Shown here piece after piece: positions 1 through 64,000 of a stretch of 64,000 nt of DNA (within the stretch, counting starts at the first letter, position 1; every line of letters begins with the position of its first letter). Origin of the DNA: an uncultured bacterium. Its GTDB lineage: Bacteria; Verrucomicrobiota; Verrucomicrobiia; Verrucomicrobiales; DEV007. The position numbers and the translations under genes were made by a program. Below the pieces are notes generated by a model. That model did no database searches and was not told the DNA's origin. It saw only the letters and a list, made by a program, of their open reading frames with translations. Location of the stretch: the NCBI GenBank assembly GCA_963977015.1, contig CAXBMO010000007.1:64001-128000 (forward strand), read 5' to 3'.

Positions 1-251
1 ATGGGCTCTCCCCGACCAAGCTGTAGATCTCTTCCACTGAGGAACATGGCGTGTGCGCCAAGTTCATGAATGCCAACTTCGAAGCTGACACGCGTCCGGG
101 TCGAGGATTTGGTGAAAATCATGGCCCAGGTTTGGCCCATGAGAGGACGAAAACTGAGGTCTCCGCGATTGGCTTTGAGTTCGACTCCATGCTCAATCAG
201 AGCTTCGAGTTCAGAGGTGCAAAGGGATTCGAGGCTGAGAAAATGCTTCAT
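1..251 (-). CDS. argF: Ornithine carbamoyltransferase, 5' part only (runs off the window edge)
   Basis: Not in the ORF track. Manual translation from ATG 251 gives [10 protein letters not shown]...[17 protein letters not shown]...LQLGRGEP, with the STRTR carbamoyl-phosphate motif. ATGA overlap with the argD stop. Confidence 0.95.
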
Positions 252-1561
252 GCGATCAGTTTTTCGAAGGTCGATTTGAGGATTTTTAGGGCTTCATCAG
301 CCTCAGGTTTGCCGATATTCAGCGCAGGAAGGAGCCGAACGACTTCCGGGCCAGCAGGAATGGTGAGAAGACCGGCGTTCATCAGTTGGGTTACGGCAAA
401 GACGGCAGGAGTCGCCTTGGATTCCGCGAATTCTGGGTGATGGCTCATTTGGGTTTCATCGAGAACAATCCCCAGCATGAGGCCAAGGCCACGAACGTCT
501 TTGACCAGTGGATTCTCCCAGCTTTGGATCGCCTTTTTGAGGTAGTCGCCCTGCGACGTGGCGTTTTCCCAAAGTCGATGCTGTTGGATTTCCTCCAAAA
601 CAGCCAAGCTGGTGGTCGCGACCAGGGGACCGCCGCCAAACGTGGAACCGTGCGAGCCCGGTCCAAGTAGATCGCACAGATGAAGTTCAGGAAGCTCTTG
701 AGAAACCGGCCGTTGCCGGGTCCAGGTTGCGCCAATTGGGACCCCGCCTCCGACTCCCTTTGCCCAACTGATGGCATCGGGAGCAAAATCCTCCGAGTCG
801 AGAATCGCTTTCCAACCGCAAAGGTGACCGACACGACCAATGCCACATTGCACCTCGTCCAAGAGAAGAAGCACCTGATGCTCGCGGCAAATTTTGGCAA
901 TGGCCGTGAGAAACTTCACGGTTGCGACATTGATGCCCCCCTCCCCTTGAACCGGCTCGAGCAGGATGGCGACCGTTTCCGGGGTGATGGCCTTCTTGAG
1001 CGCGGCAACGTCATTGAAGGGAACGTGGCGAAAGCCTTCCAAAAGCGGAGCAAACCCATCTTTTGCTTTCGGTTGCGCCGTTGCCGAAATACCGCCCATC
1101 GTCCGGCCGTGAAACGATCCGTTAAAGGTGATGACCTCAGTCCGCGGCTCTCCTCCAGCTTTGGGAACGGCAATCCCAAACTTTCGGGCAAGCTTGATCA
1201 GCGTTTCATTGGCCTCTGCACCGCTGTTGCAAAAGAACACTTTTCCAGGCTCGTTAACCACATTTTCAACCAGATGCCGAGCGAGAATCGCCTGTTCACG
1301 CACATGGTACAGGTTCGAGCAATGAACGAGCCTTTCGATCTGACCATGCACGGCGGAGGTGATCGCACCGTGTCGATGACCCAGCGAGCAAACGGCGATT
1401 CCCGTTCCAAAATCCAGGTATTTGCGATCGTTTTCATCCCAAAGGTAGGATCCTTGGCCATGGCTCATAGCGACCGGGAATCTGCCATAATTTGGAGCCA
1501 CATATCGCTCCATGAGAATCTGTGTGGAGAGCTGATCAGAATGTCGCATTTCGGGACTCAA
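248..1561 (-). CDS. argD: Acetylornithine aminotransferase (class III PLP)
   Basis: [40 protein letters not shown] motifs; lies between argB and argF. Confidence 0.93.
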
Positions 1562-1585
1562 AAAGAATAGACGGATAGAAAATGA

Positions 1586-2485
1586 TTAGGTTGCCAGGAC
1601 AATCTCGGTGCCAATCCCGATATCGGTAAAGACTTCGAGAAGCAGGGAATGCGGAATGCGGCCATCGATCATGTGGACCTTGCCGACACCAGCGTGCAGC
1701 GCATCAAGCGAGGAACGGACCTTTGGAATCATTCCACCTTGGATGATTCCTTCTTCGATAAGATTCTCAGCACCTTCTTCATCAATGGAACTGATGAGAG
1801 TGTTGGGATCTTTGAAGTCGCGCATCACCCCCAGGACGTCGCTCAAATAGACGAGCTTGGTCGCTTTCATGTGTTTGGCCAACGCACTCGCCGCAAGGTC
1901 GGCATTGATATTGAGCGGCAAGTCTCCGCCGTCTTGATTTCGAGCGAGTGGAGAGAGAACCGGCGTCTTCTCGTCAGCCATGGCTTCGTGCAATCGCTCC
2001 AGATTGCAGTTCGTCACCTTCCCGACGTATCCTAGATCAACCGGCTCGCCGTCAACCATGCCATTGGTCTTTTCCCCAACAAAAACCTCTTGTCCTTTCA
2101 ACCCAAGCGGGTGTCCGCCATACTTCGACATTTGAGACACGAGCAGCGAATTGATGGTCTCATTGAGAGTTCGATCGACAATTTTGATCGACTCCTCATC
2201 GGTAACCCGCATGCCACCGATAAAATGGGGCTCAAGCCCTGCCTCGGCCATCCCTGCGGAGATAAACTTTCCTCCCCCATGAACGACAACGGGGTTGATG
2301 CCAATCACTTCCATCAACACAATGTCGCGCATCACCGCCCCAACCAAGTCCTCGTTTTCCATGGCGCTACCGCCAAGTTTGATCACGAAGGTATGTCCCC
2401 GGAAGCGCTGCAGATAAGGCAACGCTTCGCTGAGGATTCCGGCTTTCTTGATTTGGGCTTCAAACGACTGAATCGTGGACTCCAT
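1586..2485 (-). CDS. argB: Acetylglutamate kinase
   Basis: EALPYL, VIKLGGSAM, VVVHGGG, GMRVTD, NINAD, GGMIPK. Start moved to MESTIQ (2485). Confidence 0.95.
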   Translation of the reverse strand: MESTIQSFEAQIKKAGILSEALPYLQRFRGHTFVIKLGGSAMENEDLVGAVMRDIVLMEVIGINPVVVHGGGKFISAGMAEAGLEPHFIGGMRVTDEESIKIVDRTLNETINSLLVSQMSKYGGHPLGLKGQEVFVGEKTNGMVDGEPVDLGYVGKVTNCNLERLHEAMADEKTPVLSPLARNQDGGDLPLNINADLAASALAKHMKATKLVYLSDVLGVMRDFKDPNTLISSIDEEGAENLIEEGIIQGGMIPKVRSSLDALHAGVGKVHMIDGRIPHSLLLEVFTDIGIGTEIVLAT

Positions 2486-2690
2486 CCTGGCACCTTGGCA
2501 AAATTGGAAAGCGGGGAATGTCACTAACACGAACCAGTTCGGCAAGCGAAGATTTTGGGTTTCGGTGAGAGGGCGGATTCCGAGGTGGCAATCTCAACTG
2601 TGTTGTGGATTCTTCCTAAATGGCTCAGCAAATCTCGTCTTTTTGACGCCATCGACTTGCGTGAACGCATTGGTGTTGCCAAGATCAACC

Positions 2691-3545
2691 ATGACCCAGA
2701 AACCTCTGATTCGCCTGCTCGTGGTTGCCATGATCGCGGGATTGACTTCCGGATTTGCCCAAGACGCCAAAACGCCGGAAACAGCCAAACCGAAGCCGAC
2801 ACCTCCGACCGGCTATACTGATACACCGGTGATACCGGGTCAAAAGTGGAGGGTTCATGACGACAATCGTCCCCGCCCGGAAGTGGTGACTCCAGCCGAA
2901 ACCTTCAGCCACTACGCCGCAGCACCAAGTGACGCCACCGTCCTCTTCAATGGGACCGACCTGTCGAAATGGAAGAATCAGAAGACTGGTGAGCCCGCGG
3001 CTTGGAAAGTCGAATTGGGCTACATGGAGGTAGCTCCCAAAACCGGCACGATCATGACCAAGCAGGAATTTGGCGACTTTCAGCTCCATTTGGAGTTTGC
3101 AACGCCTTCTAAAGTAAAGAGTGCGAGTCAAGGCCGCGGAAACAGCGGCGTGATCATTTACGGCAAGTACGAAATTCAGGTGCTCGACTCCTTCAACAAC
3201 AAAACCTACGCCGATGGACAAGCCGGGGCGATGTATGGCCAGTTTCCACCCTTGGTAAACGCTTCCAAAGCTCCTGGAAAATGGCAGTCCTACGATATCA
3301 TCTTCGAAACTCCACGTTGGGAAGGCGAGAAACTCGTCAAGAAAGGCGCCGTCACCGTGATTCACAACGGCGTAGTGCTTCATCACCGCAAGGAGTTCAT
3401 TGGGGCCGTTGCCCACAAGAACGTTGGAAAATACAGCCCTCATCCCCCAAAAGGGCCCATCGTTCTTCAGGACCACGGCAACCCAATGCGTTTCCGCAAT
3501 ATCTGGATTCGGGAATTGGGCGGTTACGACGATCCTGAATCCTAG
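2691..3545 (+). CDS. Secreted DUF1080 (3-keto-disaccharide hydrolase-like) protein
   Basis: Signal peptide; LFNGTDLS, GNSGV, YEIQVLDS, WQSYDI, LQDHG..FRNIWI motifs. Confidence 0.88.
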   Translation: MTQKPLIRLLVVAMIAGLTSGFAQDAKTPETAKPKPTPPTGYTDTPVIPGQKWRVHDDNRPRPEVVTPAETFSHYAAAPSDATVLFNGTDLSKWKNQKTGEPAAWKVELGYMEVAPKTGTIMTKQEFGDFQLHLEFATPSKVKSASQGRGNSGVIIYGKYEIQVLDSFNNKTYADGQAGAMYGQFPPLVNASKAPGKWQSYDIIFETPRWEGEKLVKKGAVTVIHNGVVLHHRKEFIGAVAHKNVGKYSPHPPKGPIVLQDHGNPMRFRNIWIRELGGYDDPES

Positions 3546-3554
3546 GCGTCGCGC

Positions 3555-4409
3555 TTAGAACTTCAGCTTCAGCGAAACCGCGCGGTGGTCGCTGACCCGC
3601 TCGGTGCCGAAATGAACTTTCGGCTCCAGGATCTCGATTTGCTTGCTCGGAACGTAGAAAAAATGATCGAGACAAGCATCGGGATAGGTCCCGTTGCCTG
3701 GCCAGGTCACGCGATCTTTGGGAGCGAGATCCCGCAGCGCCCAACGAAAACCGGCATCGTTGAGAAGCGCTGTCGATTTCTCGGCGGCAAATCTCGGGTC
3801 ACTGGGATCTGAATTGTAGTCACCTCCCAGGATAATCGTGAGATCACCAGATCCCGCCTTCCGGGCCCGTTCTTTCATTTTCTCGCAGTGGGCGAGGAAT
3901 CGACGAATCGCGATTTCCCGTTTCGGAATGTTCTCGGCAATCCCTCCGTTGTTGCTCTTGAGGTGAACGTTGTAAACGAGCAACTGCCCGTCACCCAGCT
4001 GGTACCGAGCGAAAACAAACCCTCGAGGAGGATCACCGCGGAATCGCGGAAAAGAAACGGTGCCGGATTCAATCGGATCCGTTTTGCTGGCAATCACCAG
4101 TTGCTGACCATTGCCAAATTGGCCGGGAAAATCACTGACCACCTGAACCTTCATCCCAGGAAGGATCCGAACGGCCAATTCCGCACTTTCGGCATCTCGA
4201 ACCTCCTGAAGCAGCAGAATGTCGGGAGCGAGTTGTTCCAGTTCTTCGTGAACCTGGGATATCTGGATCGCTTCATGGGCGAAGTCGGGTGCCGGATTGC
4301 GCCCGGGAAACCACTCCAGATTCCAAGTTGTCAGGGTCTGGGTTTCGCCAAAAACGGCGGAAAGGGATGCGACGTTAACCGCCGCAAGATATACAAGGAA
4401 GGCCTTCAT
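3555..4409 (-). CDS. Secreted endonuclease/exonuclease/phosphatase (EEP) family protein
   Basis: Signal peptide; TWNLEW, LLQEV, HLKS, GDYN, LDH, SDH catalytic motifs. Confidence 0.88.
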   Translation of the reverse strand: MKAFLVYLAAVNVASLSAVFGETQTLTTWNLEWFPGRNPAPDFAHEAIQISQVHEELEQLAPDILLLQEVRDAESAELAVRILPGMKVQVVSDFPGQFGNGQQLVIASKTDPIESGTVSFPRFRGDPPRGFVFARYQLGDGQLLVYNVHLKSNNGGIAENIPKREIAIRRFLAHCEKMKERARKAGSGDLTIILGGDYNSDPSDPRFAAEKSTALLNDAGFRWALRDLAPKDRVTWPGNGTYPDACLDHFFYVPSKQIEILEPKVHFGTERVSDHRAVSLKLKF

Positions 4410-4779
4410 TTTGAGTGCAGAAACGTCCCTGAGTTTTCTCAAACCAACGGCAGCCGCAGTTGTGGCGAGTCTCGGAAGACGTTGTTAGCCAATAAATAGG
4501 AAGGCCGTCACCTTCCGAGTTTGGCTTTCCGTTCAACTGCTTGCGAGCCCGCATCAGCTCTGAGGCAACGCTCTCGTAGCGCTCCAATTGATTCTGTAAC
4601 GCGTTGCGAAGTCGTTCGTTGTCTTCCCGGTAGACACCAATCCGATGCTCCAGATCAAAGATTTCGACTTGATGCACTGAGACGTTCGCGAGCGGTTTCG
4701 CTACGACTTTTGGGGCCAATGCAGGACCAACCAGGGTGATCGTCAAGATCGTAAGTACAAGGGGTATAAGGAATTTCAC
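4375..4779 (-). CDS. Exported/membrane-anchored coiled-coil protein with C-terminal His/Cys putative zinc-binding motif
   Basis: Hydrophobic N-terminus, heptad region, tail YWLTTSSETRHNCGCRWF...FC...PCISCGG. Confidence 0.7.
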   Translation of the reverse strand: MKFLIPLVLTILTITLVGPALAPKVVAKPLANVSVHQVEIFDLEHRIGVYREDNERLRNALQNQLERYESVASELMRARKQLNGKPNSEGDGLPIYWLTTSSETRHNCGCRWFEKTQGRFCTQNEGLPCISCGG

Positions 4780-4800
4780 TGGTGTTAAATCCTAACACCA
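4780..4800. promoter_or_regulatory. Perfect 8-bp inverted repeat (candidate operator) directly upstream of the GTG at 4779
   Basis: TGGTGTTA-AATCC-TAACACCA; overlaps a minus-strand TAGGAT -10-like hexamer. Confidence 0.45.
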
Positions 4801-4853
4801 CAACCTTATTAGCCACGATATAAAGTCAAGATGAATTTATAATTCAATAATCT

Positions 4854-6362
4854 CTAGAAAATCATGCTCAAAATCCAGGCCAGCATGAATCCGACCCCGC
4901 CAATCACCGACGTGATTACGGTGAAGGTGGAAAGGCACTGCTTTTCCGTCATTCCGAGATAGTTCTTCACGACCCAAAAACCGGAATCGTTGACGTGAGA
5001 GGCCATCGTTGCGCCACAGGCAATCGCGATTCCCATGAGGGCGACATCGTGATTACTCATCTGTCCCGCGGTGTAGGCAGCTTTGACCGCTTCGGCCATC
5101 AAAGCCGAACCACCGATCATCGCGACGGTGGCCGAGCCCTGCGTAACACGGATGATCACCGTGAGCATGAAGGCCAGGAGAATCAGTGGTGCAGCCAACC
5201 CTTGGAACGTTTCCGCAAGGGCATTCCCGACTCCGCTATCAACCAAAATCGCCTTAAACACCCCACCGGCTCCTGTGACCAGAATAATGATTCCAGCCGG
5301 TCCCAAGGCCTTCGTAGCCAAATCCATCAACGTATCTTTCCCGGTCCCACGCAGGGTCCCGAGAAGCCACAGGGTCACCAGTGTCGTGATGAGGAGCGCC
5401 GTAATGGGATGGCCCAGGAAGACGACCAATTGAACCCACCCAATCGCCTTCCCTTCGGCATTGATCTTGTCGAAGTTCTGGTTGGCTTCGGCAAGGGCCG
5501 TTCCCCCGGCTGCAGTTGCCGTTTCGAAGGCCGCCAGCTCGCTCTTCAAATCAATTGAAACGAGAGACTGGGCCAAAATCAGAACAATCGGCAGGAGAAT
5601 CAGCGCAATCACTTCCCAGGCCGCGACAGGCTTGCCTCCGTTGTTGGCACTCGGCGCCGCTTCGGCAAACATCTTCGGGATCGGAACGTGCAACTTGTCA
5701 CCCATGCGCGCCCCCAGCAATCCGGCAATAATGGCGGTGGGGAGACCGACCACAAAGCCCCAAAGAATCACCAAACCAAGGTCCGCGCCAAGGTTCAACG
5801 CGACCAGAATCGGCCCTGGCGTCGGTGGAATGCAGGCATGGGTAACCGCCATCGCGGCACAAAGCGGCAGTCCGTAACGAAGAATCGACTTTCCGGAGGC
5901 CTTCGACATCGCGACGAGAATGGGGGCAAGAATCACCAGTGCGACGTCAAAAAAGACCGGAATCGAGATCAGGAATCCAACCAGAATCATCGCAAATGGA
6001 GCCCGCTTTTCCCCAAACCTCTTGTGGAGCGAATTGGCGAGACTCTGGGCGCCCCCCGAATACTCCAACACCTGGCCAAAAATCGCACCAAGCCCGACAA
6101 TGGTTGCCAGCATGCCCAAAGCGCCCGCCATCCCCTTCACGATCGTATCCGGGATGACGGTCAATTCCATCCCGCTGAGAATGGCGACGACCACACTGGT
6201 TAGAATGAGGGCGACAAACGCCTGCAATCGCATCACGAGGATGAGAACGAGCAAGAGAATGATCGCCATAACCAGCACTCCGAGGAGCCAGGCGATTTTC
6301 GGTGAGCCCGAGGCATCGAGCAATACATTTGGAAGGGCGGCTAGGATCGCAGCTTGATTCAT
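4854..6362 (-). CDS. GntP-family sugar-acid:H+ symporter
   Basis: Multi-TM; IPVFFD, PPTPGP, TGAGG, QGSATVA, SHVNDSGFW. Confidence 0.92.
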   Translation of the reverse strand: MNQAAILAALPNVLLDASGSPKIAWLLGVLVMAIILLLVLILVMRLQAFVALILTSVVVAILSGMELTVIPDTIVKGMAGALGMLATIVGLGAIFGQVLEYSGGAQSLANSLHKRFGEKRAPFAMILVGFLISIPVFFDVALVILAPILVAMSKASGKSILRYGLPLCAAMAVTHACIPPTPGPILVALNLGADLGLVILWGFVVGLPTAIIAGLLGARMGDKLHVPIPKMFAEAAPSANNGGKPVAAWEVIALILLPIVLILAQSLVSIDLKSELAAFETATAAGGTALAEANQNFDKINAEGKAIGWVQLVVFLGHPITALLITTLVTLWLLGTLRGTGKDTLMDLATKALGPAGIIILVTGAGGVFKAILVDSGVGNALAETFQGLAAPLILLAFMLTVIIRVTQGSATVAMIGGSALMAEAVKAAYTAGQMSNHDVALMGIAIACGATMASHVNDSGFWVVKNYLGMTEKQCLSTFTVITSVIGGVGFMLAWILSMIF

Positions 6363-6387
6363 GGCGTGGAGTTTTTAGGGTTGGCAG

Positions 6388-7227
6388 ATGACAACCATCT
6401 ACCGGGGAAAGCGGGATTACATCATTGAGTCCGAAGGCGCGCAATACCAAACCGAGGACTTTTCGTTTGATGCGCTGTTTCAAGCCGCGAATCCGGCTGA
6501 CTGGCTTGCTGAGAAGCTCTCAAACCTTCAGCCGAATCAAGAAAACGCAGAACTCGCACCCCAAGCCTGGCTCCCTCCGCTTGAGTCCCAGGAAATCTGG
6601 GCGGCCGGGGTCACCTATTTTCGGAGCCGGACGGCCCGAATGGAAGAAGCGGAAACCGCAGGTGGTGACATCTTTTATGACAAGGTTTACGACGCGGAAC
6701 GCCCGGAACTCTTCTTCAAGGCAACCCCAAAACGAGCCCGGGGACACCTGGCTCCCATCCGAATTCGAACGGACTCAACCTGGGATGTTCCCGAACCCGA
6801 ACTGACCCTTGCGATCAATTCGAGCGGCCAAATCTTTGGATTCACGATCGGAAACGACGTCAGTTCGCGCTCGATTGAAGGCGAAAACCCGCTTTATCTT
6901 CCTCAGGCCAAAGTTTACCGCGGTTCCTGTTCGGTTGGCCCGGGACTGGTCGTCGGAAAAGAAGCAGTTTCGCCAGAAACGGTCATTCATCTCGAGATTC
7001 GGCGAAATGGAGAGGTCGGTTTCCAGGGAGAAACCCAAGTCAATCAAATCAAACGGGGACTCGATGAACTCGCCGGATTTCTCTTTCTCGAAAACGAATT
7101 TCCGGATGGCGCGTTGTTAATGACCGGAACAGGAATCGTTCCCGACAACGACTTCACCCTGCAATCGGGAGATGTCGTCCGAATCTCGATCGAAGGACTT
7201 GGCGTGCTCGAAAACCAGGTCGAATGA
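6388..7227 (+). CDS. Fumarylacetoacetate hydrolase family protein (2-keto-3-deoxy-pentonate dehydratase-like)
   Basis: [50 protein letters not shown]. Confidence 0.88.
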
Positions 7228-7248
7228 GCGGATATTCTGATTGGGAGA

Positions 7249-7557
7249 TTAAATCCCAAGCCCCGGAGGCAGTCCGCCCGTCACCTTGCCCATTTCGTCC
7301 GCCGCCATCTCTTTGCCCTGATCAATTGCCTGTTTCACACCACTCAAAATCAGATCTTCGAGCATTTCCACATCCTCGGGATCGACAACGGCAGGATCAA
7401 TCTTGATTGACAGGACTTCGCCTGCGCCATTGGCCTTTACGGTAATTTTTCCCCCGCCAACACTGGCTTCCACCTCACGGTCGGCCAGCTCCGCCTGAGT
7501 TTTTTGCAGATCCTTTTGCATCTTCTGCATCTGTTTCATCATCTTGTTGATGTTCAT
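7249..7557 (-). CDS. ybaB: YbaB/EbfC nucleoid-associated protein
   Basis: MMKQMQKMQ, GGGKITV, DPEDVEMLEDLI; conserved position after dnaX. Confidence 0.95.
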   Translation of the reverse strand: MNINKMMKQMQKMQKDLQKTQAELADREVEASVGGGKITVKANGAGEVLSIKIDPAVVDPEDVEMLEDLILSGVKQAIDQGKEMAADEMGKVTGGLPPGLGI

Positions 7558-7598
7558 GGCGGTATCTCTTTGGAAGTAATCTGAAAAGGTGAAATTAG

Positions 7599-7817
7599 TT
7601 AGGCAACTTGAGCCTCGAAAATGCGCAGCGCCTCAGAAATCAGCGGGTCCTGAAAAAATGGGTTGGCAGACTCCATTGGAAGTTCGAGCTGGATGTCTTC
7701 CTCCTGATTCAGTTGCAGGGCAAGCGATTGTGGCTTTCCCAAAGGATCCGAATCAAAGGTAATCACATGCTGATCGGTAGCTTCGTTGAGTTGCTGGTGA
7801 GCGAGAAAAAGTTTCAT
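7599..7817 (-). CDS. 72-aa small protein with a DnaX(tau) C-terminal-like helix and a clamp-binding-like motif
   Basis: Fills the dnaX-ybaB gap on the operon strand. DPLISEALRIFEAQV vs DnaX DPLIQEALRIFEAEV with synonymous codon divergence; QLELPM motif. Confidence 0.8.
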   Translation of the reverse strand: MKLFLAHQQLNEATDQHVITFDSDPLGKPQSLALQLNQEEDIQLELPMESANPFFQDPLISEALRIFEAQVA

Positions 7818-7835
7818 GACCGGGTCGTTGCTAGG

Positions 7836-9725
7836 TTACTTGGTGTTTTCCACCTCAGCTTCAAATATACGAAGTGCTTCCTGAATTAAAGGATCATTCT
7901 TAAATTTCTGCTCATCAACCGGAGGTTCAGCTTCAACAATCTCGGGCTCCGTTGGTTCCTCGGGGGCAGGTTCCGGAGTTCGTTCCTTCTTGGGCGAAGA
8001 CTTTGGCTCCTGAATTCTCGGTGAAGCGGCAACGGCTTCGACGGCGGGCTCTTCGATTTCAGGAAGCTCGGGTTCGGGAATCGAGTCTCGAATTTCGCAC
8101 TGCAAAGTCATTTGGCTGCCACCATGCGCTTCGAGCAGTTCTTCGACGAACGTTTTGCTTTTCTCCCGCATCATCGAATCTCTGGCAAACCGGTTCCCCG
8201 GAGAGAAGCCAATGACGAAATTGCGTCCCGATTGCTCCAGAAATTGGACTCCTTTCGTCCACCCGGACATCAGCGGCCGCTGCGCGTCGATGGTTGCGGA
8301 TACCGCTTTCCAGAGGGCTTCACCACTGAGGTCTCCGGTCGGCACCGGGCCGGCCTTTCTTTCAGCCACGGGTTCGGGCTCGGGTTCGGATTCAGCTTTT
8401 GATGGTTTGGGCGGGTCCGGCTCAAAAGGCGGCGCATCCTCCATTGCCTCAGACTCAGCTGGTCCTTCAATTTTGACCTTCCCATTCGGCTTCTCCGTGG
8501 CCGAAGCCGGCGGACTATCGCTTACTGACTCCTTTTTTTTTACGGGGGCTTTTGAAGTTGGCGCAGCTTCCGTCGGCATTTGGGCGGCGCCATCACTGGC
8601 TTGGTGCAGCATTCCAATCACATCACTGATCGTCATCTCTGCCATGATTTGCATGGCCTTGATCACACCAATCTCAAGATGAAGCCGTTTGTTGGGCGCC
8701 CACTTCATCCTCGTTTCCGTCTCGGCAAAATGGTCGATCAAATTGAGCAATCTTTCCGGCACGGCCTGCTTGGTCTGGGCACGGATTCGATCTGCAATCT
8801 CCGGAGCCAGGTCGGCAAATTCGTTCTTCGGATCAACCAGGGAGATGAGAAGATTCCGCAAATAGCCAATCCAATCGGCCAACAACCGCGAAAGATCCTT
8901 CCCCTTTTCACTCTCGGCGTGAATCGATTCCAACGCGATGGCTGACTTCTTCGTGAGAATGGCGTCGGTCAGGTTGGCAATCGTTTCCAGCGAAGTGAAC
9001 CCGAAGATGTCGAGAACGTTCTCCTCCTTGATGTGCTTCCCGCAAAAGGCAACCAACTGGTCGAGCATGGACTGGGCATCGCGCATCCCGCCATCCGCAC
9101 CTTTGGCAATCGCGTAAGCCGCATTTTCATCGAGCTTGATCTTTTCCTTCTTGGCAATCAACAGAAGATGATCGGCAATGATCTGGGTCGGAATTCTTCG
9201 GAGATCGAAGCGCTGACACCGACTGATGATCGTCGGCAAAATTTTGTTGGGTTCCGTCGTCGCAAAGATGAACTTCACATGCGCAGGAGGTTCTTCGAGC
9301 GTCTTCAACAAAGCGTTGAACGCCGCAGTCGAGAGCATGTGAACCTCGTCAATGTAGTAGATCTTAAATTTGCTGCTGGAAGGCGCGAACTTCACGGTTT
9401 CGCGCAATTCGCGAACCTGCTCGACGCCATTGTTGGAGGCTCCGTCAATTTCCAGAACGTCCAGACTGATCCCCTCCGCGATTTCGCGGCAGAGCTCATG
9501 GTCCGGATCAAAATCCACCTTCGGTCCGTCCGGACAATTCAAGGCCTTCGCGAAAATTCGAGCCGTGGACGTTTTTCCCGTTCCCCGTGGACCGACAAAA
9601 AGATAGGCATGCGCCAAGCGGTCCTGCTCGATCGCGTTTCGCAGCGTACGTACGACGTGATCCTGACCCAGGACGTCGTCAAAGGTCTGGGGGCGATATT
9701 TTCGGGCAAAAACCTGATAACTCAC
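7836..9725 (-). CDS. dnaX: DNA polymerase III subunit tau/gamma
   Basis: ARKYRPQTF, Walker A GPRGTGKT, EIDGASN, IDEVHML, NALLKTLEEPP, SRC motif. Confidence 0.97.
   Translation of the reverse strand: MSYQVFARKYRPQTFDDVLGQDHVVRTLRNAIEQDRLAHAYLFVGPRGTGKTSTARIFAKALNCPDGPKVDFDPDHELCREIAEGISLDVLEIDGASNNGVEQVRELRETVKFAPSSSKFKIYYIDEVHMLSTAAFNALLKTLEEPPAHVKFIFATTEPNKILPTIISRCQRFDLRRIPTQIIADHLLLIAKKEKIKLDENAAYAIAKGADGGMRDAQSMLDQLVAFCGKHIKEENVLDIFGFTSLETIANLTDAILTKKSAIALESIHAESEKGKDLSRLLADWIGYLRNLLISLVDPKNEFADLAPEIADRIRAQTKQAVPERLLNLIDHFAETETRMKWAPNKRLHLEIGVIKAMQIMAEMTISDVIGMLHQASDGAAQMPTEAAPTSKAPVKKKESVSDSPPASATEKPNGKVKIEGPAESEAMEDAPPFEPDPPKPSKAESEPEPEPVAERKAGPVPTGDLSGEALWKAVSATIDAQRPLMSGWTKGVQFLEQSGRNFVIGFSPGNRFARDSMMREKSKTFVEELLEAHGGSQMTLQCEIRDSIPEPELPEIEEPAVEAVAASPRIQEPKSSPKKERTPEPAPEEPTEPEIVEAEPPVDEQKFKNDPLIQEALRIFEAEVENTK
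8494..8541 (-). other. Candidate dnaX frameshift / transcriptional slippage site
   Basis: Coding strand GTA AAA AAA AAG (A9 run 8533-8541). Stops follow quickly in both shifted frames. Downstream UUCG hairpin at 8494-8514. Confidence 0.65.
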
Positions 9726-9907
9726 AATATGGGCACTCTATGGCGGGATGACTGCTTGAAAACCGCTTTTTTTGGCTTTGGCAGGATTCATGCAATTCTT
9801 CGAAACCGTCGCCTACGTGGTGAACGGGGTTGGGTCCGGTCGTCGCGAATTGCGAGAAAAGATAATCAATCGGACTAAATTCCCGTCAAACCCCAAGAAA
9901 ACCGCCC

Positions 9908-11089
9908 ATGACACCTGATCTGAAAGTCCTCGATTCCATCCGGTCACGAGAACACACCATGATTCAGCAGTTGAAGGATTGGGTTTCCATCAATTCAGGT
10001 TCCGAGAACCGGGAAGGCTTGGAGTCGATGCGAAACAAACTGGAATCCGCCATCAAAGAGATTCCGGCGACGACGCTCGAACCGATTCCCCTCCCCAATG
10101 GAACCGCCATTCAGGCGATTTGTCGGCCAGAAGCCCCGAGACGGGTCTTTTTGAGTGGCCACATGGACACCGTCTATCCCCTCGACCATCCGTTTCAGAG
10201 TTGGACGATGATCGAAGAGAATCGACTTCAGGGCCCTGGTTCTGCGGACATGAAAGGTGGCCTTCTCGTGATGATTGAGGCGTTGAAAGGCTTCGAATTG
10301 TCGCCCAATGCCAAGAAGTTGGGCTGGGAGATCCTGATTTCGACGGATGAGGAGATTGGTTCGCCGGGTTCCTCCCCTTTTCTCGAAGAGGCCGCCCGGC
10401 GTTGTGAAATTGGGCTGGTTTTTGAGCCGGCGATCCAGGGAAGTGGCGACCTCTCCCGGCAGCGACTCGGAAGCGCCACGTTTCACGTTACCGCCACGGG
10501 CAAAGCGGCGCACGCCGGCCGCGACTTTGCATCGGGACGCAATGCGATCGCTGGATTGAGCGCAGCCATCACCAGTTTGCACGAACTCAATCAGTTGGAC
10601 GACGTCACCTGTAACATTGGGAGGATCGAAGGCGGCGGCCCGCTCAATGTGGTTCCGGAAGTCGCGAAAGCCTCCTTCAACTTCCGAGCCGCCGATCCTC
10701 AATTGGTCGAAAACGCGCTCCAATCGGTCACGAAGCAGGTTCGAGCCGAATACGATGTCGCCTTGCATTGGGAAGGTGGATTCACCCGCCAACCCAAACT
10801 CGTGACACCTGCGATCGAAGAACTGTTTTCACGCTATCAAGCGTGTGCGGAAGCACTTGGCTTTCAGCTGAACTGGCGAAACACTGGCGGTTGTTGCGAC
10901 GGGAACAACCTCGCCGCAGCCGGATTGCCAAACCTCGACAACCTGGGTGTCAGGGGTGGCAACATCCACAGTTCCGAAGAGTTTGTCGATCTTGATAGCC
11001 TTGTTGAGAGAACGCAGCTAACGGCGCTTTTTCTTACGGATTACGCAGAATCGTCTGCGCTCGATCCGGTCCAACGCCAATCATCGTGA
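9908..11089 (+). CDS. M20-family metallo-hydrolase (glutamate carboxypeptidase/ArgE-like)
   Basis: GHMDTV, GPGSADMKGG, DEEIGS, FEP, GKAAHAG, GNIHS. Confidence 0.88.
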   Translation: MTPDLKVLDSIRSREHTMIQQLKDWVSINSGSENREGLESMRNKLESAIKEIPATTLEPIPLPNGTAIQAICRPEAPRRVFLSGHMDTVYPLDHPFQSWTMIEENRLQGPGSADMKGGLLVMIEALKGFELSPNAKKLGWEILISTDEEIGSPGSSPFLEEAARRCEIGLVFEPAIQGSGDLSRQRLGSATFHVTATGKAAHAGRDFASGRNAIAGLSAAITSLHELNQLDDVTCNIGRIEGGGPLNVVPEVAKASFNFRAADPQLVENALQSVTKQVRAEYDVALHWEGGFTRQPKLVTPAIEELFSRYQACAEALGFQLNWRNTGGCCDGNNLAAAGLPNLDNLGVRGGNIHSSEEFVDLDSLVERTQLTALFLTDYAESSALDPVQRQSS

Positions 11090-12311
11090 CGGGAACGCCC
11101 AGAATTTCTTCCAACTTCTTGATAAAGTTTTGGGCACCTTCAGGAAGCGAATCCCAATCTCGAGCCTTTGAGATATCGGTCTTCCAGCCCGGCATTTCCG
11201 CGTAGACCGGCTTTCCTTTTGCGAAAACATCCAAACTCGCGGGAGGAAGTTCCACGTTTTCCCCGTCAATTTCGTAATGGGTGCAAATCCGGACGGAATC
11301 CATCTGGTCCAAACCATCAAGGTTGGTGACGGCCAATTCATCAATGCCATTGACGATGACCGATTGGCGCAACAGGACGGCGTCCAACCAACCGCAGCGC
11401 CGTTCGCGCCCGGTCGTTGCGCCGAATTCGCGCCCCATTCCATGGAGGTAGTCGCCAAACTCGTCGTCTTCGGTTGGAAATGGTCCAGAACCAACCCGTG
11501 TGGTGTAGGCCTTGCAGACTCCAACCACCTGATCAATGCGGTTTGGCGGAAACCCTGCGCCCGTGCAAGCGCCGCCTGATGTCGTGTTCGAAGACGTGAC
11601 GAAGGGATACGTTCCGTGATCGATGTCCAGGTAAGTCCCCTGCGCTCCTTCAAATAACAGGTTGGAGCCGCTCTTCATGGCTTCATCCAAATAAGCCATC
11701 GTGTTTTTCATAAACGGACGAAGACGCTCAATCGCGGCAAGCACTTCGGCTCCAATCTTCTCCAAATCCATTTCTTCGAGTCCCGCAGCTTCCAGAAGCT
11801 CGTTGCAATCCTCCATTCTCGACCGAAACCGCGTCGCAAAACTCTCGATATCCGTCGTATCGATCATTCTGAGGCCGACCCGATTCGCTTTATCGGCGTA
11901 GGTTGGGCCAATACCGCGTTTGGTCGTCCCAATCTTGGCATCACCAAGGTCCGCCTCTCTTAAGCCATCGATTTCCCGATGATAAGGAAGCGTCAGATGC
12001 GCCCGGTCGCTAATCATCAGCCGATCAGGAGTGATTGTGATGCCCTGTTGCTCAAGGGTATCGATTTCTCCAAGCAAGCCGACGGGGTCCATGGCGACTC
12101 CATTGCCGATCACGCAGGTTTTGCCTTCCCAAAGGATTCCGGAGGGAATGAGATGAAGAATGTATTTCTTGCCATCATTGATGACGGTGTGACCAGCGTT
12201 ACTTCCGCCTTGCGCACGTATCACGACGTCCGCACTCTCGGTGAGGTAATCTACAATTTTTCCTTTTCCCTCGTCTCCCCACTGGGCTCCCACGATAATA
12301 ACATTCGACAT
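11034..12311 (-). CDS. purA: Adenylosuccinate synthetase
   Basis: GAQWGDEGKGK, NAGHT, IGTTKRGIGP, EGAQG, GATTGR. Confidence 0.98.
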   Translation of the reverse strand: MSNVIIVGAQWGDEGKGKIVDYLTESADVVIRAQGGSNAGHTVINDGKKYILHLIPSGILWEGKTCVIGNGVAMDPVGLLGEIDTLEQQGITITPDRLMISDRAHLTLPYHREIDGLREADLGDAKIGTTKRGIGPTYADKANRVGLRMIDTTDIESFATRFRSRMEDCNELLEAAGLEEMDLEKIGAEVLAAIERLRPFMKNTMAYLDEAMKSGSNLLFEGAQGTYLDIDHGTYPFVTSSNTTSGGACTGAGFPPNRIDQVVGVCKAYTTRVGSGPFPTEDDEFGDYLHGMGREFGATTGRERRCGWLDAVLLRQSVIVNGIDELAVTNLDGLDQMDSVRICTHYEIDGENVELPPASLDVFAKGKPVYAEMPGWKTDISKARDWDSLPEGAQNFIKKLEEILGVPVTMIGVGPDRAQTILRNP

Positions 12312-12439
12312 AGTTAGAGAATTGAATTTTGAGCGGAGGAAACGGCGCGACCCAGGATCGCAATCCTGTCAGTCCCCGAAAACCTCGCGGGCGGCATCCT
12401 GCACCCGATAGCGATTGAATCAACCGGAGATATGGAACC

Positions 12440-12964
12440 TTACTTCAGAAAAACGAAGGTTGCTGCCACGACTCCGACAGCACAGACGATTGCAACAAAT
12501 CCAAACGCCTTCACCGCACTGCCGACAGCATCCTTTTTCTTAATGTTCTTCGGAAATGGTGAGATGCTGTGGAAATTGGCCGGACGTCCCGTCGAATCCA
12601 AGGGCGTTGAAGCAAAACTTCCGACGGCGTCGCCCGCACTAACAGGAGCTTCCACCGCCGCATATCCCATGGCTTCGGGTTGCTCAAATCGAGCGGAAAT
12701 CTGTCCGAACAGAATCTCAGAGCCGTGTTCAAGCAAGGCTTCGTGAATCTGCTGGCCGTTCACAAACGTGCCGTTGGTCGATTGGTTGTCTGAGATGGTG
12801 TAGGTCCCATCGGCATTCTGAACCAGCTGGGAATGCACCCCTGACAGAGAGCCGTGATCGATAATAATGTGATTGCCCTCGCTGCGCCCAACGGTGATTT
12901 GAGGTTCATCAAATTCGTAGACGGCTTCTTCGGCATCGGGGACTTGGACAGTAAGCTTTGCCAT
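12440..12964 (-). CDS. FHA-domain protein with C-terminal membrane anchor
   Basis: VGR...S..H...STNGTFVNG FHA signature; hydrophobic C-terminal helix. Confidence 0.88.
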   Translation of the reverse strand: MAKLTVQVPDAEEAVYEFDEPQITVGRSEGNHIIIDHGSLSGVHSQLVQNADGTYTISDNQSTNGTFVNGQQIHEALLEHGSEILFGQISARFEQPEAMGYAAVEAPVSAGDAVGSFASTPLDSTGRPANFHSISPFPKNIKKKDAVGSAVKAFGFVAIVCAVGVVAATFVFLK

Positions 12965-13089
12965 ATTGGCTGGAGTGTAGGGAGCGACTCGCCGAAGGGC
13001 AAGTCTCGAATCAACGACAATTTAGACTTTGGATTTCGAGTTTTGGATCTTCATTCACGGTAATTCCGGAATTTTTAATCAAATCCAAC

Positions 13090-13551
13090 ATGACTCATCG
13101 CTTTGTTCATTCCCGCCGGGTCGAATTTGCCGACACCGACCTTGCCGGGATCATGCATTTTTCGAACTTCTTCCGGTTCATGGAAGTGAGCGAACACGCT
13201 TTCTATCGGTCGCTGGGCTTCAGCGTTCATGATTTCCGTCCCCAACCTGACGGGCCGGCCATTGGATGGCCGCGAGTTCATGCTTCTGCGGATTTTCGTC
13301 TGCCCATTCGGTTCGAAGACGAAATCGACGTCGAATTGTTGATCGAACGCATTGGCAACAAGTCCATCAGCTACGTGTTTCGCTTCTGGACACCCAACAA
13401 GAAAGTTGCGGCAACCGGAAAATTCACGGTTGCCTGCGTTCAATTTGGTGAGAGCGGTGAACCAATGAAAGCGGTGCCGATTCCCGAGGAGGTCCGCGCA
13501 AAAATCAGCGAAGCGCCACCGGAGTTGATCGAGTTGAGCGCAAAATCCTAA
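13090..13551 (+). CDS. Acyl-CoA thioesterase (4HBT/YbgC hot-dog fold)
   Basis: RRVEFADTDLAGIMHFSNFFRFME. Confidence 0.9.
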   Translation: MTHRFVHSRRVEFADTDLAGIMHFSNFFRFMEVSEHAFYRSLGFSVHDFRPQPDGPAIGWPRVHASADFRLPIRFEDEIDVELLIERIGNKSISYVFRFWTPNKKVAATGKFTVACVQFGESGEPMKAVPIPEEVRAKISEAPPELIELSAKS

Positions 13552-13611
13552 GAAATTCCGCAAGCGAAAACCACATTTTCGTCTTTGTCTGGTTATCCAC
13601 CCGATTATTCC

Positions 13612-14067
13612 ATGAGCACTCCTGCCAAAACCTCCAAAAGCGCTAATCGTCTTTGCCTCCTCATTCCCTTACTCGCCATTGGAGTGATTGCCCCGACCGC
13701 CTGCTACTACGAAGACTACGGCTATCCCGCTTCGGGTCAGGGACATGTCTACAAAGCAGCCCCCTATGGGAGTTACTCATCGCGAAGTCAGCCCTACCCG
13801 CCCCGAACCCAGCCGTATCCCTATCAGCGTTCGAGCCCCTATGGATACAATTACAACAGCCGATACGACTATGGAGGTGGTTCCCGTCACAGCTCTCATG
13901 AGTATCATGAACAGCGGTCGCAAGCCTATCAGCAGGCGGCAAAACGCCAGGAACAGGCCGTTGAAAGCCGACGCGAGAGCAGCAAGGAGGGGTGGCAGTA
14001 CGAAGACCGCAATGAAAGACGCCCACGCGGGAACGAAGAGCCGTTTGAAGAGAGGAAGAAACGTTAA
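13612..14067 (+). CDS. Hypothetical Tyr/Pro-rich, Glu/Arg-tailed putative lipoprotein
   Basis: Basic N-terminus, hydrophobic stretch ending PTAC (lipobox-like), low-complexity body. Confidence 0.65.
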   Translation: MSTPAKTSKSANRLCLLIPLLAIGVIAPTACYYEDYGYPASGQGHVYKAAPYGSYSSRSQPYPPRTQPYPYQRSSPYGYNYNSRYDYGGGSRHSSHEYHEQRSQAYQQAAKRQEQAVESRRESSKEGWQYEDRNERRPRGNEEPFEERKKR

Positions 14068-14084
14068 GTCAGCGGTTTCTCATC

Positions 14085-14651
14085 TTGAGCGGCATCACGG
14101 CATTTGAGCGTTGGTTGGCCCCCGGGCTGCTGATCAGCGTTGCCCTGGTGCAAATCACGCTTTCCCACACCAAAGACCTCACCCCATGGAAGGGCGGAGG
14201 TTTTGGCATGTTCGCCTCGACAGACTCTCTTTCGATGAGAGTCGTTAGCTGCGAGGCGGAAACCCTCGCTGGAGAAACCATTCTGGTGGACGCCTTGGAC
14301 GCGGTGGGAAGTGATCGGCGTGACATGATGCGCTCAATGCCGGGCGAACGTTCCCTGATTTGGCTGGGGCATCGGCTTCTGGACTTGGAGTTGGTCCCTG
14401 AAACCGCCCGCCGAATGGCAGCGGAAGAACGCCTCAAGAGCGAGAATCCCGATCTGGATTGGAAACTGGCTTTTGGCAATTCGAAGACAACCAGCTTCTA
14501 TCGCCCGGTAAGGGTAAGCGATCCGGAGGACGTCGATCCTGTTTCTCTCCGGCGGGTAACGCTTCGATGGTGGCGGGTGGCGTTTGACGGAGACGCGGGA
14601 AAACTCTGGACCGAGCCAATCGGCGAAGCAATTACGGTTGAGCTACGATGA
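14085..14651 (+). CDS. Hypothetical membrane-anchored protein with WKGGGFGMFAS motif (partner of the downstream HTTM-like protein)
   Basis: One N-terminal TM; ATGA overlap with the next gene. Confidence 0.7.
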   Translation: MSGITAFERWLAPGLLISVALVQITLSHTKDLTPWKGGGFGMFASTDSLSMRVVSCEAETLAGETILVDALDAVGSDRRDMMRSMPGERSLIWLGHRLLDLELVPETARRMAAEERLKSENPDLDWKLAFGNSKTTSFYRPVRVSDPEDVDPVSLRRVTLRWWRVAFDGDAGKLWTEPIGEAITVELR

Positions 14652-15520
14652 TGAATCCGATTGCGGCGTTCAGAGGCATGTTTGCGGATCTTCTCCGGCT
14701 TCCAACCGAAGAACTCGTGTTGCGGCTCACCCTTCTCACGCTGCTGTTACACGGTTCCAGCGAAACCTGGTTGGACGTGGCCCTTCAGGTTCTTTGCGGA
14801 ATGATGCTGGTCAGCCGCAATCACTTCGCCTCGCCCGGCTTGTGGATTGCCGTCTCCTCCTTCATCTGGATCATCAACGCAACGGACTGGCTCTGGATCG
14901 ATAACCACAAGTTCCTGATGAGTTATTGGGTTCTGGCCTGCACCGTGGCGGTTCTCAGCAAGGCCCCGATGCAAGTGTTGCGGTGGAACGGAAAAGTCCT
15001 GGTCGGCCTTTGTTTTGGGTTTGCGACGCTCTGGAAATTGTTGGCCGGCCAATACTGGAACGGCGACTTCATGGTCTATACCCTCTTGGTGGACGGCCGA
15101 ATGGAGTTCATCGCCAACTCGCTCGCGGGAATTCCCAAGGCAGATTTGGCGCAATCCCGACTTTTGGAAGATACGATTGGACTGCTCCCGAACGAACAAC
15201 TGCAAACCAGCCTGCCGATTACGGAACGATTGCGTTTTGTTGCCCTGGGAATGTCGTGGTGGACCCTGTTGATCGAGGCTGCAACGGCCGTTCTCTTCCT
15301 GGTGAAAAGCCCGATTTCAAACCGTTGGCGGGATTTGGTATTGTTGGCGTTTGTTGCCTCCACTTATGTTTTCGTGCCCGTCCTCGGCTTTGGTTATATT
15401 CTAACCATCATGGGTCTCGCGTCCTGCCCTCCGGAACGAACGATGATCCGCACGGTTTATCTTGCGGTTTTGGTGATCCTTCAACTGGGCCGTTTGCCTT
15501 GGGAACGGCTACTGAGCTGA
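14648..15520 (+). CDS. HTTM-like polytopic membrane protein
   Basis: WIDNHKFL, FATLWKL..GQYWNG, TLLIEA resemble the NH / AGxxKL..dW..G / E pattern of HTTM proteins. Confidence 0.6.
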   Translation: MMNPIAAFRGMFADLLRLPTEELVLRLTLLTLLLHGSSETWLDVALQVLCGMMLVSRNHFASPGLWIAVSSFIWIINATDWLWIDNHKFLMSYWVLACTVAVLSKAPMQVLRWNGKVLVGLCFGFATLWKLLAGQYWNGDFMVYTLLVDGRMEFIANSLAGIPKADLAQSRLLEDTIGLLPNEQLQTSLPITERLRFVALGMSWWTLLIEAATAVLFLVKSPISNRWRDLVLLAFVASTYVFVPVLGFGYILTIMGLASCPPERTMIRTVYLAVLVILQLGRLPWERLLS

Positions 15521-16111
15521 CCCCAATCTCCTTTGAATCGCCGTCATGATCAGAGGCAGCTTTTTGAGTTGAGACCTGATGATCAATCTTTGAGGGATGT
15601 ATTTCCCAGCATCGAGATGCAGCCGGTAAGTCAGAAGCGTCTGACTTTCCCCTCCACTCCCCTTGATGACTTCAAAGAGCCACGCGCCTTCGATGTGCTC
15701 AAAGTCTCCACTCACGCGGTGGAATTCCACCCGACTTGGATAGATCCCAACGTGTTTCACCACATAGAAGGCATTCTTGGTAACATTCAGCCCTTTGACT
15801 TCCTGTGAAATGAGAGTGGTCATCCCTTCGCGTGAAAGTACCTCGGCTTTCACAACGCTCTCGATGACTTCCGGAATCGCCTCTTTATCATCGATCAAAT
15901 CCCAGACCTCTTGCAACGAATGCTCCAGCAGTATCACTGAAACGATGAATCGCTTTTCATTGCCCGGCTCCTTCTCTTCCCAGACCAGGATTTCACCGTC
16001 TTGCAATCGCGCCCGATCATCTTCACTAAACGCATTGAACTTCTGCGCTTGGGCTGTCGAATAAAATCCGAAGACCAAACAAACGATCAATAGCAGTGAT
16101 AGCCGCATCAT
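15509..16111 (-). CDS. Exported SRPBCC/START (polyketide cyclase-like) lipid-binding protein
   Basis: Signal peptide; VWDLIDD, SGDFEHIEGAWLF, TLLTYRL. Confidence 0.75.
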   Translation of the reverse strand: MMRLSLLLIVCLVFGFYSTAQAQKFNAFSEDDRARLQDGEILVWEEKEPGNEKRFIVSVILLEHSLQEVWDLIDDKEAIPEVIESVVKAEVLSREGMTTLISQEVKGLNVTKNAFYVVKHVGIYPSRVEFHRVSGDFEHIEGAWLFEVIKGSGGESQTLLTYRLHLDAGKYIPQRLIIRSQLKKLPLIMTAIQRRLGSAQ

Positions 16112-17346
16112 AGGGAGGGAGAACCAGCCTCTTCTTTGGATTCAAGCGAAGCCAAGAGCGAATTTTGTCCTTCAGGAGCATGAAAAACGCCACTGGTCTC
16201 AACCAACGATGCTCGATACACTTCCGATTCGCGCATCATGGCGTCATGCGCGGCTCTCAAATGATAGTGGGGAATATTCGGATAAAGGTGGTGGACCAGG
16301 TGGTAGTCGTTCCCATATCCCAAAAGGGCCCACCGGGTAAATGGATCAGCGTGAATGATTCGAGAGTTATCCAGTTTTCCCGTGCCCAGATTGGCATGCT
16401 GATAGATTTCGCGCAACAGCATCAAATAAGGAAACACATAGATCAAGGGAAGCAGCCAGAACAACATGTAGTAGAAGGCCAAATTGAATCCGGTGGCGAA
16501 ACGAACCCAGCCCATGGTCAAAAGAAGAACGCTATAGAAGACCAGTCGAATTGCTGCTGAGATTTTCGCTTCCTTGCGTCGGCCGGCTCTACCAAAACGA
16601 TCCAGAGGCAAAAACCTCCAAGCCGTCAGCCCAGCCCCCAAAAAGGCCAGAGGCAATACCACGATCAGGGTCGAGTTTCCGGTTGATGCTGAATACCGGA
16701 TGATCGCGATCAGCCCGATCAGGTAAAGAACTCCCAAAACGGTTGGCGAAAGGAAGCCTTTCGGCGCCTTCGCACCAGAAGCGTCCGCCGGGGATTGTCC
16801 CACCGCCAGCACCCGGAATAGATCCATCAGGTTTCGAAACACGAACGGAGGCCAAAAGAATTTGGCATAGTAGTTCCAGATAAACGTCGGGCGCGGCATC
16901 GGAAATCGAGCATACAGTTCCGAAGCCTTGTGGCCGGCAAGGTTTGGGTCCTTGTTCGGGTCATTGGGATGATAATGATGGCCCTGGTGTTTCGCCCGAT
17001 AAGAAGCAGCACTGCTCCAAAGCGGAAAAAAGCACAGCAAATTGGCCAATCTCTCGTTCCAAACGCGATTTGGGACCAACAGCCCGTGTGATGCTTCATG
17101 CCCCATCAAACCGATTCGGTGCATAAAGCATCCCGTCATCAAAACGGTAAACGCTCCCACGATCCAGGAAACCCAGCTGGCAACGCCCCAGTCCTCAAAG
17201 TGTGTCAGGCAATAAATGGCAACGAAATGCAGGCAAAACACTCCCAAATATTCGCCTCCAATGCACACGAGGTTGCGATAGGGACTCACACATGTCCACC
17301 GGCGCAACTCCGTTGATTCCAACAATGGTCGGTTAGCCTGGCTCAC
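16108..17346 (-). CDS. Membrane fatty-acid desaturase/hydroxylase superfamily protein
   Basis: His boxes HEASH, HQGHH, HLVHH; TM segments. Confidence 0.88.
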   Translation of the reverse strand: MSQANRPLLESTELRRWTCVSPYRNLVCIGGEYLGVFCLHFVAIYCLTHFEDWGVASWVSWIVGAFTVLMTGCFMHRIGLMGHEASHGLLVPNRVWNERLANLLCFFPLWSSAASYRAKHQGHHYHPNDPNKDPNLAGHKASELYARFPMPRPTFIWNYYAKFFWPPFVFRNLMDLFRVLAVGQSPADASGAKAPKGFLSPTVLGVLYLIGLIAIIRYSASTGNSTLIVVLPLAFLGAGLTAWRFLPLDRFGRAGRRKEAKISAAIRLVFYSVLLLTMGWVRFATGFNLAFYYMLFWLLPLIYVFPYLMLLREIYQHANLGTGKLDNSRIIHADPFTRWALLGYGNDYHLVHHLYPNIPHYHLRAAHDAMMRESEVYRASLVETSGVFHAPEGQNSLLASLESKEEAGSPSL

Positions 17347-17505
17347 AAAATCAGGAGGGATCTAAATTCTCAGACGAGCAACTTAATCGTTACCCTCAAA
17401 AAAACGCTAGATACTAGTCCACACGACTCAAAACAAGCTGAAAATTATAATAAAACCCAGCGCCAATAACCCGCATGGTATTAATAGGAGCGGGAATGCA
17501 GTTCC

Positions 17506-20358
17506 TCAGGAGGATTCAGTGACGACAGGGTGGAATGACTCGATCGCGAACGTCTTCTCTGGAAGACCCAAGTGCATCGACGCAAAGTCGTCAAAATTGG
17601 CCGGAACTTTGACCGGCCAGAATCGCTCGGCTTTGACATCCGCAATCACACCTTCAGCGCACTCTTGAGCAGCCTGATCATGAGCCTTTTGCAGGGTTTG
17701 GAACATTGAAATACCGGTATCGCCGGCTGCTTTCGGCAAATTGAAAAAGCCGCATCGTATTTGAGGACCAAATCGTTCGGTCAGCGAAAGCCTGTAAAGA
17801 GGCAGCTGGAGATCCTTCCAACGATACTCCTTCCCAGCCAATTCAAAACGAGCGTAGTCGGGAAGCCAATCGAGATTGGTCGATGACGTGACTTTGGAAA
17901 CGTGAACGCGCTGGGGGTCGTCCCCTTTGTCCGTCGTTTTGTAATCAAGAACCCGAACTTCACCTGTTTTCTCGTTTCGATCTATTCGGTCGACCTTTCC
18001 GCGAACAGCGACTCCATCGATCTCAATCTCAGATTCGAGATTGAGCTCCACCTCCTCAATCCTCCAGCCTTGTTCACGCTCTCGGACCTGCACCGCGGCC
18101 GCCGCTGACAACCGCTGCATCGCGGAACGAAGCTGAATCTTTACCGGAAGAGTCATCTCTCCGCCAAATCGCTCTTTGGCCAATTGATCCAGCGTGTCTT
18201 GAAAAAAGCTCCGCACAAGATCTTCGTCTCTGGAATCCTTAATCCCTGAATCCTCGCCAAACCTGCGCAATACCTCGTGGCAAAAGGTGCCAAATCCGGC
18301 CGCATCGAGTTCCAGCTTCTCTCCATCCACGCTGCGCATCTTCTCGATATGGCGGAGATAAAAATGCAGCGGCGAAGTAAGATAATCCCGAAACGCCGTC
18401 ACACCGATCGTCTCCAGTTTTGATAGGACCGTTCGCCGCTTCAGCAGAAACCCGGGAGTCCAAGGCAAATTGGACTCCTTGGTATCCACCTCCCGGAACA
18501 AAAAGTTCACCCTCTCTGCCAATTGGGCCTCCGGGCATCGAAACAGGAGCCGCGATGGACGCAACGGATCCCCCTTTCGAGAGCGTTTGCCAAACATCAC
18601 ATCAACTCGTCCACCGTCCTCTCGACAACGCAGGATGGACTCAAAGAGAAACGCATCCCGCGCCAAACGATCCTCGTTGGTTTTGAAATCCGCATGTTTG
18701 GCGAGAATGACACGCAGCCGTTCAGGCAAATACACATCACCCACGATCGATTCCGGCACCATTCCGTCGTTGAATCCCGAGACCAACAGATGAGGAGCAT
18801 CGTCCCAACCAAGTTCAAGCCATCCAAGCAATTCAACGGCTCCCAGAGGGCGTTCGTCATAGAGCTGCTCAGCTTCCAAAAACTGGAGAATCAGATCGAA
18901 ACTCTCGGCAGGTTTCAACTTCAGCGGCTTTGCCAAGGGCCCGCCGAGTGCGTCCAGAATTGGACTCAACCGCTCCCAAGCCAATCGGAGAATCCGCTCC
19001 CCCTCGCTTCCCGGCATTGGGGCCCGTGCCGAAAAAACGTCGTGCAGAATCTCGGGTAAACAGGTCGCCAGCGGTTTTCTCTGCAGCGTCCTCAAGAGCG
19101 CCTCAGTGTCATTCAACGCGGTCAGCATTTCCAACGTGACGTAGGATTTGCCGATCCTCATGAAATGGCGCAAGTCGCGAAGGTTTTGCGGCAGATGCTC
19201 CTGATACAAATCGTCAAATCGGCGAAAGACGCTCGCCGTATCCCAAAACATGAGTTTTCCAGAAAGAAACGCGAGGTAATCGGGGCACCGCAGCAGTTCG
19301 ATAAAGGAATGGTAACTGCGGTCCTTCAACAGGCGCCCCAACGCCCGGAAAAAATGGAGCGCCCCCTGAGTCCGAAGCGGCTTCCCCTGAGGATTGAACG
19401 TCGCAATTCCAGCGGAACTCAGGCTCCGCTCAATTGCGGGAGCAACCTCTTCATCGAGAACACCGATTGTCGCACTCTGTGAAGGATCCTCATAGACACA
19501 AATGCGCTCGGTCAGCGCTTCGGCCTGTGCCAGGGAATCAGGAAGAACGTGAATGGTCTGTTCCTCGTCGCGAATCGTGATTTCGTGATCCCGCCACACT
19601 TGGGAAATCGGTCTTCCCCAGCCGTCAAAGGCTTCCGCCAGCTCTTCAGGCGCATGAATCAGCACCTGGGTCGGAATCTGATGGCTGATCTGCTGCAAAA
19701 CCTGAAGCGCGATGGGGATGGGATCCGGAGTTGCAGCAACGACAATTTCCCGGACACCCGGTGGTAGATCGGCCTTTTTCACAGCCCTCTTCCGGACCGA
19801 CACCGCGTCATGGAGATCGTGACGAGCCAGTTGCTTCTTGAAAGCTGCTTCCAATTTGGCCAACTCGAGCCAGCGGTCCTCATCTTCAAACTCCTCCGCT
19901 ACCAGTTTTGGAATGTCCTCCATCTCCAGAGCAGACTCACCCAGCGTTTGACGCAGTTCTGCCAATCCACGGGCCATTCCCTGAGCCCAGGCGAAATCCT
20001 GGCGAACCGGAGCAACCGGGAACAACGCATGAAACCTCTCCAGATCCGCTCTCAACAGGACATAAATCCAGGCAAGCTGGCTTTCTTCTGCCGTCGCAAG
20101 TTTCCCTGATTCAGGCGTCGAAATGAGACTCAGCAAGAATTCTGTGGGAACGACTTGAGGCGCGAGCATCGCTTTTCCCTTCTCATGCGCCAGGTTGGCC
20201 AGCATCTCCCGCAATCGCCGCCCCGCGTTCCGCGTTGGGACGATGACCAACAGTTCACTGAGATCGAGCATGCCCTCTTCAGCCCGCCCCATCAGGAACT
20301 CGCCCACCAACTCAAGCGTTGGGCGTTTCCAGCCTAAAAAATGTCTCGTCGCAGGCAT
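17506..20358 (-). CDS. AddB/RexB-like protein: inactive helicase fold plus C-terminal PD-(D/E)XK nuclease
   Basis: VPTRNAGRRLRE N-terminus; GTFCHEVL, RGKVDRID, VLDYKT, LQLPLY. Confidence 0.82.
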   Translation of the reverse strand: MPATRHFLGWKRPTLELVGEFLMGRAEEGMLDLSELLVIVPTRNAGRRLREMLANLAHEKGKAMLAPQVVPTEFLLSLISTPESGKLATAEESQLAWIYVLLRADLERFHALFPVAPVRQDFAWAQGMARGLAELRQTLGESALEMEDIPKLVAEEFEDEDRWLELAKLEAAFKKQLARHDLHDAVSVRKRAVKKADLPPGVREIVVAATPDPIPIALQVLQQISHQIPTQVLIHAPEELAEAFDGWGRPISQVWRDHEITIRDEEQTIHVLPDSLAQAEALTERICVYEDPSQSATIGVLDEEVAPAIERSLSSAGIATFNPQGKPLRTQGALHFFRALGRLLKDRSYHSFIELLRCPDYLAFLSGKLMFWDTASVFRRFDDLYQEHLPQNLRDLRHFMRIGKSYVTLEMLTALNDTEALLRTLQRKPLATCLPEILHDVFSARAPMPGSEGERILRLAWERLSPILDALGGPLAKPLKLKPAESFDLILQFLEAEQLYDERPLGAVELLGWLELGWDDAPHLLVSGFNDGMVPESIVGDVYLPERLRVILAKHADFKTNEDRLARDAFLFESILRCREDGGRVDVMFGKRSRKGDPLRPSRLLFRCPEAQLAERVNFLFREVDTKESNLPWTPGFLLKRRTVLSKLETIGVTAFRDYLTSPLHFYLRHIEKMRSVDGEKLELDAAGFGTFCHEVLRRFGEDSGIKDSRDEDLVRSFFQDTLDQLAKERFGGEMTLPVKIQLRSAMQRLSAAAAVQVREREQGWRIEEVELNLESEIEIDGVAVRGKVDRIDRNEKTGEVRVLDYKTTDKGDDPQRVHVSKVTSSTNLDWLPDYARFELAGKEYRWKDLQLPLYRLSLTERFGPQIRCGFFNLPKAAGDTGISMFQTLQKAHDQAAQECAEGVIADVKAERFWPVKVPANFDDFASMHLGLPEKTFAIESFHPVVTESS

Positions 20359-20428
20359 TGTTTCTCGTGTGCGGCAGAATGCACCCCGTTGCCTGCGACA
20401 GCAAGCGTCAGCCATCACTAACAACCAC

Positions 20429-20474
20429 AAAAAAAATCCGCTCTTCGACAGGGAAAAATCCTCATCAAAGAGCG
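20429..20474 (-). terminator. Rho-independent terminator (minus strand)
   Basis: CGCTCTT.GA..GGGA-aaaa-TCCT..TC.AAGAGCG stem, followed on the minus strand by T8. Confidence 0.7.
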
Positions 20475-20512
20475 AACCTTGTGGTGCGTGGCCGTTACGG
20501 GCGGTGTCAAAT

Positions 20513-20737
20513 TTAGTGGGGCGTTCGCCTGTGGCGCCCTCGTTTCCGTTGTCGACAAAAGGTCAATGCGCTCTTCATCGATTCAGACAGAGTCAGCGTT
20601 CGCGGAACTATCGACTCGGGCTGCACCGTTGATGTGGTGACCATCAACACCCGGGTCTGTTGAGGTAATTCTGCGTCTCGTGGTAAACACCCACTCTGGC
20701 GAGAAAACTCAGCAAAACTCTGATCAATGCGTTGCAT
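20513..20737 (-). CDS. Possible 74-aa small protein with basic tail (or an sRNA)
   Basis: ATG-started ORF between an AT-rich upstream region and the 20429-20474 terminator; no recognisable motif. Confidence 0.4.
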   Translation of the reverse strand: MQRIDQSFAEFSRQSGCLPRDAELPQQTRVLMVTTSTVQPESIVPRTLTLSESMKSALTFCRQRKRGRHRRTPH

Positions 20738-20868
20738 GATTTGGACAATGTGAGGAAACCTCCCTCAGTTCGGCATCATCCTAATCAGGTGCACAATTCC
20801 GTTCAAGAATTATTTAGCAAAAATTGATAATAACTCAAAGTTAGCTAATTGTCAGACAAATCACAGGG

Positions 20869-22161
20869 TCAATCTCGCGACAAAATCACGGTCTCTTGCC
20901 GACCGTAAACCCGGTATTTGATTCCCGCCCAGGTAATCCCCCGTATCAGGGCAGCGCTCAGAACAATGACAAAGTGCACCGCCATGTTGAAGGTTGTCGT
21001 GACCAATTCCAACGCTCTCGCGGTTCGAAGCTTCCGAATCGTCTCTTGGTCAAACTGCTCCTTCAAATAGGAAGTTCTGAGAGCAAATTTGAGCAGGATC
21101 ATCACAGCAACGATCGCAATCGGAACCAGGGCCTGGGGATCTCGCAAAACCAGCAATCTCCACCAAGTCGTTCCCGCTCCCAAAAGCCATGATCCGGTAA
21201 AGAAGAGCGCAATGCCCCAATAGCGGGGGACATAGGTCAAGACCTGAAAATACTGGCGTCGACCAAATTCAAACAGGCTGCCCCATGAATAATCAACCGG
21301 AGACGGGGCCATCAAGGATCTGACGAAATAGAGCTCCTTTCCCGATTCCCTAGCGACTCGAGAAATCTGGAGATCGTCATTCAAACTTCCCCGCAACGCT
21401 TCGGGAACCTGGATTTCGTCAAACACTTTTCGGGAAAGCGCCATGGAACCACCCCACAAAAGGGTGTGCCAGCGCGGTCCCGCGAGCACGCCAATGCCCG
21501 AGTTAATATTCGTCGCAACGAGGTTTGAGAAGTGGTTCGATTTTGGGATAAACCACCGATAACCACTCGTCAGTTCAGCCTCTCCCACGTTGATCGGAGT
21601 GATCAGCATCTTCAGCCATCCGTCACCACCGACAATATCAGCGTCCGCAAAGGCGACGATTTGCTCATCCCGCAGATGCTTGAACGCAGCAAGTTGGTTG
21701 TGGACCTTCTGGCCCTCATCCCCAGCCAAACCGGCAACGACAAACTCGACCTCATTGGCGCCGGTCGTTCTCCCTTCCGGCCGGGTCCAATGCGTCGCCT
21801 CTGGCGCAATCTGCAAATACTCGCGAATGGCAAGCTGGGCCGGATCCTCGGCGGATTGGGTCACGAAAATGATCCGGTAATTCGGATAATCCTGGTTCAG
21901 GATTAGATCGAGAAAGTGCTCAAAGCTGGACGAAACACCTTTGGCGGGAATGATCAGGGCAACACTCTGTTGCGGGAACTCACGGGACAACTTCTCCAGC
22001 CGGTTGCGTTGTCGAATCAACAGTTTTCGCGAGAGCCAAGCCTTCAACGGACCATAACCAGCCTGTATTAGCCACCACGCAGTGATGATCTTGAAAAATA
22101 TGGTGATAGCAGGATGCAAGAGATCAATCGAACCGCCCTTCCAATAGCTGATACCACCCAA
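20869..22161 (-). CDS. Membrane glycosyltransferase, GT2/GT21 (ceramide glucosyltransferase/HpnI-like)
   Basis: IIPAKG, QKVHNQL, FADAD, GYRW, WGGSM, DD, FGRRQ; N- and C-terminal TMs; start uncertain. Confidence 0.85.
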   Translation of the reverse strand: MGGISYWKGGSIDLLHPAITIFFKIITAWWLIQAGYGPLKAWLSRKLLIRQRNRLEKLSREFPQQSVALIIPAKGVSSSFEHFLDLILNQDYPNYRIIFVTQSAEDPAQLAIREYLQIAPEATHWTRPEGRTTGANEVEFVVAGLAGDEGQKVHNQLAAFKHLRDEQIVAFADADIVGGDGWLKMLITPINVGEAELTSGYRWFIPKSNHFSNLVATNINSGIGVLAGPRWHTLLWGGSMALSRKVFDEIQVPEALRGSLNDDLQISRVARESGKELYFVRSLMAPSPVDYSWGSLFEFGRRQYFQVLTYVPRYWGIALFFTGSWLLGAGTTWWRLLVLRDPQALVPIAIVAVMILLKFALRTSYLKEQFDQETIRKLRTARALELVTTTFNMAVHFVIVLSAALIRGITWAGIKYRVYGRQETVILSRD

Positions 22162-22256
22162 GGGTCAAGCGCGGGCCTCTCCCTAATTGGCAGGGAAAGC
22201 TTCGCTTACTTGACAGAGGCTGGCGATTGCCAAAGGATTTCCAAAATCCTCTCGCC

Positions 22257-23585
22257 ATGACTTCCCGACTTCCGCTTTTAGCCGCCGTAGCCCTCTGTTT
22301 CCCATTTTGCCAGCTTTCGGCGGAAAACTGGCCCAATTGGCGGGGCCCCAACCAAAACGGATCGACTGACGAAACCAACCTCCCCGAGAAATTCTCCAAG
22401 ACAGAGAACGTCAAATGGAAGGTCGAGTTGCCGGGAGCGGGTTCATCCACACCGGTCATCTGGGAAAATCACGTTTTCCTGACTTCAGCCAACGCTGATA
22501 AGAACTCGGTTGGCCTGGCCTTGGATCGCGAAACCGGCAAGGAGCTTTGGCGCAAGGAGTTTCCCGGTGTCGGCAAAGACAAGAGAAGCAATTTCGCCGC
22601 TCCATCCGCAGTTACGGACGGCAAAACCGTGACGTTCTTTTTCGGGAACGGCCAGATTGGTGTTTACGACTTTGACGGAAAGGAACTTTGGACGGGCGAT
22701 ATCGCGGAGCGCATCGGCGGATTTGCTTTCGGATGGACGTTTTCATCGAGCCCGGTGCTACACGGCGACCACCTCTATCTGCAAATCCTGCAACGCGACG
22801 AACCGGTTGAAGGCCGCGGCCAGGAAAATGCCGAGTCATTCATTCTCGCACTCAACGTCACGACCGGTGAAGAAGTGTTCCGGCAACCTCGCCCTTCAAA
22901 GGCTTTGATGGAATCCCGCGAAGCCTTCACTTCGCCGATTTTGGCCAATGTTGATGGACGCGAAGAACTGGTCATCATCGGAGGAGATTGCATCACCGGT
23001 CATGATCTGGACGACAATTGCAAAGAGCTCTGGCGTTGGGGAACCTGGAATCCGGATCGCGAAAAATGGTGGAGAGTTGTCCCCTCTCCAGTGTATGGCG
23101 ATGGCGTCTTTTTGGCATGTGCACCGAAAAAGAACCCGATTTTCGCAGTCAAAGCTGGCCTGAATGGCAATCTCGATGACTCCAGCCTCGCGTGGGTGAG
23201 TGAAGTGAGCAAGGAACAGCCGATCACGAGCGATGTTTCGACGCCACTCTACTATCAGGGCCGGTTTTATGTCCTGAGCAGCGACGCCAAAGCCTTGGTT
23301 TGTCTGGATCCGAAGACTGGCAAGGTGATCTACAGCGAGCAAATCGCCGCCAGCAGCATCAATCGTCAAAAGCTGGAGGCTTCCCCGACCGCCGGTGACG
23401 GCAAAATCTACCTTCTCAACCAACTCGGTGACGCCTTCGTGGTTGCGGCAGGCGACGAATACAAGCTGCTGCACCATGCCGAAATGGGGGAGACGCTTAG
23501 CAATATCACCCGATCCAGTATCGCAATTTCCCAAGGCAATCTCTTCATCCGGACCGATACGGATCTGTATTGCATTGGAGAATGA
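22257..23585 (+). CDS. PQQ-like/BamB-type beta-propeller protein (PVC-expanded family)
   Basis: Signal peptide, ENWPNWRGP, SSTPV, TGKELW repeats, LFIRT..LYCIG end. Confidence 0.9.
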   Translation: MTSRLPLLAAVALCFPFCQLSAENWPNWRGPNQNGSTDETNLPEKFSKTENVKWKVELPGAGSSTPVIWENHVFLTSANADKNSVGLALDRETGKELWRKEFPGVGKDKRSNFAAPSAVTDGKTVTFFFGNGQIGVYDFDGKELWTGDIAERIGGFAFGWTFSSSPVLHGDHLYLQILQRDEPVEGRGQENAESFILALNVTTGEEVFRQPRPSKALMESREAFTSPILANVDGREELVIIGGDCITGHDLDDNCKELWRWGTWNPDREKWWRVVPSPVYGDGVFLACAPKKNPIFAVKAGLNGNLDDSSLAWVSEVSKEQPITSDVSTPLYYQGRFYVLSSDAKALVCLDPKTGKVIYSEQIAASSINRQKLEASPTAGDGKIYLLNQLGDAFVVAAGDEYKLLHHAEMGETLSNITRSSIAISQGNLFIRTDTDLYCIGE

Positions 23586-23599
23586 GGCTCTGAACCGGC

Positions 23600-23671
23600 T
23601 GAGAAACGGCGTTGCCAAGCAAGCGGGGCGAAATTATCCTAAGAATTTCGCTCCCCAAACGCCGTTTCTCA
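23600..23671. repeat. Nested perfect inverted repeats (14 bp outer, 8 bp inner)
   Basis: TGAGAAACGGCGTT (23600-13) / AACGCCGTTTCTCA (23658-71); GCGAAATT (23628-35) / AATTTCGC (23644-51). Confidence 0.85.
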
Positions 23672-23675
23672 TTAG

Positions 23676-24218
23676 ATGCCCACGAATGGCACATCTCCTT
23701 CCGGTTCTGAATCGCCGGAAGACTTTGTCGCGTTGGTCCTCGCCAATCAGGTCAGGATTCGCAACTTCATACGCTCATTGATCTCAAACCGCGAAGACGC
23801 CGAAGACCTATTCCAAAAAACCAGCGTGGTCCTGTGGCGAAAGTTCAGCCAATACGAACCCGGAACCAATTTCGCCTCCTGGGCAATGCGGGTCGCCTAT
23901 TTCGAAGTCTGCGACTACCGCAAAAAAATGGCCCGAGCCAGGGTTACCTTCAGTCAGGAGGTGTTCGACGCGCTGGCCGAGAAAGTCTCCGAAATCTCTC
24001 AGGATGAGGACATTCGACGCGACGCCCTCGAGATTTGCATTGATGGTCTCAGCGAAACCAATCGGGAATTGGTTCGCCTCCGCTACATCGAGGACCTGCC
24101 GATGGAGGATGTGGCCAAACAGATCGATCGTCCTTCCAAAACCGTTTATCGAATTCTCAAACAAGTTCGCAGTTGGCTTTTAAACTGCATCCAACACCGA
24201 TTGGCTCGTGAAATATGA
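23676..24218 (+). CDS. ECF sigma-70 factor (Planctomycete/Verrucomicrobia type)
   Basis: DAEDLFQ..VLWRKF..YEPGTNFASWA; region 4 HTH; coupled to the FecR gene. Confidence 0.92.
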   Translation: MPTNGTSPSGSESPEDFVALVLANQVRIRNFIRSLISNREDAEDLFQKTSVVLWRKFSQYEPGTNFASWAMRVAYFEVCDYRKKMARARVTFSQEVFDALAEKVSEISQDEDIRRDALEICIDGLSETNRELVRLRYIEDLPMEDVAKQIDRPSKTVYRILKQVRSWLLNCIQHRLAREI

Positions 24219-25837
24219 ACAGCGACAATTCTCCTGAAAAACTCAGCCGTCTCATTGCCGCGTGGTGCGACGACAGCATCACCGATGACGAAATGCGCCA
24301 GCTGAATTGGTTGCTTCTCGGAAACGATGAGGGCCAGCGCATGTTTGCTGAGATGACCAACCTCAACTCCATGTTGGAGCAATTGGGTCCGGAACTTGAA
24401 GCTTCGAAGATCGTTCCCTTACCCACCCCTCAGGTTGAACCCGAAATCCAGCCACGCGGTCAGAATTGGCGTGTTGTCCTGGAGATTGCCGCTGTTTTTG
24501 TGGCAGTGGTCTCGCTGGCCTGGGCCATCTTGGGCCAAATCGGCACGAAGCAATCCGCCAATGGAATCGGCATTGCCGAATCTAACGCCTCGCCCTCCGC
24601 AGCATTCGCGCTCTTGACTCATTCAATTGGCGCGCAATGGACCCATGAAGAGGAAGAATTGCGTGCCGGCTCCATCCTTGGCAAGCAGACCATCCACTTG
24701 GCCGCGGGACTCCTTCATCTACAGTTCTACAACGGCGTAAAAGTGGTGTTGGAAGGGCCCGCCGATTTTGAGATTCTCTCCATGGAGGAGAGCTATTGTC
24801 GAAAAGGCCGATTTCACGCCAGCGTCCCTCCTCACGCTCAGGGATTCATCGTCCACACCCCAACGGGTGAATTGATCGATCATGGCACGGAATTCGGCTT
24901 GGAAGTGCGGGATGACGGCAGTTCCGAGATCCACGTCTTCGACGGAGAGGTTTCCTTTCGAAACACCGATGCGGAGACCATTGCCCAACTCACCCCCGGC
25001 GAAGCCGCACAAATTGACGAACTGGGCCGCCCCCTCCCCCTCCTGGCTGATCCGACCGCATTTGCCAGCAACACGGATTTGATGCGCTGGTACGCCGACG
25101 ACATGGCCCGCCAACTGGCCCAGTGGTATCACACCAATCAGCGATGGCGGAACGACTCCCGCCTTCTCGCCTACTATGATTTTGATACGGCCGACTACCT
25201 CACCGGCATCCTTCCCGCTGAAACGCGCAATCCTTGGGCCGCGGGCCAGGATGGCGTCATTATCGGTGCCAGTTACACGGAAGGACGATGGCCGGGCAAA
25301 GGCGCCCTCCATTTTTCACGACCGGCGGATCGCGTTCGGGTCCGGATTCCAGGTTATCACGATGCGCTTACCCTAACGACATGGGTCAAGATCGACAATC
25401 TTCAGAATCGCCGGCACGGCCTCCTGTTGAGCGATGGCTTCGATCATGGAGCAGTGCACTGGCAGCTGGATGGCGGAACTGGTGACCTCATCTTGGAAAC
25501 CCGCCGGGAAGAAGGCGAAACCTCTTCCTATATCTCTCCCGGCGCCCTGACGTCCAAAGATCTGGGCGAATGGATTCACCTCGCCTGTGTTTATGATCGA
25601 ATCACCGGATTCGTCGCTCATTATCTGAACGGAAAGGAAGTGGGGAACATGCCACTTCAGTTCGACGTGCGCTTGCGGGCTGGGATTGCCGAGATCGGAA
25701 ACTGGGGATTCGATCAAGCCGGGAAACAGCATGCGGACCACAACTTGATTGGAACGATGGACGAGTTCTCGGTTTACGGAGAGGTGTTGGATTCGGGCGA
25801 GATCGCCGAGATTTACGACGAAGGCAGACGCCGGTAG
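24215..25837 (+). CDS. FecR-domain anti-sigma factor with C-terminal LamG/ConA domain
   Basis: One TM, LEGPA, DHGTEFG, HVFDGEV, WIHLACVYD, GTMDEF. Confidence 0.88.
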   Translation: MNSDNSPEKLSRLIAAWCDDSITDDEMRQLNWLLLGNDEGQRMFAEMTNLNSMLEQLGPELEASKIVPLPTPQVEPEIQPRGQNWRVVLEIAAVFVAVVSLAWAILGQIGTKQSANGIGIAESNASPSAAFALLTHSIGAQWTHEEEELRAGSILGKQTIHLAAGLLHLQFYNGVKVVLEGPADFEILSMEESYCRKGRFHASVPPHAQGFIVHTPTGELIDHGTEFGLEVRDDGSSEIHVFDGEVSFRNTDAETIAQLTPGEAAQIDELGRPLPLLADPTAFASNTDLMRWYADDMARQLAQWYHTNQRWRNDSRLLAYYDFDTADYLTGILPAETRNPWAAGQDGVIIGASYTEGRWPGKGALHFSRPADRVRVRIPGYHDALTLTTWVKIDNLQNRRHGLLLSDGFDHGAVHWQLDGGTGDLILETRREEGETSSYISPGALTSKDLGEWIHLACVYDRITGFVAHYLNGKEVGNMPLQFDVRLRAGIAEIGNWGFDQAGKQHADHNLIGTMDEFSVYGEVLDSGEIAEIYDEGRRR

Positions 25838-25844
25838 GTCTCGG

Positions 25845-26363
25845 CTAGAGCCTGATTTCCAATCCCATTTTTCTCATCTCCAGCAAGGCCTCCGCATTGC
25901 CAATCGCATCATCGACCGGATGGTGGGTGTGCTTCGTTTTTCGCAAATGCTTGAAGTTTTGCGAGCAGTTTTTCACCATGCCCTTGTAAATCGAGCCCAA
26001 GTTGGAAGACGAATGACCAAACGGGTTCTTCTGCAGAAAGTGGTGGAAGTACCAGTTCACAAATTGCCAATCAAACCCGTTGTTATCGCTGATGAACATC
26101 GGCTGACCTCCCTGATTGGATTCGGCAATCCAGTCCCGAAACTGTTCCATCACCCGCTTCGGATTTTCAAAGCTCTCCGTCTCTCCCCGCGAAAACCCAC
26201 TCACCGCGAGTGCTTCAGGAATCCAGTACTCCGAGATGGGAGAAAGCTGCCCGTAAAACGTGCACCCCAGGCTCGCATCCACACGGACCGCGCCAAGACA
26301 GACCATCGAGTAGTCTCCCGGGATCGGCCCATCCGCCTCAATATCGACCATAAAATAACTCAT
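25845..26363 (-). CDS. DEDDh 3'-5' exo(ribo)nuclease
   Basis: MVDIEADGP, NGFDW, HHPVDDA. Confidence 0.85.
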   Translation of the reverse strand: MSYFMVDIEADGPIPGDYSMVCLGAVRVDASLGCTFYGQLSPISEYWIPEALAVSGFSRGETESFENPKRVMEQFRDWIAESNQGGQPMFISDNNGFDWQFVNWYFHHFLQKNPFGHSSSNLGSIYKGMVKNCSQNFKHLRKTKHTHHPVDDAIGNAEALLEMRKMGLEIRL

Positions 26364-26417
26364 CGTCAAAAGACGCAGCAGATTTGATCGGAATTCAACC
26401 CGATGCTGCTTTCGGGC

Positions 26418-28319
26418 CTACTTCCCAAAGAACCGCTCTACAAGCTTTTGGTCCGGTGTGCTATCCCGCAGACTCACCAAAACCACCGCCAAAAACGCAG
26501 TGAACATCGAGTAGATGAAGGGATGCAAATCAAAGGGAGCATATTCCTGAAACGTCCCATATTTCACCGCACCGATGAGATAGAAGAGTAGAATCGTTGC
26601 TCCTCCCGTAATCATCCCGGCAACAGCACCGCGGCTTGTCATGCGTGGCCAATAGAGCGCAAGGACCATCGGCACCAGAAAGCAGGCGCCCAAACCGGCT
26701 GACGCAAAGACAATCAGCGTCTGGAGAAAATTGGGAGGATTCAGGACCGCAATCACGCCAGCCACGCCCAACAGAATCGTTACCCAGTGGGTCAATCGTT
26801 TGATCTGCTTTTCCGAGGCATTCAGATTGATATTCTGTTGATAGATATCGCGAACCACTCCGGACGAAACCAGCAGCAGAAAGCTATCCACACTCGACAT
26901 GATCGCCGCGAACGGAGCCGCAACGAGAAGGCCGGCTAACCAGGGAACTCCGGCGTTCTCCGTAAGTGCGGCGGCCATCTCCGGCATAATTCGATCCGGC
27001 GCGATTTCCCACCCCGGCAACAACACGCGTGCCGTCGTAAAAATCACAACAAGGGGTAGGTAGATGATCAAAAAGAACACCGCGACAAAAATGATCGCCC
27101 GTCTCAAAACCACGGAATCACGGAAGGCCATTTGCCGAACCATATAGCTGGGTTGGCCAGCGCCGCTAAAGTTCCAGAACGCAAAGAAACTCAATGCGAG
27201 GAAGACGGGCAGAAAGCCACCGACCTTGGTCGGATGCGGTCCAGGGGGCATCAGGTAAACTCCGGGCTGCTCAGCTCCATAAGCATAAGACTGAGACTCC
27301 AGAACTGTCGCAGCGACGCCTTTCACCGCGCCATAGCTCATCGCTTCGATCTCCTCCGCGGTCGTCAGCTTCAATGCGTCAACGTTCTCGCTCTTAGTTT
27401 CTCCAGCCGGAATCTCGGCGAACGATTTCAACCGAACCAATCCACCATCGTTGGTTCTGATCCAGTCCCCTTTCGCGGCCTCAAATCGCGTCTCCATTGG
27501 AGTTTCAAGTTCCAAGCTCACGACGACTGTTTCCGGCGGAGTCATCGCGGCCAACTGCTCGGTCGCTCGGCTCAATCCTCCCACCTGATGAATCGCCAGA
27601 ACGAGCATGATGACGACACCAACCGCCATGACGAGCCCCTGCATTACATCCGTCCACACCACCGCGCGAAATCCCCCATAGGCCGTATAAACCACCACCG
27701 AAATCGTGAAGAGGATCAGGCAAACCACATAGGATCCCTCGGCGGCCCCCACCCACAGCCAACCTTCCGTTGCCAACTCAAATCCCCTGGCCAACCCATC
27801 GAACGCCGGATTTCCCTCCAACAAGGTCGCCATGATCTGAGCGCCGGCTTTGAATTGAGCCAGGAGGTAGAAGAACATGAAGAAAACCAGGATGATCGTG
27901 GCGGTGTTCCCCACAGCCGGACTGGAAAATCGCTTTCTCAGGAGTTCCGGAACGGTGATCGCCTGAGCGATCCGCCCGACCTGATTGATTCGCTTGGCGA
28001 ACAACGCCAACGCCACCAAGGGGCAAGCCATATACCCGCAAATCCACCACGCCAAGGACCAGCCATGCGTATAGATCAGCGCCGGAAAGCCCATAAAGCT
28101 TCCTCCTGAAGCGACCGTTGCTCCATAAGTCAGCGCAAATGCCCAGAGCCCAATACTGCGACCGCCCAGGAAATACTCGCTGAGAAACTCGCGCCCCTGT
28201 TGCGCACGATTCGCGAAATAGGCAAGCGCGAACACCATCAGCAAGTATACGACAAACGTCACCAACGCTGACGTCGAGGCAGCCGACGTTGCGGCCAGGA
28301 AGCCTTCCACCACCATCAT
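26418..28319 (-). CDS. Sodium:solute symporter (PanF/PutP-like) with an extra loop domain
   Basis: EYFLGGR, SGGSFMG, GGFRAVVWTD, AAIMSSVDS. Confidence 0.92.
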   Translation of the reverse strand: MMVVEGFLAATSAASTSALVTFVVYLLMVFALAYFANRAQQGREFLSEYFLGGRSIGLWAFALTYGATVASGGSFMGFPALIYTHGWSLAWWICGYMACPLVALALFAKRINQVGRIAQAITVPELLRKRFSSPAVGNTATIILVFFMFFYLLAQFKAGAQIMATLLEGNPAFDGLARGFELATEGWLWVGAAEGSYVVCLILFTISVVVYTAYGGFRAVVWTDVMQGLVMAVGVVIMLVLAIHQVGGLSRATEQLAAMTPPETVVVSLELETPMETRFEAAKGDWIRTNDGGLVRLKSFAEIPAGETKSENVDALKLTTAEEIEAMSYGAVKGVAATVLESQSYAYGAEQPGVYLMPPGPHPTKVGGFLPVFLALSFFAFWNFSGAGQPSYMVRQMAFRDSVVLRRAIIFVAVFFLIIYLPLVVIFTTARVLLPGWEIAPDRIMPEMAAALTENAGVPWLAGLLVAAPFAAIMSSVDSFLLLVSSGVVRDIYQQNINLNASEKQIKRLTHWVTILLGVAGVIAVLNPPNFLQTLIVFASAGLGACFLVPMVLALYWPRMTSRGAVAGMITGGATILLFYLIGAVKYGTFQEYAPFDLHPFIYSMFTAFLAVVLVSLRDSTPDQKLVERFFGK

Positions 28320-28627
28320 GAATCCGTTCCCTCCTCACCATCACCTGGCCCCAAATTCGTATCCTTCATGAATCGGGAGGCAAACCAGAAGATAAAGGCC
28401 AACGCGCCAAACCACGGAAGCACGATTCCGAAGGCAGCCCATCGCGGAATTCCCAACACGGTCGGCATGGGATTCGCCTCGCTGACTTCATTGGGAGTGA
28501 GCACCGCGCAGGAAATCCCCGTCCAGAGCAGGAAGAAAACCCACGCTCCCAGAATCACCCACATCTCGCGTTTCGACTGACGAAACGATTCTCCCAACTC
28601 GACTGCGTTGTCCGCTGGGGAACTCAT
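28316..28627 (-). CDS. YhdT/DUF997-like small membrane partner of the SSS transporter
   Basis: FRQSKRE, two TMs, GIPRW, MKDT; ATGA-coupled to the SSS gene. Confidence 0.8.
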   Translation of the reverse strand: MSSPADNAVELGESFRQSKREMWVILGAWVFFLLWTGISCAVLTPNEVSEANPMPTVLGIPRWAAFGIVLPWFGALAFIFWFASRFMKDTNLGPGDGEEGTDS

Positions 28628-29487
28628 GATCGACTGCGCTTGGGAGGAGCTTTTTCCCCTTCGTTGGCGACCTGAACATCCAGCTCAGGCCGCTGTTTTT
28701 TGATCGACGCCACCAGCGGCGTGACATCCGGTGGTCCCCTGCGGGCATCCACGAGAAGCGCTTCCAACGAGGAGATCCCGGCGATCGCGACCATGTGATC
28801 CGGCCCCAAAGACTGTACGTTTTCAAGGCTCAACACTTTCAACGGCAGCGATTGAAGCTTGGCCAATCCATCGGGAGTGATCGAGGTTTCGAATCCGCGC
28901 GGCGCCTGGAAATCCAGCTTCAAATCCTCCAACTTGGGAAACTGTTCGGCAAGGTGCGCCAAATGCGCATCGTTGGGCGTTTTGGGAGAGTGATACAGAT
29001 TCAGCTTGGTGAGGTTCGGTAGATCGGTGAGCGTCAGCACCGCATCATGGTTCTTCTCCGGGCTTTCCTGATTGAGGTTGCGGAGGCCCATACACCCGCC
29101 AACCGTTAGACTCGAGATCTGCAGACCGGAGAACGGCTTCAATGAGCTGATCGTCTTGCAATGCCAAATGGTGAGGGCCTGGAGATTCGGCAGTTTCTTC
29201 AAAAACCCCCATTCGTCATCTTTCACGTCTGGCGCGTTGAGGGCAATTTGCTCCAGAGATTGAAGATGCCCAATCAGCTGCAGTTCCTGAGTGGTCAGCG
29301 CCGGTTTCCCTCCATAAAACAGCTTGGTGACAGTGCCGCCTTTGTCTTTCGAAAGCCTTACTCCGGCTTTCTCAAAGTGGGCAAGGGTTTCCGCGGCATA
29401 GGTCGGCAGCTCCGCTCTGGACGTCAGCGCAACGAAAGCCGAGAGCATCGTAGCGAGAAAGAATCGGGGTAAGTTCATAAACGGCAT
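28624..29487 (-). CDS. Secreted leucine-rich-repeat protein
   Basis: Signal peptide; repeated LxxLxL (LPNLQALTI, LPNLTKLNL, FPKLEDLKL). Confidence 0.75.
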   Translation of the reverse strand: MPFMNLPRFFLATMLSAFVALTSRAELPTYAAETLAHFEKAGVRLSKDKGGTVTKLFYGGKPALTTQELQLIGHLQSLEQIALNAPDVKDDEWGFLKKLPNLQALTIWHCKTISSLKPFSGLQISSLTVGGCMGLRNLNQESPEKNHDAVLTLTDLPNLTKLNLYHSPKTPNDAHLAHLAEQFPKLEDLKLDFQAPRGFETSITPDGLAKLQSLPLKVLSLENVQSLGPDHMVAIAGISSLEALLVDARRGPPDVTPLVASIKKQRPELDVQVANEGEKAPPKRSRS

Positions 29488-29649
29488 CGGAAGTTCCCCT
29501 TAGCCTTTTCGGGAAACCTCCCCATGTCGAGACCCAATGTGGATCGACGCCAAAAGAAGTCTCCCCGCTCTATCATACGCTTCATCCGTTGTCTGCATCG
29601 CACCAGCATTGTAGGTTGGATCCCCAATCGTCCCCCTCCCTTTTGGAGC

Positions 29650-32085
29650 TCATTCGCTCAGTTGATTTTCGTACCAAACCACGTTCTGGCTGTTTTGGCC
29701 GGCGACGAGCAGGTCAAAGTCTCCGTCACCGTCCATATCGACCGACCGAATGTCATAAGCCATTTGGTCGTCGTCGATGTCATGCGCGGTGAAGTTGCCT
29801 TTGCCGTCGTTTTCGAACCAGACCGTGCGCTTGTCGTCCTTCGCGGTGGTCGCGGCGTCGATGTCACCGTCGCCGTCGAGGTCGTTCACGGTTAGGCAAT
29901 GGGCACCGCTGAGCAAATTGTCGATCCGGTGGAGCTCAAACTTCTTCTCGCCCTGGTTTTCGAACCACAGAATCCCCGCATCGTGTCCCCGCGTGGCGAA
30001 AACGTCCAGGTCACCGTCGCCATCCAGGTCGGCGGGCATCGCGCAGGTCGCCGCGGTTTCTTCGATTGCCAAAACGTGCTTCTTCCAGGTCTCCTCACCG
30101 GTGTTTTCCCACCACGCGAACCAGTTTCCGTTCAAAAACGGCTTCCCCTTCGCGCCTGCGGTAATGTCGTTGTCGCCATCGCCATCCAAATCGCCAATGC
30201 CCATGTAGTGACTACCGCCACCGGCGTCGCCCTTCGCAAAAATGTGGCGCTTCCACTCGGCATCAACATCGCTCGGAGTTTCGTACCACATGATGGAGTC
30301 ACCGACCGGGCTGTTGGGATTAAACTCGTTCGCGATCAGGTCGATTTTGCCGTCCTGATTCACGTCCGCCTCGAGGACGTGGTGCACACCGGTGATGTCG
30401 CCGTCGACCACGCGGTAGGTCCAGTCGCCTTTCTCAGCTTCGGCGCCACCGGGATTTTCGAGCCAGAAGACGTGCCGGTCCCCGCCGATGAAATCCGGGT
30501 CACCATCGCCATCCACATCCAGGTTGGTGCTGTGGATTCCGCCTTTTTTTGCGTAAAGCTCCACGTAACGCCAATCCGGCGCCAACACCATCGCGGACGG
30601 CCCTCCAGATTTGCTGAAGGCGATGTCCATCTTGCCATCGCCATTGAAATCGCCCGCACTAGCGCCGTTCACTCCCCGGCCTTTCCAGACGACGTGCTTT
30701 TTCCAGCCGCCCGCGAGTTTTGGCTTCGATCCCAGGGTCGATTTGTTCCAATAAATCCTGACATTCTTGGTCCAGCGTCCCGCTGCGATGATGTCGAGCT
30801 TTCCGTCGCCATCGAGATCGGCGATTTTCAGATCTTCGGTTGCCATGCCGCCTTCGTCGATCCAGTGACCTTCCCAAGACTTGTCGGACTTGTTCCAGAC
30901 ATAGAGTTTGACCCCGATATTGTCCTGCTCTTTCGGCGTCCCGCGCCACCCGGCCACCACTTGTTGGCGGTCGAGCCCGAGAAGATCGGCGCAGGCCAAC
31001 GCGTGGCCTTGGACAAGGGTGTCGTCGAGGACGGTGCGGCGCCAGACTTGAGCGTAAGCTGGGCTTTCCTCATTCACCGTTGCCCAATTCTCAGGGTCGA
31101 GCGTTGCATAGCCAACTTGGCGTTCTGAAATCGCGTTCACATTGGTCGCGGGGTCCAAGGACCGGGAAAACGCCAGGTTCCGGGCTTCGTCCTGACTTCG
31201 AAACTTGGTCGCAATTTCCTTTACTGGCTCATAAATCACCAACTCCGTCCCATGCAATGGCTCGATCGTTGCGTAGTGCTTCAGCCAACTCCCGCGGAAG
31301 GTGTAATCCGGCCCAAACCGCGCTTCTCCGACTCCATCCGAACCTCCAAACTGGCCCGAATCAACGATGAGTTCATTTCCACTACGTCCTCCGGCCAACA
31401 TGAGACCTTCCTTCCCGCCGATCAGCATCTCCTCGCCGCCATTCATCTTCCGCGCGATGTCGAAATTGTGAGTCTGATGAAGCGAATCATCGATCACGCT
31501 CGATTTCCAATTCTCCGCCTTGGTTGGGTCCTTGGGAAATTGATACGCGACGACCCGCACGCCGTTTTCGCCTTCGCCTTTGACGTTCCCGCGTCCATGC
31601 AAGGGCAACATCACCAGTTCCCAGCGATTCTTCGGACTCCGGCGCCAATGCATCCGGTGCACCGTCGGCTCGTGCGGCAAATCGACCACCGTCCAACGCT
31701 GAGTCCGGTCCTTCGGCGCAACGAGATAGTGCACCGAGCCGCTCGTTTTCTCGTCGCTCGTTTCACCCGGATTCCAATTCGCGCCAACCGCGATCTCACA
31801 CTTCCCGTCGCCATCAAGATCGCGCGCCGCGACGCAGACATTATCGCGCGGGGCGGTCAGTTTGCTCGCGATGACGTGTTTCTTCCAGGTCGGATTCTGA
31901 TACCAGACCACGTCCGATTTGTCGGCCAGGACGATGTCGTCTTTCCCGTCCCCATCGACGTCGGCAATGGCCAATCCGTATCCAACTTCAATCTCCGAAT
32001 CAATCGTCTCTGCTTCAAACTTCGGCTCCAAGGCATCGGCGGAGATGGCACCACAAAGGATCGCCAAGAAAAGGTGGGATTTCAT
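29650..32085 (-). CDS. Secreted FG-GAP/VCBS repeat protein with two beta-propellers
   Basis: Many DxDGDGxxD repeats; signal peptide from MKSHLF; His-rich N-terminal propeller (VHRMHW, LHG, THN, GHA). Confidence 0.88.
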   Translation of the reverse strand: MKSHLFLAILCGAISADALEPKFEAETIDSEIEVGYGLAIADVDGDGKDDIVLADKSDVVWYQNPTWKKHVIASKLTAPRDNVCVAARDLDGDGKCEIAVGANWNPGETSDEKTSGSVHYLVAPKDRTQRWTVVDLPHEPTVHRMHWRRSPKNRWELVMLPLHGRGNVKGEGENGVRVVAYQFPKDPTKAENWKSSVIDDSLHQTHNFDIARKMNGGEEMLIGGKEGLMLAGGRSGNELIVDSGQFGGSDGVGEARFGPDYTFRGSWLKHYATIEPLHGTELVIYEPVKEIATKFRSQDEARNLAFSRSLDPATNVNAISERQVGYATLDPENWATVNEESPAYAQVWRRTVLDDTLVQGHALACADLLGLDRQQVVAGWRGTPKEQDNIGVKLYVWNKSDKSWEGHWIDEGGMATEDLKIADLDGDGKLDIIAAGRWTKNVRIYWNKSTLGSKPKLAGGWKKHVVWKGRGVNGASAGDFNGDGKMDIAFSKSGGPSAMVLAPDWRYVELYAKKGGIHSTNLDVDGDGDPDFIGGDRHVFWLENPGGAEAEKGDWTYRVVDGDITGVHHVLEADVNQDGKIDLIANEFNPNSPVGDSIMWYETPSDVDAEWKRHIFAKGDAGGGSHYMGIGDLDGDGDNDITAGAKGKPFLNGNWFAWWENTGEETWKKHVLAIEETAATCAMPADLDGDGDLDVFATRGHDAGILWFENQGEKKFELHRIDNLLSGAHCLTVNDLDGDGDIDAATTAKDDKRTVWFENDGKGNFTAHDIDDDQMAYDIRSVDMDGDGDFDLLVAGQNSQNVVWYENQLSE

Positions 32086-32185
32086 GGATACCAGAAAGGA
32101 CCATTCTCCCAAAACGCGCAAGGGGTAGTGAGTGCAATTCACTCACTACCCCTTTGGCAAATTGGATTCGTATTAACGAATTCGA

Positions 32186-34027
32186 CTAGGACGGATCCAG
32201 CATCGGAGTGTGGTAGTCCTTATTCTCGGTGATCGATTTCACGACCCCTGTGCGAATCACGAAATCTCCGAACTTCTCACCGTCCTTGCGATCGTGGGCG
32301 TAGGCCGTAAACAGAGGACGCAGTGTCTCTTTGATTTCTTCCGCCGGCACCGCCTGGCGATAGAGCCGCGCAAGTCGATCGCCGATGAAACCACCACCGA
32401 GATACATATTGTACTTTCCGGGCCCTTTTCCAACAAAGCCGATTTCCGCAATGTAAGGTCTGGCGCAACCGTTCGGGCAACCGGTCATCCGAATGGTGAT
32501 CGCATCGTGAGTCAGGCCCACTTCTTCGAGCACGTCTTCCAGTTCGGTAATGAGATCGGGCAGATACCGCTCACTCTCAGCGAGAGAAAGACCGCAGGTT
32601 GGCAGCGCAACGCAGGCCATTGAGTTGAGTCGCAAAGCGGAACGCTCGTGAGAGTCCTTGATTTTGAATTTCTCGAGAAGCGCCTCGATTTCAGGCCGCT
32701 TCTTCGGGCTGACATTGGCGATGATCAGGTTCTGATTCGCGGTGAGGCGAAAATCACCTTCGTGAACCTTGGCGATGGCGCGGAGTCCGGAGCGCATCGG
32801 CAGATCATAAGTATCGCGAACCCGGCCGTTCTGAATGAACAACGTGAGGTGACTGTTGCCGTTGGCGTCCTCGACCCAACCGTAACGGTCGCCATTGTCA
32901 TCGAACTTGAAGGGTTTCGCGGCTTTCAGCTTGTAACCAAGGCGTTGCTCAACCTGATCGCGGAACCAATCGACGCCGTGATCTTCGACCGTGTATTTGA
33001 GACGAGCGTGCTTCCGCTCGGTCCGATCACCAAAATCGCGCTGAACGGTGACAACCTTTTCAGCAACATCGACGACCTGGTCCGGCGTGCAGAATCCCAT
33101 CACATCGGCAAGACGCGGATAGGTTTTCTCGTTGCCGTGATGCATGCCCATTCCCCCACCAACCGTGACGTTGTAGCCCTCGATTTTTCCGTTCTTCACG
33201 ATGGCGATGAACCCGAGGCAATGCGCATAGATGTCGACGTCGTTGCTCGGTGGCACAGCGACCACAATCTTGAATTTGCGGGGGAGATATTGCTTCCCGT
33301 AGATCGGCTCGACTTCTTCAGGTTCTTCCGTGACCTTGACCTTTTCGCCATCTTCATCGGTCAGCCAGATCTCGTGATAGGCTTTGGTTTGCGGCGTTAG
33401 ATGATCACTGATTTCCTGGGAAATCTTCAGCGCTTCGGCATGAACCTCACTCTGATGCGGGTTCGGATTGCACATCACGTTGCGATTCACATCACCACAA
33501 GCGGCGATCGTATCGAGCAGCGCGTCGTTGATTTCTCTGATCGTCGTTTTGAGATTCCCCTTGATCACGCCATGGAACTGAAATGCCTGGCGGGTCGTCA
33601 GTTTGATCGTGTGGTTTGCATAATCACCGGCAAGGCGGTCCATTTCCAACCACTGCTCGGAGGAACAAACACCCCCGGGAACGCGGACACGGATCATGAA
33701 TGAGTAAGCCGGTTCCTTTTTGGCTTTGCGACGTTCCCGGCGGAGATCGCGGTCGTCCTGCTGATAAATGCCGTGGAACTTGGTAAGTTGCGTATCCTCC
33801 TTGGAAAGCGCCCCGGTCGACAGATCGGCGAGTCCCTCAATCACGGTTCCGCGCAGGTAGTTGCTCGAAACCTTGATCGTTTCGTTTTTCTCAAGGTTCT
33901 CCAAGTCAGTGCTGTGTGACGGAGCAGGAGAAGGTTTCGGCTTCAAAACCCGGGTTTTCTTAGCCGCTGGATTGCTGGTTCCCGCGGGCTTCTTACGTTT
34001 TGCAGCTCGTTTGGTGGCGTTCGCCAT
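32186..34027 (-). CDS. cysI: Assimilatory sulfite reductase hemoprotein
   Basis: [51 protein letters not shown]. Confidence 0.95.
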
Positions 34028-34059
34028 TTTCAATCAATATTAAGTTGCGTTGTTTACTT

Positions 34060-34073
34060 AGGATTAATATCCT
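34060..34073. promoter_or_regulatory. Inverted repeat in the cysI/Rrf2 divergent promoter (candidate operator)
   Basis: AGGAT-TAAT-ATCCT in an AT-rich 82-bp gap. Confidence 0.4.
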
Positions 34074-34109
34074 GCACGTGGATTTGCTGAATTGCAACAA
34101 CCGTTTTCA

Positions 34110-34523
34110 ATGAAAATTCCGCTCAAACTGGAATATGCATGCCGGGTTTTGATTCAACTCAGGCCCACTTACACCACCGGAGAAATCCGTCGAGTGGAAA
34201 ACTTGGCGGATCGGGAAAAGATTTCTCCCAACTACTTGGTGCAGATTCTCAACGAATTGCGCAATGCGGGATTGGTCGAGAGTCGCCGTGGGAAGAACGG
34301 AGGCTATGTACTCGCCCAAGACCCCGAAGCGATCACCCTCGACCACATTGTAAGAGCTGTCGAAGGCCCCTTTCTGCAACTGAATGGCTCGACCGACGGC
34401 GAATCAGGCGAAACAACCGCCAAACTTTGGAAAACCGTCGCAAGCTCCATCGAAGACGAGCTCAAGAAGCACAGCCTCGCCTCGATGGGAGATCCAGGAG
34501 AGGCCGGAATGTGGATGATCTGA
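34110..34523 (+). CDS. Rrf2-family regulator, CymR-like
   Basis: YLVQIL..L..AGLVESRRGKNGGY; no Fe-S Cys triad; ends GMWMI; divergent from cysI. Confidence 0.88.
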   Translation: MKIPLKLEYACRVLIQLRPTYTTGEIRRVENLADREKISPNYLVQILNELRNAGLVESRRGKNGGYVLAQDPEAITLDHIVRAVEGPFLQLNGSTDGESGETTAKLWKTVASSIEDELKKHSLASMGDPGEAGMWMI

Positions 34524-34584
34524 CCAAATCATTCTCACCACTTTTCTGATTCCGGTTTTCGGTTGGGCACGGTAATCTTCATGG

Positions 34585-34830
34585 ATGGATCGCAAAAACC
34601 CCGCCCCTTTCGTTTTCGCCCGTTTTCTCGTTCGGGCGGCCGTGGTCATGACGATCGGGTTGATTGGTTGGGATGTTCTGCGCCGGGTTGGCAATCCGCG
34701 CCCCAAACCTGCTCCCATCCGGCCCGATGACGAAATGGTTCAGTTGAAAGGGCGAGTTGCGGAGTTGGAGCTGGAGGTCGAGCGACTCCGCATCGAAAAT
34801 GCCGATTTGAAGCGGAATACGCCGGATTAA
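34585..34830 (+). CDS. Small single-TM coiled-coil hypothetical protein
   Basis: TM followed by LKGRVAELELEVERLRIENADLK heptads. Confidence 0.55.
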   Translation: MDRKNPAPFVFARFLVRAAVVMTIGLIGWDVLRRVGNPRPKPAPIRPDDEMVQLKGRVAELELEVERLRIENADLKRNTPD

Positions 34831-34939
34831 ACTGGCCATTCCCGCCCCCACCAACCCCCGGTGGGCCCAAAAACCCTAACAACAACAGATTTTCTGAGAT
34901 TTAGTTGACAAATGTTAGAATTCTTTCCTTGTTAGTATC

Positions 34940-35917
34940 ATGGCTACAGAAGGAAAAATTACTGGCGAACGCCAGAAGCGACACTCCCGCTACATCGATA
35001 TGTGGGTTACTCCCGGCCTGCACCCCACCAATATCGATCTCCTTTCCAAGCTCAAATCCGCTGAGGATCGCCAGTTTTCCAGCAACATGGGCGTCACCGG
35101 CAAAATGATCGATGAAGATCGACAGGAGAAAAGCAAGGAAGAGTCCCACATTATCGGAGTTCGCACCGATATCTGGAAGCCTAGCAAAGATGACAAAAAG
35201 CGGGTCATCACGAAGATTCAGAAAGAACGGGAGAAGGAACTTCGATCGAGGCTGAAAAGCGACGGTCGCCTCAACAAATCCCAAAAAGCAGTTCTGGACG
35301 CGAAACTCGACAATGACGAGACCATGCAAATGGACGTCAGTGATGTTGATAAGCAGCGCCTGGTCCTGAAGATGTTCAAATCCACCGGCAAACGCATTCG
35401 CTGGAAGGGGACCCTGGAGGAAATGACGGTCCACGAAGTTCACAACTCCCTGGGATCTCATCGTCCGCTGATCACGTTTGCCGCAATTTTGCCGGATTAT
35501 GACTACATGATCCACATTCAGCAGAACCGCAGGATTTTCTACATCCCACCCACCTTCTCATTCGCTTACTACGAGGAGAGCAACGACCGGATGTGGTACA
35601 TCGATCTAAAATGCTACTGGGTTTCCTTCGGCATTGACTTCAAGATCGAGGCTCAAGGCCGAAAAATCGGCAAGATTGATGGCAAATTCTGGGCCTTGGG
35701 AACAGACTCCCGAATTCACGTTCACGAGCCAACGTTGGCCAAAGACCAGAAGTTCATGGATCTGCTCAGTCTGTTTTCAGCGAGTATCGGGTTCCAGAAA
35801 CGCATTCGCCAAAACATCAGAATGCGGGTTAAAAAGGTGAAACGCGGTCGCTCGATGCACATTATCGAAGACGAAGAGCTGTGGTTGCTCAAGAATCCGC
35901 GTCGATTGGTGCGGTAA
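34940..35917 (+). CDS. Hypothetical basic protein, possible LURP/Tubby-C-like C-terminal region
   Basis: 325-aa ORF; WVSFGIDFKIE...KIGKIDGK pattern. Confidence 0.65.
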   Translation: MATEGKITGERQKRHSRYIDMWVTPGLHPTNIDLLSKLKSAEDRQFSSNMGVTGKMIDEDRQEKSKEESHIIGVRTDIWKPSKDDKKRVITKIQKEREKELRSRLKSDGRLNKSQKAVLDAKLDNDETMQMDVSDVDKQRLVLKMFKSTGKRIRWKGTLEEMTVHEVHNSLGSHRPLITFAAILPDYDYMIHIQQNRRIFYIPPTFSFAYYEESNDRMWYIDLKCYWVSFGIDFKIEAQGRKIGKIDGKFWALGTDSRIHVHEPTLAKDQKFMDLLSLFSASIGFQKRIRQNIRMRVKKVKRGRSMHIIEDEELWLLKNPRRLVR

Positions 35918-36503
35918 GGGCCTTCCACTCCCGTTCTGCAAAATTCTGCAGCTTCGGGTAGTATTCCAGAAAATCAGATTGGAAGAGGTCGTAGTTTGCC
36001 TCGAAGTCCTCGGCTGCCCGCTCAATACCCACGAGAGCTTTCGACCGCAGTGACAATCGCCTGAACGCGAGGGCGATTCCGTTTGGATCGAGATACGAAT
36101 TCAGCCAGTCATGCTCCTGCATTCGACGAACGACCCTTCGTGGCTCAACCTCCATGAACTGGGTTCTCGAAAGGAGGCTCGTGTAGCACCGCCCCACAAA
36201 GTCTGGCAGACTGTCTTGGGAGAAGTCGTCCCAATTCCGGCAAAGATAGTGATCGTAAATCACATCAATGATGATTCCGGCAAGTCGGCGGCGTTCCGGT
36301 GCCAATCGCTCCGCACTTCGCTGCCAAATGGAGTGGGAGTCCGTGAATGCATCAACCCGGCGATGGAGGGTGATCCCATTGCGCATTTCGAGCGGCAAAT
36401 CAACGTGGTCACTAACACTGCCCCGGATGAAATCGCCCAGAAAAGCTCCCGCAATCGCGTCCGCACTCGGTGGAGAAACATGGAAGTGGGCTAGAAAATT
36501 CAT
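35889..36503 (-). CDS. acpH: Acyl carrier protein phosphodiesterase (AcpH/DUF479)
   Basis: MNFLAH, GDFIRG, GITLHRRVDAFTD, DVIYDHYL. Confidence 0.9.
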   Translation of the reverse strand: MNFLAHFHVSPPSADAIAGAFLGDFIRGSVSDHVDLPLEMRNGITLHRRVDAFTDSHSIWQRSAERLAPERRRLAGIIIDVIYDHYLCRNWDDFSQDSLPDFVGRCYTSLLSRTQFMEVEPRRVVRRMQEHDWLNSYLDPNGIALAFRRLSLRSKALVGIERAAEDFEANYDLFQSDFLEYYPKLQNFAEREWKALTAPIDADS

Positions 36504-36593
36504 TCTTACATTCGACGTTAAGGACGGGAACCAACTCTGGCTAAAAATTTTGTGGACTTGCTGAAAGCCCTCTCTAAAAAGTGGCTTTCCCAG

Positions 36594-37085
36594 ATGCTGC
36601 GCCGTTTTATAGTTTTTATTTTTCTTCTGCTGATTTGGATTGTGTTGTCGGGAGTAATTGACCCCTTTCACATCATTATGGGTGTGGTTTGCTGTGCCTT
36701 GGTGACAGCAATTTCCGGGGATCTCGTGTTTAAAGACGGGTCAGGGCAGCCCGAGAGGATTGTGATTTTTGGAGTTCGATTGATCGGCTACTTATTCTGG
36801 CTTCTCAAAGAACTGGTCATCTCGAATTTCCACGTTTTCCGTCTCGCGATGAGCCCTGGTGGTATCAAAGATGTTCGACCACGAATCATCAGGTATCAAA
36901 CCAAGTTGGAGTCTCCTTTCGCAAGGTTCATCCTGGCAAATTCCATCACGTTGACACCAGGAACCATCACGTTGGAGTTGACGGAAAGGACGCTCTACAT
37001 TCACGCCATCAGCGATACGACCGCAGAAGGACTCCAAGGACCCATGGAGAAGAAAATTGGAAGAATCTTCGGCCAGAAACTATGA
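36594..37085 (+). CDS. mrpE: Mrp Na+/H+ antiporter subunit E
   Basis: LANSITLTPGT, LYIHA. Confidence 0.93.
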   Translation: MLRRFIVFIFLLLIWIVLSGVIDPFHIIMGVVCCALVTAISGDLVFKDGSGQPERIVIFGVRLIGYLFWLLKELVISNFHVFRLAMSPGGIKDVRPRIIRYQTKLESPFARFILANSITLTPGTITLELTERTLYIHAISDTTAEGLQGPMEKKIGRIFGQKL

Positions 37086-37384
37086 GCGAGGAATTCATGC
37101 GACAATTTTTCACCTGGTCAGGAGCGGCCTTGATGATTTTGATGCTTCTTCCGCTCTATCGCGTCAATGCCGGGCCAACCGCGATCGACCGGATCGTAGC
37201 CATCAACGTGATTGGAACCAAAACCGCCGTCATTCTGGTCACCATTGGAACGATTTTCGACCGGGTCGACATGTTCATCGACTTCGCGCTCGCCTACGCC
37301 TTGCTCAACTTCATCGGATCGATTGTCGCGTCCCGATATTTTACCAGAACCCGGCCACGTGGAGAGGAGCTAAGCCAGCCATGA
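37082..37384 (+). CDS. mrpF: Mrp subunit F
   Basis: GPTAIDRIVA, DFALAYALLNF. Confidence 0.92.
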   Translation: MSEEFMRQFFTWSGAALMILMLLPLYRVNAGPTAIDRIVAINVIGTKTAVILVTIGTIFDRVDMFIDFALAYALLNFIGSIVASRYFTRTRPRGEELSQP

Positions 37385-37752
37385 CAATTGACATCATTGC
37401 GATTGCCCTGGTGGTTTTCGGAACCATTCTGTTTCTCGGAAGTTCGGTAGGACTGATTCGGTTTCCGGACTTTTACACGCGGATGCATGCTGCGGGCAAA
37501 GGAGACACGCTTTCCACCCTGCTCATTGTTGGCGGGCTTGGAGTTTACCATTTGCATGATGTCATCGAGGTGTTTCAACAGCATGGAGAATGGCACAAGC
37601 CACTGTTTGTCATTTTCAAGATGCTCGGGATCTGCCTGTTCATCATGTTTACCAGCCCTACGAGCACCCACGCCCTGATCGAGGCGGGATACTCCGATGG
37701 AATCAAGCCAACCGTTGAGCGAGACGACCTCAAAACTGACCTCGAGAAATGA
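37381..37752 (+). CDS. mrpG: Mrp subunit G
   Basis: GLIRFPDFYTRMHAAGK, PTSTHA. Confidence 0.93.
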   Translation: MTIDIIAIALVVFGTILFLGSSVGLIRFPDFYTRMHAAGKGDTLSTLLIVGGLGVYHLHDVIEVFQQHGEWHKPLFVIFKMLGICLFIMFTSPTSTHALIEAGYSDGIKPTVERDDLKTDLEK

Positions 37753-37994
37753 TTCCGATTCTCAACATCATCATCCTGGTTTTCATGGTCATCACGGCGC
37801 TGATTTCATTGCGCGTACGTGATCTGCTGAGCGCGTCGATGGTATTCGGAATCTACAGCTTTTTGATCTGCCTGTTGTGGGCGCAAATGGGAGCGGTTGA
37901 TGTCGCGTTCACGGAAGCCGCGGTTGGAGCCGGCGTCAGCGCCGTGTTCTTGATCGCCACGGTGTTTAATACAAACCGAAAGTCTTCCGACTAA
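37749..37994 (+). CDS. Mrp subunit B1 / DUF4040 (detached MrpA C-terminal piece)
   Basis: AVDVAFTEAAVGAG. Confidence 0.88.
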   Translation: MIPILNIIILVFMVITALISLRVRDLLSASMVFGIYSFLICLLWAQMGAVDVAFTEAAVGAGVSAVFLIATVFNTNRKSSD

Positions 37995-38740
37995 TGCGAA
38001 CCATTGCCTTCATCGCCGTCACGATTACTGCCATTCTGCTCTTTCGCGGGATGAGTGACCTTCCCGCCTACGGTGATCCCGATGCCCCCGTCAATGCCGG
38101 CCCGCTTCGCACCCACTACGTCAATGAAATTGAAACGGAGACCAATGTCCCGAATTTGGTCACCGCAGTGTTAGCCGACTATCGTGCTTATGACACGATG
38201 TTCGAAACGGTGGTCATCTTCACCGCTGGAATCGCGATCATCGCGATACTGAAAGGATTGACTCCTCTCAATCGCCCCGGACGCCCAAAAAGTGAACCGG
38301 ACGACCTCATTATCCAGACCACGTGTCGCCTGCTGATTCCGGTCATCCAAATTTATGCGCTCTACGTTTTGATTCATGGCCACCATAGCCCGGGTGGAGG
38401 TTTCCAGGGAGGCGTGATCATGGGAGCGAGTTTCATTCTTTACGCCCTTGCTTACAATTTGCCATCGGCCTTGGAGCGCTTTTCTCGAAAGAGCTTCCTC
38501 ATCTGCGCCACCGTCGGTGTCTCTATTTTCGCAGGATTTGGAGTTGTTGCAATGCTTCTCAAAGGCGAATTCCTCGACTACTCAGCCCTTCATCAATTGG
38601 GCCTTGGAAAAACTGAAATCTACGCTCGTTATCACAGTATGCTCGGAGTTGAAGTGGGGGTCTTTATGACCTGCACAGCCATCATGTTTGCAATCTATAG
38701 TTACCTCTCAACCCGCGGCGCCTTGAAGGAAGGCCTCTAA
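37994..38740 (+). CDS. mrpB: Mrp subunit B
   Basis: NLVTAVLADYRAYDT.FE, GHHSPGGGFQGG. Confidence 0.92.
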   Translation: MRTIAFIAVTITAILLFRGMSDLPAYGDPDAPVNAGPLRTHYVNEIETETNVPNLVTAVLADYRAYDTMFETVVIFTAGIAIIAILKGLTPLNRPGRPKSEPDDLIIQTTCRLLIPVIQIYALYVLIHGHHSPGGGFQGGVIMGASFILYALAYNLPSALERFSRKSFLICATVGVSIFAGFGVVAMLLKGEFLDYSALHQLGLGKTEIYARYHSMLGVEVGVFMTCTAIMFAIYSYLSTRGALKEGL

Positions 38741-38743
38741 GAT

Positions 38744-39202
38744 ATGGAGACACTTCTCGAGAGTTTTAACTACTGGGTTTATGTGGTCTTGATGATGATC
38801 GGGCTCTTTGCCATGATCACGAAAAACAACATGGTCAAAAAGTTGATCGGCATGTCGATTTTCCAGACTGCCATTATCTTGTTTTTTGTCTCTCTCAGCG
38901 TTCCCGGGTCAATTGAACAGGGAGTCACAATTCCGATCGTTGACCATTCGACACACCATGATTCCCACTCCGAGACCACGGGAGACCTCCACGCTCACGA
39001 AGAGCCGCCCAAGGACGAGCCCCACAAATCTCCGGAATACATTTATGCCAATCCCCTGCCCCATGTCCTGATGCTCACTGCCATTGTCGTTGGCGTTGCG
39101 ACTCTGGGTGTTGCTCTTGCCATCGCTCAAGTCGTGTTCAAAAACTATGGTTCATTGGAGGAGAACGAGATCCTAAAGCGGATCAGCAAAATCGATGGTT
39201 GA
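38744..39202 (+). CDS. mrpC: Mrp subunit C
   Basis: NPLPHVLMLTAIVVG; His-rich loop. Confidence 0.93.
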   Translation: METLLESFNYWVYVVLMMIGLFAMITKNNMVKKLIGMSIFQTAIILFFVSLSVPGSIEQGVTIPIVDHSTHHDSHSETTGDLHAHEEPPKDEPHKSPEYIYANPLPHVLMLTAIVVGVATLGVALAIAQVVFKNYGSLEENEILKRISKIDG

Positions 39203-40730
39203 GCAACTTCCAGCGATCATCGTCCTCCTGCCGCTGTTCACCGCTATGCTGGTGTTACTCCTCGGCATGTGGCGACATAGTTTTGCCCTCCCCATCACCG
39301 TTATCGGAATTGGGCTGACGCTTTTCGCAACCGTCAAACAATTGATGGAAGTGATCTTGGCCGACGGACATAAGATCACCTACTATCTGGGAGGTTGGGA
39401 TAACCCGATTCCGGTCGGGATTCATCTGGCTGTCGATCCAATCAACGCGATCGTTTTGATTGTGATCGCCTTGGTTGGGTTTATCACGACCGTCTACTCC
39501 TTGGCGCGAGTCCCTGAAGAAACGCCGGGGAAAATCGCTCAATTCTACTGTCTCTTCCTCTTGCTGATTTGCGGGTTGCTCGGCATGACGATTTCCGCTG
39601 ATGCATTCAACGTCTTTGTGCTTCTTGAGGTTTCGTCGCTCACGAGTTACGCCCTGATTGCAATGGGCAATTCCAAGCGCGCCGGAGTGGCGTCGTTCAA
39701 CTACGTTATTATGGGGACGATTGGTGCCTCATTCTACCTGCTGGGAGTGGGGTATCTCTTGGCGAGAACCGGCTCACTCAACATGGCCGATATCCAGAAC
39801 ATTATCAGTTCGCAGGACCTTTATAACTCTCCCGCCATCCATGTGGCATTTATCTTCATCGTCCTCGGCCTGATGATTAAGATGGCCTTCTTTCCCCTCC
39901 ATGGCTGGCTGCCCAATGCCTACAGTTACAGTCCGTCGTCCAGTTCTTGTATCTTGGCGCCTCTGGTCACCAAGGTTTCCATTTATGTCACCATCCGCAT
40001 GATCCTGACGGTGTTTGGCCCCATCTATGTCTTTGAAAATCTGGGTTGGAGTAACATCATGGTTTGGCTGGCGGTTGTTTCGATTGTCGCGGGCTCTATA
40101 CTCGCGCTTTCGCAGACCGAATTAAAACGCATGTTCTGCTATCTCATCGTCGCGGAGGTCGGATATATGGTCGGTGGCATTTGGATCGCCAATCACTGGG
40201 GAATGGTTGGAGCCATTTATCACATCGCGAGTGATGCTCTGATGACCCTCTGCCTGTTTCTGGCGGCCAGTCTGATCTGGCGACAAACCCGAAGCCACAA
40301 GATTTCCAGCCTCAGTGAGTTGACCAAGAAAATGCCGTTCACGATGGCGGGCTTTGTCGTAGCAGCTTTGGCGATGATTGGTGTTCCACCAACATGCGGA
40401 TTCTTTAGCAAGTGGTTTCTAATTCGCGGCGGTATCGAATCTGGTCATTGGGAATATGTCGTAGCACTCCTGTTCTCGAGCCTGGTCAATGCCATTCTCT
40501 TCTTTCGGGTCATTGAAATCTGCTTTTTTGGAAAGAAACCGGCAGAAGGTCATGGCCATCACGAGGCCGATCACAGCAACCAATCAACCTGGAACGAAGC
40601 ACCACCCGCCGCCCTCTTCGCATTGCTGTCCACCGCCTCCCTTCTCATCCTTCTTGGAGTCTTCAACGACCCAATTGTGCAACTGATCAAAAAATCGCTC
40701 ATTGATCTTCCGATCATTGGAATTGGCTAA
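39195..40730 (+). CDS. mrpD: Mrp subunit D (copy 1)
   Basis: DAFNVFVLLEV, KMAFFPLHGWLP, GVPPTCGFFSK. Confidence 0.92.
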   Translation: MVEQLPAIIVLLPLFTAMLVLLLGMWRHSFALPITVIGIGLTLFATVKQLMEVILADGHKITYYLGGWDNPIPVGIHLAVDPINAIVLIVIALVGFITTVYSLARVPEETPGKIAQFYCLFLLLICGLLGMTISADAFNVFVLLEVSSLTSYALIAMGNSKRAGVASFNYVIMGTIGASFYLLGVGYLLARTGSLNMADIQNIISSQDLYNSPAIHVAFIFIVLGLMIKMAFFPLHGWLPNAYSYSPSSSSCILAPLVTKVSIYVTIRMILTVFGPIYVFENLGWSNIMVWLAVVSIVAGSILALSQTELKRMFCYLIVAEVGYMVGGIWIANHWGMVGAIYHIASDALMTLCLFLAASLIWRQTRSHKISSLSELTKKMPFTMAGFVVAALAMIGVPPTCGFFSKWFLIRGGIESGHWEYVVALLFSSLVNAILFFRVIEICFFGKKPAEGHGHHEADHSNQSTWNEAPPAALFALLSTASLLILLGVFNDPIVQLIKKSLIDLPIIGIG

Positions 40731-40731
40731 G

Positions 40732-42222
40732 ATGACTCCTGAAACCGTCAACAGTCTTATTCCGATCCTGGCCTGCGCCGTATCGCTTCTCGCAGTGATT
40801 CCCATCACTTTGGCGGGGAAATCTCCGAATCTCCGCGAAGGTTTCACGTTCGCTGCGGCCATTGCCAAACTGCTGTTGGTCGCATCCATGATCCCCACCA
40901 TTTTGGAGGGAAAAGTCATCGTCGCGACACTGTTCCACATCCTCCCGACCGTGCCTCTGCAGTTCCGGGTGGATGGGATGGGCCTGCTCTTTGCGCTCGT
41001 TGCGTCCTTTCTGTGGATCCCGACGTCACTGTATGGAATTGGCTATATGCGGGGCCTCAAGGAACATTCTCAAACCCGCTTTTTCGCCTTTTTCGCCATT
41101 TCGCTGAGCGCGACGTTGGGAGTCGCCTTCGCCGGGAATCTTCTGACCCTCTACGTGTTTTACGAGATGCTTTCGCTCTCGACCTTTCCCCTGGTCACCC
41201 ATCACCAGGATAAGGAGGCCAGAACCGGCGGACGAACCTACCTGGCCCACCTTCTCACGACGTCCGTTGGGTTTGCCCTTCCCGCGTTAATCTTCTGCTT
41301 CGCAAAATCCGGCGGCGATCTGACGTTTTCGCTGGACGGATTCCTGGCCGGCCACGTCACGGAGAAAGAGTCACTGGTCGTCCTCTTGCTGCTCACCTTC
41401 GGCTTCGCCAAGAACGGATTGATGCCGTTTCACTCCTGGCTGCCGGGCGCCATGGTTGCCCCAACCCCAGTCTCCGCGCTCTTGCACGCTGTTGCGGTGG
41501 TCAAGGTGGGAGTCTTTTGCGTCCTCAGGATTTTCACCGGCGTCTTTGGACTGGAAATGCTCAAGAAGCTGGATATTGCCATCGTCATTTCCTGGATCGC
41601 AGCGTTCACGGTCATTGTGTCGTCGCTAGTCGCTTTAACTCAAGACAACCTGAAGCGACGCCTCGCGTTTTCCACCATCGGCCAACTGGCTTACATCATT
41701 TTGGGAATTTCGCTTCTCAGCCCCGCAGGCACCACGGGAAGCATGCTGCACATTGTCATGCACGCGTTTGGCAAGATTACCTTGTTCTTCTGCGCTGGAG
41801 CCATCTTTGTTGCGACGGGCAAGAAATACATCAGCCAGATGTCTGGCATTGGGCGGCAGATGCCCTTCACGATGGCCGCCTTTTTTATCGGTTCGCTCAG
41901 TGTGACCGGACTGCCTCCAACCGGCGGCTTTCTCAGCAAGTTTTATCTCGTTCTTGGAACCGCTCAAGCAGACCAGATCCCACTCCTGATCGTCTTTTTG
42001 ATCAGCACCATCCTTAACGCTGCCTATTTTCTCCCCATTGCGGTGAAGGCGTTCTTTCCCCCGGATGATCTGCAACCGTTCTCGCGAAAGCAGATCAAGG
42101 AAGCCCCAAAGGCGTGCGTATTGCCGATTCTGCTGACAGCAACCGCCACCTTGTATTTCTTCTTTGATCCTTCGCTGCCATTGGCTCTGATTGAACAATT
42201 TTTCGTCGCGGCAAAGCCATGA
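40732..42222 (+). CDS. Mrp subunit D/A-type antiporter module (copy 2)
   Basis: YVFYEML, PFHSWLP..MVAPTPVSALLHA, HAFGK. Confidence 0.9.
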   Translation: MTPETVNSLIPILACAVSLLAVIPITLAGKSPNLREGFTFAAAIAKLLLVASMIPTILEGKVIVATLFHILPTVPLQFRVDGMGLLFALVASFLWIPTSLYGIGYMRGLKEHSQTRFFAFFAISLSATLGVAFAGNLLTLYVFYEMLSLSTFPLVTHHQDKEARTGGRTYLAHLLTTSVGFALPALIFCFAKSGGDLTFSLDGFLAGHVTEKESLVVLLLLTFGFAKNGLMPFHSWLPGAMVAPTPVSALLHAVAVVKVGVFCVLRIFTGVFGLEMLKKLDIAIVISWIAAFTVIVSSLVALTQDNLKRRLAFSTIGQLAYIILGISLLSPAGTTGSMLHIVMHAFGKITLFFCAGAIFVATGKKYISQMSGIGRQMPFTMAAFFIGSLSVTGLPPTGGFLSKFYLVLGTAQADQIPLLIVFLISTILNAAYFLPIAVKAFFPPDDLQPFSRKQIKEAPKACVLPILLTATATLYFFFDPSLPLALIEQFFVAAKP

Positions 42223-42494
42223 GTAAAAAGCAAAACCAAGTTGGCTGGATAGAACGCCCAAGCGTAAGACGCGGGCTGCTTATTGCACTGTGGCTGATAA
42301 GTGCGGCGACGGTTCTGGCCAAATTCGCCGCCAAGTCCTCTCACCCGCCCAGTGACTCGGAAAAGTCGGCTTATTTCTATGCAATTTTGGGGTTTTCGGC
42401 CTGCGCGTTGATGATCTTTCTTTCCAAAGGCCTTGGGCTTTGGCTCAAGGTAAAACCTGACTATTACGAGCGCGGCTCATCCTCCAATGATTGA
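42219..42494 (+). CDS. Small 2-TM accessory protein in the mrp operon
   Basis: Overlaps both neighbours; FYAILGF, KPDYYE tail. Confidence 0.75.
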   Translation: MSKKQNQVGWIERPSVRRGLLIALWLISAATVLAKFAAKSSHPPSDSEKSAYFYAILGFSACALMIFLSKGLGLWLKVKPDYYERGSSSND

Positions 42495-44256
42495 TCTGCA
42501 CAATATCCCACCTGGGCTCATTTTGATTTTCGGGGCCTTGCTCGTCCCATTCCTTCCGGGAAAACTGAAGAATATCTGTACGATCATTCTCCCGTTGATT
42601 GCGTTCTCCCTCATCGCAAAACTTCCACTCCACGTTCCCACTTGCAGTTGGAACCTCTTCCCTGGATTGCCTGCCGTGGAGTGGCTCCGTGTCGACAAAC
42701 TCAGTAAAGCCTTTGGCTATATTTTCACCATCAACGCAGTCGCCGCGTTCATTTTCGCATTCTATCTTCGGAAATCGACGCAGCATGTTGCTGCTCTTAT
42801 TTATATTGGCGGTGCGCTTGGGACCGTCTTTGCCGGTGACCTGGTTTCTGCCTATGTGAACTGGGAAATCATGGCGATTGCCTCAACGTTCGTGATTCTC
42901 GCGAACCCAACGGCCAAAGCCAAGGGTGCGGCTCTTCGTTATGCCTATCTTCATATCTTTGGCGGACTTCTGTTTCTCGCCGGATTGATTCTTACGATCG
43001 GCTCAACGGGAAGCATCGCGTTTGATGGATTCAAGCCGCAGGAGGCGGACCTGGGGAGCTGGCTGATCCTGGCGGGTTTTCTCGTCAATGCAGCAGCGCC
43101 ACCGCTTCATGCCTGGCTCTCTGATGCCTATCCCGAGGCCAGTATATCCGGAGGCGTAATTCTCAGTGCTTACACCACCAAAACAGCAGTCTACACCCTT
43201 CTCCGCGGATACCCAGGTTGGGAAATCCTCGTTTGGATCGGCTGCATCATGACGGTTTACGGCGTGATTTACGCGCTTCTGGAAAATGATATCCGCCGGG
43301 TCTGGGCTTACTCCATTATCAGCCAGGTTGGTTTCATGGTTTGCGCTGCTGGAATTGGCACTCATGAAGCCATCAGTGGCGCAACGGCCCACGCCTTTTG
43401 CCACATTATTTACAAGTCCCTTCTCTGGATGTCTGCCGGTGCCATCATCTACCGCGTTGGTAAGAGTAAATACACCGAACTTGGCGGCCTCTACAAGAGT
43501 ATGCCCTGGACAGCGACCTGGGCGATTATCGGTGCCCTGGCGATGTCCGCGGTTCCCCTGACCAGTGGTTTTACCAGTAAATCGATTATCATTCACGCAA
43601 CCGAACACGAAGCGCATCTTCTCTGGGCTTGGTATGTTCTCGAAATCGCTTCCGCCGGATCGTTTTTTTACGCAGGCATTCGCTTTCCCTATTACATCAT
43701 CTTCGGCAAAGACGCCGGTCATCGCCCCAAGGAAGCCCCCTTCTCCATGCACCTTGCCATGGGCGTTCTCGCGTTCCTTTGCATCTTTCTGGGTTGCTAC
43801 CCAAAACCTCTTTACGACATCCTCCCGCACTCGATCGGCGAATACTCCGCTTACGGTCACGTTCTTTCTCAATTGCAACTCTTGGCCTTCGCCGCTCTCG
43901 CGTTTTTCGTGTTGAAGCCATTTCTCAAACAAACGGATACCATCTCTCTCGATACGGATTGGTTTTGGAGAAAGGGCGGACGCGGCTTTTATTGGCTGAT
44001 GGACAGGACTCTCAACGGCTTTAACAAGTTTGCTCACATCGCCTTCGTTGGAGTTTTGATTCCGCTCATTGATCGACTCGTAAATCTACTTCCTTCCTCA
44101 CTTGCATCCGGGCTGTTGGGGGCCGTTGTGGATCTCGAGGGGGATCCCAAAACTCGGCGTGCAGCGCTCGAAAAAATGACTCGCAAGGGAGCTCTACCAA
44201 TTGGAGTCACGGCCTGTTTCGGTGTCTTTGCCTTGGCGTTGCTCCTCCTCTTTTAG
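42487..44256 (+). CDS. Mrp subunit D-type antiporter module (copy 3)
   Basis: NWEIMA, PPLHAWL.DAYPEA, YTTKTAVY, HAFCHIIYK, DTDWF. Confidence 0.9.
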   Translation: MIDLHNIPPGLILIFGALLVPFLPGKLKNICTIILPLIAFSLIAKLPLHVPTCSWNLFPGLPAVEWLRVDKLSKAFGYIFTINAVAAFIFAFYLRKSTQHVAALIYIGGALGTVFAGDLVSAYVNWEIMAIASTFVILANPTAKAKGAALRYAYLHIFGGLLFLAGLILTIGSTGSIAFDGFKPQEADLGSWLILAGFLVNAAAPPLHAWLSDAYPEASISGGVILSAYTTKTAVYTLLRGYPGWEILVWIGCIMTVYGVIYALLENDIRRVWAYSIISQVGFMVCAAGIGTHEAISGATAHAFCHIIYKSLLWMSAGAIIYRVGKSKYTELGGLYKSMPWTATWAIIGALAMSAVPLTSGFTSKSIIIHATEHEAHLLWAWYVLEIASAGSFFYAGIRFPYYIIFGKDAGHRPKEAPFSMHLAMGVLAFLCIFLGCYPKPLYDILPHSIGEYSAYGHVLSQLQLLAFAALAFFVLKPFLKQTDTISLDTDWFWRKGGRGFYWLMDRTLNGFNKFAHIAFVGVLIPLIDRLVNLLPSSLASGLLGAVVDLEGDPKTRRAALEKMTRKGALPIGVTACFGVFALALLLLF

Positions 44257-44260
44257 AACC

Positions 44261-44866
44261 ATGTTTACGGGAATCGTCGAACGGACGGCAATTGTCTCCA
44301 AACTGACACCGGTTGAAACGGGGGCGCAGCTCGAACTCGACCTATCAGCGATCTGCCATGAACTGGAACTCGGTGAAAGCATCGCGGTAAATGGCTGCTG
44401 TTTAACAGTCGCCAGCCTCGAAAACAACGGCATCGTGGTTTTCGATCTGCTGGCGGAAACGCTTCGCCTTACAAACTTGGGAAGCCTTAAGGAAGGCGAC
44501 ATCGTCAACATCGAGCGAGCACTTCTCGCCAATGCCAGACTCAGCGGGCACTTTGTCCAAGGCCACGTCGATGCCTGCGCAAAGCTGCTTGAACTCAACC
44601 AAGTCGGTCAAGACCACGAACTGGTCATCGAGCTCCCGGCTTGGTTTTCTCGTTATACGATCTTGAAGGGATCCATCTGTGTGGACGGGATGAGTCTCAC
44701 CATTGCCGAGCTCAACGACTCTCGGTTTAAAATTTGGATCACTCCCCACACCTTTAAGGTCACCAACCTCCAGAATCGAAAGATCGGCGATCTCATCAAT
44801 CTGGAATTCGATGTCCTGGCAAAGTACCTGGAGAAACTGGGATCCACCACTCCTTCCGCCTCATAG
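44261..44866 (+). CDS. ribE: Riboflavin synthase (alpha chain)
   Basis: MFTGIVE N-terminus, SIAVNGCCLTV, GHFVQGHVD, NLEFD. Confidence 0.96.
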   Translation: MFTGIVERTAIVSKLTPVETGAQLELDLSAICHELELGESIAVNGCCLTVASLENNGIVVFDLLAETLRLTNLGSLKEGDIVNIERALLANARLSGHFVQGHVDACAKLLELNQVGQDHELVIELPAWFSRYTILKGSICVDGMSLTIAELNDSRFKIWITPHTFKVTNLQNRKIGDLINLEFDVLAKYLEKLGSTTPSAS

Positions 44867-44875
44867 TCGCCTTTG

Positions 44876-46396
44876 TTAGGCGGCGATCGTTCCAGCATCG
44901 ACATCCAGAGCATCGGCCGCGATCCAACCAGACATCAAGACCATGGGCATTCCCGGCCCGGGATGAGCCGCACCGCCACAGAGATAAAGCCCGTCGAGTT
45001 CATTGCGCCGGTTACCGGGTTTAAAGGCCCCATTGAACGTTCCATGACTGGCGAGACCATAAATGGCGCCTTTCAACACATGGTATCGATCATTGATATC
45101 TTGTGGCGTTAGTGCGGATTCGGTGACGATTCGGTCCTCGATATCTTCCAATCCCGCGCACGTTTTCAGCTTGTCGAGAATGACTTGGCGATACCCCGGA
45201 AGCATTTCGCTCCAGTTCTGGCCGTCTCGCAGATAGGGAGTATGCACCAGGACATAGAGTGCTTCACCGCCCGCGGGAGCAACTCCCGGTTCTGTAACCG
45301 CAGGGGCGCACACATAACACGTCGGGTCGGGTGCGGGAATGCCCTGGTCATAGATTGCGTTAAACTCCTCATGTGGATCGCGGGAGAATACGAAGTTATG
45401 ATGGAGCAGGTTTTCGTAGCGCTCTTTCAAACCCAGGTAAAGAACGACGCCGGAACAGGCCGGCTCGTACCCTCGCTTACTCGCAAAGGAATTTGCAGGA
45501 GCACTTCCAATGAGTTCTTCAAAGGTGCGAACACTGTCGCAATTCGAAACCACCGTATTGAATTCGTGCTTGGTTCCATCCTCAGTCTGCACCCCCAAGA
45601 CCCGGGAGTGGTCATGAATGATGGTCTCCACCTTGGTACTGGTGCGAAACTCGACTCCCAACTCGGTCCCCAGCCTTTCCAAAGCCAACGGAACGGCACG
45701 AGTTCCTCCCTCGGGATACCAAACCCCTTCGCTCGTCTGCATGTGGGCGATGCCGCACAGAATTGCCGGTGACGCATCCGGAGAGCTCCCCACATATTGC
45801 GTGAAGTGGTCGATCATCTGGGCGGCACGCTCATCGCTGATGTAAGAGCGAACTGACGCTGCCACTGAGGTACCCATCTTCATTTTCAAGACATCCCGCA
45901 GCAACTTTCGATCCATCAATCCGGAAGCACTGAAGATATCCTTGATGCCGTCGACCGACTTCCAGAAGAAAAAGTTTTCAGAGATCTGATGAAGATCTTG
46001 GGACCAGTCAATGAACTCACGATATCTTCCCGCTGCCTTGGGGTCTCCCGAAAACGACCCTAGCGTTTTCGCCATCTCCGAAACGTTTTTTTCAAGATCC
46101 AGGATACCGCCATCCTCAAAGAAACATCTCCACTGCGGGTCCAGCTCAATCAGATTCAGGTAATCATCGACCTTTTTGCCGGCCTCGGAAAAGATGCGAT
46201 GAAGGACACTCGGCACAGTCAAGATCGTCGGTCCCATATCAAACCGGTAACCATCCTGCTCCAAGATTGCGGCCTTCCCGCCGACCCATGAATTACGCTC
46301 GAAAAGGGTAACGTTGTGGCCACGAGCAGCCAGAGTACAGGCTGCGGCAAGACCTCCCAGGCCTCCTCCGATGACGACGGTTCTATCAAGATTCAT
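44876..46396 (-). CDS. crtP: CrtI-family flavoprotein, CrtP/CrtNb (diapolycopene oxygenase)-like
   Basis: GGGLGG FAD motif, FDMGPTILT, QYVGSSP, HPGPGMPMVLMSG; clustered with CrtN-like and ALDH genes. Confidence 0.75.
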   Translation of the reverse strand: MNLDRTVVIGGGLGGLAAACTLAARGHNVTLFERNSWVGGKAAILEQDGYRFDMGPTILTVPSVLHRIFSEAGKKVDDYLNLIELDPQWRCFFEDGGILDLEKNVSEMAKTLGSFSGDPKAAGRYREFIDWSQDLHQISENFFFWKSVDGIKDIFSASGLMDRKLLRDVLKMKMGTSVAASVRSYISDERAAQMIDHFTQYVGSSPDASPAILCGIAHMQTSEGVWYPEGGTRAVPLALERLGTELGVEFRTSTKVETIIHDHSRVLGVQTEDGTKHEFNTVVSNCDSVRTFEELIGSAPANSFASKRGYEPACSGVVLYLGLKERYENLLHHNFVFSRDPHEEFNAIYDQGIPAPDPTCYVCAPAVTEPGVAPAGGEALYVLVHTPYLRDGQNWSEMLPGYRQVILDKLKTCAGLEDIEDRIVTESALTPQDINDRYHVLKGAIYGLASHGTFNGAFKPGNRRNELDGLYLCGGAAHPGPGMPMVLMSGWIAADALDVDAGTIAA

Positions 46397-46467
46397 TGGT
46401 ATTGAGAATTAGATACTACAGGTTGTTTTGAGACTCCAGTCAGGGGGGCGACCTCGCCGTTCATCCA

Positions 46468-47919
46468 TTAAGAAGCTCGCTGAAGGATGAGTTTTATGGC
46501 GCCCAGCAATCCGCGAATGCGATCGGAGAATTTTCGACTGTGGCCCATACGAACAAATTGAAGAAACAGTTGGTGGTCGGTTGGATGTTCCGCTTCCAGA
46601 TGCGGAGCCCAGGAATTTGAGCGGCGCTCAATCACGACCCGAGGTGTCGTGAATTCCAACAACCCTTCTTTGCCACGGGTCACGCCAAACCCACTGGTTC
46701 GACGTCCGCCAAAGGGTAAACGGGGATCCGCCGTCGGGGCAATCACGTCATTGATGGTTACGACTCCAGCGATAATATCCCTTTGCAGTCGATCCGCCGC
46801 GGCAACATCCTCTGAAAAAATGGAGACGCCGAGTGCGAAGCCGGACTCTCCGAGTAGGTCCAGAGCCTCTTCGTCGGAATCGACGATTTGCAACGCGGCA
46901 ACGGCTGCGAAATGATCCCCCAACCAAAGTGGTGAATCGCTAGGAACGGCATTGAGCAGCATCGGAAGGCGGGATTCTGCAGGAATGTAGTTTCCAGATA
47001 TAACTTTCGCGTTTGCCTCAATCGCAGACTTGATCACCGTTTCAAGTTTCCCCGCCAGACCGGCTTCGAACGCCGTCGATTTCAGACGTTCCGTCAAACT
47101 CTCCAGGACCTTCGGATAGATCTTCCGGTGAACAAAAATTCTTCGCGGAGCGATGCAGGTTTTACCGCGATTGACACTCAACCCAAAGCTAACCGCCTTG
47201 GCCACTCGCCCCGCATCCGCGTCAGCCCGAACAATCATCGCATCCATTCCTGACAACTCCATCGTGGCAGGAATGAGATGGGGCGCACAAGCGGACAAAA
47301 CCGAGCGTCCGGTCTCGCTGCCACCAGTCAAAAGGACTTTATCGACTCCACTTTTTAAGGCTTCGTCAGCGGCTTGAACACGTTCAGGAAGAATTTGCAA
47401 TAGGTTAGGAGGAAATCCGGCTTCCTCCATCCAACGTCCAAGGATTTGCGCTGGGCCGGAACAATTTGGAGCCGGTTTGAAGAGGACCGTATTCCCTGCA
47501 ACGGCGGCCTGAATCACTTGGGTTGCGCCGAGAAAAAAGGGATAATTGGATGGTGCCAAAATCAACACCACTCCCCACGGGGCTCTTTCGACCCGGCTCC
47601 GGGCGGCCCCGAGCCACCGTGGGCGCCCTCTGCCAGAAAGCTTTCTTGGCCGAAGAATCCGCGCCGCGTTGGCCTCCAAAAATTGACAGGCAGCAAAGAA
47701 CGGAAGCATTTCCGTAGCAACGATTTCAGCTTCCGAGACCGACCGGATCCGCTTGATTTCTTCGACGAGTTTCTCAACGGACTCTGTGGCCAGAAAACGC
47801 AGTTCCCGCAATTTTGCGGCACGATCCCCAACGGATTGAGAAGCCCACTTTTTCTGAGCGATTCGCGCCTCAGCGATGGCCTCCCCGATCAGCGAATCGA
47901 CTGGGGTATCATCAACCAT
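46468..47919 (-). CDS. Aldehyde dehydrogenase, probable diapolycopene-dial oxidase (AldH/CrtNc-like)
   Basis: PSNYP, KPA, ELSG, GKTCIAP, PFGG; sandwiched between the two crt genes. Confidence 0.8.
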   Translation of the reverse strand: MVDDTPVDSLIGEAIAEARIAQKKWASQSVGDRAAKLRELRFLATESVEKLVEEIKRIRSVSEAEIVATEMLPFFAACQFLEANAARILRPRKLSGRGRPRWLGAARSRVERAPWGVVLILAPSNYPFFLGATQVIQAAVAGNTVLFKPAPNCSGPAQILGRWMEEAGFPPNLLQILPERVQAADEALKSGVDKVLLTGGSETGRSVLSACAPHLIPATMELSGMDAMIVRADADAGRVAKAVSFGLSVNRGKTCIAPRRIFVHRKIYPKVLESLTERLKSTAFEAGLAGKLETVIKSAIEANAKVISGNYIPAESRLPMLLNAVPSDSPLWLGDHFAAVAALQIVDSDEEALDLLGESGFALGVSIFSEDVAAADRLQRDIIAGVVTINDVIAPTADPRLPFGGRRTSGFGVTRGKEGLLEFTTPRVVIERRSNSWAPHLEAEHPTDHQLFLQFVRMGHSRKFSDRIRGLLGAIKLILQRAS

Positions 47920-47920
47920 T

Positions 47921-49447
47921 TCAGGCAGCCGCGGGTTCGAGAGCCGGTGAACCCGATGGTTCACGGCGTGACACACCAAAATCATTAAACATCAAATCCG
48001 TTGTGATCCGAGCGCTCTCAAAGATAACGGGCAGCCCGCTTCCTGGATGGGTTCCTCCACCGACCAGATAAACGCCGTCAAGATCCTCAAAACGGTTCCG
48101 AGGCCTGAAATGAAGCATCTGATTGAGGCTGTGGGCCAAATTGAACGTTGCCCCAAGATGAATGTTGTATTGTGAGTCCCAATCGTCGGGAGTCACAACT
48201 CTCTCGTAGTTGATCCGTTCCTCAGCCACATCAAAACCGGCTTTGCGGATTTCCTGCATGACGCGATCGCGAAATGGCCTGCTTTCCTTATTCCAATCGA
48301 TATTTTTCGTCTGGTGTGGCACCGGAACCAGGACGTAGAGAGCTGAATGCCCCTTGGGCGCCAACGTAGGGTCAGTGACGCCAGCGTTTTGAACGTAGAA
48401 ACTTGGGTTCTTGCTCAAAACGAGCCTCTTTTCAATGTCCTTGAGGTTTCCTTCGTAGTCCTCGGAAATGTAGATGTTATGGTGAGGCAAATCGTATTCC
48501 CCCTCCACCCCGAGGTAGATCATGTAGGTCGAACAGCTAAACTGCTTTTTCCCGATCTTCCGGTTGGTCCAACGACGGCGAAGATTATCGGGGACCAGAC
48601 TGGTCATTGCGCGAGCAAAATCTGCATTCACAACGATGGAATCACAGTCATATTTCGCTTTGGAGGTTTGAACTGCGGTGACTCGTCGACCATTGAATTC
48701 CAAGCTCTCAACCGGCTCATCCAAGTGGATCTCAACTCCCAACTCTCCCGCGATCCTTGCCATTGCCTGGGAGATGGCGCCACAACCTCCGATCGGATGG
48801 TAAACCCCGTGCTCATATTCCAAAAACGACAGAATGGAAAAAAGACTGGGACAACGGAATGGGGACATTCCCAGATATTTCGACTGAAAACAGAAGGCCA
48901 GGCGAACGCGAGGATCGGAGAAAAATTTCTTCAGGTACGCATCGACCGACTGATGCGGGCGTAACATCGGCAACACACTAACCAATTCCTTTTGGAGCAA
49001 GTCGCTCCAACCCTGAAATGCCGACTGGAGAGCCGGAGTGAATCGCTTGAGCTTCTCGCGATTCTCGTCCATAAACCGGGAAAACCCACCTGCATCCGAG
49101 GGGCAAATCCCAGCGATCTGCCGCTCCATTTCCGCAATTTCCGGTGTTGCATCAATGTGGCCGCCCGCTCCAAACAGAATCCGATATTGAGGATCCAACC
49201 TGCGCATTTCGACCTCTTTGCGCAGGTTGTAGCCGACGTCCGCAAAAATTTCCTCGAGGATTTGCGGATACAGGAAAAAGGTCGGGCCCAGATCGAACTT
49301 GTAACCTTGATCTCCGAAAGTCGAAGTGCGCCCGCCAACGAATCCCTGACGTTCGACCACCCTTACCTGAAAGCCCCGCGAAGCGAGGAGCATCGCAGCG
49401 GACAACCCACCAGGCCCGGCGCCGACGATGACAATTGATTTAGACAT
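47921..49447 (-). CDS. crtN: CrtI-family desaturase, CrtN-like
   Basis: GAGPGG, FDLGPTF, FQSKYLGMSP, GGGTHPGSGLP. Confidence 0.8.
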   Translation of the reverse strand: MSKSIVIVGAGPGGLSAAMLLASRGFQVRVVERQGFVGGRTSTFGDQGYKFDLGPTFFLYPQILEEIFADVGYNLRKEVEMRRLDPQYRILFGAGGHIDATPEIAEMERQIAGICPSDAGGFSRFMDENREKLKRFTPALQSAFQGWSDLLQKELVSVLPMLRPHQSVDAYLKKFFSDPRVRLAFCFQSKYLGMSPFRCPSLFSILSFLEYEHGVYHPIGGCGAISQAMARIAGELGVEIHLDEPVESLEFNGRRVTAVQTSKAKYDCDSIVVNADFARAMTSLVPDNLRRRWTNRKIGKKQFSCSTYMIYLGVEGEYDLPHHNIYISEDYEGNLKDIEKRLVLSKNPSFYVQNAGVTDPTLAPKGHSALYVLVPVPHQTKNIDWNKESRPFRDRVMQEIRKAGFDVAEERINYERVVTPDDWDSQYNIHLGATFNLAHSLNQMLHFRPRNRFEDLDGVYLVGGGTHPGSGLPVIFESARITTDLMFNDFGVSRREPSGSPALEPAAA

Positions 49448-49523
49448 AAAAGGAGCCGGTCGTTGAGGTTGTGAGTTGGGGTCCCGCCCCTCTATCTATT
49501 CTCATTCCAATGCAAGGTCCAGA

Positions 49524-50495
49524 CTAGATTTGGATTCCTTCAGCCTCGATCACACGCTCGAGAGCCTGTTCAATGGAAGCTCGTGACGACGCGGTGGACT
49601 CGTGGAGATAGGCATGAAGTTGGGCATCCTCTGGACTTCGATTCTCACATTCGGCGCAATAAGCTTCGAATGCGGTTAGGCTGAAAAGTAGACTCGCTAG
49701 ATGCTGGGGACATTCACACTGAATGGAAGAGGAGACCTTGATCACCTTGGCGAGTTGTTGATCCGTAAACTTTCGAATTGGAATCGCAACGCCATCCGGA
49801 ACGACTTGAACGGGATAGTTTGTTGAAGGCTTTGAGAGTTGGACATCTGCGAGACAGGCCAACCGCAACTCCTCAGCGTTGACGGGACCACGGATGGCGG
49901 TAATCCCAGGTTTTCGGTGAAGGCTGTTCAATGTGATCGATTGAGCAAAGCCGTAAATCAGGATCACCCGCCGGGCACCGATGGAGTCCGAGAGCGTCTG
50001 AACCGCAGCCAAGGTATCGGGAAATACGGTTGGGCAACTGACCACCGCGATGTCCGCAACCATCGCCGGATCTGAGATCTTCACCTGCTCCAGGGTTGCA
50101 AACTGCGCCACGATTTCGAAATCCTCCAGTTTCCCGGAGTGGGATGCAAAGAGTGATTGAGCTGAAGATCCCACCACGACAACGCGGCAGACCTCCATCT
50201 CAACTTCCCCGAGGCGCGCGGCCTGGCCTATCCGATCATTGCGGAGGCGCTCCTCCAATTGCCCGGTGTCGAGCGGTGCGATCGTCCCAATTGAATGCCC
50301 GGCATCAGCGAGAGATTTCAAAAGCGTCAGGCGTCGAATGTCGGACCGGACATAAAACCGGCGGTTATTTTCCGACCTCTGCGGCTCGACGACTTGGTAG
50401 CGACTTTCCCAGGCCCGGATACAGTGCACCGTCAGTCCGGTTAGCCGAGCAACCGTGCCGATCTGAAACTGTTCTTCCTCATTGGGGTCACTCAT
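49524..50495 (-). CDS. MerR-family regulator (CarA/LitR-like HTH) with Cys/His-rich C-terminal domain
   Basis: IGTVARLTG...IRAWESRY..VEP.R...RRFY; C-terminal CECPQHL...YCAEC...H. Confidence 0.88.
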   Translation of the reverse strand: MSDPNEEEQFQIGTVARLTGLTVHCIRAWESRYQVVEPQRSENNRRFYVRSDIRRLTLLKSLADAGHSIGTIAPLDTGQLEERLRNDRIGQAARLGEVEMEVCRVVVVGSSAQSLFASHSGKLEDFEIVAQFATLEQVKISDPAMVADIAVVSCPTVFPDTLAAVQTLSDSIGARRVILIYGFAQSITLNSLHRKPGITAIRGPVNAEELRLACLADVQLSKPSTNYPVQVVPDGVAIPIRKFTDQQLAKVIKVSSSIQCECPQHLASLLFSLTAFEAYCAECENRSPEDAQLHAYLHESTASSRASIEQALERVIEAEGIQI

Positions 50496-50530
50496 CGCGT
50501 TCGTGGGATTTATTTAACCCTGCCTTAAGA

Positions 50531-51127
50531 TCAATCCTCGTCAACGAGCTCTGGCACCATTGTCCGCAGCTTGATGATTCCTCTGCGAATCCGAGCCTTC
50601 ACCGTTCCCAATGGCGTTCGAAGCCGTTCAGCAGCCTGACTTTGGGAGTATCCTGAGAAGTAGGTCATCTCAATTGCCTCCCGCTGCTCCAAACTCAGCT
50701 TCATGACCGCACTGCGCAGAACCTGCGCTTCCTCATCCTGTGCCACGTTTCTCAAGACATCCTGCTTCTCACGTATCATTTCGGGCTGAACCTCATCTTC
50801 GAGTTCGTCGCGGAGTTGGGCGCGACGCTGCTTGGATCGGAGACGATCGATTGCACGATTCCGTGCCATGGTCGCAAGCCACGTCTTCGGATTCCCGCGC
50901 TTGGAGTCAAACAACTGGGCCTTCCTCCAAAGATTGGTGAAGACCTCCTGGGCCACGTCCTCTGCGTCGTATCGATCGTTCAAAACACGGTAAGCGGTTC
51001 CGACGACGAGATTAAAAAGCTCTTTGTGAAGGATTTCGAACTGGTCGCGATCTCCCCGAGCGATTCCCTGCATTGCCACTTCAAGGTTAACGCCGGGGCC
51101 CTCATCTAGGTTTTGTGTAGCTTTCAT
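50531..51127 (-). CDS. ECF sigma factor (SigK/RpoE-like)
   Basis: DAEDVAQEVF..LWRKA, ARNRAIDRLR, PLGTVKARIRRG. Confidence 0.93.
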   Translation of the reverse strand: MKATQNLDEGPGVNLEVAMQGIARGDRDQFEILHKELFNLVVGTAYRVLNDRYDAEDVAQEVFTNLWRKAQLFDSKRGNPKTWLATMARNRAIDRLRSKQRRAQLRDELEDEVQPEMIREKQDVLRNVAQDEEAQVLRSAVMKLSLEQREAIEMTYFSGYSQSQAAERLRTPLGTVKARIRRGIIKLRTMVPELVDED

Positions 51128-51136
51128 GATAATGAT

Positions 51137-51190
51137 TGTTAAACATCAAACGACTCCATGTCTAGCTTTTTCTAGACACTGTCTACACAT
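51137..51190. promoter_or_regulatory. Candidate MerR (CarH/LitR-type) operator
   Basis: TAAACA 51140, TAGACA 51173, TACACA 51184 (11-bp phasing); TGTCTAG-N6-CTAGACA at 51159-51178. Confidence 0.6.
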
Positions 51191-51282
51191 TCTTCTTTTT
51201 CTGAATTTGAGAGGTTTCCATGTTTATCACGATTGACCGCCCTGCGGGTTTGACAGCAACGGGTCCATCACCACACTTCCTC

Positions 51283-52650
51283 ATGCTTCAAAACCTCTTT
51301 GCCGCGACCTGTCTCTGGGCGCTTACTACTGTTGGCCTTTGGGGGCAAAACACCCCGCCAAACATCGTCATGATCATTTCAGATGATCAAAGCTGGACCG
51401 ACTATGGATTCATGGGCCACGACGTCATTCAAACGCCGCATTTGGACGCACTGGCGGCTGAAAGCGCGACGTTCACGAGAGGTTACGTCCCCACGGCTCT
51501 GTGTCGCCCCTCCCTGGTGACGTTGGTCAACGGCCTCTATACGCACCAACACAAGATCAGCGGGAATGATCCTGCTCATTCGCTCGCGGATCCGAAGCGT
51601 CAAAAGGAGAAATATGCCGAGCTGCGAGCCCAGGTGATCTCTCATATCGACCATCAGCCAACGGTTCCGCAGATTCTTGGCAAGAAGGGCTATTTGAGCC
51701 ATCAAAGCGGGAAATGGTGGGAGGGAAATTTCTCCAGGGGAGGATTCACCCACGGAATGACGAGAGGATTCCCCAACCCCGGAGGACGCCATGGCGATGA
51801 CGGCTTGAAGATCGGAAGAACAGGGATGCTTCCCGTTTTCAACTTCATCACGGAAGCAACCATGGAGAAAAAGCCCTTCTTTGTCTGGTATGCGCCGTTT
51901 CTCCCTCACACACCCCACAACCCTCCTCAACACATTCTCGACAAGTATCGTCAACCGGACCGGAGCGAGTTTGTCGCGAAATACTACGCCATGTGTGACT
52001 GGTTTGATGATACCTGCGGGCAGCTTGTCCAGTTTCTGGATGAGAAGAACCTTCGCGAGAACACCTTGATCGTCTATGTGACCGACAATGGCTGGATTCA
52101 GAGCGAGAAAAGTGGCAAATACGCTCCCCGCTCCAAACAAAGCGCCAACGAAGGAGGAACCCGGACTCCAATCATGTTTAACTGGCCAGGGAAGATCAAG
52201 CCAGGTCTACGTTCCGATCTTTGCAGCAGCATCGACATTGTCCCGACCATGCTGAGTGCGGCAGGCGCCAAGATTCCATCCAACCTCCCGGGCCTCGATT
52301 TGATGCCGGTGCTGAAAAGCGGTGCCCCCATTCAACGCGACACCATTTTCGGCGAAGGATTTGCGCACGACATCGCCAACATCGAGACTCCCGAGGACTC
52401 TCTCCTGTATCGTTGGGCTATCGAAGGGAAATGGAAGCTTCTACTGACCTACGATGGCAAGGTTGGACGTTATGCTTCTTCCCACCCTCGTTCAGAAAAG
52501 CGCCCACAACTTTATGATGTTCTTTCCGATCCCGACGAAACGGTGAACGTCGCCAGCCAACATCCAGAGGTCGTTGCCCGATTGGCGAAGAAGTTGCAGA
52601 ACTGGTGGCCGGTTAAGGAGCGCAAGACAATCTCCGAGTGGAAGGAATAG
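51283..52650 (+). CDS. Secreted formylglycine-type sulfatase
   Basis: PNIVMIISDD, LCRPSL (CxPxR variant), GKW, PHTPH, TDNG. Confidence 0.9.
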   Translation: MLQNLFAATCLWALTTVGLWGQNTPPNIVMIISDDQSWTDYGFMGHDVIQTPHLDALAAESATFTRGYVPTALCRPSLVTLVNGLYTHQHKISGNDPAHSLADPKRQKEKYAELRAQVISHIDHQPTVPQILGKKGYLSHQSGKWWEGNFSRGGFTHGMTRGFPNPGGRHGDDGLKIGRTGMLPVFNFITEATMEKKPFFVWYAPFLPHTPHNPPQHILDKYRQPDRSEFVAKYYAMCDWFDDTCGQLVQFLDEKNLRENTLIVYVTDNGWIQSEKSGKYAPRSKQSANEGGTRTPIMFNWPGKIKPGLRSDLCSSIDIVPTMLSAAGAKIPSNLPGLDLMPVLKSGAPIQRDTIFGEGFAHDIANIETPEDSLLYRWAIEGKWKLLLTYDGKVGRYASSHPRSEKRPQLYDVLSDPDETVNVASQHPEVVARLAKKLQNWWPVKERKTISEWKE

Positions 52651-52761
52651 GTCCAAATTTCCAAGGACGCTACGATCCCGTCAACCACGCGAGCATTCGC
52701 GGCTTTCCGGTGCCGTACATCTGGTAAAATTTGGTAGGTTATCGCGACCGTCCATCGATAC

Positions 52762-52792
52762 AAAAAGGCCTCTCCTGAATTCAGGAGAGGCC
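52762..52792 (-). terminator. Rho-independent terminator of the Gfo/Idh/MocA gene
   Basis: Perfect palindrome GGCCTCTCCTGAATTCAGGAGAGGCC with T5 on the minus strand. Confidence 0.85.
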
Positions 52793-52835
52793 GCTTGAGA
52801 AAGATCTATTGGCCTGACTCAACGCTGAACGACGG

Positions 52836-54197
52836 TCACAGTGACCAGCCGTCCCGATAATCGTGGTTCGCCCACTTATCGACATCCGCGTTGCCGGTCT
52901 TCATCGTTTCAGGGTCGTACGACACTTTGGTGCCATCGCCAGCCAAGGCTGCGTTGCAACCAACGAGCATCAACTCAGTCAGGTGGGAACCGACATCGAA
53001 ATTGGATTTCGCCATGCTGGGATCTCCCGCCTTGCAGCCTTCGACCCACTCTTTGTAGTGGCCAGGAGAACGCTCCTCGGTCTTCTCCGGCTGCTGGAAC
53101 GAATCCTTGTTCGTGAGAATGCGCGGGGCACCACCGTGGCTGCCATGCATCATGACGTGTTTGCTACCGTAGTAGACACATCCGTTGGAGATGTTCTTTT
53201 CGAGATTACCGTCCTTGTCTTTGCCGTCCAAACCAGGAGGACGAGGAATTTGATAGGTCTTGCCGTCGAACCAGACCAACTTGATGGCGGGACGATCAGC
53301 CGTAGCCGCGAAATGATACGTGATTTTGCAGGAACGCGGATGGGTGTACAACTCGCTGCCAGGGGTCTGGCGATCGATTTTCACCTCCACGGTTTCCGGC
53401 ATTCCCAGCCCAAAGGCCCATACCGGGTGATCAATGATGTGGGCCCCCATGTCGCCGAGAGCACCAGTGCCGTAATCGATATATCCTCTCCACTTGAATG
53501 GAGCAATTCCGTCTGCATAAGGCTTGAATTCGACGGGTCCAATCCAGAGATCCCAATTGATGTTGTCTGGAGCGGGTTTGGCCGGGCCGCGCAGAACATC
53601 CTGAGGCCAGACCGGGCGGTTCGTCACACAATGGATCTCCGTAATTTCCCCAAGTGAGCCAGAGCGGATGTATTCGTTCGTCCGCCTTGCTCCTTCAGCA
53701 GCATGCCCGGTATTGCCCATTTGCGTGACTACTCCAGCTTCGCGAGCAGCATCGCGGAGGGCGCGCGCTTCGGAAATCGTGCGGGTCAGCGGTTTTTCAC
53801 AGTAAACATGTTTGCCCAATTTCAGGGCCGCCATGGCAGCTACGGCATGGGTGTGATCCGGTGTCGAAACCACAACCCCATCAATGTTGTCGGCCTCTTT
53901 CTCCAACATCTCACGATAGTCCGTGTAGAATTTGGCCTGCGGGTTTTCTCCAACCTTCTTCGCGCTCTTGGCTGTATCAACGTCACAAAGTGCATAGATG
54001 TTCGCGCCCGCAGATTTGCAGCCGTTGATATTCGCTTCGGCACGGCCACCTGCGCCAACGAATGCGAGATTCAACTTCTCATTCGGCGACTGGCTGAAGA
54101 CGTGACTTGGCAGGATCTGAATCGACGCCGCCGTTGCAACGGAAGTTCCGAGGAAGTGACGGCGGGAGAGTTTGGAAGGTTGGGTTTTATTCGACAT
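52836..54197 (-). CDS. Tat-exported Gfo/Idh/MocA oxidoreductase
   Basis: SRRHFL Tat motif, STPDHTH, HVYCEKPL, GDMGAHIID. Confidence 0.92.
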   Translation of the reverse strand: MSNKTQPSKLSRRHFLGTSVATAASIQILPSHVFSQSPNEKLNLAFVGAGGRAEANINGCKSAGANIYALCDVDTAKSAKKVGENPQAKFYTDYREMLEKEADNIDGVVVSTPDHTHAVAAMAALKLGKHVYCEKPLTRTISEARALRDAAREAGVVTQMGNTGHAAEGARRTNEYIRSGSLGEITEIHCVTNRPVWPQDVLRGPAKPAPDNINWDLWIGPVEFKPYADGIAPFKWRGYIDYGTGALGDMGAHIIDHPVWAFGLGMPETVEVKIDRQTPGSELYTHPRSCKITYHFAATADRPAIKLVWFDGKTYQIPRPPGLDGKDKDGNLEKNISNGCVYYGSKHVMMHGSHGGAPRILTNKDSFQQPEKTEERSPGHYKEWVEGCKAGDPSMAKSNFDVGSHLTELMLVGCNAALAGDGTKVSYDPETMKTGNADVDKWANHDYRDGWSL

Positions 54198-54243
54198 AGG
54201 TAATTTTTCAAGGTTAGGCTCGATCGAGCAGCCTACCCAACCT

Positions 54244-54819
54244 ATGGAACCCATTCTTGTCAAACACAGCAAATTCCTCAGTTTGGTTTTGCGCCACCAC
54301 CCGGAATCCATCGGGCTGACGCTCGATGAAAACGGATGGGCCCGGGTTGAGGATCTCTTGGAACAAATGAACAAATCCGGACGCTCGATCGACCGGAAAA
54401 CCTTGCTCCGAGTGGTCGCCACCAATGAAAAACAACGCTTTGCGATCAGTGACGATGGACTTCGAATCCGGGCTAACCAAGGGCACTCTTTCCCGGTTGA
54501 CCTGGCGCTTGAGCCGCAAACGCCGCCTGATTGCCTGTGTCACGGAACGGCGGAGCGAAATCTGGATTCCATCCTGGAGCGCGGAATTTTGCCAGGGCAA
54601 CGCCAACAGGTCCACCTCAGCAAAAACCATGAAACCGCTCTCAAGGTCGGGATGCGGCATGGCAGACCAATCGTCCTCATGGTGGATTCCGGGACCATGC
54701 ACCAACAGGGGCACGAATTCTTCCTATCCGAGAACGGAGTCTGGCTCACAGAGAGCGTCCCACCGGAATTCGTTAGCATCCAAACGGACGAACAACAAAG
54801 TCAGACCAACTTTACATAG
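54244..54819 (+). CDS. kptA: RNA 2'-phosphotransferase (KptA/Tpt1)
   Basis: SKFLSLVLRH, KQRF, IRANQGHS, HGT, VHLS, NGVWL. Confidence 0.95.
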   Translation: MEPILVKHSKFLSLVLRHHPESIGLTLDENGWARVEDLLEQMNKSGRSIDRKTLLRVVATNEKQRFAISDDGLRIRANQGHSFPVDLALEPQTPPDCLCHGTAERNLDSILERGILPGQRQQVHLSKNHETALKVGMRHGRPIVLMVDSGTMHQQGHEFFLSENGVWLTESVPPEFVSIQTDEQQSQTNFT

Positions 54820-56279
54820 GGCATCAGCCCCTGAAGGCCACCTTCCCGCCCAAAGCCACTCTCTTTGTAACCTCCAAATGGACTCGCCGGATCAAACTGG
54901 TTGAACGTGTTCGCCCAAATGATTCCGGCCTTGAGTTCCTGAGCCATTTTGAGAATCCGGCTGCCTTTCTGGGTCCAAACGCCGGCGCTAAGCCCATAAA
55001 ACGTGTTGTTGGCGCGCTGGACGGCCTCATCCGGCGTCCGAAAGGTCAGAACACTGAGGACAGGCCCAAAAATCTCTTCCTGCGCTACGCGATGGGACGC
55101 GGTCACCCCCGTAAAAAAGCTCGGCTTGAACCAAAATCCGGAATCCGGAAGATCACAGTTGGATTGGATCAACTGCGCCCCCTCTTCCTCGCCAGCTGCG
55201 ACCAATTCCTGAATCCGCACGAGCTGCTCGCCAGAGTTGATCGCGCCAACATCCGTGTTCTTGTCGAGCGGATTCCCCACGCGCAGGGTTCGCAGCCGGT
55301 TGGTGAGCAGGCGAACGACCTCGTCATGAATTCCTTCCTGAACGAGCAGGCGACTGCCAGCACAACACACGTGACCTTGATTGAAGTAGATTCCGTTGAT
55401 GATCCCCTCAACCGCCTGATCGAGAGGCGCATCTTCAAACACGATATTGGCGGCCTTGCCACCCAGCTCAAGCGTGAGGCGCTTCTCCGTCGGAGCAATG
55501 GCTTTGGCGATCTTCTTCCCGACTTCAGTCGATCCGGTAAACGCGATCTTGTCGATATCCGGATGACCAACAATCATTTCCCCAACGTCCCCAGCTCCGG
55601 TCACGATATTGACGACCCCTTTGGGCAACCCGGCATCCCGGAAAATTTCGGCAAGATGCAGCGCAGTGATCGAAGTGGTCTCCGCGGGTTTGATGACGAC
55701 CGTATTTCCGCAGGCAAGGGCTGGAGCAATCTTCCAAGCCATCATGAGCAAGGGGAAATTCCACGGAATGATCTGGCCGGCAACTCCAAGGGGCTTGGCC
55801 TTTTGCGGCCCCGGGAACGCGTAATCCAGTTTGTCCGCCCAGCCCGCGTAGTAGAAGAAGTGCGCAGCGACCAACGGCAGATCAATATCACGGCTCTCCT
55901 TGATCGGCTTGCCATTGTCCATCGTCTCCAGAATGGCAAGTTCCCTGGCCCGCTCCTGAATCATTCGGGCGATCCGAAAGAGATACTTCCCACGTTCACG
56001 AGGCGAAGTTTTGCCCCACTTGCCTTTGTAGGCGGCCCTCGCCGCCGCAACCGCAGCATCGACATCCAGATTGCCCGCCCTGGCGATTTTTGAGAGCGGC
56101 TTTCCGGTTGCCGGATTGATCGTCTCAAACGTCTTCCCGCTCTTCGCAGGGACGAATTCACCGTTGATCCATAAATCGTAGGATTTCCGAAGCGGGACAG
56201 GGGTCGTTTCCGGTGCGGGATCGTAATCCCATGCTGAACCAAAATTCAGCGAGTGTTCTGAGGTGACTGGCTCGTGCAT
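54801..56279 (-). CDS. NAD+-dependent aldehyde dehydrogenase
   Basis: IPWNFP, FTGSTEVG, LELGGK, NQGHVCCAG, EEIFGP, PFGGYKESG. Confidence 0.93.
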   Translation of the reverse strand: MHEPVTSEHSLNFGSAWDYDPAPETTPVPLRKSYDLWINGEFVPAKSGKTFETINPATGKPLSKIARAGNLDVDAAVAAARAAYKGKWGKTSPRERGKYLFRIARMIQERARELAILETMDNGKPIKESRDIDLPLVAAHFFYYAGWADKLDYAFPGPQKAKPLGVAGQIIPWNFPLLMMAWKIAPALACGNTVVIKPAETTSITALHLAEIFRDAGLPKGVVNIVTGAGDVGEMIVGHPDIDKIAFTGSTEVGKKIAKAIAPTEKRLTLELGGKAANIVFEDAPLDQAVEGIINGIYFNQGHVCCAGSRLLVQEGIHDEVVRLLTNRLRTLRVGNPLDKNTDVGAINSGEQLVRIQELVAAGEEEGAQLIQSNCDLPDSGFWFKPSFFTGVTASHRVAQEEIFGPVLSVLTFRTPDEAVQRANNTFYGLSAGVWTQKGSRILKMAQELKAGIIWANTFNQFDPASPFGGYKESGFGREGGLQGLMPYVKLV

Positions 56280-56335
56280 GATTGTCGGGCACGGCCAGTA
56301 AAGCCCAACTTGAGAAGGAGAACAACTTTGAAGGT

Positions 56336-56920
56336 CTAGGCGACTTTGGCCAAACTCCCCACATTTAGCACCGGCTTCCGATAACTCGCGGTGGTACCTG
56401 ATTGCACATCACTTCCGACAACTGCGTTGAACACGAGATCCGTTCCGGATACGAAAGCGGGATACATGATCGACTCCCCCTCAATAAACACCGTACAAAT
56501 GTGATTCTTCCCAAACTTCTGGATGCGAAGCTCACAATGGAGGGGGCGGGTTGGCAACACTGGTGTCGCCGTCAAATAGCCCAGGGGTCCCATTCCATTC
56601 AGCACATCAAGAATGGTTCCGGAGCAGGGATCGATCGCAATGGCAATGCCCTTGCTGAATTCCGGATTCACCAACCCACAGAGTAACGACTGCCGGGGTT
56701 GATCTTGGCGTAGTTCCACCTTGAAATCGATTTCCGCCGTAAAAGCGGCGACTCGAGCTTCTTCAAGAATATTGATGCCGTAGGCGTCAGGCAATAAACG
56801 ATGAATCGAGTTGGCGGTCTTCATGAAGCGATTTGAGTTGGAGGCGGTTACACTGGCGTGCGTTGTGGAGTTGTTCGAAAACGGAAGAATCTTCGAAGTT
56901 TGAGAGCGTGAAGAAGTCAT
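56336..56920 (-). CDS. Hypothetical protein (beta-rich)
   Basis: 194-aa ORF filling the gap, AT-rich upstream region; no motif recognised. Confidence 0.6.
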   Translation of the reverse strand: MTSSRSQTSKILPFSNNSTTHASVTASNSNRFMKTANSIHRLLPDAYGINILEEARVAAFTAEIDFKVELRQDQPRQSLLCGLVNPEFSKGIAIAIDPCSGTILDVLNGMGPLGYLTATPVLPTRPLHCELRIQKFGKNHICTVFIEGESIMYPAFVSGTDLVFNAVVGSDVQSGTTASYRKPVLNVGSLAKVA

Positions 56921-57126
56921 GAGTTAATGGAGAAGGTCTGGATCTGAGACGCAATAAATAAAAAGACCACCCATAATAACCAAACTAAAAGAATTATCCA
57001 GATTATTGTTAACAAATATTAGTAGTCGACCTTGCACAACAAACTCAGCTCCCGGGGGGATCTGCCATCCCTGTTCAAGCCGATTCTCAATTGGACGGAA
57101 ACCGAGTTTTGGGACATAGGAACCTT

Positions 57127-58389
57127 ATGAGAAACCCCTTGCCTCTGCTAATTGCGATCATCCTAGGCATTTTTGGCGCGACCAGTTTTGCTCAAGAGTG
57201 GACTCGTTTCCGAGGCCCCGGGGGCAGCGGAATCAGTAAAACGGAAACCATTCCGGCCAAGTTCACGATTGTTGACTATGATTGGAAAGTCACGCTCCCC
57301 GGAGTTGGCCACTCCTCTCCGGTCGTATGGGGTGATCAGGTCTTTCTGACCGTTGTTACGGGCGGCACCCAACGCGAAGTCATCAGCTACGACTCGGATG
57401 ACGGCTCACAAATCTGGAGTTGGGCCTCTGACTTCGTGCCCCATAACAAACATCGCGACAATGAGTTTGCGTCTTCCACCCCCTGCCTGGATCCAAACCA
57501 TCTCTACATTTTTTGGACCTCCGATGAAAAGGCCGAGGTCATTGCCCTGACCCATGGTGGCAAACCAGCCTGGCAAACTTCTCTGGGGACCTTTGCCGGT
57601 GATCATGGCAGCGCGACTTCTCCCATTCTGGTCAACGGTGGTGTGTTCGTCTTCTGGGATGACCTCAACAATACCCAGACTGAATTCGCATTGCTCAATC
57701 CAACGGATGGAAGCGAGATTTGGCGCAAGTTGATCGACTGGGACGATCGTCAACTGAAGTCAACCTACAGCACACCAGTGCTTTATCAGAACAGCAAAGG
57801 AACACAGGAAATCATCATCACCAGCCAACCCTTTGGAATGCTGAGCCTCGATCCGGCCAATGGCGACGAACTATGGCGATATGATCATGGCTTCAAGGCG
57901 CGGACGGTCGGCTCTCCCGTCGTAGCAGACAAGGTCATCTTTGCCACATGGGGTTCTGGAAACGGTGCCAAGGACCATGTCGCCGTGATTCCGGGAACCG
58001 AGACCAAAGACGGGAAACCGAAAGTTGCCTGGCGCTGGGACAACAACAAGGGCCTCCCCTACGTTCCAACTCCGCTCTATCGTGATGGTCTGCTTTTCTT
58101 CTGGAAAGATGACGGCCTGCTCCAAGTCGTAAAATCTGCTTCTGGGGAAGTCGTACATGGCCCGACCAGAATTGGCGGCCGTTTTTTCAGTAATCCGATC
58201 ATGATCGATGACAAGATTTATTGTGGGAGCCGCGATTTGAATGAAATGGTCGTGGTAAGAGCCAGTGGAGATTATGAAGTGCTGGCACGCAATCAGTTGG
58301 ATTCAGGAGTCAATGCCACGCCCGCAGTGGCCAATGGAAAGCTGTTTATCCGGACCAATGAGAGTCTGATTGCCGTGGGAAGCCACTAA
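57127..58389 (+). CDS. PQQ-like/BamB-type beta-propeller protein
   Basis: Signal peptide, EWTRFRGP, GHSSPVV, ATPAV..GKLFIRT. Confidence 0.9.
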   Translation: MRNPLPLLIAIILGIFGATSFAQEWTRFRGPGGSGISKTETIPAKFTIVDYDWKVTLPGVGHSSPVVWGDQVFLTVVTGGTQREVISYDSDDGSQIWSWASDFVPHNKHRDNEFASSTPCLDPNHLYIFWTSDEKAEVIALTHGGKPAWQTSLGTFAGDHGSATSPILVNGGVFVFWDDLNNTQTEFALLNPTDGSEIWRKLIDWDDRQLKSTYSTPVLYQNSKGTQEIIITSQPFGMLSLDPANGDELWRYDHGFKARTVGSPVVADKVIFATWGSGNGAKDHVAVIPGTETKDGKPKVAWRWDNNKGLPYVPTPLYRDGLLFFWKDDGLLQVVKSASGEVVHGPTRIGGRFFSNPIMIDDKIYCGSRDLNEMVVVRASGDYEVLARNQLDSGVNATPAVANGKLFIRTNESLIAVGSH

Positions 58390-58450
58390 CCCTACGTCCG
58401 GAATTCGGTGATTGACCCCATGAAGCCCGCCCGTCATACTGGCAGGCTCA

Positions 58451-59692
58451 ATGGATTGTTCTGATCCATCACTTACGCCTCAGGCTCCACTCCGTCGTCC
58501 TTCCATGCTCGACGCGGTCATCGACAGCCTGCCGATCGCAATTTTCTGCAAGAACGCATCGGAAGACTTCCGGTTTGTCCTCTGGAACAAAATGCAGGAG
58601 GAAGTAACGGGAATCCCTCGCGAGAAGGCGCTGGGTTTCACCGATTTCGACCTCTTTCCACGATCGGAAGCGGAAGGGTTTCGCGCCATGGATGAGCACG
58701 TGGTTCTCACCGGAGCCACGGTCGAAATTCCGGCAGAGGAGGTGCAAACAGGGGCAGGAAAAACAATCTGGCTTCACACGGTCAAGGTTCAGGTGGAAGA
58801 CCCGGCGCTAGGCAAAAACCTTCTCCTGGGAATGAGCGAGGATGTCACCGAACGACGCCTGCTCAATGACCACCTCGACCGCAAAAGCGCCGAATTGGAA
58901 TCCACCCAGCTGCAATTGATTCAGGCCGAAAAAATGGAATCGATCGGCCGCCTGGCCGCCGGCGTCGCCCATGAGGTGAAGAACCCGTTGGCGCTTCTCT
59001 TGATGGGGGTTGAATATCTTGACGGGGGTGTGAAACCGGGAGATCCCAACCTTCCCGAAATCATCGAGGAAATGCGGGAAGCCATCCACCGGGCAGACAA
59101 GATCATTCGCGGCCTGGTCGATTTCTCCTCATCCGGTAAGCTCACTCTGACTCGGCAGGACATTCGCCCCGTGATCGACCAGGCTCTCTTGCTGGTTCGC
59201 CACGAACTGCTCCGAGCCGGAGCGACCGTCAATACTCGCTACCAGCCGGACCTTCCAGACGTCCGTCTCGACGCCGCCAAGTTTGAGCAGGTCATTGTCA
59301 ATCTCTTGATCAACGCACTTCACGCCCTGAAGGATACGGAGCAACCCGAACTCGATATCGCGATCTGGTCGGTTCAAGCCGGTGCCGATGACTTGGACGA
59401 GGGATCCCGAAGTGTGGATCGGGTTCGTCCCGGAGACGAGGTGGTGATCGTGCAGATCTGCGACAACGGCCCCGGCATTCCGCCGGACAAACTGAATCAA
59501 ATTTTCGAGCCTTTCTTCACCACCAAGCCGACAGGGGTTGGAACGGGTCTCGGTTTAAGCGTGGTGAGAAACATCATTCAACTGCACAAGGGTCGCATCG
59601 AGATCGGAAATCGGCCGGAGGGCGGGGTTCGAGTGGTGATGAGCTTGCGGACTCCGGCTGCCACTTCCGAAGCGATTGACAATATCATCTAA
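58451..59692 (+). CDS. Cytoplasmic PAS-domain histidine kinase
   Basis: PAS; AGVAHEVKNPL H-box; NLLINA, DNGPG, FFTTK, GTGLGL. Confidence 0.93.
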   Translation: MDCSDPSLTPQAPLRRPSMLDAVIDSLPIAIFCKNASEDFRFVLWNKMQEEVTGIPREKALGFTDFDLFPRSEAEGFRAMDEHVVLTGATVEIPAEEVQTGAGKTIWLHTVKVQVEDPALGKNLLLGMSEDVTERRLLNDHLDRKSAELESTQLQLIQAEKMESIGRLAAGVAHEVKNPLALLLMGVEYLDGGVKPGDPNLPEIIEEMREAIHRADKIIRGLVDFSSSGKLTLTRQDIRPVIDQALLLVRHELLRAGATVNTRYQPDLPDVRLDAAKFEQVIVNLLINALHALKDTEQPELDIAIWSVQAGADDLDEGSRSVDRVRPGDEVVIVQICDNGPGIPPDKLNQIFEPFFTTKPTGVGTGLGLSVVRNIIQLHKGRIEIGNRPEGGVRVVMSLRTPAATSEAIDNII

Positions 59693-59710
59693 TCGTCAGA
59701 CAATTCACTC

Positions 59711-60100
59711 ATGATCAAAAAACGTATCCTCCTGGTCGACGATGAAGAAGGCTTCACACGCCTTCTCAAAATGAACCTCGAAAAGACAGGCAAGTTCGAC
59801 GTAATGATCGAAAACCGCTCCACCAAGGCCGCACTCGCAGCAAAACTCTTTCACCCCGATCTGATCCTTCTCGACATCGTCATGCCGGATATGGATGGGG
59901 GTGACGTTGCCTCAATGATCCAATCCGAGCCCGGGTTATCCCAGATCCCGATCGTGATGCTTACCGCCCTTGTCGAGCAGGATGAAACCAGCAGCGGAGC
60001 GGTTGCTCAGGCAGGAACTCTCGATGTTTTGGCCAAGCCCATCAACATGGATGTGATGATGCGCTGCCTCGAAGAAAAGCTGGGAATGAGCTCGGGGTAA
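59711..60100 (+). CDS. Single-domain response regulator
   Basis: ILLVDDE, LLDIVMP.MDG, MLTA, KP. Confidence 0.93.
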   Translation: MIKKRILLVDDEEGFTRLLKMNLEKTGKFDVMIENRSTKAALAAKLFHPDLILLDIVMPDMDGGDVASMIQSEPGLSQIPIVMLTALVEQDETSSGAVAQAGTLDVLAKPINMDVMMRCLEEKLGMSSG

Positions 60101-60101
60101 C

Positions 60102-61217
60102 CTAAATCACATTCGACTTTCCAGCCCACTCTTCGTGCCACGCTTTGTAGACCTTGGGTGAGATTTCCGATGGCTTGATCTCACTTCGCCCGCCCCAAAA
60201 AACGTTCTGGTAGAGGACGGGGATTCCCACATCTTCCAAATGCTTATCGATCGCAGCTTTGTGCTGCCGCATGACCTCTTTGTCCGTTCCGTGCACTACC
60301 CCCATAATATTAACGTTGCCAAACTTGGGTCCACCTTCCCGCCAATAGGCGTGGGTCATAATCTCGTGGCGACCAACCTCGCCACCAGCTTTCTCCTGCA
60401 TTCCTTCGGGAACCCGCCAATGAAAAAGGCCGTTGAATCTGGTGACACGCTTTCCTGAGGCCGAGGGTTTAATGTGCTCCAGAAAGGTCGAAAACCGACC
60501 GATCACGCGCTTCTGATCCAGAGTTTCGGCGGTCTTGCAAAACGTCTCGAAATCGACGCCTGCGCGTTCGGCCCGGCCCTGCCAGGGATTGTCGCTGATC
60601 TCGTCAATCGTCAGCTCATCTTTGAGCGCGAGAAGCACTTCCCATTCCAGATCCGTCAAATCCACGATCGAGGTCGTCATCATCTTGGCAGGCTCGGGAG
60701 CACGGGCGCCGAATTCCATCGACTTCCGCCTCACATGCCCCACCCCCAATGCAAAGATGCCCTTCGCCGGCATCAGGATGAATTCTTCTGCCCCCACCAA
60801 CCGAATCAGAGCGTTCCCGTGCTCTTCAAGTGACTCACCTTGCGGAACTTTCAACGTCGTCCAGAGTCTGTATTCGCCGCCAGTCAAACCACGATCCGTC
60901 GAACGGACCACGACGTGACCGCTGAAGGGATCGACCTTCGACATGAATTCAAACGTGGCATCGAGCTTTTCCTCCGGAAGTTTCCAAGCCACCAGTGCGC
61001 CTTCAGCCAATTTGTTCGCCAACAGGGTCTGACGCACCCTCCGGATCACCTTGGCTTCCTGCATCGCCCGAATGCGCTCAATCACCGTATCCAGCGGAAC
61101 GCCGCTATCTTTCGCTATCTGCTGAAAGGGAAAGCGGACAAACCCTTGAATTTTGTCTTCTGAGACCGCAAGAATCTGGTGATTGATGGCTTCGTCGTGT
61201 TCGGTAGGGACACTCAT
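60102..61217 (-). CDS. Fused AhbA/AhbB (NirDL/GH-like) siroheme decarboxylase-like protein, Lrp/AsnC fold
   Basis: Two tandem HTH+AsnC units; PFQQIA, VIRR, LVAW, THAYWR, GVVHG. Confidence 0.7.
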   Translation of the reverse strand: MSVPTEHDEAINHQILAVSEDKIQGFVRFPFQQIAKDSGVPLDTVIERIRAMQEAKVIRRVRQTLLANKLAEGALVAWKLPEEKLDATFEFMSKVDPFSGHVVVRSTDRGLTGGEYRLWTTLKVPQGESLEEHGNALIRLVGAEEFILMPAKGIFALGVGHVRRKSMEFGARAPEPAKMMTTSIVDLTDLEWEVLLALKDELTIDEISDNPWQGRAERAGVDFETFCKTAETLDQKRVIGRFSTFLEHIKPSASGKRVTRFNGLFHWRVPEGMQEKAGGEVGRHEIMTHAYWREGGPKFGNVNIMGVVHGTDKEVMRQHKAAIDKHLEDVGIPVLYQNVFWGGRSEIKPSEISPKVYKAWHEEWAGKSNVI

Positions 61218-61364
61218 GGACGCGCAGGCTAGGCCATGAGGGAACGAAGTTCAACTGTTGAGCAACTGATGCCTGCTCTCCGCCAATTGCGTGGGAATGC
61301 CGCGACCCCCTTTCCCGCGATTTGACAGTTTACGTGCTGCGACTGCCTGACTAAAGTCGGCCCG

Positions 61365-62645
61365 ATGAAAGCCCCTTCAACATCTGACAAACCCTGGTAT
61401 GCAGGGGTTTCCCGCTATCAATGGCTGGTCCTGATCATCGCGTCCCTCGGCTGGGTCTTTGATGTCTACGAAGGCCAGATCTTCAATCTGACCCGGAACA
61501 CGATGTTGAGCGATATCCTCGGCGTGAGTAGCGAGGACCTGGACATCAAGAAGTATGGCGAGATGTTTCTGGGGGTGTTTCTTCTTGGCGGAACCTTTGG
61601 CGGGTTGCTTTTCGGCTCGCTGGCGGATCGCTATGGCCGCGGAAAAATCATGGTGGTGACCATCCTGATGTATTCCGTTTTCTCAGGGCTCACCTATTTT
61701 GCCGATTCACTGGGGCAGGTCGCGATTCTCCGCTTTTTGGTCGCGATGGGAGTCGGAGGCGAATGGGCAGTCGCGGCCGCCTTGGTTGCAGAGGTGTTTC
61801 CGACACGAGCCAGGGCGCAGGCGTCCAGTATTTTCCACGCGTCCAGCGTCGCCGGAACCTGGGCCGCGACGATCGCCGCTCTTATTGTGGGAACCAACTG
61901 GCGTTATGCCTATTTGATCGGGATCATCCCGGCTCTGCTGATCGTCTGGGTTCGCATCACGGTGAAAGAGCCCGAGCAGTGGAAGCAAAACGCCAAGAAT
62001 GAAGAAAAGCACGGAAGCATTTGGGAGCTGATCTCCAATCCGCAATGGAACAAGAACGCGTTTTTGGGTCTGGGGCTCGCCGCGGTCGGCCTGGGCACGT
62101 TTTGGGCGGTCGTGGTCGGCGGCCAACAGCTCGCCCGGGAGATTCTGGTGGATTCTGGATTCACGCCTATCGAGGTGCAAAAGAAAGCGCAAGTCGCCTA
62201 CGGAATCGTTCAAACCATTGGCGGGGGAATCGGCCTCCTCATGTTCGGCCCCATCAGTGCGCGGCTCGGGAGAAAAAAGACCTTCATCTGGTGGCACATC
62301 CTCGCCTTCATCATGGTCCCGATTACCTGCTATCTCCCCCAAACCTACGGCCAACTGCTCTTCATCCTGCCGATCTTCGGATTCTTTACCCTGGGGATGC
62401 ACGCCGGATACGCGGTCTACTTTCCTGAGTTGTTTCCGACCCGATTGCGAGCCACGGGAACCAGTTTTTGCTTCAATGGCGGGCGCATCGCGGCTGTGCC
62501 GGTCCTGTTCTTCTCCGGTTGGCTCAAATCCCACCCCGACATTGGATTGCCCTCGGCCCTCTTCGGTTTAAGCCTGCTTTTCTTTGTCGGAGCGCTACTT
62601 ATGATGTTTTTGCCAGAGACAAAAGGCCAGGATCTGCCAGACTAG
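61365..62645 (+). CDS. MFS transporter
   Basis: GWVFD.YE, GSLADRYGR, GVGGEW, ELFPTRLRATG, LPETKG. Confidence 0.93.
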   Translation: MKAPSTSDKPWYAGVSRYQWLVLIIASLGWVFDVYEGQIFNLTRNTMLSDILGVSSEDLDIKKYGEMFLGVFLLGGTFGGLLFGSLADRYGRGKIMVVTILMYSVFSGLTYFADSLGQVAILRFLVAMGVGGEWAVAAALVAEVFPTRARAQASSIFHASSVAGTWAATIAALIVGTNWRYAYLIGIIPALLIVWVRITVKEPEQWKQNAKNEEKHGSIWELISNPQWNKNAFLGLGLAAVGLGTFWAVVVGGQQLAREILVDSGFTPIEVQKKAQVAYGIVQTIGGGIGLLMFGPISARLGRKKTFIWWHILAFIMVPITCYLPQTYGQLLFILPIFGFFTLGMHAGYAVYFPELFPTRLRATGTSFCFNGGRIAAVPVLFFSGWLKSHPDIGLPSALFGLSLLFFVGALLMMFLPETKGQDLPD

Positions 62646-62653
62646 CAACTTTT

Positions 62654-63508
62654 TTGAGCGTTCCCACACTGGTTGCCGTCTGTCTGGTTCTGTCACTCTC
62701 TGGATTCGTCCAGGGTCTGTCAGGATTCGGCTTTGCCATTGTTGCCATGGCCATCCTGCCCTGGCTGACCGGCGATTTTCAGACGTCCTTCACCCTCGTG
62801 GCCCTGAATTCGATCATTATTCCGGGCCTCATCATGTTCAACACGCGCCGGGAATTCAAATTCCGCCCCGCGGTGGCTCTCGCGATTGCCGCGGTATTCG
62901 GAACCTTTCTCGGCTTTCACTTCATGAATCGCAATGTGGAAGGCGCGATCTTCATTCGTTTCTTCGGCGCCGTTTTGATCCTGTTCACCGTTGTCGATAT
63001 CATTTTAACCCGCGCCTTTCGCTACACGATGCCAAAATGGATGGCTTGGCCCTGTGGGATGCTTGGAGGCTTTTTTGGAGGTGCCTTCAACATCGGCGGC
63101 CCTCCGATGGTCGCCTATGTTTACTCACAGCCTTGGTCCAAACAGCAGACGGTCGCAACGCTTCAAGCCGCCTTCATCGCCGCAACGGGTTATCGAATTT
63201 GTTTGATGGGTTTCAACGGATACTTCGATCGATCCGTCTTTCACCTGACCCTCTATACCGTAATCCCTACCGCAATCGGCATCTATGTTGGCGGAAAGCT
63301 TCTGGACCGGGTCAACCGCGACCGCCTCAAGATGGCGGTCTTCGTCTTTGTCGGGATTCTGGGGTTCAAATACCTTTTCTATCCCCCGGAGGAATCGGCT
63401 AAGGAGCCACCACCTCAAACAATTCAATCTCAAAAAGCAGGTCCTGATTCGGCCCAATCTTTGGAGGAGAACCTTTCTGACCATACGCCAGCCGCGAAGG
63501 AATTTTGA
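62654..63508 (+). CDS. TauE/SafE (sulfite exporter) family membrane protein
   Basis: GFVQGLSGFGFAI, GGFFGGAFNIGGPP; TTG start at 62654 inferred. Confidence 0.85.
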   Translation: MSVPTLVAVCLVLSLSGFVQGLSGFGFAIVAMAILPWLTGDFQTSFTLVALNSIIIPGLIMFNTRREFKFRPAVALAIAAVFGTFLGFHFMNRNVEGAIFIRFFGAVLILFTVVDIILTRAFRYTMPKWMAWPCGMLGGFFGGAFNIGGPPMVAYVYSQPWSKQQTVATLQAAFIAATGYRICLMGFNGYFDRSVFHLTLYTVIPTAIGIYVGGKLLDRVNRDRLKMAVFVFVGILGFKYLFYPPEESAKEPPPQTIQSQKAGPDSAQSLEENLSDHTPAAKEF

Positions 63509-63875
63509 AGCGGTATTTGGCACCTTCGCGCATCAATTGCACACCTTCCGTCCAACCGGGAATCACACTGTTAAGCCCGAACACAATCGTTTCTCCACGA
63601 TTGACACTGCTGTCAAAAACCTCGCCACCGGGCAAGTAGCCGTGATAGTGAACGCGAACACGGTCCGTCCGAGACGGCTTTTTCCCCGTTCCCTTTCTCA
63701 AAACCTCGTATTGAAGACCTGACGCGGTCGTGTAAACGCCGCCGACCTGCGCCTCGGAAGCTTCAGCTGTAGGCGCGGGAGTCCACTCCCGTTGTTCGAC
63801 AATTTCATCGCTCGAACAAGATGCGAAAAACAAGGACGAAAGAAAAAGGAAGAGTGAGGGAGCAATTCGATTCAT
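63399..63875 (-). CDS. FKBP-type peptidyl-prolyl isomerase (lipoprotein)
   Basis: FASC lipobox, SGLQY, VHYHG, FDSS, VIPGWTEG, LAYG, FEIEL. Confidence 0.93.
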   Translation of the reverse strand: MNRIAPSLFLFLSSLFFASCSSDEIVEQREWTPAPTAEASEAQVGGVYTTASGLQYEVLRKGTGKKPSRTDRVRVHYHGYLPGGEVFDSSVNRGETIVFGLNSVIPGWTEGVQLMREGAKYRFKIPSRLAYGQKGSPPKIGPNQDLLFEIELFEVVAP

Positions 63876-64000
63876 CGGGATCCGGTAAGGTAAACTTTGG
63901 ACGAATTCGACTGAAAGTTGCCGCCTTTTGATCAAAATTGATTGGGCAACGATTCAAATTTAACGAACACCGATCCAATTTTAATGAGGGTGATCGCAGA

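Follow-up and report, generated by a model that had tools for sequence, protein, structure and literature searches.

A 72-codon gene with a copy of the tau C-terminal tail, placed between dnaX and ybaB within a single genus of marine Verrucomicrobiales

The dnaX–ybaB Locus

The window is a stretch of 64,000 nucleotides from the genome of an uncultured marine member of Verrucomicrobiales. On its minus strand, dnaX, an open reading frame (ORF) of 72 codons and ybaB follow each other in this order, with spacers of 18 nt (dnaX to ORF) and 41 nt (ORF to ybaB). The features are as follows.

9862..9889, minus strand: sigma-70-like promoter match upstream of dnaX, a consensus match only (9/12 positions)
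7836..9725, minus strand: dnaX (tau), 629 aa, from the ORF call and Pfam PF13177, PF22608 and PF12169
7851..7904, minus strand: tau tail motif, parent copy FKNDPLIQEALRIFEAEV, at the end of DnaX
7818..7835, minus strand: spacer of 18 nt from the dnaX stop codon (TAA) to the start codon (ATG) of the small ORF
7599..7817, minus strand: small gene ("mini-tau"), 72 aa and stop
7779..7817, minus strand: N-terminal helix M(K/N)L(F/Y)(L/I)A.Q.L, residues 1–13, from conservation and AF2
7674..7691, minus strand: QLELPM, residues 43–48, candidate beta-clamp-binding motif, QLELP[MI] in 6/6 sequences, predicted coil
7605..7658, minus strand: tail copy FFQDPLISEALRIFEAQV, residues 54–71, predicted helix; a single Ala separates it from the stop
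7249..7557, minus strand: ybaB/ebfC, 102 aa (PF02575, E 1.9e-33)

The short spacers, together with a site scan that found no terminator-like site on the minus strand, make it likely that the three genes form one operon, in agreement with the co-expression with dnaX proposed in the initial annotation. The 18-nt spacer before the small ORF has no Shine-Dalgarno-like sequence, and ybaB likewise lacks one. An Rfam scan of positions 6800–10400 gave a single snoRNA match at chance level (E 0.12). The sequencing runs listed number 16, all of DNA. The small ORF shares the reading frame of dnaX, starting 18 nt past its TAA, a point absent from the initial annotation.

DnaX of the source genome consists, in order, of clamp-loader domains I–III, a Pro/Glu-rich linker, a C-terminal domain resembling DnaA domain I, another Pro/Glu-rich linker (~55 aa) and, after it, the tail motif. 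The likeness to DnaA domain I comes from a profile search of the PDB with the C-terminal 170 aa (chains 4tps_B, E 1.2e-4, and 8btg_A, E 3.2e-4); polyubiquitin rows in the same search were discounted, each repeat alone giving E ~70. As a single sequence the tau C-terminus had no match in the PDB, and no solved tau structure was found there by single-sequence or profile search. The tail motif forms the extreme C-terminus of tau in the alignment of all 16 relatives inspected, and its D, P, L, A and F are unchanged across 15 tau C-termini of the order.

The Tail Copy and Its Origin

The C-terminus of the small ORF, FFQDPLISEALRIFEAQV, is identical to that of DnaX, FKNDPLIQEALRIFEAEV, at 14 of 18 positions (BLASTP E 1e-6, single comparison); the fuller ends read ...FFQDPLISEALRIFEAQVA in the small ORF and ...FKNDPLIQEALRIFEAEVENTK in DnaX. 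Within a 15-aa core, placed exactly at 7605–7649 in the ORF and 7851–7895 in DnaX as the initial annotation had it, a recount confirmed 13/15 identical residues, 11 of the 13 being encoded by different, synonymous codons. The two codons common to both copies are ATT (Ile) and GCT (Ala), and nucleotide identity over the core is 28/45. By the Nei-Gojobori method the core has 13.5 synonymous differences over 10.8 synonymous sites, i.e., saturation, at a pN of 0.10. The dnaX copy has a GC3 of 3/15, the ORF copy one of 9/15. The hydrophobic face of the tail (P, L, I, A, L, F, A) is unchanged in both paralogues.

When the small ORF was compared by tblastn with the whole 6.9-Mb genome, the dnaX tail was the sole other match below E 0.01 (E 0.004). 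The profile comparison with the tau C-terminus is stronger (hhalign E 1.4e-10, probability 96.9%, 51 columns). The 72-aa protein matches no Pfam family, clamp-loader domains included (0 families at E up to 1), whereas the neighboring DnaX has all three of these domains. As judged from these comparisons, it is a fragment paralogue of DnaX and not a DnaX.

The alignments indicate that the small gene arose by partial duplication of the 3' end of dnaX, of which about 43 codons can be traced: residues 29–71 of the small ORF align by tblastn with tau 584–625 at 42% identity. The last ~43 codons of dnaX were copied in tandem into the spacer between dnaX and ybaB before the genus radiated. The tails of tau and of the small ORF fall into two separate groups, with 16–18 identities of 18 within tau and 11–14 across the groups, so that the duplication is older than the species, without recent gene conversion. 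In 10 of 12 relatives inspected outside the genus, ybaB directly follows dnaX.

A copied stretch of about 43 dnaX codons is not mentioned in the initial annotation.

Homology between the N-terminal 53 residues and tau domain V was considered and is not supported. Here hhalign gives a collinear best path (FLAHQQL..VITF on WTKGVQF..FVIGF) that falls short of significance (P 0.57), and tblastn searches of dnaX in all six frames and of the entire genome gave nothing below E 1.

Coding Capacity and Selection

Full-length orthologues of 71–73 aa are found between dnaX and ybaB in all four genomes of the genus, with identities to the 72-aa protein of 79, 54, and 46%; six distinct small-protein sequences in all underlie the conservation counts. 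In each of the six pairs of orthologues pS is saturated (0.66–0.75) against a pN of 0.14–0.37, and differences by codon position rank 3 > 1 > 2. The sense frame is open in 4/4 genomes, and none of the antisense frames is consistently open; an antisense ORF at 7608..7889 on the plus strand was ruled out, the antisense frames being closed in the genomes G003 and G002. The small ORF is also intact in contigs from a run of a second study.

Constraint is uneven along the protein. The N-terminal half changes rapidly (pN up to 0.48) and is under loose constraint only, and pN of the small ORF is 3–7 times that of ybaB. Among the differences listed for a near-identical strain, the small ORF has two, both nonsynonymous (Q9K, L26S), and ybaB three, synonymous. 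Taken over the genus, the pattern of substitution argues that the small ORF is a real protein-coding gene under purifying selection. The view of the initial annotation, an old and selected copy that is presumably translated, is supported by the four orthologues, the codon-position order and saturated pS alongside low pN, with pN/pS well below 1 in 6/6 pairs and the ORF unbroken in 4/4 genomes.

Range

The small gene was found in a single genus, of uncultured marine Verrucomicrobiales, and a spread across Verrucomicrobiota is not supported. No further copy was found in 130 more genomes of the family or in 400 genomes of the phylum. A motif scan of GTDB species genomes matched the three known relatives only, a profile run against 1.84 billion protein representatives retrieved nothing beyond the protein's own cluster, and none of 68 pattern matches in viral contigs was confirmed. 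The profile is of limited sensitivity: at E <= 0.01 it recovered tau's own tail in only 43 of the 134 genomes of the family, and independent, diverged tail copies may exist elsewhere. Outside the genus there were 39 single tail matches, seven of them in open frames of only 155–275 aa, which may be contig-end fragments of dnaX. The general plan of the replisome in the phylum can do without the small gene, since the gene is confined to one genus. A literature search found no such protein, consistent with the initial statement that no replisome component of this kind has been described.

Architecture of the Encoded Protein

The 72-aa protein is, according to structure prediction, mostly disordered, with three short stretches that are conserved: a helix at the N-terminus, QLELP[MI] and a C-terminal amphipathic helix. 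In the N-terminal segment L3, A6, Q8, and L10 are invariant in six sequences, and AF2 predicts a helix at residues 2–13 with low confidence. Residues 14–57 are predicted as coil (pLDDT 52–64), and the helix at 58–71 is the best-scored block (pLDDT 76), the mean of the whole model being 59. The tail motif stops one residue before the stop codon in 6/6 sequences. In the ESM Atlas the nearest clusters are unnamed hypothetical proteins with at most 156/256 features in common, and the Atlas model has a pLDDT of 0.49.

The Tau Tail and DnaE1

Through its tail, tau physically connects the clamp loader to the replicative polymerase. [quoted passage not shown] The isolated 32-residue tail is described as having a 30,000-fold lower affinity for alpha than domain V with the tail (3.8 uM vs. 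0.13 nM), and free tauC16 as lethal, presumably by sequestering alpha (PMC1888804).

Homology between the Verrucomicrobiales tail and that of E. coli appears faint. A profile of 15 tau C-termini is collinear with E. coli tau 499–643 over 94 columns, at an hhalign E of 0.0073 for one comparison and a probability of only 5%. This weak match sets NDPLIQEALRIFEAEVENTK on ADNNIQTLRRFFDAELDEES, within E. coli tau 620–639, and by the same alignment, at its 5% probability, E. coli F631 falls on the invariant Phe of the tail. Both segments are amphipathic and C-terminal and have the pattern D..IQ..LR.F..AE(L/V) in common; tauC16 and tauCpep32 are fragments of E. coli tau with this tail. The tail of the small protein differs in being carried by a separate gene, without domains I–III and the globular domain V. 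In E. coli domain V is reported to supply much of the affinity for alpha, and free tauC16 exists as a laboratory construct only, lethal when expressed (PMC1888804).

On the polymerase side, DnaE1 matches E. coli alpha 960–1160 with E 4.9e-16, and the homology reaches residue 1153, the tau-binding domain included. The DnaE2-like paralogue ends 20 residues past the OB fold, without a counterpart of the tau-binding domain; the proposal that the small protein serves a second DnaE paralogue is thus not supported. Complex prediction of the small protein with DnaE1 955–1179 gave scores of 0.31, 0.37, and 0.29, with the mark at 0.32 and three controls at 0.00, a result that weighs neither for nor against binding. 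From the sequence of the tail we infer that the small protein probably binds DnaE1 on its own. The tail alone may bind poorly, because the small protein lacks domain V, and one would expect a natural protein that competes strongly with tau to do harm, because free tauC16 is lethal in E. coli.

A Candidate Clamp-Binding Motif

QLELP[MI] is unchanged in 6/6 sequences within an otherwise variable stretch predicted as coil. The consensus for clamp binding is given as QL[S/D]LF or QxxLF, with QLSLPL as the tight-binding hexapeptide of Hda (PMC12309361). The block fits a consensus of the QLSLPL type, a pattern chosen after the block was seen. It agrees with the Hda hexapeptide at four of six positions (Q, L, L, P), with a hydrophobic residue at position 6 in both; position 3 is Glu instead of Ser, and Hda, an AAA+ protein acting on DnaA, has only the motif in common with the small protein (PMC12309361). 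Among 3.27 million residues of the genome's ATG-initiated ORFs of at least 100 aa, QL[SDE]LP[LMIF] occurs only three times, one of these at the C-terminus of RNase HII. The looser QL.L.[LMIF], also picked after the fact, occurs 256 times in the 3.27 million residues, i.e., with a chance of ~0.5% in 72 aa.

The initial annotation did not mention the QLELP[MI] block.

It is conceivable, with the odds somewhat against it, that QLELP[MI] docks in the hydrophobic cleft of the beta clamp. The block pairs with IVEAEPPV of tau in the tblastn alignment, and could instead be part of an extended polymerase-binding module and not a clamp motif. In E. coli epsilon (DnaQ), the C-terminal segment is described as having a clamp-binding motif, a short flexible linker and a polymerase-binding helix, and as making a second, indirect contact between polymerase and clamp (PMC4703070). 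The small protein has a similar order, namely QLELP[MI] as a candidate clamp motif, a linker of 8–9 residues and a helix of polymerase-binding type. Unlike epsilon, it has no exonuclease domain, its helix would bind the tail of alpha and not the PHP domain, and the two have no sequence relationship.

Interpretation

The explanation we favor, by a modest measure of confidence, is a lineage-restricted gene born from dnaX, the product of which acts as a mimic of the tau tail on DnaE1 and possibly bridges to the clamp. The C-terminal helix would dock on the tau-binding domain at the DnaE1 end, the site used by tau in E. coli, and the small protein would occupy polymerase molecules instead of tau or in competition with it. 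With QLELP[MI] on the clamp, the polymerase tail would be tied to the clamp, as with the C-terminal segment of E. coli epsilon.

There is a smaller though appreciable chance that the protein is real and that the copied tail serves a partner other than DnaE1 or a role apart from the polymerase, for example binding whatever else the tail of tau touches in the phylum, or acting with YbaB. The role of the tail in Verrucomicrobiota is drawn only from E. coli through a weak alignment, and the N-terminal helix and F21/G27/P29 have no known counterpart in a protein without a Pfam family, as such a partner would allow. The place of the tail at the extreme end of tau in 16/16 relatives, its E. coli-like hydrophobic pattern and the retention of the matching domain in DnaE1 speak for the polymerase.

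An elaborate arrangement, which we regard as rather unlikely, is a new accessory subunit of the replisome composed only of short linear motifs and evolved from the tail of tau within one genus, in which the C-terminal helix would hold the tail of DnaE1, QLELP[MI] would enter the second cleft of the beta dimer and staple polymerase to clamp, and the N-terminal helix would add a third contact. In the source genome the RNase_T (DnaQ-type) model has only one match, below the family cut-off.

It is very improbable that no separate protein is made and that readthrough of the dnaX TAA or a frameshift lengthens tau by ~78 residues with a second tail. The ORF does lie in the dnaX frame, with no intervening stop, in G000, G003, and G002, and the spacer of G001 contains a run of eight T. 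Frame continuity thus holds in 3/4 genomes and not in G001, where the ATG is out of frame 31 nt past the stop and the dnaX frame closes before the tail; an in-frame placement is a one-in-three chance per independent lineage. Conservation, moreover, starts exactly at the Met (M-K/N-L-F/Y), and the spacers vary in length and sequence among the four genomes. A decaying duplication remnant or a functionless chance ORF, for which the narrow range, the N-terminal pN of up to 0.48 and the two nonsynonymous strain-level changes might be cited, is rejected as hardly credible, the frame being intact at 71–73 aa in 4/4 species despite saturated synonymous sites, with pN/pS well below 1 in 6/6 pairs, three invariant segments and an ORF end at the same residue in 6/6 sequences.

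Biological Meaning

As a putative tau-tail mimic born from dnaX, the small protein invites comparison with gamma, the frameshift product of E. coli dnaX, which likewise is a second product of the dnaX locus that parts clamp loading from polymerase binding (PMC4756838). In gamma the loader is retained and the polymerase-binding end is missing; the small protein shows the opposite, and it originates from a gene copy that has a start codon of its own, not from recoding.

A bacterial lineage thus appears to keep a free tau-like tail as a gene of its own, inside a likely dnaX operon and under purifying selection. The locus presents a clean case of gene birth, in which the interaction motif of an essential gene was duplicated and another motif was apparently gained. 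If binding to DnaE1 is true, the small protein would be a natural trans-acting modulator of the coupling between polymerase and clamp loader, and would offer a simple handle on polymerase release, polymerase exchange, and the number of polymerases per replisome.

The locus

Three genes follow one another on the minus strand:

7836..9725, minus strand: dnaX, 629 aa (ORF call and Pfam clamp-loader domains)
7599..7817, minus strand: small gene, an ORF of 72 aa (ORF call)
7249..7557, minus strand: ybaB (ORF call and Pfam)

There is a promoter-like site ahead of dnaX, no terminator-like site was found on this strand from one gene to the next, and an Rfam search at the locus matched no family. DnaX ends in FKNDPLIQEALRIFEAEVENTK and the small ORF in FFQDPLISEALRIFEAQVA; these tails share 14 of 18 residues (BLASTP, E 1e-6), and the dnaX tail is the sole further match to the ORF below E 0.01 in the whole 6.9-Mb genome (tblastn). 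Within a 15-residue core, 13 residues are identical, 11 of them with different codons. Nucleotide identity of the core is 28/45; pN is 0.10, and synonymous differences have reached saturation (Sd 13.5 over 10.8 sites). The initial annotation gave the coordinates and codon list exactly.

Conservation and range

The small gene is real. Among 41 related genomes, a full-length, stop-free match was present in all four of the genus, with identities to the ORF of the window's own genome (G000) of 79% (G003), 54% (G001) and 46% (G002), and in none of the other 37. In all four it encodes 71-73 aa and lies between dnaX and ybaB. Over the six genome pairs (Nei-Gojobori), pS is 0.66-0.75 and pN 0.14-0.37 for the ORF, and 0.66-0.84 and 0.02-0.12 for ybaB; the ORF is thus less tightly constrained than ybaB, least of all in its N-terminal half (pN up to 0.48). 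Differences rank 3 > 1 > 2 by codon position in 6/6 pairs, and the sense frame is open in all four genomes, whereas none of the antisense frames stays open throughout. Because pN is far below pS, the codon positions are biased and the sense frame is open, we conclude that the frame is very probably translated and under purifying selection. The initial annotation had read the ORF as an old, translated and selected copy, which the saturated pS, the low pN and the intact gene throughout the genus bear out.

In contigs from a sequencing run of another study the ORF is complete and free of indels. Both listed ORF differences are nonsynonymous (Q9K, L26S), at variable or loosely conserved positions, and all three listed ybaB differences are synonymous; these strain-level differences, small in number, fit the fast-evolving N-terminal half.

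Six distinct sequences are available, from the four genomes and two variants of a protein collection (P0002, P0003). Their invariant residues form three clusters (L3, A6, Q8, L10; Q43-L-E-L-P47, followed by M or I; D57-P-L-I, E62-A-L-R, F67, A69, A72), with F21, G27, P29 and E39 besides. An AF2 model from this alignment, of low confidence (mean pLDDT 59), predicts helices at 2-13 and 58-71 joined by coil.

A profile of four ORF sequences matched 43 of 134 genomes of the family (E <= 0.01), a full-length match plus a second one occurring only in the four genomes of the genus. The other 39 have one match each, at about profile positions 31-71 in open frames of 155-711 aa, and are taken as DnaX tails, seven of them, in frames of 155-275 aa, uninspected. 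No full-length match was found in 400 further genomes of the phylum, and in GTDB species genomes, scanned with two motif patterns, the confirmed hits were those same three relatives and no others. A metagenome collection held one identical contig, and the small gene was not found in a viral collection. Among 1.84 billion protein representatives, five proteins reached E <= 0.001 in a profile search, of which only the family's own 72-aa cluster is convincing (E 9e-33); the remaining four (703-1925 aa) are weak matches, and in the three for which a best stretch is given it covers profile positions 13-45, outside the tail. The small gene was thus seen in 4/4 genomes of one genus and not beyond it, which does not support a spread across Verrucomicrobiota. 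Since ybaB follows dnaX within 5-73 nt in 10 of 12 inspected relatives outside the genus, the order dnaX-ybaB is ancestral, and the small gene is a genus-specific insertion of about 270 nt. It is a new paralogue of the tau tail, restricted to one genus; literature searches turned up no such protein.

The tail and DnaE1

In E. coli, tau residues 622-643 bind the tail of the polymerase, in which residues 1079-1160 form the tau-binding domain (PMC4703070). TauC16 binds with an affinity of 0.13-0.26 nM, against 3.8 uM for the C-terminal 32 residues on their own, L627P and F631I weaken binding most, and tauC16 expression is lethal, presumably through sequestering alpha (PMC1888804, PMC1888800). A profile built from 15 tau C-termini within the order aligned collinearly with E. 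coli tau 499-643 over 94 columns (E 0.0073, probability 5%), setting NDPLIQEALRIFEAEVENTK on ADNNIQTLRRFFDAELDEES (E. coli residues 620-639); in this weak alignment F631 coincides with the invariant Phe of both paralogues. The correspondence to the E. coli alpha-binding segment is suggestive, not strong.

DnaE1 of G000, the Pol III alpha subunit (1179 aa), shares homology with E. coli alpha 960-1153 across the OB fold and tau-binding domain (E 4.9e-16). DnaE binding by the 72-aa protein is plausible. Service to a second DnaE paralogue, also proposed initially, is unlikely, because that protein (1060 aa) ends 20 residues past the OB fold and nothing in it resembles the C-terminal 115 residues of DnaE1.

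In E. coli the tail directly follows the folded domain of tau, whereas in this phylum a Pro/Glu-rich linker of ~55 residues separates them, which suggests that the tail may act here more as a free-standing motif. The folded domain itself (tau residues 473-560; window 7839..8348, minus strand) matches DnaA domain I in profile searches of the PDB (4tps_B, E 1.2e-4; 8btg_A, E 3.2e-4). No tau chain was matched, and polyubiquitin entries ranking above the DnaA ones were rejected as sums of weak repeats.

The QLELP[MI] block

The second invariant cluster, absent from the initial annotation, fits a candidate clamp-binding hexapeptide: the consensus is QL[S/D]LF or QxxLF, and a tight-binding Hda peptide reads QLSLPL (PMC12309361). 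E. coli epsilon ends in a segment of the same plan: motif, linker (8-9 residues in the ORF) and polymerase-binding helix (PMC4703070). In the ATG-ORFs of at least 100 aa of G000 (3.27 million residues), QL[SDE]LP[LMIF] occurs three times and QL.L.[LMIF] 256 times, both patterns having been picked after seeing the block; the latter count gives a post hoc chance of about 0.5% in a 72-aa protein. The alignment of the block to tau's IVEAEPPV allows another reading, in which it may form the opening half of a polymerase-binding module of helix-loop-helix type.

One of the three stricter matches is QLSLPF in RNase HII (208 aa; G000:C11:64756-65379, minus strand), which lies 10 residues before the C-terminal end of that protein and is likely a clamp-binding motif of this hexapeptide kind. 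A Glu/Leu/Phe/Val dehydrogenase (G000:C1:563344-564522, plus strand) ends in SQLDLFG, a perfect consensus, probably by chance in a metabolic enzyme.

Origin of the small gene

The ORF aligned with 16 tau C-termini over 51 columns (hhalign, E 1.4e-10), and its residues 29-71 with tau 584-625 at 42% identity (tblastn), so at least the last ~43 codons of dnaX were copied. No source was detected for the first 28 residues (hhalign with the N-terminal part alone, P 0.57; tblastn, nothing). Among the four species, 16-18 of the 18 tail positions are alike in tau, 11-17 in the ORF and 11-14 between tau and ORF, so the two copies have been diverging since before the species split.

Readthrough of dnaX, making the ORF an extension of tau, would suit G000, G003 and G002, where the two are in frame, but has a low probability, because in G001 31 nt separate the dnaX stop from the ORF and the dnaX frame ends short of the tail, and because conservation begins at the Met. 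Eight consecutive T occur in the G001 spacer (L003 1470..1500); each of the remaining three spacers is 18 nt long.

Synonymous sites are unusually conserved in the last ~30 dnaX codons (window 7839..7930, minus strand; also loci L002, L003 and L004). Of amino-acid-conserved codons there, 14/26 are identical in three genomes, against 10/48 further upstream, and third positions are AT-rich (GC3 0.27-0.40 vs 0.47-0.80). G000 and G003 are identical over the last 22 codons, the stop and into the spacer, with pS 0.75 in the adjoining ORF. The stretch may serve the small gene as an unstructured leader for translation initiation; some relatives without the gene show a smaller GC3 drop.

Possible role at the replisome

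Two further replisome observations concern G000. Besides the canonical DnaN (C1:143840-144934), a 522-aa open frame (C14:8971-10536, minus strand) encodes a second beta-clamp-like protein, which weakly matches the DNA_pol3_beta N-terminal and central domains and continues into a long basic extension at its C-terminus. A search of the genome, which is 95% complete, with the RNase_T (DnaQ-type exonuclease) model revealed no canonical epsilon; the model matched 10/10 bacterial control genomes, and its single match here, below cut-off (23.5 bits vs 24), is a 174-aa ORF (window 25845..26369, minus strand) without a clamp-motif-like tail.

We judge the chances slightly better than even that the 72-aa protein is a tau-tail mimic occupying the DnaE1 tau-binding domain. 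Should the E. coli affinities hold here, the bare tail would bind in the micromolar range and so compete mildly instead of poisoning the cell. Anchored a second time, on the clamp, the protein would be steered to polymerase already clamp-bound; the outcome may be stabilisation of the polymerase on the clamp or its release from tau.

Follow-up and report, generated by a model that had tools for sequence, protein, structure and literature searches.

A candidate two-motif replisome microprotein encoded between dnaX and ybaB in one Verrucomicrobiales genus

Between dnaX and ybaB of an uncultured Verrucomicrobiales bacterium lies a minus-strand open reading frame for a protein of only 72 amino acids, which raises the questions of whether so short a frame is a gene and, if so, what its product does. 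The frame was analysed in the window, a stretch of 64,000 nucleotides, and in related genomes and in protein and structure collections. Its predicted product combines a hexamer of the type that binds the DnaN sliding clamp with a C-terminal tail resembling that of tau, the product of dnaX. We infer from the sequence that this microprotein is likely a two-motif replisome adaptor.

A small gene between dnaX and ybaB

The microprotein gene (P0001), its parts and its two neighbours are laid out in the window as follows.

7836..9725, minus strand: dnaX (tau), 629 aa, directly upstream of the microprotein ORF
7839..7907, minus strand: last 23 dnaX codons (tau tail), AT-rich, with suppressed synonymous change
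7599..7817, minus strand: 72-aa microprotein gene P0001, stop codon counted in
7692..7817, minus strand: N-terminal region of the microprotein, residues 1–42, with scattered invariant residues; function unassigned
7674..7691, minus strand: QLELPM, a clamp-binding-type hexamer, residues 43–48, read from the translation
7650..7673, minus strand: variable linker ESANPFFQ, 8 residues, residues 49–56
7602..7649, minus strand: tau-like C-terminal tail DPLISEALRIFEAQVA, residues 57–72, assigned by hhalign and BLASTP
7249..7557, minus strand: ybaB (nucleoid-associated protein), directly downstream (Pfam YbaB_DNA_bd, E 1.9e-33)

The full translation of the microprotein ORF is MKLFLAHQQLNEATDQHVITFDSDPLGKPQSLALQLNQEEDIQLELPMESANPFFQDPLISEALRIFEAQVA, and its C-terminal half contains EEDI-QLELPM-ESANPFFQ-DPLISEALRIFEAQVA, followed by the stop codon. 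The upstream gene is matched by the Pfam families DNA_pol3_delta2, DNAX_ATPase_lid and DNA_pol3_gamma3 and by the NCBIfam models TIGR02397 (436.8 bits) and NF004046 (489 bits), both above their cut-offs. The dnaX stop is 18 nt from the start of the microprotein ORF, the end of which is 41 nt from ybaB. No minus-strand terminator-like site was found between dnaX and ybaB, and the sole minus-strand promoter-like site of the region lies upstream of dnaX; from these sequence features, the three genes look like a single transcription unit.

This placement is identical in all four genomes of the genus. In a set of 41 genomes (the host and 40 relatives), full-length matches occur in G003 (79% identity), G001 (54%) and G002 (46–47%), and none was found outside the genus; with two exceptions, the remaining matches at E ≤ 0.05 are to the tail inside a DnaX-sized long ORF. 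Between the four genomes, the microprotein ORF has a saturated pS of 0.66–0.75 (0.66–0.84 for the neighbouring ybaB) and a pN of 0.14–0.37, which is two to five times lower, and the frame is intact in each genome. An intact frame at saturated divergence, with pN well below pS, indicates selection at the protein level, and the microprotein ORF is a real gene under purifying selection. At the junction of the two genes (7817–7838 on the minus strand of the window, compared with L004, L005 and L006), it shares the frame of dnaX in three of the four genomes, six sense codons past the dnaX stop, and in G001 it lies in another frame. The shared frame is probably a relic of tandem duplication. Read-through of the dnaX stop codon into the microprotein ORF was considered and is not required, since the ORF is out of frame in G001.

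Larger collections give the same narrow distribution. A word-seeded search of 5.8 billion proteins, at lengths of 39–128 aa, found five microprotein homologues in total, and an HMM search of 1.84 billion cluster representatives found one true cluster, the family's own. Four long proteins from the profile search (P0006–P0009) were rejected as repeat-sum artefacts: all match unrelated Pfam families, none has an individually significant stretch, and P0006 and P0009 are repeat proteins. A full-length match was also absent from 400 further genomes sampled evenly across the phylum. Judging from these sequence searches, the family is found only in this Verrucomicrobiales genus; the named records with the gene are metagenome-assembled genomes of uncultured Verrucomicrobiales or Verrucomicrobiota, and the sequencing runs containing its DNA carry the label marine metagenome. 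The microprotein has no match among the families of Pfam, NCBIfam and PHROGs, and its profile drew two chance matches only from the solved structures (E 0.14 and 0.45). The ESM Atlas returned just unnamed small-protein clusters that share no more than 156 features, together with a poor model, and is uninformative here.

The 3´ end of dnaX is unusually conserved at the nucleotide level in the genus. Over the last 23 codons, pS between the four genomes is 0.075–0.41, compared with 0.64–0.76 in two other dnaX blocks, and GC content is 0.33–0.39, compared with 0.55–0.63 in the preceding 300 nt (the host with L004, L005 and L006). Twelve DnaX genes of other genera, which have no microprotein ORF, encode the same tail residues with varied codons, and their tail GC is 0.43–0.59 apart from one low-GC genome at 0.33. 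AT-richness and fixed codons of the tail were seen together in no genus but the one with the microprotein gene. Together, the fixed codons and the AT-richness point to a nucleotide-level element conserved just upstream of the microprotein start. It may be a promoter of the microprotein gene or an initiation region free of structure, and the pattern accords with selection for expression of the gene that follows. Folding of the RNA ahead of the microprotein start gave no significant structure (z-score -1.68), and Rfam returned nothing relevant.

The tau-like tail

The first-pass annotation of this DNA had pointed to a tau-like helix, and alignment establishes the tail as a true paralogue of the tau tail, with a helix predicted. 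When the microprotein was compared with 14 DnaX C-termini of the order by hhalign, residues 48–72 only were matched (probability 96.8%, E 2.4e-10), and in BLASTP the tail is identical to the C-terminus of the host's own DnaX at 14 of 18 positions. In the DnaX proteins of the order, the tail follows a variable Pro/Glu-rich linker and has the consensus [F/Y/I]-x-x-D-P-L-I-x-x-A-L-x-I-F-x-A-x-I. Eight residues of the tau tail (D, P, L, I, A, L, F, A) are invariant or nearly so in the order, and five of five microproteins retain every one of them; at the level of sequence, the microprotein appears to follow all the rules of a tau tail. The predicted helix (residues 58–71) is the best-scoring part of the AlphaFold2 model.

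The two paralogues are separated by fixed differences, LI[A/S]E versus LIQE and an end in A versus E-x-x-K. Their tail DNA is 71–80% identical among microprotein genes, 84–100% among dnaX genes and 56–69% between the two, and it groups by paralogue, not by genome. This grouping and the fixed differences indicate that the copy is older than the split of the four species and was never homogenised; as far as these comparisons tell, the tail duplicate is old and separately maintained.

The likeness to tau is confined to the last 16–19 residues, which are paralogous to the DnaX tail, stand at the extreme C-terminus and are predicted to be helical. In contrast to DnaX, the microprotein lacks the AAA+ module, domain III and the globular domain V, and it has a clamp-type motif where none is conserved upstream of the tail in the 14 DnaX C-termini. 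Its assignment as a DnaX clamp-loader subunit was rejected, as it is a protein of 72 aa that lacks the AAA+ module and matches no Pfam or NCBIfam model. A different borrowing of the tail may have occurred elsewhere: in a genome of another genus (G006, L009:985-2184, plus strand), a 399-aa acidic protein has an internal tau-tail-like segment, DDPEVAEALRLFEAHV, which is 57% identical to microprotein residues 44–71 (E 0.03) and may reflect borrowing of the tau tail or chance.

What the tail could bind is suggested by E. coli tau, whose alpha-binding tail comprises residues from about 624 to 643. Excerpts of two studies describe residues 626–636 of E. coli tau as required for alpha binding (PMC11470591, PMC4703070), and one of them reports that residues 624–636 are thought to fold into a helix upon alpha binding and that changes at L635 and D636 reduce the binding (PMC11470591). 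The host tau tail IQEALRIFEAEVE and the E. coli segment IQTLRRFFDAELD (residues 624–636) are identical at 6 of 13 positions, a weak pairwise similarity (E 0.023), and the microprotein itself gave no BLASTP alignment with E. coli tau. On the polymerase side, host DnaE1 extends about 90 residues beyond its OB domain, in the place occupied in E. coli alpha by the tau-binding domain, as located in an excerpt of PMC4703070. A sequence search of solved structures with the C-terminal 179 aa of DnaX returned 0 matches. Because the similarity to E. coli is weak and no solved structure matches by sequence, the tail may be said to dock on DnaE1 by analogy only.

The QLELPM hexamer and the clamp clients of the genus

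The first-pass annotation placed QLELPM at 7674–7691, after an acidic stretch and eight residues before the tau-like tail. Minus-strand translation gives the motif at this position in the 72-aa ORF, and the layout is exactly as described. The caution that short motifs arise by chance was well placed, as the presence of the hexamer alone is within chance expectation: a crude collection of 4575 long ORFs (2,093,503 aa) contains 143 instances of the pattern QLxLx[LFMI], which corresponds to a chance expectation of about 0.5% per 72-aa protein, and 11 of the stricter QLELx[LFMI].

Conservation of the Gln and the two Leu residues among homologues, on which the proposal had turned, held up on alignment. 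Q43, L44 and L46 are each invariant in five of five homologues, as is QLELP as a whole, and position 6 is M in four and I in one. All five QLELP codons vary synonymously (CAG/CAA, CTC/TTG, GAA/GAG, CTT/CTG/CTC and CCA/CCC/CCG). Outside the tail, 13 of 57 columns are invariant, and the invariant run of five columns has a permutation p of 0.014. The hexamer and the tail are the only two conserved blocks, and the linker ESANPFFQ between them is the most variable segment of the microprotein. It is thus the conservation of QLELP, rather than its presence, that exceeds chance in this alignment. The five homologues are 46–81% identical and three of them are 79–81% identical, so that the conservation argument rests on about three independent lineages.

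The hexamer had also been assigned to a probably disordered setting. An AlphaFold2 model made from the five-sequence alignment is compatible with this: it has helices only at residues 3–12 and 58–71, and residues 13–57 contain no helix or strand except isolated strand or bridge residues at 23 and 29, placed with low confidence. At a mean pLDDT of 55.7, the model agrees with disorder and is no proof of it. In the N-terminal region, the invariant residues are L3, A6, Q8, L10, F21, G27, P29 and E39, and the helix at residues 3–12 is predicted with low confidence. A reading of the whole microprotein as a shrunken DnaX domain V is not supported, as hhalign gives no match of residues 1–47 to the DnaX C-terminal region. 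The N-terminal 42 residues may hold a third contact.

QLELPM resembles known clamp-binding sequences, among them QLSLPL, which is reported as the clamp motif of Hda. The microprotein shares Q1, L2, L4 and P5 with QLSLPL and differs at position 3, which is free, and at position 6. According to excerpts of a 2024 review, canonical clamp motifs have the form Q-aliphatic-x-[L/M]-[F/L] or Q-aliphatic-x-[L/M]-x-[F/L], with Ile tolerated last, and LQLELDF is a phage-display winner for clamp binding (PMC11139829). QLSLPL is used as a tight-binding clamp sequence in PMC12309361 and PMC4703070, as excerpted. QLELPM fits the canonical hexamer at positions 1, 2 and 4, and Met6 is outside the F/L (plus I) set given in the excerpts of PMC11139829; judged by sequence, the microprotein would thus follow three of the four positional rules of the hexameric motif. 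QLELP[M/I] has the same Q-aliphatic-x-L-x-hydrophobic form as QLSLPL and the Pol IV hexamer QLVLGL, but position 6 is Met or Ile, not Leu or Phe, and the hexamer is internal, 24 residues from the C-terminus of a protein with no enzymatic domain.

Pol IV, other likely clamp clients and the DnaN cleft of the host all fit a clamp role for the hexamer. Host Pol IV (Pfam IMS and IMS_C; G000:C24:52375-53427, L034) has the C-terminus GGEQLELEI. Among 24 Pol IV rows in relatives (L065–L088), the EQLELEI ending is present in all four rows of the genus, 16 rows of other genera have Q-motif ends such as QLEMF, QLSLF, QLELF, QLVLPL and QLTLGL, and the other four are fragments, a pseudogene or another paralogue, from which no C-terminus was read. 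As Pol IV ends in QLELEI in this genus, its clamp would already be served by a QLEL-x-aliphatic hexamer. Most sister genera have Pol IV pentamers (QLEMF, QLELF, QLSLF), which makes the QLELEI hexamer a genus-specific switch; the genus with this change of motif type is also the one in which the microprotein arose. RNase HII (208 aa; G000:C11:64753-65379, L029) ends in QLSLPFDEGR, and its QLSLPF, ten residues from the C-terminus, is a near-perfect clamp motif. DnaE1 of the host has an internal QGSLF at 933, near the position of the polymerase clamp motif QADMF of E. coli, given as residues 920–924 in an excerpt of PMC4703070.

The host DnaN is 33% identical to E. coli beta and keeps 14 of the 18 cleft residues given in the excerpts of PMC11139829. 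The cleft differences from E. coli are H175R, R246Q, Y323F and V344M, and the C-terminal MPMR is kept. A second, divergent DnaN-like gene of 515 aa is present at G000:C14:8968-10515 (L090:2469-4016, minus strand). It is 29% identical to DnaN over 349 residues and has a Pfam DNA_pol3_beta N-terminal domain match of 33.4 bits. Its neighbours are a PD-(D/E)XK nuclease gene and a number of small genes lacking annotation, a setting that may represent a mobile or defence island.

Possible roles at the replisome

We tentatively favour, at a little less than an even chance, a reading in which the microprotein is a clamp-to-polymerase tether made of two short linear motifs and largely disordered. It would have arisen in one Verrucomicrobiales genus, where a copy of the 3´ end of dnaX became its tail, and would be made from the same operon as tau. 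QLELP[M/I] would occupy the hydrophobic cleft of the sliding clamp DnaN, subsite II receiving the Gln and the first Leu and subsite I the second Leu and the Met or Ile. The C-terminal amphipathic helix, for its part, would bind DnaE1 at its C-terminal tau-binding region. The microprotein would then join the polymerase tail to a free cleft of the clamp dimer, with no part played by the clamp loader. In the DNA-bound complex of E. coli, the polymerase tail with the tau C-terminal domain adjoins the clamp, as described in an excerpt of PMC4703070, so that a short connector between a free cleft and the polymerase tail is conceivable by analogy. We infer each of DnaN binding, DnaE1 binding, their simultaneity and the physiological effect, and a loader-independent tether would be only one of several outcomes of the same two contacts. 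A fuller version of the proposal is rather doubtful. It would make the lineage-specific microprotein a new replisome accessory subunit, an enzyme-free and loader-independent bridge from the Pol III alpha tail to the second clamp cleft, which would use a near-optimal hexamer and have its synthesis controlled by the AT-rich element in the tau-tail codons.

The same two contacts could instead make the microprotein a competitor that displaces tau from DnaE1, fills clamp clefts or does both; it would tune replisome coupling or restrict Pol IV and other clients, as a brake made in proportion to tau. The tail, which retains all conserved tau-tail residues, should contest the same site, the motif has QLEL in common with Pol IV of the genus, and a protein without the globular domain V of tau cannot replace the other tau contacts. 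In E. coli, overexpression of tau domains IV–V is growth-inhibitory through alpha binding, according to an excerpt of PMC11470591. Co-transcription with dnaX and retention throughout the genus would be odd for an inhibitor, however, and we regard this role as quite unlikely, although the evidence here does not separate it from a tether. An unlikely reading that removes the clamp from the picture is that QLELP[M/I] contributes a strand to a small fold shared with the N-terminal region, or that it contacts some other partner, such as a second surface on DnaE1 or DnaX; its likeness to clamp motifs would in that case be a coincidence. The alternating hydrophobic residues of HVITF, SLALQL and IQLEL could form strands, Met6 is non-canonical, the motif pattern is frequent by chance and the N-terminal region has conserved residues with no assigned role. 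Yet Q, E and P, which are likely to face solvent, are invariant, whereas the other putative strands vary freely; AlphaFold2 shows no sheet, at low confidence; hhalign finds residues 1–47 unrelated to DnaX domain V; and the same QLEL core stands at the C-terminus of Pol IV in the genus.

It is very improbable that the ORF is what a partial dnaX duplication left behind, decaying or untranslated and without a function. Its confinement to one genus would suit a remnant, as would the lack of any RNA data set among the sequencing runs containing the gene and the absence of a Shine-Dalgarno-like sequence upstream in all four genomes of the genus. The missing Shine-Dalgarno sequence is uninformative, however, because such 4-mers are not enriched before the genes of this genome (15.1% before long ORFs compared with 18.4% in an in-gene control, with starts crudely called). 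Against decay stand an ORF that is intact in four of four genomes at saturated pS, with pN two to five times lower, and paralogue-specific residues that have become fixed.

The tether that we favour would work much as the bridging C-terminal part of epsilon (DnaQ), the proofreading subunit, does, though it is assembled from other pieces. In epsilon the tail attaches to the PHP domain of alpha; the tail of the microprotein copies tau, which binds the polymerase C-terminal tail. As described in an excerpt of PMC4703070, E. coli epsilon has the same order of parts, a clamp motif (QTSMAF) in a flexible segment, a linker and a polymerase-binding C-terminal peptide. In contrast to epsilon, the microprotein has no DEDD exonuclease domain and no sequence homology to it, and QLELPM is much nearer to the optimal clamp sequence than QTSMAF. 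An identity as the epsilon proofreading subunit was rejected, since the exonuclease domain is absent and the likeness is one of motif and tail order only. A role as a replacement for epsilon was also dropped, as the presence of RNase_T gives no clean correlation: the host and G001 have sub-threshold matches only, G002 and G003 have clear ones, and RNase_T is above cut-off in 16 of 25 genomes. The lone RNase_T/DnaQ-like match in the 95%-complete host genome lies in the window at 25845–26369 (minus strand), an ORF of 174 aa that scores 23.5 bits, below the Pfam cut-off, and has no clamp motif. From these profile matches, the host replicase may proofread without a canonical epsilon.

B. subtilis YabA, a structured tetramer, is a small clamp-binding hub that binds DnaA. 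Like YabA, the microprotein is small and non-enzymatic and would connect the clamp with a second protein of replication; the two have no homology, and the proposed second partner of the microprotein is the polymerase, not DnaA. Taken singly, clamp-binding motifs and the tau tail are familiar. Their free-standing combination appears to be new, and a full-text literature search found no description of a stand-alone protein with a clamp motif and a tau tail.

The narrow range of the microprotein, one uncultured genus, limits the weight of the finding for now. If the proposed contacts hold, the microprotein would be a natural minimal reagent for competition among clamp, polymerase and tau. If it binds as proposed, the duplication of a 20-residue docking peptide, and the evolution of another next to it, would have let a single genus rewire its replisome.
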